This document shows, piece after piece, positions 1-64,000 of a stretch of DNA of 64,000 nt (the first letter of the stretch is position 1; each line of letters starts with the position of its first letter). The notes beneath the pieces are model-generated. The model was not told the origin of the DNA. It did not search any database and was given only the letters and a program-made list of their open reading frames with translations. The DNA lies in assembly GCA_964106915.2 (NCBI GenBank), contig OZ066916.1, one strand, 5' to 3'. The translations under genes and the position numbers were made by a program. Source of the DNA: Podarcis gaigeae. Its lineage: Eukaryota.

Positions 1-2927
1 TGTGTGTAGCCTGAATTACCCCACTTTGCATCCTGTGTGCAAAGGTAGGGTTTTTCCTGACCCCTTATTTTGCAGCAAATTATACATTGTTTTTGTACTG
101 TTCATCACACTTAAATTTAGAAGTCTTTACGACAGAACGAACAGTGTTCAACATTCAGTGTCTTTTGCCAAGCAGATAGCCTGGGACACCCCCTTTTTTC
201 TTTTGAAAATGGATCATTGCATAATTAAAGAGTTGGCCTACATAGGCGACTTGTTTCCATAGCAGCTAAAGGTCAGAAATGTCATTTGGAAGGAGTAACA
301 TCAGCATAACACACAGTATGTTATGAATTTAAAAATTCCTCTTTTTTTGCAAAACTATTCATTTATTTGTCATGAAAACTGATGGGGTATATAAGGTAGC
401 AGAAACCCAAATTTGTGCATAAATGTGGCGTAGTCCTCCCTCATTACAAGCTCCATTTCTGACTTCGCTATCACAGATGACATTTCTGTGCCACCACTAA
501 CCCTCTCAGTGTTAAGTTCGAGACAAGAAGGAAAGGCTTTTGAGAACATGTTTGCAATGCAAGAATGAACCTCAGTACTGATCAGTTCATAAATTAGTTA
601 CAAATCGCAAAACAGAGGTAAATTTCTGGTTTATTGAGTTAATCCAGGATAGTCCATTACCTCAGATAAGGGGGAAGGAAGCTTTGTGTCTGTTGCTCCT
701 GAATGTAACTCATGCTAATAGATGAATATACTCTGAAAGTTCCTAATTATGCACCCTTCAGTTACAAAAAAAATAAAATAAAAATAGAATCAACAATGTA
801 AAGTGAAAAAGTGTAGTGTTTTATATCTGTGGGGAAATTTCTGATGCTTACCATGCTGTGGCCCTGCTGTGCACACGTAATGAGAGCAGCTTGACCTTTC
901 TGTGTGGTCAGTGTTTTGCTGTTACTCATTTGTGTTGGAAACTTTTGTGTGGAAGGCTTTCTTATGCCGACCCATGGGGTAGGGAAAGATCAGGGTGGAA
1001 TGCAGCAAAGCCCTGTGCCACTTGAATGTATTCATGAATGTTTAGGGCAGTTGCGTTTAAAAATGGCAACTTTGCCAATGCCCCTTAAACTATTTTCGCA
1101 CAGTTGGCTGCTTTATGCCTAAGACAATAAATACGACAGTTATATTTAACTAGACAACTAGTTCATTGTAGATTTTATAGGCATTAGCCTGTTTAACACA
1201 GTGCTGTTTGAAACAGCTTGCACTTCTTTAAGCAAGTGGGCAGTCAGTGGCAGTGGCGGGGGGCGGGGGGGGACTCCTCTTCCTTACTCCACTGCTGCCA
1301 GCCCATTGACTTAAAGGAGAAGTGTGTGCTGCTTCAAACAGCATTTCTGCTAAGGGCTTTAAGCCTCACTTCCCAGCTGATGAGCAAGGATTAAATCTGG
1401 CTGCCTTGGCTGCATGATCCTTTTCCCTGCTGGAAGCAGTGCCCATCGCCAGTGCAGGATTAAATGCTGCCTTCCCACCTATCAGTTGGCATCACCAGTG
1501 ACGACTGGTGGGTGTGTTTTTAGGAAATTGCCTTGCGGGTCAATTTTGTCCCATGAGTTGGAGGTTTCCCCACCCCTGATTTAACTAGGAGTCCACCAAT
1601 TTTCTTGGGAGAAAGCTTTGGGGAGTCAGACTTCGGTTCTTAGTCTCTAGATTCCTAATAATGTAAGAAGCTTGGCTGGACCAGAGCAAAGGTCCAACTA
1701 GTTCAGCTTTCCTATCCTGTATTAGCCAACCAGATGCCCGTGGAAAACCCACAAGAAAGACGGAAAGTGCTATAGCAGTCAATCCCAGTGTTCCCTATAG
1801 CATATACCTAGATTATTCTTTCTCTTGCTAGCTTTTGCTCCCTGCTGATGTGAAATATGCTGATATTAGTTATATGGGCAAAGGATAAACTGGAGAGCTA
1901 GATTTCTCCAAATCATTCCAAAAAATGTGACGTCTTCATTTTTAGCAGATCAAAAAATCATAGCACAGAGTACGCCACCTACAAATACCTAGGCTTACCT
2001 TACTTTATTTCAAAACTTAGAAAAATAGTATCCTAATATATGAATAATATATTTTACCTGATCAATTAATAAAGCATTGTAAATACTTTGTAAAAATATA
2101 TATTATCCAGGAACTTGTCATTCCCAAACTTTGTTTGTTGAGACCCGTGTTCTAGAAATTTAATTGTCCAATTCTTCTGTTTCCTAAGATACATAAGTTC
2201 CAGCAATGTTACGATATTCCAAATCATTTCATATCTGTGTAGGATTAGGAAAATCTTTACCCTCTGATTATATGCTCTCGTTCTAAGATTTCCTTCTTTC
2301 CATATGCTCATCCACCACCTGTGTTAGGACTACCTGGAGGAGCATTTGTAATGTGAGTGGAAGGAGGGTGTATTCTACAAAAACATAACAAGTCAACATC
2401 TTTTCCAAATCTTCTCTCATGGAGTGGGGAATACTTTGGAAATGGAGTTGACCTAAGTGCTAGTGGGTCGAAAAGTTTGTAAGGTAAGGAATTAGGCTGG
2501 AGGCAAGGCTTCAAGCCCAACTGTTAATTAAAAGTGCAAACTAATCCAAAGGAGTCAACCAGTTTTGGTTGTCATTGGTAACTGGGCATTACTGGTGGTT
2601 GCCACAAACCCTTTACATCCTTTTATTATTCCAAAATGTGCTGAGAAGGGGATTCAGGGAAGGAGTTAGTTTCACTTCATCTGGGTTTTGCTTTGTTTTG
2701 AGACAATTCATGATCCTTCACCTCAAGTCAGAATTGGTTTAGTATTTATCACCATTTTCTGAAAATTCTCAGGGGTGGAAGTTAGCTGTTGAATGCAAGA
2801 TTCTCCCCCACTTTTGTTCATATGCCTGCAAAACACCCCTGTAGTCATGAATGCCAACTGCACATGTGTTGTACCTTTGCTTTCTAGCTGGAAAGTTGAT
2901 GCTCAGTTTAACACATACAAACTTATA

Positions 2928-3169
2928 CAATGGTACCTCGGGTTACATATGCTTCAGGTTACAGACGCTTCGGGTTGCAGACTCCGCTAACGCAGAAATA
3001 GTACCCCAGGTTAAGAACTTTGCTTCAGGATGAGAACAGAAATTGTGCTCCGGCGGCGCAGCAGCGGCGCGAGGCCTCATTAGCTAAAGTGGTGCTTCAG
3101 GTTAAGAGCAGTTTCAGGTTAAGAGCGGACCTCGAGAACAAATTAAGTTCTTAACCTGAGGTACCACTG
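2928..3169 (+). mobile_element. Tc1/mariner (Tigger/pogo-like) MITE
   Basis: TIRs CA(A)TGGTACCTC / GAGGTACCACTG, TA TSD. Confidence 0.88.
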
Positions 3170-3525
3170 TATTATGAAGTTCGCCAGCATTGCTGCTTAG
3201 AAGTAGCTTCCAAATGTCTTTAAAGGTGAGTGACTGAGTAGCCAAGAGAGTTCTGTCTACCCTGCCCAGCATGAATAGAACATCCCACACCACCCTTTGA
3301 ATTCACTCTGATAACTTGTGGGAAGGAAGTCATGTCTCTGTGTTGTGAATTCAGGGGCAGGCTAAAGCTGGACTTGAACTGTCATAAAGTTGTGGAGTAA
3401 TCTTCTTTGGAAGAGGCTAAGTCAGTTGCTTTGTCTTCATGTACAGTTATCTCTGAAGTGCAGTTAATTGAATGGGAAAGTAAGAACAGCAAAGTCTAGG
3501 TGACTGGCCATTTAACTGTTTAGCT

Positions 3526-3709
3526 CATGGATAGGCAAACTAAGGCCCGGGGGCTGGATCCGGCCCAATCGCCTTCTAAATCCAGCCCACGGAGGGTCCA
3601 GCAATGAGCTTGTTTTTACATGAGTAGAATGTGTGCTTTTATTTAAAATGCATCTCTGGTCTGAGGGACAGTGGGCTGGCCATCTGCTGAAAAAGTTTGC
3701 TGACCCCTG
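3526..3709. mobile_element. hAT MITE
   Basis: Imperfect TIR CATGGATAGGCAAACT / AGTTTGCTGACCCCTG; perfect 8-bp TSD GTTTAGCT; subterminal CGGCCC motifs. Confidence 0.85.
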
Positions 3710-5544
3710 GTTTAGCTGTTGAAGAGACAAGCTAGTCTTTGGTACAAATTTTAAAATTTAAATAAAAAAGCTTATCTCTTCAGCTACAGAAGTGATAGCT
3801 GTGCAGACTTCAAAGAATAGTAGGGTAATAAATAATAAATGGAACCCAGTGATGGTGGTTTGGGGAAACTGAATTCCACAGAAGGAAGCTTTTGAGCAAG
3901 GGGTGAGTGAGGAAGTCTATTGCAGGAAGTCTGGAGGGAGCCCTTCCTCTCTTGCTGTAAGTCGCAGAGGAGGAAAAATCCATTTTGATGAACAGAACCG
4001 TAATCTAGAGTTTACAAAAATAACAAAAGCATTGTGTAAATAAACCTTTCTAGCATTTCTGTGTTATGATCCTGAGAAAGAAAATAAGGTGACTGACAAA
4101 CAACAAACTGGAAATAGATCTTATTGGTGGGAATATATTGCACTCCTAGAATTAGCAGTGATATTGTCAGTCTACTACTAGAAGGATAATGTATTTGCCT
4201 CCATAGTGCTTTGGAATATAGTGGAAACATTGCAGATCACAATTAGAATCATTTTGGCTGTAAGGTTGGGTGGGTGGGGGTTTTCAAACAGTGTTCTGTC
4301 AAGCATCTTATTAAACTTTTAAAAGTAAGAAAGAAAGCATTTTCCACAAACTGGAATCAATGTATATACAATGTGTATACAAAACTTGGGTTTTTAGCAT
4401 ATAAGCAAGATAAAAGCTTTTGTTTTATATAGAAATCTCTGCAGTATGATGTACAGGTTTAAATAATCATTGCACTGCATTGCAGAGGGTTATTAATACA
4501 TTGCCCTGCACTTTGAGGAAGAAGTCAGAATGTCCTCTAGAAGATCCTGAGTTGACTGCAGTTCATTTATGGTTTGTTAAGATTCCTGAAGTAGGAAACT
4601 TAATGCTTGCAAATCATTAAATTGAGACCACAATATCCCCCTCGGTCATTTATAGTTGATTTGCATTTAGGAAATGTATATGTTTTTGAAAGCATGGTTA
4701 ATTTTTATGGCAAAGGGGCACTCATAACCATACATTTCTGAACATTTCAAACAGACAGCTTTTTAAAATAATAATTAAAATAATAATAATAGAGACTTGC
4801 AGCAATAAACAAAATTGATATCCCATTTGGACAAAATAATATTCTCTTTATAGGATATCTTTTATAAATGTCCACATCTTCCATTTCTTGCTCTGGCAAT
4901 TCTATGAATTTTCAGAGGTCGTTACATTGGATAGTAGTAAAGGTAACTTTACTGTAGATTAAAAAGAAAACTTTATTTCGATGTTGCAATAAACCATGTC
5001 TATGTGGGAATTCCACATGCTGCCAGTTAAGCTTTTAATGTAAAAACAAAACTACATGAACCGATACTCGGTGTGCTAAACCTCTGGTCCACAGTGTACC
5101 ACATGGTAATGGAGATCAGCATAGTGACAGAGTTGCTTGCAGGGTTTAGACCTGCTGAATGAGCACACTTGAGCCCTGACACGTACCTTGCAGAAAGATG
5201 TCCACAGAACAGTTTGAGACAACGTCCTTTATGTGACCATTGTGCATTGTTTGAAATGTAGTTTTTCAATTTCTCTGATTCATATCTTGTATCAGCTGGA
5301 GAGTTTCTAAGGTCAGTCGCCTAAACCTGAAGTGATGTCATCAGTCATGAGGCTCTATCAGGATCAGGCATGAATTGGCAGGCTCAGACAGGTGAGGCGG
5401 ATGAAGGAGAATTGGGAAGGGGTGTTGTAGAAACTGGGGTTGGATGGTGGAAGTTATCTTGCTACTGTGGAACAGGAAGCAAGGAATGCTAGCTCTCCCT
5501 ATGTCCTTCAGACAGAGAGGAGAGCCTCATAGGAGACTAGAGAA

Positions 5545-5713
5545 CAGTGGCGTAGCGTGGGGGGTGCAGGGGGGGCCGGCTGCACCGGGCGCAACATCTG
5601 GGGGTTAGGGTTAGGGGGCGCAAATCCACGGGTTAGGGGGCGCAAATCCACGGGTTAGGGGACGCAAATTACTTGCCTTGCCCCGGGTGCTGACAACCCA
5701 TGCTACGCCACTG
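5545..5713. mobile_element. hAT MITE with internal TTAGGG-containing tandem repeat
   Basis: TIR CAGTGGCGTAGC / GCTACGCCACTG; perfect TSD CTAGAGAA. Confidence 0.9.
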
Positions 5714-6347
5714 CTAGAGAAGGCCCCAATCAGCTGCTGGCGGGTGGGGGGAATAAAGTAGAAGGCAGCAAAGGTGGATGCAGCCTTGTCACCAAGGGCT
5801 GATATAGCTAAGGCAAGATAAAAGGGTTTTTAATTTACAAACCAGTATGACATACTCACATTCTCTCAGTACTTAAGGCATAGACAATATGTATGTAGTG
5901 CTGTCTGAGTATGCACTTTTGCTTGAAAAACATTAAAAAACAACAAAAAACATTGCTGGGTCAGACCAAGGTCGAGCATATTATGAAATCTATATGTAAT
6001 AGTTGGTTTTGTGGGATGGGTTTTAATATATAGGAGAGGCTATATGCAGGTAAAATACTTATATTTACAGTAGAAACAGCCTTAGGCATGTGCCTGAGCT
6101 GGAGCAAGCAGAGGGCATGTCTGCCCTCATTGCTGGTCAAAGGAAGGAAGGGGGGAACATGAAATACTTCTTTGTTTCTTCCCACTCCGGAGGGGAAATG
6201 ACTTCATAAAGAGCCCTCTGCCAATTATATTTCTATGGTCTGAGTCTCTGCCTATCCGCAATACACCTTTGTGGTTGTTAGTTCCAAAACTTACTAACTA
6301 GCAAGAATATGCATTGTTGGATTTGACTGCTGTCTCCCATAGGTGTA

Positions 6348-6572
6348 CAGTGGTACCTCAGGTTAAGTACTTAATTCATTCTGGAGGTCCGTTCTTAACC
6401 TGAAACTGTTCTTAACCTGAAGACCACTTTAGCTAATGGGGCCTCCTGCTGCTGCTGCACCACTGCTGCGTGATTTCTGTTCTCATCCTGAAGCAAAGTT
6501 CTTAACCCAAGGTACTATTTCTGGGTTAGCGGAGTCTGTAACCTGAAGAGTCTGTAACCTGAGGTACCACTG
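6348..6572 (-). mobile_element. Same Tigger-like MITE family, opposite orientation
   Basis: CAGTGGTACCTCAGGTTA...TAACCTGAGGTACCACTG, TA TSD; reverse complement of 2928-3169. Confidence 0.9.
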
Positions 6573-9500
6573 TACCAGAAACTATACAACCCATGATGGT
6601 TTGATGAGATCGTTGGAGACCTTTTACATTCAAGATGTGTGCTCCATCTGTATGCGGTGCAATTATTAGACAGACTAAAATTTGTGAAATTGTGGCCTGG
6701 TAGTTTTGATATTACTAACATTTTAGAAGTACCTGATCCAGGTATAACGGGAAGTGCAGAACTGGACTGGACATAATAAGTGCCCTGATACCGTTACTGA
6801 TACCATTACCTGGCATTGGTGATATTTTGTTGTATGGCTGCATATTATAGTTTGAATTGTTTTTTTTTAAAAAAACAAAACACTAAAAATATTTATAGCG
6901 TTTTCTGTTCATGTTTTTATATTCTTTAAAAATGTAAATGCTTCATCGGGTATATGTGTATGCAAACTCCTCTCTGTCTTATATTTAAAAAAAAATTAAG
7001 CAAGAATGCATCCTTTTAATTTAAAGAAAATCTTTGATTTCTATTTTTTGCAGTGGTGGGGGAGGGCAGATAAAAAGTTAAAGGCCAAAATATTGCTGTT
7101 AAATTTTCAGGGCAGCATCAGCCATTTTTAATATGCCAAAACTGTCTTCACATGTTGGTGCAATTCAGGTTTACCAATTTACCTTTCTGTACTTTTAAAA
7201 CTATTATTCTCCTGCACTAACAGGACATTTATGATTTTATCTGTCCCAGCTCATATTTTCTTTGCATTTTTCTCAGTGTTGTATAGAGTTAATCACTAGT
7301 TGAAGGAAAGCACTCAGAATGTTGGGAGCTGCTCCCTCCCCCACCGAAAGAGACTAGTTAGTGGCGTGTTGCTCAGTGAAGTGTGCATTTAAAGTTACCC
7401 ACAGTGGTGTCTATTGTCCTGTTCCTGAATTGAATGATGTCATGTTTCATTTAAGGCTCTTAGCGATGCCGACGACTGCATTTGGTGTGGGCAATGAGAA
7501 AGTTGTGAATCAGGTTCCTGTGGAGCCTTTTGTGCATTAGGGTTTCGATAGCCGAAAGCTGACTCAGGCAGTATTTCTACCAAAGGAGCTGAATAGGCTA
7601 GCGAGACCATCTCATTTTACCTTAGTGCCGGAGCGAGGTGATTTGGGGGAACTGCCGGAGTTGGAGAAAGCATTTATCTTCTATTACACAGGTAGGTTGC
7701 AAGTTATGCGAGGGAGCGTAAGGGAGAGAGAGGGGAGCTTGCCCGTTCACTGCGTAAGGAGCATTGAAGACATTCCACAGTGGTGAGATACCGTCGCAGA
7801 GGACTTTCCTTTGGAACAGTGCTTGGGGACTCAAACATGTTGTATGCTATGACAGAAGACTGTGTGATAGAGCCAGGTAGCTTATTTGAGCTTGGGAAAC
7901 AAAAGGCAAACTGGTGGGCGAGTTTGTAGTTTCCTATGGGCGTTTGGGGGCATTTGAAAGGAGCCCATCACTGGCTGCAGGTTTTGCAATTCTTGAATGG
8001 GTTGTTGAATATTTGTGTAGTGTGCTGAATTTGCTTTGTATGCTGTAATGAATACAGTTTTAGTGGCCCTGTTAGAAGACTGTTGAAGATGATTGTGGTT
8101 TGTTTGTTTTTTATTACATTGCAGCTAAACTGCCCATGCTGCCTATGCAAAGTGGTGTTTGATGTCATCTATGTTCAGGACAGAGTGCCGAATCTGTGTG
8201 GGAAGTTTCTGTGACAGTAACAGCACCTGTGAGTGTGTGCGCACTGTAAGGTGGTCAAGCTCTGGAGCATGTCGTCCTTACCTTTCAAATAAAATTTGAT
8301 TACAACTTTTTACAAGCAACCTTTTTTACTCTTGTGTTGTGCAGCAGCATGACCTTAATTGCTTAAAAGCTCCCTAATTAAATTATTAAGAATGGAAATA
8401 GCTCAGATTAACATTTGATTTCATGTGGAATGAATGATAATTATTTAGTGGTGTAATGCTGATTATGTGGATAATAATTTTAAAATTAAGTGTTTCAGGG
8501 AGGTAACAGTATGAATCGTGTGCTTTAATGTGGGATGCAGATGTTCGCATGTAGTTTCAGCAATTAGTATAAGGAATGCAAATGGGTGTGGAGTCTCAAA
8601 TGTGGCCCTGTTAGATTTATCAAGCTACATTATTTTGACCTTTGAAATTGTCAGAAATAAGAGCACTTTCAGCAATTGCTGTAAGCATAACCAATGAAAG
8701 CATCAGCATCTCCTAAAATGCATAATGAATGGCGAAAACCTGAATATGGCATGCTTGATATCAAAACCTCATTTAAGTTAATATTAGACTATTAACCATG
8801 GGAAACTTATTTTTTCATATTTGATCTTGCAACATACAGTTTCTAGTACTAAAGTTACCTGTGAGTGCATTTCCCAGCCTGATATTGTATCACTGTCTCT
8901 CTAGTTCACTCTGTGCATTTGTTTGTGTTTAAAGTCTCTTGTTGGCATATCAGCGGAATGTGCCTTCACAGGCAGTAGGCCAGACAGGGTGGGGAGCTTA
9001 ACTACATTTGTGGAAAGGTATGGGCAAGAAAGGGATCATGTTGCTGAAACACATTTATCTGTGAGTGTTGATAAACATGCAATTAGCCCTCTTTCCATTG
9101 CTTAGCTTGCACAAACCAAACCATAGCCCTGTCAGTTGTAGATCTATGAAAGCATATAGAGCTGGCATTCTTCTCCCTGCCCCAGTGCACAATAAAAGGG
9201 TGAAAATGGATTTAATGTTTGATAAAAACCTGTTGCCCAAAATGCTGTCGTCTTGTTACCCACCACCACTCCAGTATAATTTTGCCAGATTTACCCGAAT
9301 ACTTCCTTGCCTCTACAACTGGCAGCCAGTGATAGGGAGCAGGGTGGCAGAATTTGGGGAAATGAAATGTTAAGCCTAACCAAATCTTATAAAGTAGGAC
9401 ACTTTGCTTGACACAAACATCCATTTTCTGCAGCAACCACATGTCAAGCACCTTGGGTATTTCCACTGAAGTATGCTTTCTGCAGAGGTACTGTATATAC

Positions 9501-9950
9501 CATAGGATTACAGTGTTTCAAGGGATCTTATAGGTCATAAAATGCAGCATCCTGTTCTTTTGGTCTAACCTTTATTAGAATTCTAGATCTCCTTAAAGAC
9601 CCACATATATTTATAATCGTAACTTTAATCTTTGTAATAAGTGTTGCCTCTATGCATTACCATTCAGCAGCAGACCTGGATATCCACCTGAACTAAAAAT
9701 TTCAGTGTCACTTACTGCTTTCCTTGGGCCAGGTCTCCCCTACTTAAAGGCCTCTAAGACAGGACAAAAGAAAAGGATAATTGCAGTATGCAGAAGGCCC
9801 CAGGCTAAATCCCTAGCATCTCCAGTTAAATGGTTGGGTTGCAGGTGATGGACTTCTGCCTGTGGCATTTGAAAGATGCTGCCAATCACAACACTGAGCT
9901 ACTTGACTAAATGGTCTGGCCTGGCATAAGCAAGTTTCCTTTGCTACTAT

Positions 9951-10775
9951 GACCTTGAGAGTCATCTTATCCAGCCCCCTGCAATGCAGGAATCTCAACT
10001 GAATCATGCATGGCCAATAGCCATCCAACCTCTGCTTAAAAACTCCAAGGAAGGAGAGTCATCACCTCTCATTGGAGTCTGTTTGACTGTTGAACATCTC
10101 TTACTGTCAGAAAGTTCTTCCTGGTGTTTAGTTGGAATCTCATTTCTTGTAACTTGAATCCATTGGTTCAGGACCTACCCTTCAGAGCTTGCTCCATCCT
10201 CTATGTGATAGCACTTTCGATATTTAAAGATGGCTATCAAATTTTCTCCCAGTCTCCTCTTTTCCAGGCTAAACATACCCTATTCCCTCAGCTGTTCCTC
10301 ATAAGGCTTGGTCACAAACCTCTTTATCCTCTTGATTGCCATGTTCTGCACACATTCCAGCTTGTCAATATCCTTAAATTGTGGTGCCCAGAACTGGACA
10401 CAATACTCCAGGTATGGTCTGACCAAGGCAAAATAGAGTGGTACTATTGCTTCCCTTGATTGGGACACTATATTTCTGTTGTTGCAGCCTAGAATAGCTT
10501 TCTCCCACTGCTGCATTACACTGGTGACACATATTAAGCTTTTGGTCTATTAAGACCCCTAGATCCTGTTCACATGTACTACTGGCAAGCCATGTGTCTC
10601 CCCCATTATATTTGTGCAGCCTAAGTGTAGAACCTTACATTTGTCCTTATTGAAATTCATTTTGTTAGTTTTGACCCAGTTCTCCAATCTGTTAAGGTCA
10701 TCTTTAATGCAGCATTGGTTACCCCTCCCAGTTTGGTGTCATCTGCAAGTTCGATGAACATCTCCTCAATACCTG
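9951..10775 (-). mobile_element. CR1 LINE 3' fragment (RT C-terminus and 3' UTR)
   Basis: ILGCNNRNIVSQSREAIVPLYFALVRPYLEYCVQFWAPQFKDIDKLECVQ...PYEEQLRE and LADDTKLGGV are typical of CR1 ORF2. Confidence 0.92.
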
Positions 10776-10855
10776 TTAGTCTTAAACTTTTCAGACACAG
10801 CTTTGTAATATTCAAATCCCATGAATTTGACTGCAGAGCTTTCATGCTCTTAAAC

Positions 10856-10988
10856 CAGTGATAGGGGACCTGTGACTATCCAGATGTTGCTATATAGTAC
10901 ACCTTCCACCATCCTTGACCATTCGCCATGCTAGCTGATGAGAGCTGGAGTCCAGCAACATCTGCAGATCTCAGGTTCTCCATTCCTG
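10856..10988. mobile_element. Palindromic hAT MITE (older copy of the 40331 family)
   Basis: CCAGATGTTG...CAACATCTG arms; TSD TCTTAAAC/TCCTAAAC. Confidence 0.7.
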
Positions 10989-12375
10989 TCCTAAACCCTT
11001 GGTCAAGGGCCTCTAACTTGAAGGTTTTTAAGAGCAGAGCACATTACAACTTAATTAAAGCTAAGTGGTTGTAAAAAACGATCAAGATCTTACATTGCAC
11101 AATATCTTCCTTTTTGCTTGTATTGCCTTAAATGTGGCCCCTCCTGAGGATTCTTTGCTTCTTTTTCTATAATTTATATTACTGAACTGTGCGGTGTTGA
11201 CAAAGTAAACATGACTTACTAGTTCATTCAGGTTATCTGTAAGTGAGACAGCGTATCAGTGAAACAGGAAGAAGGACTACAAAGTGATTGAAAGAAACAG
11301 GAACTCTTTCTGCCTCAGCTAAGGCAGCCAATCAGGTGTCCTTTGTCACAGATTTTAAGTTATACGTCTTTGTGATAAATTAACGGAAGACTTTCCCAGT
11401 TATCTTATTTATCCAGGTTTCAAGCCAGTCTAAATCTGCAGTGTATTTTTATTCTGGTTTTAGGGGTGTTTTTAATGCTGATAACACATATACATATTTC
11501 TTTATCAGAAACCAAGGAAAATTACTCCTTTTTCACTGAAGCTGCATATACTAATTTTTGTAATAATTTTAGTTCTAATCACAAAAAACTAAATATTTGT
11601 ATTATTTCTTGGGCACAGAGAGAGAGAGAGCTATGCATGAGTGCGATGGTGAGGCTTAATGGAGCATCATATCCACAGCTTCACTGCTAGTACCAGCTAG
11701 GGCAGAGTGTGGAGAACAGAGACTGTTCTGCTGTTCCAGCTCCCAGTCTAGTGCACCAAAGGGTCTCAGATCAATTCTGTTGCTTGATGGCATATGGGCA
11801 GATCCTGTGCTGGCTCATCCCTTCTCTGAAAACACTTCATTTCAGTGGTAGTGTCTTTCCAATTCCTCCAAACCCACTCCAGCATGGTGGATCAGGGTTT
11901 TTGCTTACTCGGTTGCAGTAAAAAATGAGAAAGTGTTGCCCGCACCTTAAAGTCTTAACAAATTTATTATTTAAGTACATATATTCTTCTTCTTCTCCCT
12001 CCCCTTTTAAATTAAAGTATGAAAACCTAATGAATTTCTAATGTCGCTGTGAACAGGTTAAGCAATTACTTACACATGTGAAATAGAAGATATGTCCAGT
12101 AAATAGTATGCCAAGAGATCTTCAGCTGACTAATTTGAGTGTTCCTTCTCGAAACAAAAGGGGTGGAATATAATCTCAACCACATATATAAAGATAAAAC
12201 TTGAATCTGAAAGCTCTCCTGTCCACATACAGTATCAAGAAGGAAAGAGAGAGGAAAAGAGTACAGTGGAAAACATACAAGGAAATTTTACAAACCAGTT
12301 TACAATCGTTACTAGCCCACCAAATGTTTCACTAGCTTATTTGCCAACTTATTGAAGCTTCCCTTACCTATAAGG

Positions 12376-12609
12376 CAGTGGTGTCCAAACTTTTTTCAAA
12401 GAGGGCCAGATTTGATAAAATGAAGAGCCCTGAGGGCCAACCAAAGTTGTTAGTTGTTAACTGAAGTTGTTGACCTTTTTTTTGGGGGGGGGGGTTTGAA
12501 GTTCTTGAGGTTTTTAGGATTTTACCCAAGGAAATAAACTGCCACAGGGGCCTGATTAACCGACCAGTGGGCCGCATTCGGCCTGTGAAACGGAATTTGG
12601 ACATGCCTG
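12376..12609. mobile_element. hAT MITE
   Basis: TIR CAGTGGTGTCCAAA / TTTGGACATGCCTG; TSD CTATAAGG/CTGTAAGG. Confidence 0.85.
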
Positions 12610-12971
12610 CTGTAAGGTATGCTTTCTCAGTACCAGTAATCAGTCAAATGGCTGTTTATATAGGCCTGAAGGAAGTGTCTAGGGAGAGACTATAGGGAAG
12701 CTGGTTTATTATAGCAAATTGGGACTGTGAGTGATGATTTCAAACAGCTGTCAAAGGTAAGCAGGTTGGACGTCTCCCTTTTTGGGGAGGATACTCAATG
12801 ATAATGACGCTTTATTTAACAAAGGCATTGTTTCTTTTTCCTCCCCCTAAAGATGGCTACCATTTGCCTCTTGCCGTGCCGCCTCCTGTGATGGTAGGCA
12901 CGACCCCCAAGACAACAGGGGAGAGCCTGCACAGAGAAGACGGACACTTCCACTACTGTGGGATTAAGACC

Positions 12972-13391
12972 ATGGAACTGTCAGACAGTGACCGTCCTGT
13001 CAGCTTCAGCTCCACCTCATCTTCTGCATCCTCCAGGGATAGCCACTGTTCCTTTGGCAGCAGAACAACGCTAGTTTCAAACAATCACCTGGGCTTATTC
13101 AACCAGGATAAGGAAGCAGGGGCCATAAAGCTAGAGCTGAGCCCGGCCCAGCGATTTTCCAGCAAGGAGCTGAGAAAAAACAACCCTCCAAAGGAGCAGA
13201 CCTCTGACGGAAGTCTTGGGAGAAGGCCAAGTATGCCACGGAGAGCTGAATCTAAGGAAAGTAGCAGAAACTGTGTCATGTCCTTGATTGCTGAGCCTCC
13301 AAGCCCAAAGCTCCTGTACGTTGACAGAGTGGTCCAAGAAATCCTGGAGACAGAGAGGATGTATGTGCAGGATTTAAAAAGTATTATGAAG
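12972..13391 (+). CDS. PLEKHG1: PLEKHG1 first conserved coding exon (exon starts at acceptor 12853; ATG 12972); N-terminus and start of DH domain
   Basis: [31 protein letters not shown]...[30 protein letters not shown] matches the PLEKHG1 N-terminus. Pyrimidine tract and AG at 12851-52, Kozak ACCATGG, donor AAG|GTAAGT (phase 0). Confidence 0.95.
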
Positions 13392-16300
13392 GTAAGTGGA
13401 TCACTCTTAAACCCTAATGGGATGGACAATGTGCAAAATAAATCCTCTTGCAAACAATACCAAGAGCATGTGGCTTTATTGCAAGTCTTGCACTGAATTG
13501 GTATGTTGTGGTGGGCAGCTCAGTCAGCTTTCTGTGGGTGAATAAATGCTTTTGTCAGCATAATTCTATTTGTAGAGGCGTCTTCCTGGACAGGCAATAT
13601 GAATTGCTGGTAGTAGCTCCTGTAGCAAGGTTTTACAAAATCATTCATTGTTTGCTAGATATTTTCTAGCATTGACTGTACCATGTTTTCAAAATCTCTT
13701 GAATAGTTTTGCCCTCAACCCATTTCTCTTTGTCGTCAGGGTTTATAAACTGCTCCTGTTCCAATGTTCATAGAATCTTTCATGAATCTTAACGGTTTCT
13801 CTAAAATGGTACTTGGTATTCAGAGCTGTTTTCTTCTACCATCACCCCCAGCAAAGAAGCTGGGATGTGCACACACACCATGTTTTCCTCATTATGTGGA
13901 GCTAGTGAAAGGTGCTCCTACTTTTAGGTGCAGCAGTGGGCCTCCAGCCACAAGGATATCATAAACCTTGAGTGGCCAAGGGAGATGGAACTCCACCAGT
14001 GACTGGAAACTTCCTGCCTCTGCTGAGTATTAATACCACACGTATCCGTTTCTCTCTATGATCAAACAAATGTGGAATTTGAATGTTCTTTTTGGTATAA
14101 TGTGGAATTCTTGAATGTGTGACCAGCTCTTCCAAATGTTCCCCTATCCATGCTCCTAGGTGAACTATTTTTTATTTATTGCTTTGTCAGTTATGATTCT
14201 TTGGCCTCCTGTCCAGTGCAGACACAAATCATAGAGACAAACACATAATCTGGAAATCTTATAATGTGTAGCTTCGGGCAATTCTCTCTGTTAAGTACAT
14301 CACTAATCCGGAAAAGAAAATACTAGTCTGATGATGACACAAAAAAGCAGACAGCAAGGCAAAAAAGATTATCAAGGTTTGATATACAAAGGCATGTTTT
14401 CTTTAAAAAAAATTAATCCCCAGAAACAAGTCTTTTCCTGCACAGTTGCATTAGGTTCTTTAACTGCTGGTTTATAGTAAAAACCATCTATATGGAAGGC
14501 ATTTTAAAGGTTCTTAAACAAGAATGAAATAAAACTGCTAAAGCAAGCAATTCTTATGTCCAACATACTTGTCCTGCATAGATCTGACTAGGGTTTAGAA
14601 ATTTCAATACAGCTGCTAACCCAGTTTTCAAATCTTCTTATTTTCATAATAAAAACTGTTTACTAACTTATAGAGCATAAAATAACTGCCAGTTTTTCAG
14701 CTGGAAACATGAGCACATGTTAAGAGATAACATTGGTGACCTCCAGTGCTGGATATTGGAGAATTTCTTTTTTTAAAATAATGCTATATTTGGTTTAAGC
14801 TGCAATCTTACATTTCCTTCCCAAGTAGCCTTGGGAAGGGGTACAATGCTTCTCTGCCAGTGGAGAGCGAGGCTCACAGGCACTACTATTGCTGGAAGAC
14901 GCAGCTTTATCCAAATTATGGGAAATTCTGCTGGTTTTGATGCCCTTCTGGCAGTGTTGCAGCATGTAGGAGACAAAACATCCTGCAGCAGTTCATCAAG
15001 GCTTAGGGCAGCTTAGACATGTTTGAATTACAGGGGGTCTGTATGCTTCAGGGCTCACAATTTGGCTTTGCTCTCTCCTTCCCACTTTAACCTTTCAGTC
15101 CCCATTCTGTCTCTTTTTAAACAGTGGAGAGGCTGCAAAAGGAAAGAGGCACGTGAAGCTTGAATGGGTGACCTTCTGTGTCCTAAACAATATCACCAAT
15201 TCCTCCCGCAATTTTAGTGCTTCCTGCTAAGATTAATTTATGTGATGGTAGATGCATTTCTTGCTAGCTGTCTACTCAGTAGTGACTCTCAATTCACTCT
15301 AAAACTATATTTTCTTGAGATTCTAATGGAAGGTAGGAACATATTTGGCATAAAGGAAGAGTCATAATTTTAGACCTGGTTTATTACAGATTTCCATGAG
15401 AATTAAATACACCTTTTGGCGGTATCCCTTTTCTGCCCCTTCTTATTTTTGAGGAGTAGTTAAGAATTGGAGTAGCAATAAGCATGCTCAGATAGAGACT
15501 GAGAAGAACAAAGTGTCTTAGGCTTTTGTACATGTGCTGAGATTTTTGAATCGTTCCTCAGTTACTGATGCTGAAGACACCACGTGGCTTTTAAAAGGCC
15601 ATGTCTGAAAAAACGTTGCATTGACTGTTCTTTCTTTCTAGCTGTTAGCTGAGCCCCTGCTGAGGAGTTGTAGTAAATGTGGCATGTGGGTAGTGCCTTA
15701 CATGGTTGCCAGTATTAACGGCAGTTTCACTACACGATTCCTCTTGTCTTGGGGCTTTCTTCCCTCTGACTTCCTAAAAGAGTACAACTCTGCTCCCCTT
15801 TTTTGTATGCTGCCTCATATTTGGGGTCAATTATCGTTCTTAGGAATTTACTTTGTCCATGCAGCATGCTTTATCCCAGAAAGTAGTCTCTAGAGCAAGC
15901 AAAAATGCAGGGCAGTGTCTGCCCTGTGGCAATCGGCTTGACTTTGTCAGGAGCAGCTAAAATGTTAGAGGCTTTACCTTCACTTTGGCCTCCTGGGAAG
16001 GCAGTCATGAACATGCTTAGCACTATGACAAGTGGTATAATCATCTAGTAGCTAATTAGAAGTAAGATGGCATTCTCTGTGGTGTGATTAAAGTATTTCA
16101 TATCACCTGGAAAAGGAAGGGCAGCTATTGTGGCCACGGAATCCTGTCTCCCAGCTCACATTTTCTCTTTGAACATATACGCAGCTTGAAAGACTAGGTG
16201 CACACTTGAATAATTATGCCCTTCGAAGCCACAGGCCCATTACAACATATGCAGAGTTAGGCATTACTGTTTTTCGAGGGCAGTTGAGCCTTAAAAAATA

Positions 16301-18597
16301 TTTGCTGACAAGGTTGTATGAAATCTGTAGGACAGAGAAGCAAACACAGATTGATAGGTATATCCTCTAGCTCTGCTAGGCTCAGGTGTTTCATTTGCCC
16401 TGTGCTCCATGAATTGTGTGGTGTTGTTTTTAAGGCAGCTTAGAAAAATTAAGACGAACCCCATTCATTCTTAACCAAGATTTTGAACTGTTTCAAAACC
16501 TGGTTTCAAAATTTGGTGAGATCATGGCTTAGAGGTGGCTAATCTTAGAAGCTTCTGGCAGCTCCCTGTGTTCCTAACCATCCTGGCTGGGGCTGATGGG
16601 AGCTGGATCCCAACGACGTTTGGGAGAGCCCCAGGTTAGCAATTTCTCCCATATTCAAGCATTAAAGGGGTGCTATGATGAGGGAGAAAGTGAATGTACT
16701 CATTGGCCCCCAGGACACTCTGAGGTGTCTCTGCCACCCAACCAAGCCACCTTCCACATGTTAGAGGGTGAGGGTCTTCAGCAAGGACCCTGCTATACTC
16801 ATAGGGTACTCCTTGCTCATGCAGGGCTTTATATAAAGCAGGCTCCCCACAGGACACCCTCTGCAATGCAGAGTAGCAGTGACTGATTGGGGCATAACCT
16901 GCCAGTGAAGGAGTGAGGAAACACCAGCCTGTCAGTCAACCTTGGCCTACCATGTTGTTTCCACACAGTGATGTCAGCCAATGGGCAGGAGAACAGGGTT
17001 TAATCCTGCATTGGCTGTATGCCCTTGAAGTGTTAGTGATGATTAACATTGATGAGCATATGATTCTTAGACATCATTACAAGTTGTGTTCCAATGAAAT
17101 GTTACTGCTCAGTCTTCTTCTGTAGCTGTGATTATGTTGGTGTGAATAGGTTGCTGGTCTGGGCATAGGATGCGCTTGGAGTTTTGCTCCAGGTCAAGCA
17201 CCACTGGGAAGGAGCATCATTCCAGATCTTCAGTGTTTTTCTGTTTCTGCCTCGGGTGGCAGAAACTCAGCAAAACTGGATCTTTGTCACACACAAACAC
17301 ACCCCGGATGTACACCAATAGTCAAAAGTAACTATGCCAGTTTCTTAATCCTGACCATTGGAGAATATTTCAAAGTTGCCTGTAATAGCTCAAAGCTGAT
17401 TTCAACAGCTGGGTGGGATGCCACAACACAAATTGGTACGTAATTCTTCAGTAATATAAATGAATGCTCTACAGATCCTCCTTTAATCTTTTTTTATACA
17501 CCTGCTGAGTGGAAAAGACAGTTTGCTGGCACTCCTAACTGTATTGAGCTATAGAATTGCCCCAGAAGATTAACACTATTGTACCTGCTGCTCTTGTTAG
17601 CAATGAATGGATCACTCAACCAAACGGTTGGTTGGCTGACTAGCAAACACTGTTGTGTATGCAAATAAAAATAGATAAAAAGGGTGAGAGTTAATCTGTT
17701 TCAGCTTTTGGAAATCTCTGGTTCTTTTATTAGGAAGGAAGGGAAGAGAATGTTAAATGCAATATACAGGACAACTGGTTAGCCGCCGCCCCCCCCCCCT
17801 CCGAAATTATTCCTGTAACAAAACTAAATGATGCTACTGCTTTAGAGAAACATAAATAAACAGAGTGTAAGTTTGGTGGCAGTGGTGTTCTAATTATTTT
17901 ATCTTATTGTAAGCAGGTTGCGGCTTGTATAATTGTCAACTAGCCATTTTGCACAACTGATTTCTTATTGATAAGCCTGTGCAGGATTTCCCTAGAAGGG
18001 TCTCAAATACATCATGGAGACCTGCTTATGAATTACCATTGCAAAATACAAAATCTGACTTCCAACATGTATTGCTCTTGGTTAGTGTAGCTCCCCAGCT
18101 TGCCATGGACTGAGGTTCACCCACAGTAGGATACCTTGGCAGGAATGCTTTCCAAAGAGTATCACCATGGGTTAAATTCAAGAGATCTTATCCTTTTCCC
18201 CACATATAATTCCTGAGGTATCTGACATTGTTATGGTTACGTTTTGAACCTTTCAAGTGGATAGGGAAGTCTGGACTGGGTCAAGAAGCATGGTTTTTCT
18301 TCTCTGTAGGCTTAATAGCCTATGGCTTAATAGATTTTATAGATGGGATAGCATACATTTGCAACATGCAGAGCTATATTTCTTGTTAGAGTAACATGTA
18401 ATAATGAGGCCAATGACAGGTGTGACATTAAGGGTTGTTGTGTATTCTAGATGAATTGGTTTTGTGGATTCCCATGACCTCCTTAAATTTACTAAATCAC
18501 CTTGGAAAGTAGGTGGAAGCAATTCAGTACTGTTCTGTCTTTTTATGATTGAAAGGGTCATTAATACAGTTGTACCTCGTTTTGCGGCTGGGATCCG

Positions 18598-18920
18598 ATT
18601 GCAGCCTGGAATAGCATTAAGTAGCTTTTGTTTGCTGCTGCAACACACTGTTGATGCATTTTAAACTTGTGGTCAAATAAGACCCCTAGATCCTTTTCAC
18701 ATGTACAGTGGATCCATCCCAGAGCCCGTCCGTAACGTGAAAAGCCCACAACTCAAAGTGCCACGTCTGCGCAGGTGTGTGGTGCAAGCAGACGCATCAT
18801 GAGGTATGACTGTACTACTGACAAGCCAGGTGTACCCCATCTTATATTTGTGCAGCTGGTTCTTACTGCCTATGTATAGAAACTTACATTTGTCCCTATT
18901 GAAAGTCAATTTGTTAGTTT
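18598..18920 (-). mobile_element. CR1 LINE fragment interrupted by a MITE
   Basis: TCEKDLGVLFDHKFKMHQQC and FNRDKCKFLYIGSKNQLHKYKMG; colinear with 10480-10670. Confidence 0.85.
18706..18812. mobile_element. Tigger-like MITE inserted at TA within a CR1 fragment (left end displaced to 18567)
   Basis: CACATG-TA-[CAGTG...GAGGTATGACTG]-TA-CTACTG versus the uninterrupted CACATGTACTACTGG in the CR1 at 10571. Confidence 0.7.
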
Positions 18921-21900
18921 GGTTATTTCAAGTGTATTTGATTTGAACCTGATTAAGCTGTTCTGATCATGGCTACTGATTTATATTGGTGTGACTGCAG
19001 AACCGTTTCAAAAATATCTGTAGTGATAAGGATTATTATAAGGTTTTTTTCTAGCAAAACTAGCCTAGGATAACACTTTATTTGCAAGTATGTGTTGCTT
19101 CAGTTCTCTGCCTCCTGACATTAGTATCTCACTAGGAAATGGTCTGCTTTTGGTCTTATAACATGCTTTATTTAAATTTGAAACCGAGGAAAGAGCTAGC
19201 TGTATAGAAATAAAGCCTGATCTTTTGTAACCCTGCATATTTTTTCACGGAGCAGGAAAAGGCTTTTAATCTATAGTCTTCCAAAAATGCTTAAACCAAG
19301 CCCATTCTTGGACTATTTTATATATGCATAAGTATTGAAAAACAAAGAATTGTTTTTGTTTCTGTTTCTGAGAAAGTGATCAAAATTGCCCATCTATTGC
19401 CTCTTGCTAAACCTGTTTCTCAATTCAGGTAAGCACTGTTTATATAGCAAGTGATAAATGTGTTAATAATCTAGTTAATTCCCATATTCTGTTTCTGTGG
19501 CTGAAGTGTCTTTGTTGATACAGCTTTGTTGATGTGCGAGACACAGTAATCTTTTAACAGGCTTTCTTCTCAGTGCTATGAATAGTAAATGATCTGATGT
19601 CCTCACTATTACATGGCTGAGAAAATAGCATGGGAAAGCCACAGTCCTTTTCTCACATTGAGTCTTTTTCTGTATGCCTTATATTATGCTTCCCCACAGT
19701 GTATGCCCAAACCTTTCCTACATCTGGGGCTTACACCTATGAACTCAGACATTCCCATGTTTATCATGCTGCTTTGGCTATAGAACAGAGGTCCCTAACC
19801 TTTTGATGCCAAGGGAGCATATTTGACAATCTAAGAAAAATAAGGAATACCCATTTCAAAACTAGTGATGCTAAGACACTCCCCCTCACACACAGAAAAA
19901 AGGGCAAAACACCTATGCTTCCCCCCAAAAATAAATAAAACAAAAAAGATAACATTTCTCCTTTTTCTTCTCCAGAAACAGCAGTGAATGTTTTGCTGTA
20001 ATTTCAGGGAGACAATAAGACTTGGCTCTGATAGGTTTAATAAAGATTCATAGACCATTCCATTATGACGGTTGCCAGCTATGCGATTAGGGAGTTTCCA
20101 GCCTTTTTATTATGGCTTCATATGCTTGCAGCTGCTGTGACATTGTTTGCCGCTGTAGTTTTGGTTGACCTTAAAGGGTCTAAGAATTCTTAAACAGAAA
20201 AAACCCCAGAATCTTTGTTGCATAGCTTTGATCATTTTCCTTCAGAGACTCACTGAGGGATCAAGTTTATTTCTAAATGACATTTCTGTTTCCAGGTTGA
20301 GTTTGCAGAGCTATTAAATGACCAGGCATAACATGATGCAACGATGCATCTCTGGGGACTGGGTTGTTGTTGTTTTGGTTCCATCTGCTGTATTACACTT
20401 CATGATCATGAGAAAGTTGACTTGTTCCTTCTCTTGTCACACTCTTATCACAACTCTCACAACCTATTGCCTGCTAAGAGTTTTCCAACAACTTTTTTTC
20501 AGCCCCTGCCAGCTGAAAAAGTGGTTATGACTTGTAGACCCTTCCATGCACATTGCTCAACACCTCTGCATTATATACTCCTTAAGTGCTTTTGCTTGGC
20601 TGGAATTTGTCCATGAACTCTGATGAACCGTTTGCTTACTTGGATAGAGAATAGAGGGGGGTGGGTGGGTAGAAACTAGCCTACTGTACGAAGGTAACAT
20701 TTACATTAAATTCTCTACCTTTTGCCCCTGCCCTGGACCTGCCTACTACTGACATGTGGCCCTCAGCAAATTGTCCAGAAGGGAATGTCATCATCAAACC
20801 TTTATTGGCATCACATACAAACATTCAAAATAAATAGGCCAGTGCGATCTTGTCATCATTTGAACAGTACAGTCATTTGCCAAAGGGAAGAAGAGGCGAG
20901 CAATCTATTTCACCATTGTGGATCTCCAGCAAGGGCAGGACCCTGTAGCGTACTTCGGCAACAGAAAATCAAATAGAGGAACTTAGCTACTGTCTTGGTG
21001 AGCTCCTGGTCTCTCCCCTGCAATAAGAAGCGTATAATCTCTGTCTCTGGTTTCCATGTTGGAATACATAGATGGTCTAAAAATTGTTGGCGGAGATCAT
21101 CATACATTTTACATTTAAGGGCCATGAGTTTCTACCAGGTGGGCATCACATGGGCAGATCCTATTTCCTTCTACCATACCTGCAAACCTACCCCAAAGGA
21201 GGTTAGAAGGGTTAGAATTGAATCTAGCCAGAGAAAAAGCCCAGAAGAGACTATTGCCCTTGGGCTAAATAAGTTTTCCCTGCCAATAGAGTATAAGTTG
21301 CATCTCTCTGCAAAACACACAGATGTGTGGACCTGTGCACAGGTGTACTATTTAATCCTGTTCCCCAGATGTACCTGAAAAAGATGCACAGGGAACCCTT
21401 CTAATCAGCTGTTTGGTAGGGAAACATCCAGAGGGCCTCATGAGTAGCTCTGTATCGTGTGATGTGAACTGCAGACTGAGGAAAGGGGATATTGAAGTTC
21501 TGTTAGAAGAAATAACACACTCTCCATTAAGCCTTTTGATGCAGTTTATTTTATCCATTTCCCGCCCAGTGTTTATTGTGCAATGTAAAGCTTTTATAGT
21601 TCTCTGAAGATTGTTTTGTAGTGTTATATGGTGACATTATCTTGTGGCTAACAAGATGTCAGAAGTCTGGGGGGCAGGAATCAGAATGTCGGTAGACTAG
21701 TTCAGTAATTTCACTTACAAATACTTGTCCAAAACTATTGATGGTTGTGCCAAATATCCAACAGATAACTTGACTAGCCTGCTTATAAAGCAATCATCAG
21801 GTACTTTGGCAATACAGATATTATGTATTACAATATATTGTGTGTTTCATTATGTATCATTGCAATATAGGTATCTGTATTCTCATGATATTTTAGTGTG

Positions 21901-22282
21901 GTTTAGTCAAAGTAGTGCCCTCCCACTATTGTTGGACTCTAACTCACATTAACATTCACCAGCATCGCCAAGGGACCGAAATGATAGGAAAACATCACTT
22001 GGATGGACCTCATTCACTACCTCCGCTTTTGTTCTTTTTCACATCAAACAACATTTGCTCTTATAAAAGCAAATTATGAAGCACTTTAAAGTAGTAAGGT
22101 TTCTATATACGTTTTTGTCACTTTTTAAAAGCTGGTTACTGTGGGTCTGTAGTTGTTGTTAGGGCAGGCTCAGTTTGTTACATCTCATTCTATTGAACGT
22201 AAATATGTGTTAGAAATTACAACTGGGAATGAGCTTTTCCTGTTTTGTACTCATTTTTTCCACCCTTTTGACCCAGGTTACA

Positions 22283-22304
22283 GTGTGTGTGTGTGTGTGT
22301 GTGT
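22283..22304. repeat. (GT)11 microsatellite
   Basis: Direct reading. Confidence 0.95.
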
Positions 22305-23408
22305 AGCAATCCTTTCTGCTTCATGAAGCCTCTTAAGTCTCAGCTCCAAGGGAGACTGTGAGTGAAACCAAAAGGTCACACACAGTTTTGGGAAGCCCCC
22401 GGGACATTGTTATAATGACTTAATGCACAAACATATTTTAAGAGAACAGATTTAATGATGAGGTCATAAGTTAATGGAGGCTGGGTGGAAAGGAATGTAG
22501 AGGTGTAGATCATGTATGCCAGAATGTTTAATGTCATGGAGCTTCCTTGTTGTAAAGCCCCGGGTGTGTAGATATAAAATTGCATTTTGGTTAGGTGATG
22601 CTCTTTGGTGCTGGAAGTCAAAACCTGCTTATATGTGGACAGAACTAGTTAAGAACTCATGTTCATCTTTATGTGCTGTTCTTGGTGCTACAATATTTTG
22701 TTTTGCTTGTTTGTTTAAACGATCAAATTATTTAGAAAAGTAAACCTATTGTGAACATGCCCAGTGATTTTTCTCAAATAAGTTTTCCCTTTGTTTTTAT
22801 CTGATTCTCTCATGTGGGTTTTGGAATTCAGTTACTATATAACAAGATCCTCATGGTGTAGCTGACATTTCCCAGAATCCCTTGAATTCGGCGCTATGGA
22901 ATGTTGTGTTGCCATTGGTAAAATGCCACCACACGTTGTCTAAACCCTCAGGCTCAGGATCATGTCAGGGTTTTGTTAACATGGTTCCAGCTGTTCTCAC
23001 TCTTAGTCTATTGTTTTCCTTTCTCCTGCAGAGTTTCTTTATAAATGTTATGGAAGCACACTAGGCCTTTTGTTGTTGTGTTAAATAGTAGTTTTAATGC
23101 TAGTTCACACAGGTATTTGATTATCATAATATCAGAACGACTTCGAGTTCTAACACCTATGAGAGAGATTTGGCACTCAAAGTCTCCCGAAGCAGTATTT
23201 TTCAATGGAGTCAGTTTCCACACTAAAACCCCACTACCACCATAGATTTAAAACAATATGATGCCACTTTAAACAATCATGGCTCCCCCCAAATAATTAT
23301 GGGAGCTGTAGTTGGGTATGGGTCCTGAGAGCAGTTAGGAGACCCTTATTCCTCTCTTAGAGTTGTCATTCCCAGAGATCCTCGTGAAGAGGGACTGATG
23401 GTTAAACC

Positions 23409-23556
23409 CAGTGCTTCTTTCTGGGGGGACACAGGGGTACTCATACCCCTAAACATTTTGTGAATCTAAGTTTGGTCTCATTGAGGGGCAGTATTTCAAT
23501 ATGAGTAGGAAAATGAGAGTACCCCTAAACATTTTTTTAGGGGGGAAAAAGCATTG
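23409..23556. mobile_element. hAT MITE nested in an older repeat
   Basis: CAGTGCTTCTTTC...GAAAAAGCATTG; perfect TSD GTTAAACC; internal repeat TACCCCTAAACATTTT. Confidence 0.85.
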
Positions 23557-24305
23557 GTTAAACCACTCTTGGTACTGCAGTTCTGGAAGGGCCTGTCTGG
23601 TAACCTGCAAATCACTGTTTTAAAGTAAATCTTCCCCAATTAGTTTATAGCTGTCTTGCTTGTGTGACCAAAAATGTAATCTCCACAACTAAATAGCATG
23701 CAGATTAATCTTCTCTGCAATATGTTCCCGAGCACATGGAGTTTCTCATTAGTATACCAGGTGGGGGCTGCAGAAGAAGAGAGACCTTGTTCTTTATAAA
23801 CTGGGAACCAGGACGTTTATATTGCATTGTGTTTGAGAGTTTTAAAAGTGCTTTTTCAATAGCTCTGAAATATGGTAATACTTTTCCAGGTCTCCTCTTA
23901 TCTGTATGAAGTCCATGTGCTATAGTGATGATACTTTATGTTGTTTTTAAAAGAAACCCTGCTTAATATAGGAAGATGTCATTGACCTTATTGAGTAATT
24001 AATGGAGATAATTAAGCTGTCACTGTGGGTGAAATCTGAATACGTTGCAGCTTGAAAAACATGCACAGTCTGAGCAGCAAAGCATTCAGTCTTTGGGTTT
24101 ATTCCTTTGGTATTGGTGAACAGATAAGTATTGTTATTTTCCATAATGGAAGGACTGTTCAGTGTGGCGCTACTGAAGGGATTAGTGTAATATAAAGTGA
24201 AATTGATCTGGAGCAGACTCCTCTTCCACAATTAAAGATAGTTCCATTTACTGAGGAAGAAAAGAGCAGACATGTTTAAGACAACCCTTTTCATTTATTT
24301 CATAG

Positions 24306-24406
24306 GATTACCTTGATTGTATCACTGACCAATCCAAGCTCTCTTTGGGGATGGAGGAACGATCAGCTTTGTTTGGAAACATAAAAGATATCTACCATTT
24401 CAACAG
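24306..24406 (+). CDS. PLEKHG1: PLEKHG1 coding exon (DH domain)
   Basis: [33 protein letters not shown]; tttcatag| acceptor, AG|GTGAGT donor; 101 nt, phase 0 to 2. Confidence 0.95.
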
Positions 24407-24589
24407 GTGAGTAAATATTGGACTTAAATGAAAACATATCTGGGGACCACAAATCCAAGCTTTTGTTCATTCGTGCACTCCCCCCAACAGATTAAATATT
24501 AAAGTAATACTAAAATAGGGGTGGTTGGTGCTTCAGGCCAAAGTCCCCCCAAAGGTATCTGTGCTGTGAAAACAAATGCTAGCACAAGA

Positions 24590-24935
24590 CAGTTACGGGA
24601 CTTCCCAACTGCCATTGGAACAAGTGCCAATGGAATAAGCCCTGCATATGAATGGGTAGGGATTGAGGCATGTTTTAAAAGAGAGGTAGAGCTGGGTATC
24701 CGCATACTGGTGAACACCCAGCCCAAATCCCCTGAAGATATCTCTCAGTGGCTTTGTATAGATGTTAAAAAGCGTGAGGGAGAAGACGGAGCCCTGAGGC
24801 ACCCTACAGGGGACCAGACTCTCATCCTCCAACACCACTTCCTGGACATGGCCTAGGAGGAAGGAGTGGAACCACTGCATAACAGTCCTCTCAGCTTCCA
24901 ACCCCCGTAAATGAAGGTCAGTCGAAGGCAACCTT
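24590..24935 (-). mobile_element. L2-clade LINE reverse transcriptase fragment
   Basis: VPQGSVFSLTLFNIYTKPLRDIFRGFGLGVHQYA-DTQLYLSF (PQG and degenerate YADD motifs). Confidence 0.85.
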
Positions 24936-27513
24936 CCCTCACTTGGGCAGCAGCCCCAAACAATTTACAGGCAGCAGCCCTGAGCAAGGGAAGACCAATC
25001 TGTCAGTACCTGCTGGTGAGTTTCTGTACCAGTTCTTTAGGCAGGAAGCTTTTGCTTCAGTCAGAGAGGTCCTCCTCATACTTTTGGGTTTTATTTTTAT
25101 TTATTTATTTGCATTTTCCTGCACTGCTTATTTTCATTGAAGGTAAGAAGAACCCTTCCATTTCTTTTTCTAATTACCTTCTAACTACCTCTAATTAGCT
25201 TTTGCAGATGAATGTCATGGAATCATGGGGATAACAAGCTGAATACCCAGTCATTACTTTGTCAGATTTTGTGGTGTAGATGAAGATAGCATAAAAGTAC
25301 ACATTCCTCCATAGTTGGTTCCCAAAACAGTTCAGTTGTGCACATGCACTTGTTTGCCCACAAATACTACCCTTGTAGTCCAGAGATTAAACATCTGACG
25401 ATGTAGCTTTGTATTGCAATAGTACTCCATGTTCATATTTAGATTATGTAATTAAAGAGCGATGGACTACAGGGTCAAAGATCTAATATGGGCTTTAGTG
25501 TAAAGTGCTGCTGGCATAGATAACTGTTATCTTGCATCAAGAGTTGGCCGGCATAGGGTTCTGCCCCTTCTTTTTAAATGTATGCCCCTTTTAAAAACAT
25601 TTTACGTAGTCATTTCTGCAGACATGCAATACTGAACAATTTCTCTACTTTGACCTATTGGCTTCTTGTCAAGAAAAGCCTTTGCTAAGTAGTGCCAGGC
25701 AATGCATACAAACATGAAATTTAAATTAAAAGATAAAGACGTGTAAAAGAATGGCCCTCTAAGTGGTTTTGGCTGCTAGACTTTTTACTGCATTTCTCTC
25801 TCTTTTTCAGTTTTTGGCAGCCTGACGTTCACTAGGCACGGCACAGACTTGTCAGGGCATTTGAAAAATGACAGTCAGCTTTGGATTATTAATTCTTTGA
25901 AGCCATTTGCTATTCTTCATTTGTAAAATTTAACCTTCTGCCTGGACCGGGAGAAAATGAGTGATTCCCTCCCTTTACTATTCTGTAATGTCTTGATCCT
26001 ACAGAGATGCAAGGACCTAATAATATTTTTACAAACAGCCCCCCTCCCCAATACTATGCAACTCTTTCAGGAAAGAGTAATTGTAAGCAGGAACAGGAAG
26101 TACAGAGCTGTGGGCACCAAGCACAGGGATTAAATAGGCCATGACTTAAAATAAAGAAATGTGGGAACGAGAACATAGCTAATGAGACAAAGTGTGAAGG
26201 GATGCTGGGACCCACTCAAATGAGATGATCAAGGATAACTAGCCAAGATGCCCCTTGGCACAACTGTACTGACCTTTTAAGCTAATGCCCATTTTCCTCC
26301 TCTAGTAAAGAACATACTGTGAGGTAGGTTCCTCACTGGAGTTGCTGGTTGACATTATTTTCACAACCAAAAGCAGCATTCCCCATCATAAGCTGCTGTG
26401 TAGCTGTGTGAATGCTTGCCATTCCCTGTCTCACTGGGATGAATCTGCCATTCATCTCCTAGCCAATATACAGCAACTTTCCCATTGTATGCAACCTGCA
26501 CCCAATAAGACCTGGGTTGTTTTCACAGTTACCTGGGGAAAAGTTCCCTGGAAGTCGGTGGAATGTATTTCTGAGTAACTATGGTTAGGATCACATGCCG
26601 AAGGTTAGGCTAAATATGATACACAGAGACATATGCTTCTTTCTTCCACAGTCAAATCAAAAGAGTTGGGGTGGGGATAAAGCACAACTGTGCGCTCTGT
26701 GTTAGTCTGTACTTGATGTTGCAAGCCTATGCCTGCTCCGTAGCAACAACCTCACTGATCTCAAAGGGCCTGCTAAGTGAAATGCAAAGAATCAGGTTTG
26801 TAACTGTAAGTTCAGTTACTGATGGATGCTTTTGATATTTCCTCCCCAACAGCAGACTAATGAGACTGTGGCAATCCTGATTATCTTTGGTGCCTCTAAA
26901 TCTGCTGTAAAGCTTATAAACTTACCCTGCTAATTATCCACTCAGTTTTGTTTAAAAATAAGCATGCATCCACTTACAGCAACAATTAATGTCAAAATCT
27001 ATTTGGCTACCAGCGTGTCAAAAGTTAAAAGAACAGCTCGCACGTGAGAGCCTGCTTATAAACACAACAGGGCAGGGTTGTTTGCGTGTATGGCCTGGTG
27101 CAGGAAACCATTTTATACTTTGCTGTCTCTCTTCCACCTTTCCTAAGTAGTGTAAGCAGTGCAATGACTTATGTTTTCTCTCCTCGTTGTGATTCAAGGG
27201 TTTTTGTACATAATTGAGAAGGGAGTAGCAACCGAAGTGGCTAGAGAGAGAATCCTTCCTCAATAGGAGAGAGAGAGATAGGCATGTGGCCCCATAATAT
27301 ACAGCAGCACTATGGGTGCTACGTGCATGGATCAGTGTGCTTGTGCATGGAAGGCCTCCCTAGTGCTGCTCTTCATGCTCTTCTGCATGTTCGTGTTGCC
27401 CTTCCCATTCAAGGTTTTTTAAGCTACACAATACTCTCTCTGTGTGAAAGATAGCGACAGAGATACAGAAAGGTGCATGGTGATGTTTGTAAAAGAGCTA
27501 CACTATGGAGGTG

Positions 27514-27865
27514 CAGGGGTGGAGGAAGGGGGTATGGTGGGTGCGGGTCACCCCGGGTGTCACCACTGAGGGAGGGTGACAAAATGCCAGGCAGCACTCA
27601 CCGTGGGGCCTGCAGTGCGCCCGAGCCACACATCTCTCCTGGGAGAGATGCAGTGGCTTGGGCACCCGCTGGCTCTGTGCTGCCCAAATGGTTGGCCCTC
27701 TGCCTACCCACCCCACCCCCAGCTGTAGTGCGGCTGAGTGTGAGGAGGCAGGCAGATTCTGGAGGCCCCGCAGTGTGCCCCACCCTCACCCCACCCCTAT
27801 GGGTGGCTTGCCCTGCCCCTATGGGCGCGCCGCCTCAGGCTCCGCAGCGGCTTCCTCCGCCGCTC
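27514..27865. mobile_element. GC-rich probable hAT-type non-autonomous element
   Basis: Imperfect termini CAGGGGTGGAGGAAG / CTTCCTCCGCCGCT; sharp GC jump; no clear TSD. Confidence 0.5.
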
Positions 27866-28175
27866 CCACTTTATCGTAGTCAGTACAGAAAAGAACTGGC
27901 TGTCTTTTAATGAAAGACAGAACTGGTGGTAGAGGCAAGAGTACAAGCAAAATGGTGAAGGCATGTCGGGAAAACGAAGGCAAATGCTGCATAATTTATT
28001 GATAGGGTAAGAATAAAGGAAGTGTTGGAATATTAGTAACCCAAATAACTAATGAGGACTTAGCCCTATAGCAAGTCATAATATTAAACAGGCTACTTTA
28101 TTTCAAATATTATGTCAAGTGCAATGCTTATTTTGATTGTAGCTGGTATATATCAGTGTGTGGTTCTCCATATTT

Positions 28176-28330
28176 NNNNNNNNNNNNNNNNNNNNNNNNN
28201 NNNNNNNNNNNNNNNNNNNNNNNNNNNNNNNNNNNNNNNNNNNNNNNNNNNNNNNNNNNNNNNNNNNNNNNNNNNNNNNNNNNNNNNNNNNNNNNNNNNN
28301 NNNNNNNNNNNNNNNNNNNNNNNNNNNNNN
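28176..28330. other. Assembly gap (155 N)
   Basis: Run of N. Confidence 1.
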
Positions 28331-28346
28331 ATGTTTTGTTTCTAAG
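28331..28346 (+). CDS. PLEKHG1: PLEKHG1 coding exon, only the 3' end visible (remainder in N gap)
   Basis: A TGT TTT GTT TCT AAG|GTGAGT = CFVSK, the end of the ELLQDLE...AECFVSK exon; phase fits the flanking exons. Confidence 0.85.
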
Positions 28347-29359
28347 GTGAGTAATACTAAGGTGATATTGATCTGAGCTATAGCATATTACAGCCTCTTT
28401 GAATATAAAACTCAGGATGATTCAGTCAGTTCCCAAACGTCTGCAACTGAGTTAGCTGTGTAGTAAAGTTTTTCAAAGTTAAAAGAAATATTTTTTTATG
28501 GACATTAAAATATATTATTTCCTTCCCTCCCTAAATATTTCTGAACAGATCAAGAACTATGAAAACATTTTGAGACCATTTCCTTTTTCCTCACAGATCA
28601 CTACCAGGACAGACTTATTGAAATGATTAAGAGCTGTACAATTGTACATCTGTGTCTCAGATCATTACAGCTTTTGCTAAATTCCTGTATATTATTACAT
28701 TTAAAGGAAGAAAAGCAAATGTGACTCATCTCCTTGGGCTAAAGCTGTATTTATCATCTTTAATATTTTAAATATTTTCCTCTAGAACTGCCATAAAATA
28801 GGCTGAGAACACATTTGTCAAAAGGATTTTTTAAAAAAAATATCCATAGTTGCATGCCGTATTTGTTAGTAATTCAAATTATTGTGGTGTGTGACATAAT
28901 CTCACATTTACTATGAAACTCTGGTATAAGAAACCTTTTTGAGTAAACAGGAAGAAATTAGGTTCCCATATAAAGGACTATCTCTAATGCCCCTCTTCCC
29001 CACAACCTTTGAAGTGGCAATGGTGAGTGGGAATTTCTCTCAAGACATGTGGACTACTTGTACATTTCTGTTACTGCATATATGGTATCCCATGGTATGA
29101 GTAATGAGTTGCCTGAGTGATTTCGTTAACACTTTTTTTTTTTTGCAAAGACTGCACGTAATTATCCAGCTCCTCTAATTCATATCTGATTATCCAATGT
29201 GCCAGCTTTGCAACTTGGCTATGTGGACTGGAAACCACATTCTGCTTCAGAGAATGGTGGATGAAGTCACCAGTATTCTACATGGTGCTATTCTCAGCTG
29301 TTTCTTGTATTTGGTGTAGGATTTATTCTTTTACCGTGACTGCTCATGTTTTATATTAT

Positions 29360-29720
29360 GGACGTCAGTGGTGCTGTGGTCTAAACCACTGAGTTTCTTG
29401 AGCTTGCCAATCAGAAGGTCAGTGGTTCGAATCCCTGTGATGGAGTGAGCTTCCATTACTCTTTCCCAGCTCCTGCCAACCTAGCAGTTCGAAAGCACAC
29501 CGCTGCAAGTAGATAATTAGGTACTGTTCTGGTGGGAAGGTAAATGGTGTTTCTGTGCACTTTGGTTTCCGTCACGGTATTCCATTGTGCCAGAAGCGGT
29601 TTAGTCATGCTGGCCACATGATCCAGAAAGCTGTCTGTGGACAAACGCTAGCTCCCTTGGCCTGAAAGTGAGATGAGTACCGCAACCCCATAGTCACCTT
29701 TGTCTAGGGCCCTTAACTTT
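29360..29720 (+). mobile_element. Sauria SINE
   Basis: GGTGCTGTGGTCTAAACCACTGAG...GGTTCGAATCCC...CCAACCTAGCAGTTCGAAAGCAC...GCTGGCCACATGA. Confidence 0.9.
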
Positions 29721-30171
29721 TAAATATATAAATTATGGTAATAGCATTCCATTCCATCTAGGGTGAAATGAGTTCTATGGTTCCTGAACATGCTCCGTAG
29801 GTACATAGGGTGATCCTTAGCTGAAGCTGAACAGGTCAAGGTCTGATCAGGACCAAGGTGCAGCTACGTAATTTTAGACCCTGTACTTAATGTCCTTATG
29901 GGGTCCTGCTTTACGCTGCCATGTTGCAACATCAGTTGTGAAACACATAGTTAACACTTCTTTTCTTCTTGCCTCCTCCACCTGATTCAGCCATGCCATA
30001 GTTTACAAATGCAGCTGGTGAGGATGTAGGAGTAGAAAGTAGGAAATGAGGTCAGCAACTCTAAGAGTTTCAGTCTGGCACCTGAGGAAGGTCAGCACGG
30101 GTTAGGTTAGAAAGGACAGTCTAGGAAACTTGAAGTTCTCCTCTCTGTCTGCTTTTCCCCATGCATTCAGT

Positions 30172-30212
30172 CTTGGTATAATTCAAGACTTTATGTCTTG
30201 AATTATACCAAG
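30172..30212. repeat. Perfect 18-bp inverted repeat with 5-nt spacer
   Basis: CTTGGTATAATTCAAGAC-TTTAT-GTCTTGAATTATACCAAG. Confidence 0.95.
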
Positions 30213-31779
30213 TTTACTTTCTTGGGTGGTGGTGGGACTTGGGCAGGGCTCTCCTTACTGTGTTGCAAATATACTGACAAATGCCATTTAGTTTTGAAAC
30301 TTGAAGCTCTGCAGCATAAATGTTTCCAGTTCAGTCTGGATTTTGCTTCAGGTTTCAAGTGACAAATACATTATTGCGTTTCAGAAGAATTGTACTTATT
30401 TTCTTCAAGTGTGGATATGGTTAGTTTTCTTGGCTTTGTGATTGGAACATCCTTTTTCATTCTTCTTATCAGCTGTGGTTGACTGAGGCATTTGAACTAA
30501 CAGTACTGTGCTTTAAGAGAGGCAGATGTCCAAACTTTTGACTCTGGTCCATGGGCTTTATGTCTTTTAGATTCAGAAATAAGAGGACAGTTTTGTCCTT
30601 TCAGCTGGTAATCAGAAGGGGAAAGTTTAAGGCAGTTGTGAGCTGACTGCATCTGTTTCACATCTTCCACTCTCCCGTTCACCCCCTCTTTTTATTTTTT
30701 TTACAAGAGAGATTTTATTTGTCATGTTAAACTTCACACAGTAGAATCATCTGGAAATATATATGCCTAAAAATAAAATATACACAGATTTCTATGTTTT
30801 AAGTACTGCATGATGTTAACACTTTCATGGTCTACAGTATTTATGGCTCTCTGCTGGCCATGTTGCTGAGCTCTTGTTGAACATCAAAGGATCTTGCTAC
30901 TATACATTATCTGTATAGTAATGCAAACTAGAAGTGCAGGTTTGATGGAACTTAGAAGGGTCTCAACATACAGCCTATCCTCCCCCCAACTCATAACATT
31001 ATGATTTAATAACTATGAAATCTAAGCACAGTTATTGTAAGCTAGACTGCTATTTTCTGCTTTTTCATACTTTCTTTTTAAATTCTTATTTACAGTTTGG
31101 GTATAATTTTAATATTGAATTCTGCATTTGAGAAGCCATTGGTAGCCCCTGCCCCATTACATGTGATAACTAGAATGTGACTGGATTTCACCAGTGAATT
31201 ACAGACTGTAACGTCTCTGTTGCAGATTGTGGTTTCACTTGATTACTACTTATTTGTAGGTGAAGCTTTCCACTATAGCTGGAGTTATTTTTAAAAGCGT
31301 GTGCATGACATAGGGTGTGATGCAAGCTTATTGTGTCTCGTGCCAGTGAAGATAGCTGTAAGTCTTCCCATCTTAAATAAAAGATTATCAGCAGAGGCTC
31401 AGCTGTAATCTGCCATAATTATTGGGTGGATTGTCACTGGATTGCATTTTAAGCAGGATAAGGAGTTTTTACTAATCCTAAAAGGAAAAAAGGCAGATAG
31501 CTTATGTTTTACCACACACTTATCATGTACCTTATCACAAACTGTGAAACACTACAGAAATCCTTATCACCATCCCCCAATCAAGACAAGACTGAGCAAC
31601 AGGTGACCATCTTCAAGCATCTGCTGCCCTAAACAAAGCAAGGTGTGAACTGGAGGCTCCTGAGTAAAGCAAATTGCATTTATGACAGCCCTTTCCCTTA
31701 CCTGTGACGATGACAATGGGCTAGCTGTAACTGCAGTCATCTTATTTGCATGTTACAACTTGCATGTGAATGTATGTTG

Positions 31780-32139
31780 AAGGTAAAGGTAAAGAACCCC
31801 TGACAGTTAAGTTGCGGCACTCATCTCGCTTTATAGCCCGAGGGAGCCGGCGTTTGTCTGCAGACAGTTTTTCTGGGTCATGTGGCCAACATGACTAAGC
31901 CACTTCCGGCAAAATCAGAGCAGTGCACGGAGATGCCGTTTACCTTCCCGCTGGAGCGGTACCTATTTATCTACTTGCAGTTTGATGTGCTTTCGAACTG
32001 CTAGGTTGGCAGAAGCAGGGACCGAGCAACGGGAGCTCAACCGGTCGTGGGGATTCAAACCGCCGACCTTCTGATTGGCAAGCCCAAGAGGCTCAGCCCA
32101 AGCGGCTCAGTGGTTTAGACCACGCACCATCCGCATCCC
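31780..32139 (-). mobile_element. Sauria SINE
   Basis: Reverse complement of the same consensus, with (ACCTTT)n tail. Confidence 0.92.
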
Positions 32140-32743
32140 ATGTTGGTGCAGAGCAAAATGGTTTGCATGAAATAGACCTTATGAACTGCTGAAATTACAG
32201 AATTAGTCTGTTTTTGTTTTGTTCTTTTTGTTTTGTTCTCGAGTCTTCAGGAGCTGCTCCTTGTGTTTGGAACTATGTGAAAGGTGCATTAGGTGCAGAA
32301 TGGGAAATCCTGTTCCCTATTCCTGAAGATTATACAGGGGGGAAACCCCAAATGGTGGCATTGTATGTACACTTTCAAATAAGCTTCTATATAGCACCAA
32401 TACTTGCCTATAGCAAATAAGAAATGGCTGCAGGGAAACTTGGCACAAGTCAGCTTTGTTGCTTCTTTTTAGATCACACATTTATTTCATTTAAAAAATA
32501 ATAAAAGCATCTACAATAAAAACTTACTTAAAAATCAGTTTCCAATCCAATTCACATGCAGACTGGAATAAAGTTAATGAATTACATGCCTATCAATACG
32601 GAAGAGTAATTTTTTTTAAAAAAAATTTTTTTGGTAATATGTTGGGATTTTTTTACTGCTTTCAAATAAGTGTTCAGAATTTCTAGGGAGCTGTAATAAA
32701 ATCAATATACTAAATCAGCTTCTCCCCTTTTCCTTATATTCAG

Positions 32744-32790
32744 AGTGAAGAGTTCCACATATATACACAGTATTGCACCAATTATCCAAG
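32744..32790 (+). CDS. PLEKHG1: PLEKHG1 coding exon (DH domain)
   Basis: SEEFHIYTQYCTNYP(R); ttcag| acceptor, AG|GTAGGA donor; 47 nt. Confidence 0.95.
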
Positions 32791-33216
32791 GTAGGAGTAC
32801 CTTATTTTTGTGTGTGCTCTTTCCCTTTTATCATTTGAAAGGTGGTGAATAGAGAATGTGACCATAATGCTTCAGACTAACATTTAATCCGAACGGTATG
32901 CTTTACTGTTTGTGGATTATATTAGTAAGGCAAAGAGGATGAATGCTTCCTTGCCCATTAGAAAATGCAAGCAAGTAATTTTATGCTTATTTTAATTATG
33001 TTGCATGGTAATCAGTTATTTTGAAAGTAGGATGCTAAGACTTGTTACTTGTGTGGCATGCATGCATGGCAATCACAAGTTTGTAAACTTCACAGAACAC
33101 TCCTGTTTATCTTGCACAAGAAATGCATAATGCTTGAAGTTGATCCTAAGCAGGCAGTCACTTGTAGGACCTATCATGCATCCAAAGCTGTGGAATTCTG
33201 TATAATATAGGATTAA

Positions 33217-33243
33217 AATAATAATAATAATAATAATAATAAT
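33217..33243. repeat. (AAT)9 microsatellite just upstream of a PLEKHG1 acceptor
   Basis: Direct reading. Confidence 0.95.
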
Positions 33244-33272
33244 TCTGAGAGCTTTATTGATTTGTTTTACAG

Positions 33273-33423
33273 GTCAGTGGCTGTACTTACCGAATGCATG
33301 AGGAACAAGTCCCTGGCCAAGTTTTTCAGAGAGAGACAAGAAGCTTTACAACATTCTCTACCTTTAGGATCTTACCTCTTAAAACCTGTTCAGCGGATAC
33401 TCAAGTATCACCTTCTTTTGCAC
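33273..33423 (+). CDS. PLEKHG1: PLEKHG1 coding exon (DH domain)
   Basis: [50 protein letters not shown]; AG/GT boundaries; 151 nt. Confidence 0.96.
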
Positions 33424-33869
33424 GTATGTTGTCATTTTAAGTGCCTCCTCTTCAGATAGTCAACAGGAACCTGGCATGGGGTGGCAGTCCAGATCAGCAG
33501 TGTGTTTCACATTGGGCCAGCAGCTACTCTTTATTCAAAAGTAAAGTGCCTAGTTTGAAGGAGGCCTGCTGAAGAGTGCAAATACTATAATGTGTAGCTA
33601 GGCTTTTGTGCTGCAGTCAAAAAAACAAGCAAGCACAAACTTTCTGATGAAAGCTCATGTGCCAGAAAGAAGTACTGTAACCTAGCCTTCACCCTGACAT
33701 GCTAGGCTTCTGCAGATGTTGTATTTCCAACCCTTCCTGCCCCTTTCTCCATCTTTCTCCCCTCCTATGCTCATCAAACAGCTTCTTTTCTGATGCTGCA
33801 GCTTCTTCAGAAAACATGCAGTACAGACCTATACATATTTTCATAAAAAGAGTGCAGTGCAGTCCTGAA

Positions 33870-34109
33870 GAGAGCCAGTGTGGTGTAGTGGTTAAGAGCG
33901 GTAGTCACGTAATCTGGGGAACCGGGTTCGCGTCTCCGCTCCTCCACATGCAGCTGCTGGGTGACCTTGGGCCAGTCACACTTCTCTGAAGTCTCTCAGC
34001 CCCACTCACCTCACAGAGTGTGTGTTGTGGGGGAGGAAGGGAAAGGAGAATGTTAGCCGCTTTGAGACTCCTTAAAGGGAGTGAAAGGCGGGATATCAAA
34101 TCCAAACAA
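33870..34109 (+). mobile_element. tRNA-derived squamate SINE (Squam3-like) with microsatellite tail
   Basis: A box GTGGTGTAGTGGTTAAGAGC, B box GGTTCGCGTCTCC, CORE-like GTGACCTTGGGCCAGTCAC, L2-like tail. Confidence 0.8.
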
Positions 34110-34182
34110 CTCCTCCTCCTCCTCCTCCTCCTCTTCTTCTTCTTCTTCTTCTTCTTCTTCTTCTTCTTCTTCTTCTTCTTCT
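34110..34182. repeat. (CTC)n(TTC)n microsatellite (SINE tail)
   Basis: Direct reading. Confidence 0.97.
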
Positions 34183-35241
34183 GTACATCTTTACATACTG
34201 TGCTCATTGGGGCTTTTGCACTAGCTGGTGTGTTTAAAAGTGCAGTTTCAATTCCAGACAAGGGCAGCTGGTGAGGAGGGTGGGCCTGTATGAAGTCATC
34301 TAAGCCCAACAAAAAGGTTTCCCCCCCCCTTTTTTTTTTTGCATGCATGCATGGTGGTAGAGAAAGTACATATCTCTTCCTTTCTTTCCCATGGTTTTAA
34401 CAATATTTTCAGAAATCTGGTTTCTTTTTAATGGTTATCATGTGCTTTCAATTAGGAGATTATACCCGTAACTACATTTCAGAGTCCAAAAATTTTAATC
34501 TGTAGTGTCTGCCTAAGTCTAATGCTCGGATGTAATTATCAAACTGAGGTTCTGTAGCCAAAAGTAGAGGCAAGAAAGCATACTGAATGACTGACTCATT
34601 TCTCTTATTGAATGCTAATAAATTCTGCTTTGATAGCTGCTACTATAACGCAGCAGAGTAATGCAGTTGCTGTAAGGATGCCTATATTACTTATGGCTCA
34701 TGAAATCAAACACAATCCACTAGCCATTTAGGGCAGCCCATCAAAGGCTCATCAAGCCACCTATTTTTTGCAGCTTGCTGGAGACTTCAAAAATGGCCAG
34801 AATGTCACACACCTGATATGCCACAATACGTATCTGGTGGCCTTGATCAGTCACAAATTGTATGTGCTTACTGTTAGCAGAGGATATGCCAGTCTCGTCC
34901 AACTTTTCTGCCTCCATCCCAGTATAACACAGTGCCTTTACATTATCAGGATCCTGGAATCAAGAGGGGTTTGGAAAAAGGGAAAAGAGACATATACAAT
35001 GGAGGTGGCTATCAGTGGGAAAATGGGGCTGAAGGAAAATCTCTCACGTGCAGGGTAAGGGGTTCTGTGCTGCATATTTTATAGACCAGGGAACCCTGCT
35101 GTAGAGACCAAAGAAGTGAACTGCAGTTGGGAGGAGCTAAGTGTCAGATTATTAACCGTAGTTTACCATCAAAACATTTTTGCAGACCTCTAGGAGTTGT
35201 AAATAGTTAAATAGTTCCCTCTTCATTGGCTTATTTACTAG

Positions 35242-35373
35242 GAGATAGAAAACCACCTTGACAAGGACACTGAAGGTTATGATGTGGTTTTAGAAGCCAT
35301 AGATACGATGCAGAGAGTGGCGTGGCATATTAACGACATGAAGAGGAAACATGAACATGCTGTCAGGCTGCAG
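35242..35373 (+). CDS. PLEKHG1: PLEKHG1 coding exon (end of DH domain)
   Basis: [44 protein letters not shown]; 132 nt, phase 0/0. Confidence 0.96.
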
Positions 35374-36998
35374 GTGGGTTGACAAGTTTTCCATATCAGT
35401 AGTTTTTATCTTTCTATCTGGTTTTTGGTTTATATAGATTGGGCACCAGGATTCTAAATGGCTATGGTTTTGCTTTCCTGCGCTTGCTAACAATAACAAC
35501 ATCTTTTAACATATGTGAAATTTGATCTTCCTATATTTTAAAGCATCGCACTCAACCATGGCAACTCCCAATTAATATTGTGGGGTGTGTTATCTGTTAC
35601 ATGTGAAAGTATCTTCAAAGTGTGCTTGAAAGGTTCTTCTGAAATCCGTGTCTGTGGAATGTACAAAAGACACAATTGTGCTTGCAAGCTTTCTTTGGAG
35701 AGATCAGAACCCAAATGTAAATCTTCCTTCTCTGTCAGAAGATGAAGTTTCGCTTGTACACCCACCCAGCTTCTTTGCAGTCAGTGATTCATTTGTAGTC
35801 TTAAAAACTTGTTCACATGGCTTATGACTGCCCAAAACATCTCAGAAATGCATATTTCCAAGTTGTGGATTGGTTCAGACATCATATTGGACTTCTGCTT
35901 ATTTGAAGAAATCCTATAGGTGAATCCATTCACATAAGCAATGCAACTCTTAATTTGGGTGAGCTTCTATGATATCTGAGACTCTAATGAATATAATTTA
36001 AGTTGCTGTGGTTAACGTTTGTAAGTTTCAGGCATACATCTTGCATTGATAATGTAACTAAAGATACTGCAAGGACTTATGTGAATTCAAAGAGCAACCA
36101 TATGCAAACTTACAGTAGGTTAACAGGAAGTATACAATTGCAGGCTGGCTGGAAAAGTAGCTAGTACTTTCCACTTCTTGTGTACTTCAGAGACCCTTTG
36201 ATCACATAAGTTGTTTCTGACATCTTGCATCATTATAAAACACCCTCCCCTTCTTCCTATTCTTTTCCATATAGTGGCCCATCTATCTGTCTAATGTCCA
36301 GCCTTATGGCTTGCTAAGAACTCTCTCCTTGTGCCAACCTTCTCTCTTGCATCATCTCTAGGGGACCATGTAAGATAATCAGATAACAGTGCAGTGCAAA
36401 TTGGCTGCATGTCATAAAATACACATCTGCCAACTCTGACATTTAGAAATAGATTTCTGTTTGCCTATCATATGACAAATGCCTGTATGCTGCAACGTAC
36501 CGTGAGACAGCTGTAGTATTTCTGTTGATGTAGAACAGGAAAGGCAAACTCTCTGCCTGGGGACCTGATCCACACACATCCCTGCAAATGGTCATAAGCT
36601 GCATTAAGGTTCTGAAACCACATGGAGGCCTGCCTCCTGGTCTAAGGACCAGTTTTGCATCACAATTCCTGTGGTGGTCCTGCTGCCATTTCTGCTGCCC
36701 TGAGCTCTTCCTGTATGTGTGGTGGTGCAAATATGTGTATGAGGGAGAGCAAATGTGAAATGGTTATGCCCACCTAGGCCACGCACACTGCTAGGGTGTG
36801 GCCCTTGGAAGGTAGGTCTACAGAGAATGTGGCCCTTGGTTAGTCATCCCTGAGGTAGAAGCAATGCTTTTTCACACTGTTGATTAATAAGAGGAACATG
36901 ATAGTGGCTTCATTACACAGCACTTGCCATGTGATATTTCCCAACGTTGTGTTTTTGATGTGCTTGCTTCATTATCCTACCCTCCTCCCTTTTTTCAG

Positions 36999-37181
36999 GA
37001 GATACAAAGCTTACTCACTAACTGGAAGGGACCAGACCTTGCTAGTTACGGCGAGTTGGTTTTGGAAGGAACATTCCGCATTCAGAGAGCCAAAAATGAG
37101 CGCACTCTGTTCCTCTTTGACAAGCTGCTGCTCATTACGAAGAAGAGGGAAGAGACTTTCACCTACAAAGCTCATATCTTG
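36999..37181 (+). CDS. PLEKHG1: PLEKHG1 coding exon (PH domain)
   Basis: [61 protein letters not shown]; 183 nt. Confidence 0.96.
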
Positions 37182-37334
37182 GTAGGTCTGTTTGTACTTG
37201 CAGGGGGAGGCTAAGGGAACAAGCAGCCCAAGGGTTGCAAAGAAGAGGAAATGGACTATGTCAAAATGTCCAAAATATAAATACCCATTCTGTGCACAAG
37301 ATCTTCCTCTGACAAGCCTTTCTCTGTGTTGCAG

Positions 37335-37430
37335 TGTGGCAATCTCATGCTAGTGGAAATCATACCAAAGGAGCCTCTGAGCTTTAGTGTCTTCCATTAC
37401 AAAAATCCCAAGATGCAACATACTGTTCAG
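37335..37430 (+). CDS. PLEKHG1: PLEKHG1 coding exon (PH domain)
   Basis: [32 protein letters not shown]; 96 nt. Confidence 0.95.
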
Positions 37431-38702
37431 GTATTTAAAAGCCATAACATACTGAATGCATTCTGAAACATGTTATTAAGGATATAATTTTCCTGATATG
37501 TATCCTGTGTATTGTAACTGAGGTTTGCACCACGTAGGTAGTATTCCACTTCCAGGTTTGTGCAGGAAAACCAGGCCCTATTTCCTATGATCTCAATCTA
37601 TCCAATTGCCCCCTTCCTTTTGGAAGGCAGTACAATCCCAAATTAATGCACTCATGCAGTGGGAACATGAACAGCTTTTAATACCCTAAGGAGCAAATTG
37701 GACATGCACTTAAAAATGTTGCACCAATGGGGAATTTTTCCTAAGATTGAGAGAGAGCAATGGTTTTCATTCTGATCTCTATGATCTCTCCCCTTCCATC
37801 CAGCTGGCTCCATGTTATGCTTTGGGCTCCCTGGCCCTGAAGGAAAGAAACAAAAGATGCAACTGCATTCTACCTGTTTAAGTGCATACCTAGTTTGACC
37901 CTCAGCTTCTGTTTCATCTTTGCACTTTGAGAATTAGACAAGTAGGGATTTGGAAAGTGCATGTGTGCCTGAAACTGATAATAATATTTTGGAGACGCTT
38001 TATTTCACTGAATTTTGAACAGTAGGCCTCAATTCTGATCTTAGTTAATTCTTGGAGGAGGAAACCACAGGTCAATTTTAGATCTCTTCAGGAACAAGCA
38101 ACCCAGCCTGCCCTGCACCACACAGCATGTTATACTGGTTATGCAGAAGTAATTCTTACCCTGCCCAAACCACTAATCTGCACAGGAGCAACATGATAAC
38201 CTCATCGAAGGGGGAAGACAAGGAACTAGGGCATGCAGACACACAAGGCACTATTACAGCCTGTGGTGTTCAGCTTTGCTGTCTCACCATTTTCATGTTA
38301 GTTGCCAGTTGTGTTAAATAATTATATTTGGTTTTATAAATTGTTGTCAGCTACCAGACATAGAATAATATTCAGAAATATACTAAAAACATTTTATTCT
38401 GTTGACTGTAGAAGGATGTAGTGGAGCCAAGACATTTCTGACCTTTCTTGTGGAAAGCTGTATAGACCCCTGTATGGGTGACTCTGTGACTCTCTCAGAT
38501 GTTGCTGAACTCTTGGCTAGAGCATGGCTCGAGATGATGGGGATGGCAACAGATTCCCCATCTCTCCCCTATCCCATCCACTGGAAGTCAGAGCCTTCTT
38601 CATGCTCAACCCTTGACTCTGCTAAATTTATTGTCTGGTGTTACCTACCGTCACTCCTTCATGTCTAGCTATAACTCATTGCATTCTTGCAACTTGTAAC
38701 AG

Positions 38703-38789
38703 GCCAAATCACAGCAAGATAAGCGCCTTTGGATTCTTCACTTGAAGAGATTAATTCTTGAAAACCACCCTGCCAAAATCCCAGCTAAG
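38703..38789 (+). CDS. PLEKHG1: PLEKHG1 coding exon (end of PH domain)
   Basis: [29 protein letters not shown]; 87 nt. Confidence 0.95.
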
Positions 38790-38829
38790 GTAAAATATTA
38801 ACAACTGCCTTATTTGTTTGTTTGTATTT

Positions 38830-39062
38830 CTATTGATTGATTGAATGAATTTATATACCTCCCTATATACGGAGGTCTCAGGGCAGTTCACAGAGCAAAA
38901 TCAAAATACAAAACCACAAAATATATAATCAAAATAGAAACAACAACCCAATAACACCCCCACACATTTTGTTGTTGTTGTTGTTGTTGTTAAAAAGGCA
39001 TAGGATGTCTAGCAATTCAACCAAAGGCCTGGTTAGAAAAGGAACTTTTTTGCTTGGTGCCT
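38830..39062 (-). mobile_element. L2-like 3' UTR fragment
   Basis: (TTGA)n tail, TTTATATACC...CAGGGCAGTTCACA, CCAAAGGCCTGG, similar to the 42560 element end. Confidence 0.55.
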
Positions 39063-39343
39063 TTTTAAGAGTGTGGATATGTTAAAAATAAAATATGTGT
39101 ATTTTTATCTTCTGTGATAGATGCATCTGGGTAGCCACATCATGATAACAGCACATGAATTGCATTCCACCAAGTTCACTTGAATCAGGGCAGTTTTGAA
39201 ACCAATTTTGCCTTTCAGGTTTTAGAAGGTTTGGTGTGGTGGTGCACCAGCCAAGGACCCAGAGTCTGGGGGACTATTGCTGACCTGAGGTGTTAAGCAA
39301 GTTTATATAGTTTATGCACAATATTTGTTTTTATTTTTTTCAG

Positions 39344-39377
39344 GCCAAGCAAGCAATTCTTGAAATGGATGCTATCT
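39344..39377 (+). CDS. PLEKHG1: PLEKHG1 short coding exon
   Basis: AKQAILEMDAI; T-rich acceptor, T|GTAAGT donor; 34 nt, phase 0 to 1. Confidence 0.92.
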
Positions 39378-39638
39378 GTAAGTATATTTGCATATAACTA
39401 TTCACTTGCATTTTAATTTTTGTTAATTAAAAAACTCGGAAAAATACGTAATAGACAACTGGATGCATTAATCTTAGCTGTCACAATGTTTTCTGGTTCT
39501 GGCTCAGAGCTTTTGAATAAGAACGTGGGTGAGACTTTTAGGTACTTTCCCTCTTGTACAATTTGTTTCCGTAAGGTAGATACACTAGCCACAAACTCAA
39601 ACTTCCATGTGTCACAGTGTCTAAACTCAAATCTCTAA

Positions 39639-39920
39639 CATGGATCACTGCCTTGTCGTGACGAAGGGGCTTGAGTAACTCAGAGAAGCTATGAGTTATG
39701 CCGTGCAGGGTACCCAAGACAGACAGGTCATAGCCAAGAGTTTAGACTAAATGTGATCCACCTGGAGAAGGAACTGGGAAACCACTCTAGTATTTTGCCA
39801 AGAGAACTCCATGGACATAAAAAAGGAGAAACTTTGAGAAGGAAGTGAGAGTTTCCAAGGCATGCTCTGGTCCATGGGGTTACGGAGAGTCGATCATGAC
39901 TAAGATGACTAAACAACAAC
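39639..39920 (+). mobile_element. RTE-BovB-derived short element (5' region joined to 3' end)
   Basis: 5' GATCACTGCCTTGTCGTGACGAAGGGGCTTG...GGAGAAGGAACTGGGAAACCACTCTAGTATT; 3' GTCCATGGGGTTACGGAGAGTCG...GACTAAACAACAAC. Confidence 0.75.
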
Positions 39921-40330
39921 TGGTTTTGGCAACAGTGTTGTTCAGTGTGACTCTCTATTTCCCTTAAATAAAAGATTGGCAACCACAAACAGGATCAAAG
40001 TTTTCTGCTTATGAAAGTTTTGCCAGCTCGTACATCACCTTGTGTTTTGAGATTCTTAATAAGAGCACATTAAATAATTCATGATGAACTATGCTGTCTT
40101 TTCAATTCATTTTTAATATCACCCTTCCAAGGGACTGCTATTGTGCATGGAGAATGTCTTCTCCAAAATTGTGTGTGGAGTGAAAGACATTTACATAGTT
40201 TGTATGTTGCTACCCAAGACATTTCCCAAGCATCCCTCTCAAAGCCATTCACTAATATGAAATAAAACTGAAAAGTATCCTTGGGAACAATCAGGGGGCA
40301 TTCTCAAATTGTTCCTAGGTGACTCCAGCC

Positions 40331-40466
40331 TAGGCATAGGCAAACTTGGCCCTCCAGATGTTTTAGGACTACAATTCCCATCATCCCTGACCACTGGTCC
40401 TGTTAGCTAGGGGTGATGGGACTTGTAGTCCCAAAACATCTGGAGGGCCAAGTTTGCCTATGCCTG
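40331..40466. mobile_element. Near-perfect palindromic hAT MITE
   Basis: AGGCATAGGCAAACTTGGCCCTCCAGATGTTTT...AAAACATCTGGAGGGCCAAGTTTGCCTATGCCTG; perfect TSD CTCCAGCC. Confidence 0.9.
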
Positions 40467-40632
40467 CTCCAGCCTTTAAAACCAAGCCTGCTTCTCCCTG
40501 CATTGTCCTATTCTAGATTTTGTTTGTGATGAAGGCTTGAGAAATCTAATGCTGCAATCATAAAGTCTTCTCCAAAAGCTCACCTGATGTATGAAGTCGT
40601 AGTTACATATTGTTTCTCTAATTTCTTTATAG

Positions 40633-40728
40633 ATCACCCAGGATTCCATTATAGCCCAGAAGGAGAAATGAAAGCATCGAGTAATTCTAAAGAAGGAATC
40701 GCCCCACAGAGGGTGAGAAGGAAGTCAG
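40633..40728 (+). CDS. PLEKHG1: PLEKHG1 coding exon
   Basis: (Y)[31 protein letters not shown]; 96 nt, phase 1/1. Confidence 0.92.
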
Positions 40729-40877
40729 GTAATAAAATATTTTGTTGTGGTTTCCTATAGGAACATTCTTTTACAGTCAAGTCATCCAGAAAGGTCCTTA
40801 TACTTCCTGGTCCCCCACCATCAGAAATGTGGTGAGTTGTGCTGTGCCTTTTCAATAGCAGCACCAAGCCCTATGGA

Positions 40878-41013
40878 AGAGGTAGGGAAACTGTGGTCCT
40901 CCGGATGTTAGCAAACTACAACACCCATCATTCCTGACCATTGGCCATGCTGGCTGGAGCTGATGGGAGTTGAAGTTCAACAACATCTGGAGGCCACATG
41001 TTCTCCATCCCTG
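40878..41013. mobile_element. Older palindromic hAT MITE copy
   Basis: Colinear with the 40331 family (ACTACAA...CCCATCATTCCTGACCA...AACATCTGGAGG). Confidence 0.7.
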
Positions 41014-41242
41014 GTGTAAGCCCTGTTTTGAGAACTTCTTTGCCTGGCACTGACTAACACATATAATTTGGTGTAAAACTGAAGTCCAGGGCAGTCCACT
41101 AAGTTTTTCTGGGGTGTTACTGTTTCTCTTTTGGCTGCTGTTGGTTGTAGTTGGGTTTATTTAGGATACTTTTTAATAATATATTTTAAATCAGGAGACA
41201 GCATAAACATTTTAAACAAAAGCACATGTGTTCTTCCCGCAG

Positions 41243-41281
41243 AACCTTCGTCCAGAGCCCATAAAATCATAAAGCCAAGTG
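41243..41281 (+). CDS. PLEKHG1: PLEKHG1 short coding exon
   Basis: (E)PSSRAHKIIKPS; ttcttcccgcag| acceptor, G|GTGAGT donor; 39 nt. Confidence 0.9.
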
Positions 41282-41741
41282 GTGAGTTACAATGTGTCCT
41301 GTATGTGATATTATGCATTAAGTATTACAAATCATATGGCACCTTTAAGTGTTCAATTAAGTCTATGTAAATAAAAAAACAAAACCCTGTTGTCCTGGGA
41401 AGGAGTCGTGTTCAATCTCTTGTCAGGGAAGAAATGTCAGATTTGTTAAATATCTGACACACAAAAATAGCAGCCTTCGGAAACCAGCAGGCAAGCCTTT
41501 CAGTTTTGAATGCAGGGGGAGTTTTTCACATGGGATAAATTTATTACAAAAATGTTCAAGCATGCTTGCCTTATCTATTGATAGGGCCCATGTTAAACGC
41601 AGTACTTTGGTTTATAATTTCCATTTTAAAGTCAATAGGTGTTTTAGACTTAAACCTGTTTTTCACAAATGCGGAATATAATTTTTTTACTAAGTGATAC
41701 TTAGGATTGTTTTGTTTTTTGTTTCCCACTAATAATTTCAG

Positions 41742-41764
41742 AAATGGACCCAGACACGAAAAAG
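41742..41764 (+). CDS. PLEKHG1: PLEKHG1 23-nt microexon
   Basis: (E)MDPDTKK; tttcag| acceptor, AAG|GTAAGC donor; needed to convert phase 1 to phase 0. Confidence 0.85.
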
Positions 41765-42296
41765 GTAAGCCATATCATTCTCCCCACCCCCAGTAGCTTG
41801 AAAGTGATTTTCGAAAAAATTAGATTTGAAGTACTGAATACTTCTTATAACTTTAGAACAGTTTGTTTTCCCTTTTCCACTTACGATTGTTATCCATGCC
41901 TGCCACCTACTGGCTGTCATGGTCTTACCCTTCTTTACCTCCAGTTGTGCACAACTGCAAACAATAAGCTCAGGGTTGGCATACAGCATTTTATACCTGA
42001 GGCAGGAAATCTGAATATTCTCCCACCTTTCCAAACCATAACATGCAAACAATCTACCTGGAAGATCTCCTGTGCAGTCGCCATTGAAATGAATAGAGCT
42101 ATGCAATAACTTGATCAATTATGTGCCATGCGTCAAACATGTCTGTCTCCCGTTTTGCCCCCCTCAATGGTATCCCAGCTCTGTTCCCTGCTGGGTGTCG
42201 TGGTAGTGCAGTTTTGAAACATAACAAAGGGTGGGGAAAGAGACCAAAGAGACTAAGTAGTGCTGCCTACCACATACTCTCTTGATTCCTCTAAGC

Positions 42297-42425
42297 CAGA
42301 AATTGGCCACCTATGGTTCTCCAGATGTTCCTGGACTACAGCTCCCAGCATTCTTGACCATTGGCTGTGGCTGATGGGAACAGGAGCCCATCAACATCTG
42401 GAAGGCAGCAATATCCCCACTTCTG
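42297..42425. mobile_element. Older palindromic hAT MITE copy
   Basis: CTCCAGATGTT...ACTACAGCTCCCAGCAT...AACATCTGGAAGG; degenerate TSD. Confidence 0.65.
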
Positions 42426-42559
42426 CACTAAACTCGTGGTCATTTCACTTCCCTTTTACTGCTCTGTGTTCTGATATTAAGCCACATACATTTCCTATAC
42501 ATCGGTGTGTCATCTTCAGAAGGATGTGTGTGTCTACTACTGAGAAATAAAAGCTATGT

Positions 42560-42920
42560 GAGAGATCCCGCCCTCCCCAGCTGAAGCTGGGCTCAGAGCG
42601 GCTAACAACAGTAAAATAATACAACATTCTAAAATCATTTCATTTTAAAATCAATTCAAATCAAATTAATGGCAGCCATTGGGCTAGAGTTCTGTGAGGA
42701 TTGCCAAAGGAGGGGGTCAGGCTGTGCCCTGGCCAAAGGCCTGGTGAAACAGCTCTGTCTTGCAGGCCCTGCGGAAAGATGTCAAGTCCCACAGTGCCCT
42801 AGTCTCTTGTGAGAGAACGTTCCACCAGATTAGAGCCACAGCCGAAAAAGCCCTGGCTCTGGTTGAGGCCAGCCTAACCTCCCTGTGGCCCAGGACCTCC
42901 AAGATGTTTTCGTTTGAAGA
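42560..42920 (-). mobile_element. L2 LINE 3' end
   Basis: RLASTRARAFSAVALIWWNVLSQETRALWDLTSFRRACKTELFHQAF resembles the L2 ORF2 C-terminus, followed by 3' UTR. Confidence 0.8.
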
Positions 42921-43111
42921 CAGTGTGTGGCTTGTGCGTGTGTGCACGTTTATATATGCATATATTTGCATGTTTATGTAGATGCGTATGTGTATATATA
43001 TATGTGAATGTGCTACACACCCACATCAGAATAGCTGCTGATCTAGCTATAGCTTTAAAATGAGAAGGATGGGACCTGGTGCTTCATATAAATATATATT
43101 TTCCTTCCAAG

Positions 43112-43297
43112 CGGATCAGTATTGAAGGAACCCTGCTATCTCAGGCTGAAGCCCTCCTCAGTCCTAGGAAAAAGTTTTCACTGAATCACAAAGGACTGGA
43201 TTCCAATGAAGTGGCCTATAGTAGCGACCAAGAGGATAACGCCCTCACTGGTGTGATGGATCAGACTGACGCTGACGATGAAGAAGAGACTGAACAG
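43112..43297 (+). CDS. PLEKHG1: PLEKHG1 probable cassette coding exon (acidic)
   Basis: RISIEGTLLSQAEALLSPRKKFSLNHKGLDSNEVAYSSDQEDNALTGVMDQTDADDEEETEQ; ttttccttccaag| acceptor, CAG|GTAGCC donor; 186 nt, open, phase 0/0. Confidence 0.75.
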
Positions 43298-43571
43298 GTA
43301 GCCAACTTGCTTTGTGAAATGGAAAGATGTGTGTGTCAGATATGGGTACATAAAGGATGAGAATTACTGGTGCTTAAAGGATTTATTTCTGTTAATTCCA
43401 ATGCGAACCTACCTGATCCACACTTCCCAGATTGGAAGTGTGTGAATTGGAATGTAATGATTATTTGGATTTTCATTTCCCCAAATTTTGTGATGCAGTT
43501 TTCTGTTTTTGTGGTTGTTATTTAAATTGCATTTTTAAATCACATGTTTAGATAAACACATTTAAAAATGC

Positions 43572-43575
<4 letters not shown>

Positions 43576-43614
<39 letters not shown>
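43576..43614. repeat. (AG)n microsatellite
   Basis: Direct reading. Confidence 0.95.
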
Positions 43615-43619
<5 letters not shown>

Positions 43620-44258
43620 TTTTCATGCCGGGAGAGAAAAGGGGACATCATCTTCTCTTTGCAGTGCCTTCCTCATACTGAAAAAAAATATTGCATGTGT
43701 ATATTTATACACAATATACACCACTTGTGTATATTTGTACAAAATATTTTTACATGATTATTATTTTAAAATAATAATATTATTTTGAAAAATAGTAATA
43801 ATCCGATACATTTTTTGTGGAAATTTCTAGAGGCCTGTCAGTGCTCAGGCAGCCTTTCTGAGCTTGTAACAAGACTTGCATATGTTCCTAGCCATTGTAC
43901 ATTTATTTGAGAGGAAAATACCACCACCCAAAACTTCGTGAAATGTAGAATCCTCATGCTTTCAGAGTGATGGCATTACAGCTACCATATCAATCAGAAA
44001 GCAATGTCTTCCAGAATACTCTTCCCGGAGCCCACTATCTACCCTGCAACAAGAAAAATATATGTCCTTTGTCAAAAACATTTTGTGTTAGCTGTGTTGC
44101 TGACCTCTGTCAGCTTAGGAGGCCCCACCAGAGAGTCCTTTCCACTGTAATAATGCAGTATCTTGTCGAACATTTGACATTTCTGAGACTTGGCTTTGGC
44201 TGAAGGCTTTCTCTGTAAAGGATTATGTGTCATACTGTAACCCTTCTGTTTTCTGCAG

Positions 44259-44375
44259 ACCACACAACAAAATTCCCAGCAGAAACCAAAGGGAGGCCGC
44301 AAAAGGTTAAACAGTCAAGTTGCTGAAAATTTTGAGAAACGAAGAAGTGTTAATCTCAGTAAATGTGAAATTCAG
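44259..44375 (+). CDS. PLEKHG1: PLEKHG1 probable cassette coding exon (basic)
   Basis: TTQQNSQQKPKGGRKRLNSQVAENFEKRRSVNLSKCEIQ; cttctgttttctgcag| acceptor, CAG|GTACAG donor; 117 nt, phase 0/0. Confidence 0.75.
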
Positions 44376-44999
44376 GTACAGTCTTTATGGAAAAGTGGTT
44401 ATATAATTTGTCAACTTAATGTATTCAGTGGTGTGAAATAAAATGTCTTCTTTTGCAGGTATTTCAAAGGAGGTTTTAAGGAGAGGAGCATTCAAATTTT
44501 GCTTTTAAAAAGCCAGGAAAATAATGCAATGCACCCCTATCCCTGGTTTCTTGAGAGTAAATCCCGCTGACTGTGTTCAAAGGGACTTACTCATTTGTGT
44601 GTCTGTTCAAGATTGTAGCCTACGGAACCCGGAGGCTCCTGGGTGTTCTGAACCATCTGGAGGGGCCTGCAGACAAATGCTTGTGAATGGCTAGGGTGCA
44701 TGAGAGGCAGAATGGATGGTTGATGAATGGAGTATGTGTTTGTGCATGGGGTTTGTGTGAGAGATGAATGGATGATGAAGGGGGGAGGATTAAAGGCAGA
44801 AAGAGAAGGAAAAGAGGTGTCTGCACCCACTTTTTGTCTTGGTTCTGTCCAGCACCAATATGTAGCACCCAGCCAGTTTCCATCAAGGAAATGAGACTCT
44901 CAACTTCAGTAAAGGTTGCCCTCCTCGTATATGTGATTACGATTCTGCATGTTAGTTAGATCATAGACTAATAGTGTGCTCTGTTTCAAAACTTCACAG

Positions 45000-46689
45000 A
45001 ATGCAAAGGAGCCTGTAAATGAAGCACCTTCCCAGGTCAACACAAAGCTTTCATTTTCCTGCGATGGAGGTGGTCATCCATCTCGGCAGTTTGCACCACA
45101 AAACAGCTCATTTATGGCGAATATTTTGGGCAGAACAGATGCGGTGAGAAACATCTGGACAGACCACCAGATTCGGCAAGCCCTGTTCCCAAGCAGACGC
45201 CCCCCGCAAGAGAACACAGAGGACGAAGATGATTATCAGATGTTTGTGCCTTCAGAATCTACATCCAACTTGGTTTCCATTGGCTGTGAAGAGAGAGAGC
45301 CTTCAGGCCGCCCTTGCAGCTGGCACGTAGGGCTAGCTCATCAAAGGGACATTTCTAACTCTAACTCTCACAGAATTGTGAGGCGGGCCAGCAGTGCTGG
45401 GGAAAGTAAAACTTCTCCATCTGGTTCAAGATACAGAAAAAATGACCTTGGTCAGAATGCTACTTGGAATGAAATAAAAAGTTCCAGGAGTGACACGGAC
45501 AATCTGCAGGTGTACCTAGAATCTTCTGAAGAACTGACTATTGATGACATAGATCATGTCTATGACAATATAAGTTTTGAAGATTTGAAACTAATGGGTC
45601 TCACTCGGAGGGAAGCGTCTGACCGTGCTCCACAAGGGTCAGCTAGAGACTCGCTCTATGAGGCTCAAGACCAAGACATTGCTTTCAATAAAAGACAGAC
45701 ACCTCAAAGCAGGACCTCTATTTCTACCAGCAGAAATGAAACTACTCCCAGGAGAGGAACTCCACCTGTAAGCTCTCATGATCTAAGGATCAGTGAGGAA
45801 AATATCTATGATACCATAGTCCTCCCAGAGCAATCACTGACAAATTTCAAATGTGATCGCCTTAAGTGTTCCAAAAAGAGGAGTTTTCTGGGTCTGGAAA
45901 CAGATTTTGCATGCTGTGACCACCTGCGGCAGTTTGTTTCTGAAGAAAGCCTCCATTTCAGTGAAGATGAAAATCCCTATCATTATGTTCCATTAGATCA
46001 TGATTATTTGAGCTTAGTGGATAGCTCATCAAACTCTGATTCACACTCTCACAAATCTGCTGCGGACAAATTATCTGAGGAAGTGGATGAAATCTGGAAT
46101 GACCTGGAGAATTACATCAAGAAGAATGAAGAAAAGACGAGAGACCACGTGCTTGCAGCTTTTCCTGTCTGCAAAGATGACATAGACAACAACACTCCTA
46201 CTAGAACTACTTGTGAGTTAAATAAAGATGTGGGATATTCACTCCCCCCTCTCTCACTGCCAGAAACACCTGTTTTCCCAAAAGCTTTGCCCAACAAAGT
46301 TGCCAGGTTGAGTGAAGCCAACCTCAGATTCGAGGAGGAAGCATCGCTATGTAAGGAAACGCCATGCAGAGCAAATTCCTTGATGAGTCTCAACAGATCT
46401 CCCCTCTCCAATGATAGAGCTTTTGTCGATAGTCTTTATGAAACTGCCAGTAGTATTCTGTGCAGTGCAAATGCAGAAAGTACTGACAATGAAGTGGATG
46501 CTGTGGATAAAACAAAGAACCGGGTCTTCACAATGGCAAGACAGTACAGCCAAAAAATTAAGAAGGCAAACCAGCTTTTGAAAGTAAAAAGCCCAGAGCA
46601 AGAGCAGCTTCTGAGCCGGCAACATAAATCAAGGCACAAGGACTTAGCAGCCATTTTGGAAGAGAAGAAACAAGGAGGCCCAGCCATTG
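45000..46689 (+). CDS. PLEKHG1: PLEKHG1 large penultimate coding exon
   Basis: 579-aa ORF with RNIWTDHQIRQALFPSRR, ELTIDDIDHVYDNISFEDLKLM, DKLSEEVDEIWNDLENYIKKNE, KDLAAILEEKKQGGPAIG; donor G|GTATGC; 1690 nt. Confidence 0.95.
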
Positions 46690-46896
46690 GTATGCTGACA
46701 ATGTTGTTGTTTTAAACCATTCTTACACTGAATACTTTGAATGCCTTTGGAGGAGGTACACACAGGTAGCTTAGCAGCCCATGCATGTCCCCCTTTACAG
46801 AGAAACCCCTAGTTTGTGGATACTATAGGTGTGGGCCTGGCGGCGGCCAGCATATATAACCCCCCACTCTCCCTCTGTGATCTTAATTGTATAATA

Positions 46897-47003
46897 GTAA
46901 AGGGTAAAGGTAAAGGGGACCCCTGACCATTAGCTCCAGTTGTGGACGACTCTGGGGTTGCAGCGCTCATCTCACTTTATTGGCCAAGGGAGCCAGTGTA
47001 CAG
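46897..47003 (-). mobile_element. Sauria SINE 3' fragment
   Basis: GGTAAAGGTAAAGGGGACCCCTGACCATTAG...GCGCTCATCTCACTTTATTGGCC. Confidence 0.85.
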
Positions 47004-47143
47004 ATTCTATTAGAATCAACAGGACTTATTAAAAAGATGCGTCCTTACTCCGCTATAAATGTAATTCCCATGTTACAGCCTTTTAATAATATGCAATGCA
47101 ACTTTGTTTTGACCATTGTGTCCTCTGTCACACTTTTCTTTAG

Positions 47144-48195
47144 GTGCCAGAATTGCTGAATATTCCCAGCTCTACGATCAGATTGTTTTTCGGGAAACCT
47201 CACCCCAAAAGACCAGTTCTCAAGACCCATCAAACGTAAGGTATTCTTCACCAGTGTCAACATCTCAGTTAGCTGCGGAATGCTTCAGAGCAGAGGACTG
47301 GTTGCACTCAACATACAGTAATGTGGAACTCTCAGATTTCTCTCCCTGGTCGGAAGTCCCACACCTGAAGGCCAGAAGCTCCCCTTCGGAAATGAGTGCA
47401 AAGCAGAGACAATTGCCGGCGGCCTGTTCAGTGCCTTCCCTTCAGACTCCTCTTCGCCCGCACATTCCTGCACAAAGGTGGAGCGCAATTATAAGTCAGC
47501 CTAACAAAGAGAACTTGCACCACAGTCAGGTTTTTAACTCTTTAGGAAGACGGGAAAACAATGCAAAGTCACAGATGTACAGCAGGTCACAATCATCTTC
47601 CTCTATTGTGGCCAGCAAGTCTGGGGATTCAATAAATTATCCACATGAAATGGACAAGAAGCAGCTGCATTCAGACAGGAACTTTCTCTCTGAACACTAT
47701 AAAGAATCTGTGCCAGGCGCCACCCCAGGACTTGCAGCATGTGATGGAGCAAAGCAGAGCCTTGAGAATTGCTCTGAAATGATTCTGCAGGATTCTCAAA
47801 AAATTCTTAGAGTTAACAGAAACTTGCTCTCAAATGCACAAATTGCTACCCAGAACTATTTTTCTAACTTCAAAGACACTGATGATGGAGAAGGGGATGA
47901 TGACGACTATGTTGAAATAAAATCTGAAGATGAGGGCTCTGATTTAGAGAGTTTCTACAACCAAACAAAACTCTCGGATCCAAACATAAATATACATTGC
48001 GCCGCTTCAGAAACTTGTAGTGACAAAAATATGCCCCTGGCTCCTGCTAAGGCATCAGACTCTTTCCTGGCCACATGTAGTGATTCAGATAAATTGAATG
48101 ATTACCTATGGAGGGTACCATCTCCTAATCAGCAGAACATTGTCCAGTCCTTAAGGGAAAAATTTCAGTGTCTTAGCTCAAGCAGCTTTGCTTGA
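47144..48195 (+). CDS. PLEKHG1: PLEKHG1 last coding exon to stop
   Basis: ARIAEYSQLYDQIVFRE...PSPNQQNIVQSLREKFQCLSSSSFA* matches the PLEKHG1 C-terminus; cttttctttag| acceptor, phase 1. Confidence 0.96.
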
Positions 48196-51100
48196 TTTTT
48201 TATTATTATTATTCTTAACATTATGCCTTAATGCTGACAAAGTTATAATAGGGCTGCCTGTATTGGTAGTGTACATTGTAGTGTGTATATTTTAACTATC
48301 ATGTAGTGAGAAATTTAAAGTGGCTAGTTTTGCACTGTCAAGTTATTGACTGGCTTTACGTTGCAGGCAGATTTCTGGCTAGCTTTTCCTTGCATCCATT
48401 CTTAACAGTGTCCCCTATGCTGAAATCATGGCAATGATTTTATGAGAGCCAGTCATGTAGGCCAGAATTCTGATTTTGTTCTAGGAATGGCATTAATGCT
48501 GAAAAGGAAGGGGGAGGCGGGACAGACGGACTGGCATATTATGTGAAATGTGCAGTGAAATAACAGTGAAAGATAAAAAAAGAGTACTCTCAGGTTTACT
48601 TACTTAAAGGACTGCACATATATTTTCATCAAGTGAGGTATGAAATACTGTGATTGGACTGAAGCTTATTGTTGTATTGTCACTCAACTCCAATAGCGTT
48701 AAGATTCCCTCCTTATGTTTCCACAGCCCACTTTTCCAAGTAGGTTTGATAAATAAAATGTGCACTTGTGGTACAGACCAAAATGGAATCTGTGGGATCA
48801 AGCAGCAAAGCACCTTTCTCCAATTCAAGCCTGCAGGGTAGCTGGAACTCCCTGTTTTGGAAACAATTTCCTGACACTAGTAATTCAAACCTATACATTA
48901 CTGAACACAAACTAGAGATGGTTCAGTCCATTTTAGCTTAAAGGGATCCCCCTCCCCCATTTGTTTAAGTTTGTATCCTTTTATTTCAATACACTACATT
49001 CCTTTTTGTCTCCCTTTTATCACATGAAAGTAGTAAGTAGCCCTAATCAGATGTTTAGTACCCATAAATGCCAAACATACGAAGGAACACTGAGATAGCA
49101 CAAGCCATTATCGCCATCTAAATACCGACACACATGCTGGCCATGTCTTGGCATCCGTCTGAATAGGTCCATCTGTATGCAGGTATGGCTCCCTCCACAG
49201 AGCTGATTGATAGCTGTTCCTGGGGCAGGAGCTGTTCACTTGCACATCCATGCTCACATAGCCCAACCTTTTAGACTGATGCTTATCACACATGGGCTGG
49301 GAGAACATGAAAAGCACCCATGTCTGTACATTCTCAATAACCCCTTCACAGATTTAGTACGAGCAGGTACCAAATACCTTAATAGAGTTGACTCTTACCG
49401 TTTTTGCTGCTGTGTATTCTTGTCATCTTATTTTTTGCATAGCTTTAGCTTGGAAGCAGTAGTGTTTTTACTTGAAAAAAAATACAGTGTGCAAACACAC
49501 ACTGTTTAACCAGTTTTCAGATGAAGGACATATAACAGTGATATAAATGAAATTGAAATGCATTTTGCCAAGGGTGGGAGTTCTCTCATTTCCACTTAAA
49601 AGCACTCCACTTTGCTCTAGCACAAGGCACAGTAGCCCTCATACATTTTAGAATGTCAACAAGTTGTTTTTACAGGCATTTTTTGACAAAATCCCACAAG
49701 TGATGAGTGTATATTCCATTCTACAAAAATTGATATTGAAAGCTTTGTGGTTTCTGAATTTATCTGAACTTCATGCAACAAATGCTTTTTAATTTTTGAA
49801 ATACTACTTCAAGAATGTTGGGATTTTATTTCTGGTTTACCACGATCTCAAAATTTCGTATACCAGGCTGTCCCAGTTACATAGAAGAGCTGACTGCAAT
49901 TCAAGCTATGTCTAGTAAAATAGATTATGACTAATGCAAGTATATATTAAATAAGCAAACTTCAATTTTTATTTAATAAAAATGTAAAATAATGTAAATA
50001 ACAGTAAAAGAAATTAATTTGAGTGCATTAACAATAGGCACATTTAGGTTCCTTTGTAACGACAGAGAAGTTTGTTAATCTGGTAAAATAATGAGATATA
50101 TGCTCAATGGAACACATAGCTTTGTTAGGAATAAGCAATAATATGTTTGGGGTACTTTCTGCTTTGCTGGCAGAAAAGCAAACAGCTGAATTCACAAGTA
50201 GTTGAGCCCTGGAAAATGTTTCCATAAAAACAAGGGCAATACTGGTTTTCAATTCTCAAATGAGCTGCCAACCTTGTATCTAGTTCATGCTTTGTAGGGA
50301 GCTTGACTTACGCTGTCTAACATCTTCAGTTGCCATTTCCCCAAAAATACCAGTTAGAAAGAAAAGTACTCCCAACAAAAGAGCAGATCTAGATTTTATA
50401 AATAACTACAGTTCCTCATGTAAAACTTATGTAGCCAAAATAGCAAAAGAATGCCATTGTTAACCTGGTTTGAACTTGGTAAATGAACAGTTGGAAATAC
50501 CATTTATCTTTTTTTCCTGAAGACACTAATATGTATTCCTTCATATTGTAACACAGAAGGTTAAATTCACTTTGTTGCACAGCCTTCTCAAATGAGCAGA
50601 GCAAATTAAATATATAAATTTTCTGCAGCCTCAGGACAATACAAATGTGAATGGAATCAAAAGCAGCTGTTTCTTGGTACACAAAAGGCGAGTTCATTTG
50701 AGGGTCTTCTTCAAGACCACCACCCACATTGTAGGTTAGTGGGTCCATTTTACCGTCTGAACTCTCCTGAGCACATTACTTCATTTATGGCTGTGGGTAG
50801 CACAAAAGTGTAATGTGAGGGCACAGTAGGGAAATAGCAGCCATTACTAAAACTGGAACAATAGAGCCAGAGAATTAAGGGTGCAGCAGAGGAGTCAATG
50901 ACATGTGCTGCAAATTAGATAGGTCATAGCAGACTCATCACATTTTTATTAGTTTAAAGGTGGATTTCTCTTTTCTTTTTAAGAGTCATACCTCTCTTTT
51001 GCAACTTTTTGTAAAGAACATTTGAAAGGAGGTTTATAATTTTTAACCATGTAACATTGTTTGTAAAATACTCTGGTTTTAATGTATTTCTGTACTATTT

Positions 51101-51440
51101 GTTGATAGTGTCAGCATGATTCTACTGGACAGGGTTCACAATGAAGTCGTTCTGGATGGATTCACACTGCGTATTTCCTAATTTCTGCAAATCATTTGTT
51201 AGCATTTTATTCTACTGGTTAGAGACAACCTCTACATTGCACTTTTTTCATGTAAGGAGTCTTTTTTTAAGGAAGATGTAAAAAATGTATGTACATGTAG
51301 AATATTCTTCAGTAAAGCTTTTTCTCATTTTGTTATGCTTAAAAGCTGAGTTTAAAGCATGCCAAACCTGAAAATATGTAAGTAATAGCTGCCTGGGGGG
51401 GGGGGGGAATAAATACTATTTGCAGCAAAATTGAAAAAGA
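48196..51440 (+). other. PLEKHG1: PLEKHG1 3' UTR (end inferred)
   Basis: About 3.2 kb of AT-rich sequence after the stop with no recognised interspersed repeat, ending near AATAAA. Confidence 0.6.
51408..51413 (+). terminator. Candidate PLEKHG1 polyadenylation signal AATAAA
   Basis: AATAAA after a G13 run, followed by GT/T-rich sequence. Alternative hexamers at 49975 (AATAAA) and 51461 (ATTAAA). Confidence 0.55.
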
Positions 51441-51983
51441 AAATGCAGTCTGTTTTGTTAATTAAATGTTTCACACTGTGCAGTGTACCAAGGGGATTCA
51501 CCCCTTTGCAACTTTTGCCACTGTCTCCTTTACTTGGCTTTTATCATTTACTGAATCAGCTGGGAAGGGCCAGCATTGGTGAATATATTAATATAAGATA
51601 CAGATCCAAAACAAAGAGTGTGTTCTAGTATAATGTATTACGGGGGTCACCCAGCTAAAGCCTGTGGGTGCCATGGTGAAGGCCTTCATTGGCACCCTGG
51701 GCAGAGGCTCGGGATTTGTGAGCTCTCATTTGGGGGGAAAGGGTAAGTCTTTAGCCCTCCAGGAAGAGGGGTGAAATATGAAGCAAAATATACAGCTATC
51801 CTTCTAAGCAATTGCTGTGAAATGAGCCAGCTTAGTAGGTTGCTTCTGCCCCTCGGTATTTTTAGTCAACAAGTGAAGTGAGAGCTGTGATTTGTTGTTC
51901 ATTTGTTCTGACACCGGGTATTAGCAATCTCTGGGGTCCTGAAGAGCTAGTGTAGAAATATCACTCTGGTTCATAGGCTAGGA

Positions 51984-52974
51984 CAGTGTTTTTCAACCTT
52001 TTTTGGGCAAAGGCACACTTGTTTCATGAAAAAAAATCACGAGGCACACCACCATTAGAAAATGTTAAAAAAATTAACTCTGTGCCTATATTGACTATAT
52101 ATAAAGTAATAATTACTTTACAGACCGCAGTAATCTCCTGGGTGTATAAGAGACTACCCTGGTCCTGAGCTGTATGACGAGACATAATATCAATTTTTTC
52201 AAAAAAAACTTTCATTTTCTACCTCTTCTGGTCTAGAGGTGGACAAGAAACCCTTAGCCTCTCACTAAGGGCCAGGCGCTCTTGCCATTGGAGGGCGAAC
52301 ACTCACTGGCGGAGAACCGAAAGGAAACAATTGGGGTCAACAAAGGAAGCTCGCCTCTGAGGGGAATGTCAAGAGCAGGCCTTTTCCCGGCCGCAGACTG
52401 CCCGGCCCTGGGCGGCCCCGGAGGCGCTGGGCCAGGCGCACTTACCGAGGAGCCGGCCCAGAAGGGGCAGCAGTTCTTAACTTGCGGGGAGCTGCTGAAG
52501 GACAGCGCCACAAAGCTTAGCGCCACCAGGCAGCAGCCCAGGATCAGCTGCAGCAGCTCCAGAGACAGCAGAGGGCGCGCCGGCAGCAGCCCTGGCCGAG
52601 ATGGCGGCGGCCTCCCCGCCCAGCGGCAGGCCCCACTGGGGGAGAGCACGGCCCAGGCCACCCAGAGCGGGACCATGGTGGCCTGGCGGGCGGCAGCGGC
52701 GCTGGGCCAGAGGTGGCGGGTCTGGGTGCCTCGGGCGCCGCCGAGAGCCGGGCCAGCGGACAGCACGAGCCCGGCAGCACCACCGGCAGAGACATGGGCG
52801 CCTCGCCCGCCACGCTGGAGGCAACAAGTGCGTGGTCTGGCGCCTGCCTAGTGGGCGAAAATTTGACATTTTTTTAAAAAAAAATCTTTTGAATTTTTCA
52901 ATTTTTCCCACGACACACCAGGCAACATCTCATGGCACACTAGTGTGCCGCGGAACAGTGGTTGAAAAACACTG
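51984..52974. mobile_element. Non-autonomous hAT (Charlie/Buster-like) DNA transposon carrying a captured gene fragment (Pack-hAT)
   Basis: TIRs CAGTGTTTTTCAACC / GGTTGAAAAACACTG; perfect 8-bp TSD GGCTAGGA at 51976-83 and 52975-82; subterminal GGCACAC motifs and GGCACACTAGTGTGCC palindrome. Confidence 0.93.
52446..52795 (-). pseudogene. ENTREP1: Captured, frameshifted copy of ENTREP1 (FAM189A2) first coding exon
   Basis: Frame A gives MSLPVVLPGSCCPLARLS... and frame B gives RPLLSLELLQLILGCCLVALSFVALSFSSSPQVKNCCPFWAGSS, followed by donor GTAAGT. This matches the recalled ENTREP1 N-terminus and CD20-like TM1. ATG to donor is 350 nt, not 3n. Confidence 0.8.
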
Positions 52975-53589
52975 GGCTAGGAGTAGCACAGGTTCTCCCA
53001 GAGCAGAAAAATGAACATAGTATCCATGTAGCAGTAGGACACAGTGGTTTAGGATGACAAGAAACACCCCTGACTTGGGACCACTGGTACTGAGGCACAG
53101 ACTGAGGCACCAATAAAAGCTGTCAAAACATGGGCAGATGCTTTTGTGAGCTCTAGCAGCAGCTTTTATCAAGAAAGCATCATTTCCCCTCCTTGCCAAA
53201 GGGCTTCTTCAAAACTCTGCAGCAGCCTTTCTTCCTACTAATTGGTGCCAAGTGTTGTCCTGGACCCCCTGTAACCAGTGGTGGGTGGCCACCATTTCAA
53301 ATTTCATTTCCCATAATGCCCCAGAAAAGGCACAACGCAGAGGTACTGTGGGAAAAGCCAGAGTCTGCTGCCAGCTGGGCGAGATGCTCTTCAAATTCAA
53401 AGGAAAATTCTGCAAGCAGCAGCAGCAGCAGACGCTGAAGCGGTGGTTGGCAGTTTTAATTACAAAATATTGCTTCTCGTCCGTCTTTTCCCGTTTCCTT
53501 TGAAGTAAGGCCAGGTGCTTTCCGTGGGATTTATTTCCAAGTTAGCAAAGGCTAGCATGCCCCCCCTATGTTCATTATAAGGCCAATGT

Positions 53590-54420
53590 TTCCAAGTGAC
53601 GACGTTTGCTCAGGGGAAGCGAGGGCCATGGCACTTGCCCTGGGTCCGCTGGAGAGGGCAACCCGCTCGCTCACCACCTGAGGGGAGCTTTGCGGACGAG
53701 TCTATGCCCGGGGGTGCAAGCGAGGCGCCGAGGCTTCGCTGGGCCCCCGCCTTTCGCAGGCATTTCTTGGAGCCGGCCACGCTTTGCCCGTCGGGCGCCC
53801 CTCCCCGCGCCACGTCCTTTCCCAGAAGCCAACAACTCCGCCTCCCCGCCAGGGAGCCCCGGCAGCAGCAGCAGCAGCAACAGTTTCCCTCGCGTCCTTC
53901 CTCTCGCAGCGATGAGGCTCTCTGTCCTCCGTCGCCTGGCGTGGAGACCGGCGACACCGGCTGCAGCCAAGCACGGCGGGAAGAAGGTGGGCTGCGGGGC
54001 TCTGCCTCTGCTGCGCCCTGGAAGCGGCTACCCAGGCGCGCTCCTGCTCCCCCGGGGCATCTGCGGCACGTGGGGCTGCCTGGACAAGCAGCGAGGGTCC
54101 GGCAGCGGAGGGCTACGGGGCTCGGCGGCCAGGTAAGCGGACGGTTCCCCTTTTGCAGACCGTGGGGGTGGGAAGTGCCTGGTCCCGCCGCCAGCGCTTC
54201 TAGTTCGTAGCCGGCACTCGGCCCCTCGGCTCCACGTGGGGAGGAGGGCTCCGCCTTCGGGCTGGCTGTTGTGTCTGATGCAATAACGCAGATGCATTGC
54301 GGAGGAGAAGGGGGGGAAGGAGGGAGTGGCGTCTCCGGCAGCCAATCCGCTTCGAAGAAGCGGGAAGCGCGGCTTCTTATTGGCCCCGTGAGCGCCTGCT
54401 TTCACTCACCCGCTTCCAGA
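53590..54420. promoter_or_regulatory. MTHFD1L: CpG island / promoter of MTHFD1L
   Basis: Very GC- and CpG-rich, spans exon 1. GC-box-like CCCCGCC/CTCCGCC motifs; CCAAT at about 53583 and 54342; ATTGG at 54379; (CAG)n at 53863-53883. Confidence 0.85.
53912..54132 (+). CDS. MTHFD1L: MTHFD1L exon 1 (mitochondrial targeting peptide)
   Basis: MRLSVLRRLAWRPATPAAAKHGG..., Arg-rich and acid-poor presequence; AG|GTAAGC donor in phase 2, matching exon 2. Confidence 0.85.
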
Positions 54421-54773
54421 GCTACTAACTCAAATCGGAGTTCATTCAGGTTCATTGGAAGTTGCTTATTTATATCTCTCTCTAGACCCCCACCCATTAT
54501 ATATAGATTCTCTCTCTCGTCCATCGTCTCTTGAGAAAGACGGATGCCAACAGATGGATAGATATAAAATAAAGAAATCTACATATAAATTGAAATATAA
54601 TAAATCCCAAAGATGATTTACAACCCAGTGAAAAACACAATAATAAAATCAAGTGACTGGATCCTGTGAGGGCTTCCAAGTAATCAAATTAAGACTGGCG
54701 GTGTTAAAGGAATACTGCCTCTCTTGAGTGTGCACTCTGGAATAGCTCTGCAGGGCAGAATCTTCTCAGTATA

Positions 54774-54980
54774 CAGTGGAACCTCGGGTTGCGAACGTGA
54801 TCCGTATGGGAGGCACGTTCGCAACCTGCTGCGCTGCATCTGCGCACATGCGTGATGCGATTTGGTGCTTCTGCGCATGCGCAAAGTGTGATTTAGTGGA
54901 TCTGCACATGCATGAGCGCCGAAACCGGAAGTAACCGGTTCCGGTACTTCTGGGTTTCGGCGCAACCTGAGGTATGACTG
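54774..54980. mobile_element. Tigger-like MITE, second family
   Basis: CAGTGGAACCTCGGGTTGCG...CGCAACCTGAGGTATGACTG, TA TSD, CpG-rich interior. Confidence 0.8.
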
Positions 54981-55804
54981 TATTTGTGGAAAGACCCTCC
55001 TCTCGAGATACTATCACCTTGGGATCAAGGTCTCCCAAGGCAGCATCAATTTGACACCTTGGTTTCACAAACCATGAGCTCTGGCTTAATGTTAATAGAT
55101 GTAGGGTGGCCAGATGCAGAAGGGAAAAGGGCTCCTTCACTTTTAACAGTTGTGTAGAATATGCAATTTCAGCAGGTGTACAAACTCCTACATCCACACA
55201 ACTAGTAAGGCTGTAGGAGCCTTGGCCTTTTCTTTTTTCTTTTCTTTTCTTTTTGCATCTGGCCACCCTTCATCTATAATGTATTGTTAATGAATTTGCG
55301 GTGCCAGAGTTTGTGGGTGCAAGACACCCATAATTCCTGGATTTGATAAACGTTGAAGTTTAATCAATGCTTGGCTGAATTTAGCAGTGTCAAAATACAG
55401 GCCAGCCTGATAATGGCTGCTAAGTATGAGTTGTTAACAGAGTACACAGACAGAGAGATAAGCCATCAGCAAAGCGAAGACTATGTGCCAGCTGCAAATG
55501 GGTGGAGCCCTGCCCTGAGCTCTGGGGAGTTAGCAGAAGAGCAGAGCATGCCAGAGATTTTAGGAGGGAGTATAGACTGTACTGAGTATAGACTACTGAG
55601 CAAGTTGGACCAGTGGTTTGACTGGTTATAAGGCAGCTTTCTGTGTTCCTATGAAGGTGCACTTTTGCACATGTGTGCCTCATTCGTAAATAACATAGCT
55701 TGGGGGTATTTTGTACTGGGAAACCAGTCATTGAAGACCAACTATACAGATATATATTGTATACTAGTGAACCTTGGTATAGAACTAATTACAGGCCAAA
55801 ACTA

Positions 55805-56036
55805 CAGTGGAACCTCGGGTTACATACCGTCCTCCTTACAAGTGCTTCAGGTAACGAGCTCCGCCAACCCAGAAGTAGATGCTCCTGGGAGTGAACTTTG
55901 CCCAGGGATGTGAGCAGAAGTCGCGCGCTAGCAGCGCAGCAGCCCCATTAGCAAAAGCACACCTCAGGTTATGAATGGTTTTGGGTTAAGAATGGACCTC
56001 TGGAACGAATTAAGTTCGTAACCAGAGATACCACTG
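55805..56036 (+). mobile_element. Tigger-like MITE (diverged subfamily)
   Basis: CAGTGGAACCTC...GATACCACTG, TA TSD, colinear with the 2928 copy. Confidence 0.85.
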
Positions 56037-56424
56037 TAGTGGTCATACTGCTTATCTTTGTAAGCTGCCCTGCGGGCCTTTTTGGCTAAACAGGTTAAAA
56101 TATTTTAAATAAATGTATAATTATAATGTGAATAACATTCTGAAAACAAATAGTTTCTGTGTAGATCTGAGGTATCTTCAATGGTACTTACATGGGAGTA
56201 CGTGTGCTTAGGACTGTAGCCTTTATATCTTAACTGTTGCAGTAGGATTGGATTTTTTTTGGTATTTTGAAGTTGTTAGATATTGCATATTGGCTCACGA
56301 TATGCTCAAAATGGGCAATTGTCTTTGTGGGTAATCCAGAAAGGTAATTGTGTGCTAGTTGGTGAGATCATGGAAATAAAGTTATATTATATACTAATAC
56401 AGATCATATTTTTGTTTTTAAAAG

Positions 56425-56509
56425 TGAAATCATTGAGAGTTCAAGGAAAGCCCTGAATTTACTGCAGAGACAGCATCCTACATTTAAACCAGCACTTGCT
56501 GTTGTACAG
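56425..56509 (+). CDS. MTHFD1L: MTHFD1L exon 2
   Basis: EIIESSRKALNLLQRQHPTFKPALAVVQ, similar to human EVIQNSKEVLSLLQEKNPAFKPVLAIIQ; 85 nt. Confidence 0.92.
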
Positions 56510-56785
56510 GTAAAACCCTATAGGTGATGATTTCAGAAGTGAAACAACAAACCAGTACTTTATGAAAACAGATCTAGATCTGTGAATAGCCATTTATATT
56601 GCACACCATAACATCTTCTTAACTACAGAACTACTTTAAACCAGATAAATGCATTACTGGGTATATTTGATAGTGTGAGGAACCTTTGGCCTCCAGATGT
56701 TGCTAAACTACAAGCCTCATCATTCCCAACATGGCCAGTAGTAGAAGCTGTTGAAACCATATTTCTGCTGGACTTAACTTTTCCA

Positions 56786-57123
56786 AAACAAAAAAAATTC
56801 CTTCCAGTAGCACCTTAAAGACCAACTAAGTTAGTTCTTGGTATGAGCTTTCATGTGCATGCACACTTCTTCAGAAGTGTGGAAGGATTTTTTTTTTGTT
56901 TTGACTATGGCAGACCAACACGGCTACCTATCTGTAACTGGAACTATGGAAGGCACCACATTGAGCCGCATGAAATGGAAGTCCATCATAAGGTATCTGA
57001 AGAAGTGTGCATGCACACGAAAGCTCATACCAATAACTAACTTAGTTGGTCTTTAAGGTGCTACTAGAAGGAATTTTTTTTGTTTTGACTATGGCAGACC
57101 AACACGGCTACCTATCTGTAACT
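56786..57123 (+). mobile_element. Penelope-like retroelement remnant (inverted plus tandem terminal repeats)
   Basis: 56786-56875 is the reverse complement of about 56996-57086; 56885-56939 is directly repeated at 57067-57123; flanked by TAAC(T/G)TTTCCA; contains a hammerhead motif. Confidence 0.75.
56992..57031 (+). ncRNA. Minimal type I hammerhead ribozyme motif
   Basis: GGUAU-CUGAAGA-A-GUGUG(CAUG)CACAC-GAAA-GC-UC^-AUACC: stem I, conserved core, stem II, palindromic minimal stem III. Confidence 0.75.
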
Positions 57124-57230
57124 TAACGTTTCCATTTCACAGTCTTTAATATTACTTCCCCTAATTAAAAATCTTCTTGTATGATCTTCCTGCTACAGCA
57201 TCTGAAAATCTTGGTCACATCCACACCATA

Positions 57231-57373
57231 CATTAGCTCAATTGGTTAGAGTGTGGGGCTGATAATGCCAAGGTCGTGGGTTTGATCCCCTTATTGTCCA
57301 GCTGCATATTCCTGCATTGCAGGGAGTTAGACTAGATGATCCTCAGGGTCCCTTCTAACTCTGCAATTCTATG
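57231..57373 (+). mobile_element. tRNA-headed SINE with CR1-like tail
   Basis: TTAGCTCAATTGGTTAGAG...GCTGATAATGCCAAGGTCGTGGGTTTGATCCCC (degenerate tRNA-Ile-like head), then GACTAGATGATCCTCAGGGTCCCTTCTAACTCTGCAATTCTATGA. Confidence 0.75.
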
Positions 57374-57896
57374 AAAGCACTCTTACACTACTTCAGTTAT
57401 CACGGCTTCCCTGTATTGGATCTTGGGAACTGTAATTTGTTAAGGGTGGTGAGAGTTCTGAGGACAGGGAGGCTCTCCAGCATGCTGAGCTGAAGTTGAG
57501 CAGGGAAATTGGTACAAGTGGAATGCCTTCTTCTGGGGCTACACTGGATATCAACTCACCCACTCCCAAGTAAGAGGATTGTTCAATATCTAACCTTCAG
57601 GAGATATTACCTTTACTTCTCTCAAATATTCATACTTTGCCCTTCCTCAAAGGAGCTCACAGCGGAATACGTGGCCTATCTCATTTTTATCTTTCCAACA
57701 ACCTGATATAAGATGAATTGGGCTGAGGGTGCAAGAGCAGCCCCAATTAAAACATTGGTTTCTTACTCAAAGCTGGATTTGATAACTAAATAACTCTTCT
57801 GTACAAAGCAACCCACCAATGTAACTTCTTGCAGCAAGGCTGCTGGCATCCTGAAAACATACCAAACACTATAATCCTCTGTGCTGCTTCCCAGTA

Positions 57897-58045
57897 CAGT
57901 GGTACCTCAGGTTACATACGCTTCAGGTTACATACGCTTCAGGTTGCAGACTCCGCTAGCTAAAGTGGTGCTTCAGGTTAAGAACAGTTTCAGGTTAAGA
58001 ACGGACCTCCGGAACAAATTAAGTACTTAACCCGAGGTACCACTG
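57897..58045 (+). mobile_element. Tigger-like MITE, internally deleted
   Basis: Same TIRs; central ~100 bp missing; duplicated CAGGTTACATACGCTT. Confidence 0.85.
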
Positions 58046-58442
58046 CACTCTAATTTTCTATGGAGTGCTCTGGGAAGCCAAGCTAGTATGTTTCCATTTG
58101 TATCTTGTCAGGGATTGCTTCACTTCTATATGACCACAAGAATGTGCAAGCATCAGGGATAGATGTTTTTAACAACTGGGAATAGGGCTTGCAAAGCCAA
58201 GCTACTCAGTGCCAAGAATTTGCCCAAAGGTGCTTGATTGTGCAACATACCCCTGGTAATATTAAGAAACTCACCGTTTCCATTCAGTTCAGTAAATCAT
58301 ATTTCTTACCCAGTTGCAAATTTCTGATCAAGTATTGATTGCAATTTTTTCTTTAGTTACAAATTGCTTACAGTTTCATTTTCTTTGATACCATTCCTAA
58401 CTTGTTACAGTTCTCTTTTTACTTTTCTTTAATCCCTTCAAG

Positions 58443-58493
58443 GTTGGCGATGATGATCTGGGGCAAGAAATTATCAAAAACATTGCTGAAGAG
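58443..58493 (+). CDS. MTHFD1L: MTHFD1L exon 3
   Basis: VGDDDLGQEIIKNIAEE; 51 nt, AG/GT boundaries. Confidence 0.92.
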
Positions 58494-58585
58494 GTGAGAG
58501 TGTGGAAATACTTGTTTCTTCCAAATTAAACTCAGAAATTATTGGGCTTTATAGCAATTCCCCCCCCCTTTTTTTTTTTTTGCAG

Positions 58586-58639
58586 ATTGGCCTGAACATT
58601 GTTCATATTTGTCTTCCTCGCAACTATACTGAACATGAG
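58586..58639 (+). CDS. MTHFD1L: MTHFD1L exon 4
   Basis: IGLNIVHICLPRNYTEHE; 54 nt; preceded by a 92-nt intron. Confidence 0.92.
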
Positions 58640-58929
58640 GTAATAATTTATGAATTTAGGGCTTCCCCTGATGCAGTAGTGCTGAATGGCTAATTGATTG
58701 AATTCAGAAAAAAGCTCATAGAAAAGGGTTGTTGGCTTTCCTACCCCTCCTTTCCCCCAGCAGCTTCCAAAGGCTTTACCTGATGTTCGAGGGTCTTCCT
58801 GGATGAGCTGGGCTGGGCTGTGGTGTGGGAAGGCTTGCTGAAAATTTATGTAGAGGCACCTTCCATGAGAGGATCTCTCACTTTCCTCTTATTCGCTCTG
58901 CATCATAGCCCATCACATTCAGGAGGCTT

Positions 58930-59105
58930 AACAAACAACAACAACAATTTATATGTACCCTACCCATCTGACTGGGTTGCTCCAGCCACCTTGGGTAGCT
59001 TCCAACATATATAAAAACATACCAAAACATTAAGCTTTAAAAAGCTTCCCTATGCAGGTCTGCCTTCAGATATCTTTTAAAGGTTATATAGTTACTCATC
59101 TGCTT
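58930..59105 (-). mobile_element. L2-like 3' end fragment
   Basis: (AAC)n tail, TTTAT..CCC..CCATCTGACTGGGTT, and an FKRYLKADLHREAF-type C-terminus. Confidence 0.55.
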
Positions 59106-59379
59106 TTGGGGGGATTTGAAGTGCTGACAGGAGAAGAAGGGGCCGCAAAATGCTTCTGCCCACCTCCTTCCAATGGTGCTTCTTGAAATACAAACAAAAT
59201 CTTTATATGTGTGTTCCCCCCCCCCCAAGCACTGCCTATGGTACATGCCTGTAAACTGCCTAATAATATGATCCAAAGCACATATACTTGCAGATATCAT
59301 TTAAGTGTCCTGCCTGAGTCTGAGAAATAAGTCCACAAGTTCAGTAGGGTGTACTTCAGTGTAAGTGTGCAGAGGACTA

Positions 59380-59640
59380 CAGTGGTGCCTTGCAAGACGA
59401 AATTAATCCGTTCCGCGAGTCTCTTCGTCTTGCGGTTTTTTCGTCTTGCAAAGCACGGCTATTAGTGGCTTAGCGGCTATAAGAAAAAGGAAAAAAACTC
59501 GCAAGAACTCGCAAGACGTTTCGTCTTGCGAAGCAAGCCCATAGGGAAATTCGTCTAGCGAAGCGACGCAAAAACCGAAAAACCCTTTCGTCTTGCGCAT
59601 TTTCAGTTTTGCGAGGCATTCGTCTTGCGGGGCACCACTG
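59380..59640. mobile_element. Tigger-like MITE, third family, with internal TTCGTCTTGCG repeats
   Basis: CAGTGGTGCCTTGCAAGACGAA...TTCGTCTTGCGGGGCACCACTG, TA TSD. Confidence 0.88.
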
Positions 59641-61210
59641 TACATCCTTGTGAGTAAGTACACTTAGTTTTGCAACTGAATACCCGTATGAACAGCCCTG
59701 CAGCCTAAAAACAGGACACGATAACAGCAGTCTCTTATTCCTAAGGAATGTTTACTCAGAGGTAACCCCAGTTACCTAGGAGTAAGACCCATTGTATTCA
59801 GTAGAACGTACTTCTGAGTAGGCATGAGTTGGAGTCTTGTGGATTACATGTTTAGTCCCATTGAAGTAGTTAAGGATAGCATGACTCTTTCTAAAAATAA
59901 CAAAGGAATTCAAAGTTGAGATTGATAGTCTTCAGTCCTCAGCTCACCCCTGTTAGTAATATATTATGTGTTGCATTTGCCTACAGATTTACATTATCTC
60001 TGAAAACTTGAGCTGTGTACTGTTGAGGGCTGCCTGCTGTTTGATTGCAGGTTTCTCACCCAGACATTATTTCAATAAAAAATCTGCTATGTTTAGTTAC
60101 AGTATGTTATATTGCATGGTAAGACCATTACCAATAGAATATTAATAAGGACGAGCTTTCAATCTGCAGTTATTACAGTATTCCTACGTAAGTAGCTGTC
60201 ATAACCTACGCTTACAATATCAACAGATCTAACAATGGAGAGGAATGTAAAACTTCTACAAAACTCTTTGAGGCTATCTTGCCTGGTCATCCCACAGTGT
60301 CTCATGCTTTGAGAAAGGAGAGACATTGTGCTGATGGGGGTTTGAGGGTGAGAAGCAGCTAGTGGTGGTTGCAGGAGCTACAAAGAAGGTGGGAGGAGAG
60401 GAGGCAGAGTGGGGGGAGGGGAGGTTGCCACCCCTACCAATCCTACCACCTTATCTTGATATTAGTGTTAGAAACCTATTTCCCCTTCCTAGAGCTATTC
60501 CTAGAGCTGCTTTCATGAGGCACACTGTTCCCACTGACCATGGGGCAAGCTTCTCCTCCATATATTGTTCTTAAGTGCAGAAAATTCCACAGAACAAATA
60601 GAAGACATTCGCCTATGTGGTAAAAATAATCCACTTTGTTAAAATTGTATGCCCACATTTTGGAAATATTATACATCTACATTCTTCCTTGCCATGATGA
60701 TGTTTTTATATTTGTTGTCTCGTTTTCACTTAATAAATGGCATGTTTCAAAAAATAAATTTGCAGTTGGCCTGTGACCATGTCCTTCCCTTGTGGGTTGT
60801 TGCAGGTCCCTTCTAGTTCTGAGTAATACTGTATATCTGTATCTGTGCTGTGATCCCCTACTTGACCAGCTCCCACCCATCTTCAGCCTGTTGTGGTATC
60901 TTTAGACTAATATAGTACTGACTCACAACTGTACTGTGGGATGAAGCAGTTAGTATACATTTCATTGATCTGAATGATAGAGCAGTGTTCAAGTGCCCAA
61001 AGGTGGACTTTTACAGCAACACATGATCATAATAGTGAGTGTACTTTTGCTATACAGTATTCTTTCAGTTTCTGCAAGCGAAACATCATGTTTGATTCCA
61101 TTTATCAATGATCCATTTTTCATTATATATTAAAACTCTTAATATTTGAAAATGTCCTTCAAGCTGATCATTTTTAAATCCTGATTTATTAACCTTCTAT
61201 TGTTTTCTAG

Positions 61211-61335
61211 GTTATAGATGAAATTGTAAAGCTCAATGAGAATCCTAAAATTCATGGTCTTCTCCTTCGCCTCAGTAAAGAGTCATACACAAGCAAAATA
61301 CTGAATGCTGTGAAACCAGAGAAAGATGTGAATGG
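61211..61335 (+). CDS. MTHFD1L: MTHFD1L exon 5 (ends at a GC donor)
   Basis: VIDEIVKLNENPKIHGLLLRLSKESYTSKILNAVKPEKDVN(G); 125 nt; donor GG|GCAAGT. Confidence 0.9.
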
Positions 61336-61608
61336 GCAAGTTAAATGCTATTCAGTCTCCAGAAAATGTGGATTCATATGGGCTTGGATTCAGATGTTGC
61401 TGCCACCAGTGAAAGGGAAGGGAGAGGACTTGCTGATTCCCCACTCCCCCTGCAGTCAGAAATATTTATTAACTTTGCTTACTTCATTTCATTTTTAATA
61501 CATTTGTAATAATCTGTATTAAAATGACAAATGACTGAATGTGTGGTTTAAAGTTCATATTTGCATGTCAGTGTATGTCATGGTTAATGGTTTGCAAGTG
61601 GGAGCAAC

Positions 61609-61782
61609 AAACCATGATCCTTGGCTTAGCATTACATCCAAACTGGAGATTGTCATTTGTTTTGCACCAAACTATGTTCTGAAGCCAAAGTTAGTTCTTG
61701 GCTTGACCATTGTGGTTTGTGGAAGTGAAATAAACCATGATGGCTCAATCCAAATGTAGTGCTAAACCAAGGATTATGGTTT
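61609..61782. repeat. Old imperfect palindromic MITE-like element
   Basis: AAACCATGATCCTTGGCTTAGCATTACAT ... ATGTAGTGCTAAACCAAGGATTATGGTTT. Confidence 0.6.
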
Positions 61783-62648
61783 GCTATGCCTGCTCATTAG
61801 CAAGGGGGAGCAAAGTGGGCATAATCTGCAGTCATGGTGAACTGTTTATCATTGGGTTACTGTGACATGTGAATGCAGTCAATGAGTATATTTCTCTTAA
61901 TGTACGAACCAAACCTATATGTTTTCTAGGCCACACCCAGCCCCCTCTGAGGTGCCACCCACCCACCTAGTTTGCAACAGCTGTAAATGCATGCCTTCGA
62001 GCATCAACACGGCTGACTGTTCTCTTAAAACAAAAGAAAGTGGGTTTTAATTTAATCCTGATCCTAGCCTAGGCATAATTCCCAGTTCCTAATTTTGAAA
62101 ATAATTTGACAGCGAAATATATACGGCATCCATTAATTTGGCTTTGATAGATAAAGGATTTAATTTAAGTATGTTCCAGTTTGGCCTGACAAATTGTGAT
62201 CTACTTTCTTGTTTTTAGCCTTTATGGAGTCTAATTGCCTAAGATATTATTCAAAGCTATTATTCATTTCATTTACTTTGAAAAAAATCCAGAAGAACTG
62301 ACCTGAGTATAAGCAGATATTTAATTTGTAACAGATGAGGAAGTGAGAATTTTATTAACTATTGAGAGGACAAAGTTTCTCTGGAGTTGATGTTCTGTTT
62401 CAAACCAAATTGGTAATGGCAATTCCAAAATATAGTGGAAGCATTTATGCACATTCAGTGGATGCAGCTGCAATGCTGCAGATAGAAAATGAGTTAATAA
62501 AGCTATAGTTTTTCATGAGCATGTACTCTAGCTTACACCACCCCATTATAGTTTATGTGTGCTAATGAATGAGCATTTATTTCTATATTTTACATACACA
62601 TGCTGTCTCTCACATACTCTCTCCCCCCCCCCATATTTTTAATTGCAG

Positions 62649-62749
62649 AGTAACAGATTTTAACTTGGCAAGGTTGGTGCATGGAGACATGCATGGATGT
62701 GTGATTCCCCCCACTGCTAGTGCTGTGGTCAAGCTTCTGGAAAAACTAG
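62649..62749 (+). CDS. MTHFD1L: MTHFD1L exon 6 (gene continues beyond window)
   Basis: VTDFNLARLVHGDMHGCVIPPTASAVVKLLEKL(G); 101 nt, phase 2 to 1. Confidence 0.92.
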
Positions 62750-63754
62750 GTACAAGTAATTGTTTGTTATTTAGTATATTCAGCAACAGTGCTTTTTTTT
62801 TATCAGCAACAGTGCTTAATATGTTCACATGCTAGTTCAGCCATGCAGTGACTAATCTGGCCAGGTCAGATAATGGTTTCTCCCTCGAAAAACAGTGACT
62901 CTGTCATGCAAGGCCATCATAATATGATATGTATATAGACCTACATTAACCTATTAACAAAGCCTTCTAGTTGCTTTAACTCTGGAAATGCAGAAAAACC
63001 ATGAAACGTGTAATTAATTGGTCAGAGAATTCAGGTTCCTAAGAATATCTACTTCAGTTGTGGTATTTTAAAGCAGGTTTTGGGGCCTTATGATTGTGAA
63101 AATATCCTCACAAGTGTGTGAGCAACACCTGGTGAAATCGAGGAGTAGCACAAGTTGCAGCAAAAGCTTTATAGTGTTCAGTTACTGAGGTGACTGAGAT
63201 TTCTAGGGATTGCAGTTACTGAAGTGACATTTGCTGGTGTGGTAACACTGCAGTGGGCATTTACTCACATTTTAAAATTTATTTTTTACTTTCTGAATAT
63301 GGTATGCTAATAACTCATAATGTGTATGCTTATAATAGAAGGTGGAAAGAGAAACTAGGTTTCCTAAAGCCCACCCTCCAGGAAGGAAAGTATTATGTTT
63401 TGTCACTGGGATTATGGAATGTTAAAGGAGAGATGTCAATTTATGCTGAAGAACTGTGTGAGCGGGAACCAGGAAAAAAGGGCGAGTCCCCGGCCTTGGA
63501 CTGCTTAAATGGAGCATGCCACACCCCCTGGTCGACCGGATTGCTCGGCCTAAGGGTGACATGGCCGGGGACTCCCTATGACGCAGGGACTAGCTATGTC
63601 CTCCACGCATGGGGCGGGCTCGCAACCAGCCCACAACTTCCATTTCCCCAGGAAGGGAAAGGGCTTTGTCGGCTGGGTGTGTAAGCAAAGAAATGTCAGA
63701 TGCATTTGAGTCTGTGTGGATCTGGATCTAATTAAAACTGGATAGATTAGCAAC

Positions 63755-64000
63755 AGGTGGTGCTGAGGGTTAAACCACAGAGCCTAGGGCTTGCCGATCA
63801 GAAGGTCAGCAGTTTGAATCCCTGCGATGGGGAGCGCTCTTTGTTTGGTCCCAGCTCCTGCCAACCTAGCAGTTTGAAAGCACAACGTGCAAGTAGATAA
63901 ATAGGTACCGCTCTGGCAGGAAGGTAAATGGCGTTTCCACACACTTCTGTGGTTTGCCAGAAGCAGCTTAGTCATGCTGGCCACATGACCCGGAAGCTGT
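63755..64000 (+). mobile_element. Sauria SINE (cut by window end)
   Basis: GGTTAAACCACAGAGCCTAGGGCTTGCCGATCAGAAGGTC...GCTGGCCACATGACCCGGAAGCTGT. Confidence 0.9.

What the first reader, a model, noticed from the sequence alone, without database searches (positions are those of the whole stretch)
51984..52974. Pack-hAT: a DNA transposon that has captured exon 1 of an unlinked host gene (ENTREP1/FAM189A2)
Seen: a 991-bp element with perfect 15-bp TIRs (CAGTGTTTTTCAACC) and a perfect 8-bp TSD (GGCTAGGA, central TA as in Buster/Charlie hATs). AT-rich arms enclose a ~630-bp GC/CpG-rich core. On the minus strand the core has a short leader, an ATG at 52795 (MSLPVVLPGSCCP...), a hydrophobic segment ending SSSPQVKNCCPFWAGSS, a perfect donor TCG|GTAAGT (52446/52445) and about 200 bp of intron-like sequence. 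Knowledge (recalled): these peptides match the N-terminus and CD20-like first TM segment of ENTREP1/FAM189A2, which lies near TJP2/APBA1 in mammals, not in the PLEKHG1-MTHFD1L block. Inference: the retained donor and intron mean DNA-level transduplication, not retroposition. The ATG-to-donor length of 350 nt implies a frameshift after capture. Pack-type elements are well known in plants (Pack-MULE, Pack-CACTA) but sparsely documented in vertebrates. An intact TSD means this unit, or its precursor, transposed here, so it could be one of a family spreading a CpG-island exon around a lizard genome.
Basis: partly seen in the sequence, partly recalled or inferred. Interest (0 to 1): 0.92.

Follow-up and report, generated by a model that had tools for sequence, protein, structure and literature searches.

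The report
Lizard transposon carrying ENTREP1 first exon
A small cut-and-paste (hAT-type) transposon in a wall-lizard genome has picked up the leader, first coding exon, splice donor and part of intron 1 of the unrelated gene ENTREP1, and later jumped to this spot 0.75 kb upstream of another gene; this kind of gene-fragment capture is already known in vertebrates, but copies shown to have moved are rare.

Summary
A 991-bp element (51984-52974) has perfect 15-bp inverted ends and a perfect 8-bp target-site duplication. Its arms belong to a repeat present at roughly 10^3 times single-copy depth.

The core aligns base for base with the 5' end of ENTREP1/FAM189A2 from Podarcis raffonei and P. lilfordi. 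It covers 40 nt of leader, the exon-1 coding sequence, the GT donor and two pieces of intron 1, with about 1.18 kb of intron missing between them.

No other ENTREP1 exon lies in the 64-kb window, although the real gene spans only about 32 kb. Two related species have a clean empty site with a single GGCTAGGA. Both still hold contigs that span the element's own chimeric or deletion junctions. The chimera is therefore older than these species and moved here as a unit.

The copy is decaying:
- A 10-nt deletion shifts the frame.
- Four invariant residues of the first transmembrane segment are replaced.
- About a third of its CpGs are lost.

This is a Pack-hAT of the transposition-dependent class. 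Tan et al. 2021 reported 370 animal Pack-TIRs, 208 of them on hAT elements and only four multicopy. It is a new member of a known kind.

The parts
51976..51983 (.). Left copy of the 8-bp target-site duplication GGCTAGGA
   Evidence: Exact direct repeat with 52975-52982. Related species D has one copy only at the empty site: the joint 51975->52975 has 8 letters that fit both sides.
51984..52110 (+). Left arm of a very abundant non-autonomous hAT-type element. The 15-bp TIR is at 51984-51998.
   Evidence: Summed word depth is 2x10^4 to 3x10^5, against a single-copy baseline of 9-40, in three species. Loose ends with differing flanks fall exactly at 51984. Other copies continue differently after 52108-52110. 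The TIR is perfect.
52111..52118 (.). 8-nt junction filler between the arm and the cargo. It is an inverted copy of the adjacent arm sequence (palindrome 52102-52120).
   Evidence: Inverted repeat I22. Parent homology stops at 52119 and arm homology stops at 52110.
52119..52250 (-). Cargo block B: 132 bp from deeper in ENTREP1 intron 1
   Evidence: 94-95% identical to L003 6673-6803 (P. raffonei) and L004 10885-11015 (P. lilfordi). Also alignable to Lacerta agilis.
52251..52256 (.). 6-nt filler at an internal deletion. About 1.17-1.28 kb of parental intron 1 is missing here.
   Evidence: All three lacertid parent loci have 1.17-1.28 kb between blocks A and B. A contig from species G spans this junction (record 4).
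52257..52445 (-). Cargo block A, intron part: the first ~190 bp of ENTREP1 intron 1, starting with GTAAGT
   Evidence: Aligns to the P. raffonei and P. lilfordi parent introns. The copy keeps segments that one or the other parent has lost.
52446..52795 (-). Captured ENTREP1 exon-1 coding sequence, 350 nt. It is frameshifted by a 10-nt deletion near 52643-52660 and ends at the donor TCG|GT.
   Evidence: tblastn of P. raffonei ENTREP1 finds residues 1-50 and 56-122 in two different frames. The parent exons are 363, 348 and 366 nt and in frame. Pfam CD20 matches profile positions 4-45, below the curated threshold.
52796..52835 (-). Captured ENTREP1 5' leader, 40 nt. The capture breakpoint is at 52835|52836.
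   Evidence: The alignment to L003 starts at 4970, 31 nt before the ATG. Other arm copies diverge exactly at 52835 (loose ends in X6).
52836..52974 (+). Right arm of the hAT-type element. The TIR is at 52960-52974.
   Evidence: High summed depth. Loose ends with differing flanks fall at 52974. The TIR is perfect.
52975..52982 (.). Right copy of the target-site duplication GGCTAGGA

Best explanation
This is a Pack-hAT: a non-autonomous hAT-type element whose internal region has been replaced by about 720 bp of the 5' end of the host gene ENTREP1/FAM189A2. The cargo is 40 nt of leader, the whole exon-1 coding sequence, the splice donor and two pieces of intron 1.

Shown here:
- The cargo was copied as DNA from the gene.
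- The chimera exists in at least three related Podarcis-like species.
- The copy in this window inserted as a complete unit, making an 8-bp target duplication, after the source species split from species D and G.
- It sits in an intergenic spacer about 745 bp upstream of, and antisense to, the first exon of a plus-strand gene.
- The cargo is not a working ENTREP1 exon. It is frameshifted, mutated at invariant residues and losing CpGs.

Inferred:
- Capture happened by template switching during DNA synthesis across a hAT element, either in double-strand-gap repair after excision or after replication-fork stalling (the FoSTeST model). This is suggested by breakpoints inside the element rather than at its ends, short fillers at both junctions (one an inverted copy of neighbouring sequence), and an internal jump within the intron.
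- Later movement was by a hAT transposase supplied in trans.
For: TIR and TSD. The terminal motif CAGTG fits YARNG, and the TIR matches the published SPIN-like CAGTGKTTCTCAACCT of Anolis at 15 of 16 positions (PMC3014272).

Arm abundance: depth is about 10^3 times baseline, with differing flanks exactly at 51984 and 52974. The flank consensus CTCTAGAC fits NTCTAGAN.

Cargo identity:
- phmmer hits
- 15 of 17 identical residues at the turtle N-terminus, and 51 of 69 for turtle residues 56-120
- closest protein is P. raffonei ENTREP1

DNA-level colinearity through the donor into the intron of P. raffonei and P. lilfordi.

This is not the real gene. No exon beyond residue 122 is found in 64 kb, although the real gene spans about 32 kb.

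Empty sites: species D has a 5,978-bp contig joining 51975 to 52975 with 8 shared letters. Species G joins 51955 to 52975 with TTCATA between, which equals 51970-51975, so G has a single GGCTAGGA plus an unrelated 14-bp indel.

The chimera exists elsewhere in those species. D record 29 spans the cargo/arm junction at 52835/52836 with 85 and 48 letters on either side. G record 4 spans the internal-deletion junction (52179-52581). G record 3 shows the undeleted parental arrangement.

Independent data from the source species (X2) show the flank contigs ending 25 and 29 nt inside the TIRs, and no empty-site joint.

Decay:
- 10-nt deletion
- 26 copy-specific substitutions against 10 and 14 in the two parents, 14 of the 26 being CpG to TpG or CpA
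- 45 CpGs (o/e 0.66) against 67 (o/e 0.86) in the P. raffonei parent
- G>E, G>V, L>F and S>C at residues unchanged in nearly all (three of them in all) of the 20 named squamate and turtle orthologues
Against: - I could not search the source genome itself. Other cargo-bearing copies and their TSDs were not seen directly. Copy number (perhaps 3-8 in the source species) rests on summed contig depth, which the tool warns is not a copy number.
- The X2 contigs enter the TIRs by only 25 and 29 letters, below the tool's own 31-letter bridging rule.
- Several window-specific letters in the cargo were not seen in X2 contigs. Logan contigs drop minor variants, so this proves nothing, but the internal structure in the source species was not independently re-read.
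- No autonomous partner was identified.
- The capture mechanism is inferred from junction anatomy only.
- Whether the parent gene is on another chromosome was not determined.
Confidence: 0.88

Rival explanations
1. Transposition-independent gap filling: a plain MITE was already at this site, and a double-strand break inside it was patched in place with ENTREP1 sequence. Tan et al. found this to be the commonest origin of animal Pack-TIRs.
For: This is the majority mechanism for single-copy animal Pack-TIRs (PMC8277862). The breakpoints lie inside the element and carry short fillers.
Against: Species D and G lack the whole element at this site and have one clean copy of the TSD. In Tan et al.'s framework that pattern marks the transposition-dependent class. 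D and G also carry the same chimeric or deletion junctions somewhere else (records 29 and 4).
Confidence: 0.04
2. Composite (two-element) mobilisation: two MITE copies, or one MITE and a cryptic end, flanked ENTREP1 exon 1 at the parent locus and were cut out together. An earlier scan note proposed this for a PKD2 cargo in the same genome.
For: Scan note s1-656164 reports this origin for another Pack-hAT in this genome (unverified).
Against: No trace of either arm is found in 42-49 kb around ENTREP1 in P. raffonei, P. lilfordi or Lacerta agilis. There are no inner TIR copies next to the cargo: only two TIR matches with up to 2 mismatches. The arm/cargo breakpoints are 127 and 139 nt inside the element, where other family members continue with other sequence.
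Confidence: 0.04
3. Assembly artefact: unrelated reads were joined through a high-copy repeat.
For: The arms are extremely repetitive and the core is 70-80% GC, both hard to assemble.
Against: The TSD is perfect. A separate study of the same species shows both flanks running into the TIRs and no empty-site joint. The chimeric junctions are seen in contigs of two other species.
Confidence: 0.02
4. Not merely a relic: the captured GC-rich first exon with its intact donor has been co-opted as a promoter-proximal CpG island, an antisense or upstream transcript start, or a source of small RNAs against ENTREP1.
For: The donor GTAAGT is intact. The fragment is still CpG-rich (o/e 0.66) and lies 745 bp from a host first exon. 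[quoted passage not shown]
Against: The cargo starts only 31 nt before the parental ATG and 18 nt after a TATA-like TTAAAG, so the core promoter and GC boxes were left behind. CpG loss suggests methylation. The reading frame is broken. No RNA run of the source species was available, and the site is empty in the species that has RNA data.
Confidence: 0.1

Closest known systems
Multicopy Pack-hAT elements of vertebrates, e.g. Pack-hAT-N8_XT of Xenopus tropicalis carrying 291 bp of the CAPSL 5' UTR (Tan et al. 2021, PMC8277862)
   Same: A non-autonomous hAT with TIRs and 8-bp TSDs. The cargo is a GC-rich 5' gene fragment from a parent not linked to the TE. The whole element is absent at the orthologous site of an outgroup. 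There is evidence for more than one location.
   Different: The host lineage is a lacertid lizard. The cargo is a complete first coding exon with its donor and intron, rather than UTR only. The cargo carries an internal 1.18-kb intron deletion. Here, clean empty sites are seen in species only about 1-4% diverged, which times this insertion as recent while the capture is older.
Pack-MULEs of rice and Pack-CACTA of other plants
   Same: A TIR element with its interior replaced by host gene fragments that include introns. GC-rich 5' ends are favoured. The element is mobilised in trans. Most cargos are pseudogenised.
   Different: The superfamily differs (hAT rather than Mutator or CACTA). There is a single gene fragment rather than frequent multi-gene chimeras. 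Copy number is far lower.
SPIN / Charlie-like hAT MITEs of squamates (Novick et al. 2011, PMC3014272)
   Same: The terminal sequence CAGTGTTTTTCAACCT matches CAGTGKTTCTCAACCT at 15 of 16 positions. The TSD is 8 bp with a central TA, and the family-wide flank consensus is NTCTAGAN-like. There are thousands of short non-autonomous copies.
   Different: Only the termini were compared, and against a published table. The internal sequence and any transposase were not compared, so membership of SPIN itself is not established.
Helitron gene capture in vespertilionid bats (PMC4224331)
   Same: A DNA transposon that spreads promoters and first exons of host genes around a vertebrate genome.
   Different: That is a rolling-circle mechanism, with no TIRs or TSDs and with capture by read-through. 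The present case is a cut-and-paste element.

Membership tests
hAT superfamily (non-autonomous member) | 8-bp target-site duplication | tested here: met
   GGCTAGGA on both sides. There is a single copy at the empty site in species D.
hAT superfamily (non-autonomous member) | Short TIRs beginning with YARNG | tested here: met
   Perfect 15-bp TIR starting CAGTG. The motif definition is from PMC3014272.
hAT superfamily (non-autonomous member) | Target preference nnnTAnnn / NTCTAGAN, as in Charlie- and Buster-like hATs | tested here: met
   This TSD has a central TA. The flank consensus of other copies is CTCTAGAC or CTCTAAAG (loose ends; agreement 0.45-0.49).
hAT superfamily (non-autonomous member) | Mobilised by a hAT (DDE plus hAT dimerisation domain) transposase with matching TIRs | not testable with these tools
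   There is no transposase ORF in the element. The lizard genome could not be searched.
Pack-TIR (Pack-hAT) | Interior homologous to a non-TE host gene | tested here: met
   ENTREP1 leader, exon 1, donor and intron 1.
Pack-TIR (Pack-hAT) | Parental copy exists elsewhere and is not itself flanked by the TE | tested here: met
   The parent loci in P. raffonei, P. lilfordi and L. agilis have no arm sequence within 42-49 kb. The source species' own parent was seen only as contigs (record 17).
Pack-TIR (Pack-hAT) | No transposase coding capacity | tested here: met
   The ORFs in the element are cargo frames or short AT-rich ORFs. The only Pfam family of note is CD20, below its curated threshold.
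Transposition-dependent (multicopy) Pack-TIR | Whole element absent at the orthologous site of relatives (not a bare TE) | tested here: met
   Clean empty sites in species D and G.
Transposition-dependent (multicopy) Pack-TIR | Several copies with the same cargo and different TSDs | tested here: inconclusive
   Junction-spanning contigs in D and G show the chimera at some other site. Cargo depth is 3-9 times baseline in the source species. No second copy's flanks were read.
Processed retrocopy | Intronless, with a poly(A) tail and variable-length TSDs | tested here: not met
   The donor and 327 bp of intron are retained. There is no poly(A). The ends are TIRs.
Functional ENTREP1 / CD20-like gene | Complete CD20-like domain and ENTREP_C, with an open frame | tested here: not met
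   Only residues 1-122 are present. A 10-nt deletion shifts the frame, giving a stop at 52544-52546 before the donor.

The most novel reading that the evidence does not exclude
This element is one of many independent captures of CpG-island first exons by hAT elements in wall lizards. Other windows of this genome carry scan notes for PKD2, ATP1B3, CENPW, GNAL and ADAM23-like cargos. If so, Podarcis would host a still-active, vertebrate counterpart of rice Pack-MULEs that systematically copies gene 5' ends and drops them near other genes' promoters. Here the landing site is 745 bp upstream of a first exon, where the cargo could seed new first exons or trigger silencing cross-talk with the parent gene.
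Probability: 0.35. Interest if true: 0.75.

Novelty: new member of a known kind. Interest (0 to 1): 0.5.

Why it matters
In a survey of 100 animal genomes, Pack-type capture by cut-and-paste transposons was found to be mostly an in-place repair accident. Only four families had demonstrably moved after capture.

This element adds a well-resolved vertebrate case of the mobile class. Its exact capture breakpoints are known. Its junction fillers speak to the template-switch mechanism. Its parent gene has been sequenced in several sister species. Closely related species have clean empty sites, which separate the age of the capture (old) from the age of this insertion (young).

If the other first-exon cargos noted in the same genome are confirmed, wall lizards would be a natural system for studying how DNA transposons shuffle promoters and first exons in amniotes.

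Tried and rejected
- **Genuine ENTREP1 locus:** rejected. No exon beyond residue 122 is found in 64 kb.
- **Retrocopy:** rejected. The intron and donor are retained.
- **A 28-nt templated filler at the internal deletion:** this was my own first idea from the P. raffonei alignment. It was wrong. 22 of those nt are genuine intron, present in P. lilfordi, and only 6 nt are filler.
- **Resident MITE at the parent locus** (lead from scan note s1-656164): none found in three lacertid parent loci.
- **Other copies in the window:** none.
- **Near-identical ORFs from other copies in the 5.8-billion protein collection:** none. The best hit covers only 32-43% of the ORF. This is uninformative, because the Logan contigs here are only 110-140 bp long.
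- **P0001 and Gekko kuhli loci:** alignable only over the coding exon at 71-72% identity, which is too distant to define the breakpoints.
- **P. muralis ENTREP1 protein:** not on record for a locus look-up. L006 was irrelevant.
- **Pfam scan of long ORFs around the element, to name the neighbouring genes:** nothing found.
- **Scan-note look-ups** by sequence and for ENTREP1 or FAM189A2: blank.
- **Literature:** searches for the exact TIR and for Podarcis hAT capture found no prior description.

Procedural notes:
- The two reading-frame pieces of the broken exon were searched separately by reference and never joined.
- One human protein appeared in a hit list and was not used.
- The N run at 28176-28330 was left alone.

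Full report
**1. The observation**

The sequence is as described.
- CAGTGTTTTTCAACC lies at 51984-51998 and its reverse complement at 52960-52974. These are the only two matches in the 64-kb window, even with two mismatches allowed.
- GGCTAGGA flanks the element on both sides, at 51976-51983 and 52975-52982.
- GC content rises to 0.63-0.80 over 52350-52850 and is 0.29-0.40 in the terminal parts.
- On the minus strand, an ATG at 52795 opens MSLPVVLPGSCCP... A second frame ends ...SSSPQVKNCCPFWAGSS directly before GTAAGT at 52445.
- No other copy of any part of the element is in the window.

**2. The arms are a real, very abundant transposon family**

I laid Logan contigs of four public runs on 51000-54000. 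The runs were an independent study of the source species (X2), two related species (X6 = D, X13 = G) and an RNA-like run of G (X15).

- Summed word depths over 51984-52110 and about 52880-52974 are 2x10^4 to 3x10^5. Single-copy baselines are 9-40.
- The tool warns that this is not a copy number, so I read it only as "order of thousands".
- Loose ends with poorly agreeing continuations (0.45-0.49) fall exactly at 51984 and 52974. Many copies therefore end at precisely these bases in different flanks.
- The flank consensus (CTCTAGAC, CTCTAAAG) and this element's own TSD (central TA) fit the NTCTAGAN / NYYTARRN preference tabulated for Charlie- and SPIN-like hATs of Anolis.
- The terminus CAGTGTTTTTCAACCT matches the tabulated CAGTGKTTCTCAACCT at 15 of 16 positions and fits YARNG (PMC3014272).
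- Other family members continue with different sequence after 52108-52110 and before 52835, and also before 52882-52934 for subfamilies. The stretch between these points is therefore private to this element.

**3. The core is ENTREP1/FAM189A2 exon 1 with flanking gene DNA**

The broken exon was searched frame by frame, by reference; the pieces were not joined.

- The 107-residue piece up to the donor gave 103 hits at E<=1e-3 among 1.84 billion representatives.
- Seven of the ten best hits that I looked up carry a gene name, and all seven are ENTREP1/FAM189A2 of turtle, frogs, bats, fish or a bird. Every full-length one among the hits I scanned has a complete CD20-like domain.
- The window piece itself matches CD20 profile positions 4-45, below the curated cut-off.
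- The ATG frame matches residues 1-17 of turtle ENTREP1 at 15 of 17 positions. The second frame matches residues 56-120 at 51 of 69.
- Read-through ORFs in the collection all continue "GSS|VS/VR", which places the exon boundary there.
- Among 20 named squamate and turtle orthologues (34 sequences compared, the rest unnamed contig ORFs), Podarcis raffonei is closest, at 88% and 90-92% in the two frames. The window therefore comes from Podarcis or a very close relative.

**4. DNA-level anatomy**

I fetched the parent loci of P. raffonei (L003), P. lilfordi (L004) and Lacerta agilis (L005).

- Window 52835-52257 is colinear with 31 nt of parental leader, the start codon, the whole exon-1 coding sequence, the donor and the first ~190 bp of intron 1.
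- Window 52250-52119 is 94-95% identical to a piece of intron 1 lying 1.17-1.28 kb further down in all three parents.
- The element therefore carries an internal deletion of about 1.18 kb, with a 6-nt filler at 52251-52256.
- The copy keeps intron segments that P. raffonei or P. lilfordi have each lost, so it preserves an ancestral Podarcis state.
- The proximal intron is not alignable to Lacerta, so the source was a Podarcis-type gene.
- The outer breakpoints are 52835|52836 and 52119|52118.
- At the left junction, 8 nt (52111-52118) form an inverted copy of the adjoining arm, giving the palindrome 52102-52120.
- The right breakpoint lies 18 nt downstream of a TATA-like TTAAAG in the parents. 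The upstream GC boxes were not captured, so the cargo is probably promoter-less. This last point is inference.

**5. It is not the gene, not a retrocopy and not an artefact**

- tblastn of the 597-residue P. raffonei protein finds only residues 1-122 in the window, although the real gene spans about 32 kb.
- The retained donor and 327 bp of intron exclude retroposition.
- In X2, a different study of the source species, the flank contigs run 25 and 29 letters into the TIRs. This is the behaviour expected of k=31 contigs entering a high-copy repeat, though it is below the tool's 31-letter bridging rule. No empty-site joint is seen in X2.

**6. Empty sites, and the chimera elsewhere**

- In D, a 5,978-bp contig joins 51975 to 52975 with eight letters fitting both sides. 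That is a clean empty site with one GGCTAGGA.
- In G, a contig joins 51955 to 52975 with TTCATA between. TTCATA equals 51970-51975, so G also has one GGCTAGGA, plus an unrelated 14-bp indel.
- Both species nevertheless hold contigs that can only come from the chimera:
  - D record 29 runs 52751-52883, across the cargo/arm junction.
  - G record 4 runs 52179-52581, across the internal-deletion junction.
  - G record 3 and X2 record 17 show the undeleted parental arrangement of block B.
- In Tan et al.'s framework, an outgroup that lacks the whole TE, rather than holding a bare TE, marks the transposition-dependent class (PMC8277862).
- I conclude that capture and internal deletion predate the split of the source species from D and G. 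This copy inserted here afterwards. Flank divergence is about 1.2% to D and about 3-4% to G.
- Cargo depth is 3-9 times baseline in X2, against about 0.3-3 times in D and about 1 times in G. This hints at a small family that expanded in the source lineage, but no second copy's flanks were read.

**7. State of the cargo**

- The parent exon-1 coding sequences are 363, 348 and 366 nt and are open. The copy has 350 nt and lacks 10 nt that all parents have, at a short direct repeat. This shifts the frame between "WSRSGWPGP" and "SPSGACRW" and gives a stop at 52544-52546.
- Over 547 aligned columns, the copy has 26 private substitutions, against 10 and 14 for the two Podarcis parents. Fourteen of the 26 are CpG to TpG or CpA.
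- The copy has 45 CpGs (o/e 0.66). The P. raffonei parent has 67 (o/e 0.86).
- In the ancestral frame there are 10 synonymous and 8 non-synonymous private changes. They include G>E, G>V, L>F and S>C in the first transmembrane segment, at residues unchanged in nearly all (three of them in all) of the 20 named squamate and turtle orthologues listed.
- In the intron parts, the copy's branch (about 2%) is similar to the parental branches. In the exon it is several-fold longer. This fits a long unconstrained, probably methylated, existence as transposon cargo.

**8. Setting**

- An AT-rich transcribed stretch runs from about 50825 to 51395, with AATAAA at 51409. It looks like the 3' end of a plus-strand gene.
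- A 4.2-kb transcript contig of species G starts at 53719, inside a CpG island. The ORF from the ATG at 53913 (MRLSVLRRLAWRP...) runs to a donor at 54133.
- The element therefore sits in a short intergenic spacer, about 745 bp upstream of and antisense to that first exon.
- I could not confirm the names PLEKHG1 and MTHFD1L with these tools.

**9. Mechanism**

Shown: DNA-level copying of gene DNA into the interior of a hAT element, followed by transposition of the chimera.

Inferred (about even odds between the two variants): template switching during repair synthesis after excision, or after replication-fork stalling (FoSTeST, PMC8277862). The grounds are:
- Breakpoints lie inside the element.
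- There are 6- and 8-nt fillers, one of them an inverted copy of neighbouring sequence.
- There is a second jump within the intron.
- No MITE is found at the parent loci.

A composite two-element origin, proposed by a scan note for another cargo in this genome, finds no support here.

**10. Comparison and novelty**

Tan et al. 2021 catalogued 370 Pack-TIRs in 100 animal genomes. Of these, 208 were on hAT elements and only four were multicopy: three in Xenopus tropicalis and one in alligator. The multicopy cases favoured GC-rich cargo.

The present element is a new member of that rarer class, in a lacertid. I found no earlier description.

Scan notes for other windows of this genome list similar first-exon cargos: PKD2, ATP1B3, CENPW, GNAL and ADAM23-like. 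I did not verify these. If they hold, the genome-wide pattern would be more interesting than this single case.

**11. Verdict**

- Observation: confirmed.
- Interpretation: supported, with corrected anatomy.
- Novelty: new member of a known kind.
- Interest: 0.5.

Noticed in passing
window 53042-53224: Species D lacks 181 bp here, with TGAGGAA in their place. The source species has the stretch, and species G's contigs cover most of it (52975-53167 and 53154-53565). It is probably a D-specific deletion in the spacer upstream of the host first exon.
   Followed up: no
window 51956-51969: Species G has a 14-bp indel 7 nt to the left of the insertion site. It is unrelated to the element, because a single intact GGCTAGGA follows it.
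   Followed up: partly
window 53719-54133: A plus-strand first exon inside a CpG island. A 4.2-kb transcript contig of species G starts at 53719. The ORF from the ATG at 53913 (MRLSVLRRLAWRPATPAAAKHGGKK...) looks like a mitochondrial presequence, and there is a donor at 54133.
   Followed up: partly
window ~50825-51430: An AT-rich transcribed stretch in species G ends at a poly-G run (51396-51408) that varies in length between species. AATAAA follows at 51409. It is probably the 3' UTR of the upstream plus-strand gene.
   Followed up: no
L004 5001-9229 (P. lilfordi ENTREP1 model, P0268): The annotated 818-residue protein has an unrelated N-terminal extension of about 240 residues, read through the 5' leader into the true start MSLPVV. 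It looks like an annotation artefact.
   Followed up: no
L003 / L004 intron 1, first 200 bp: The two Podarcis parent genes have each lost different 20-50-bp segments of the GC-rich start of intron 1. Exon-1 length also varies (363, 348 and 366 nt) through in-frame slippage in GCC repeats. The transposon copy preserves the fuller ancestral state.
   Followed up: partly
window 28176-28330: A run of 155 N (assembly gap or masked stretch). Left untouched.
   Followed up: no
other windows of this genome (scan notes): Several other hAT elements with captured first exons or CpG islands are noted in this genome: PKD2, ATP1B3, CENPW, GNAL and ADAM23-like. This suggests a genome-wide habit. Whether they use the same arm family is unknown.
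   Followed up: no
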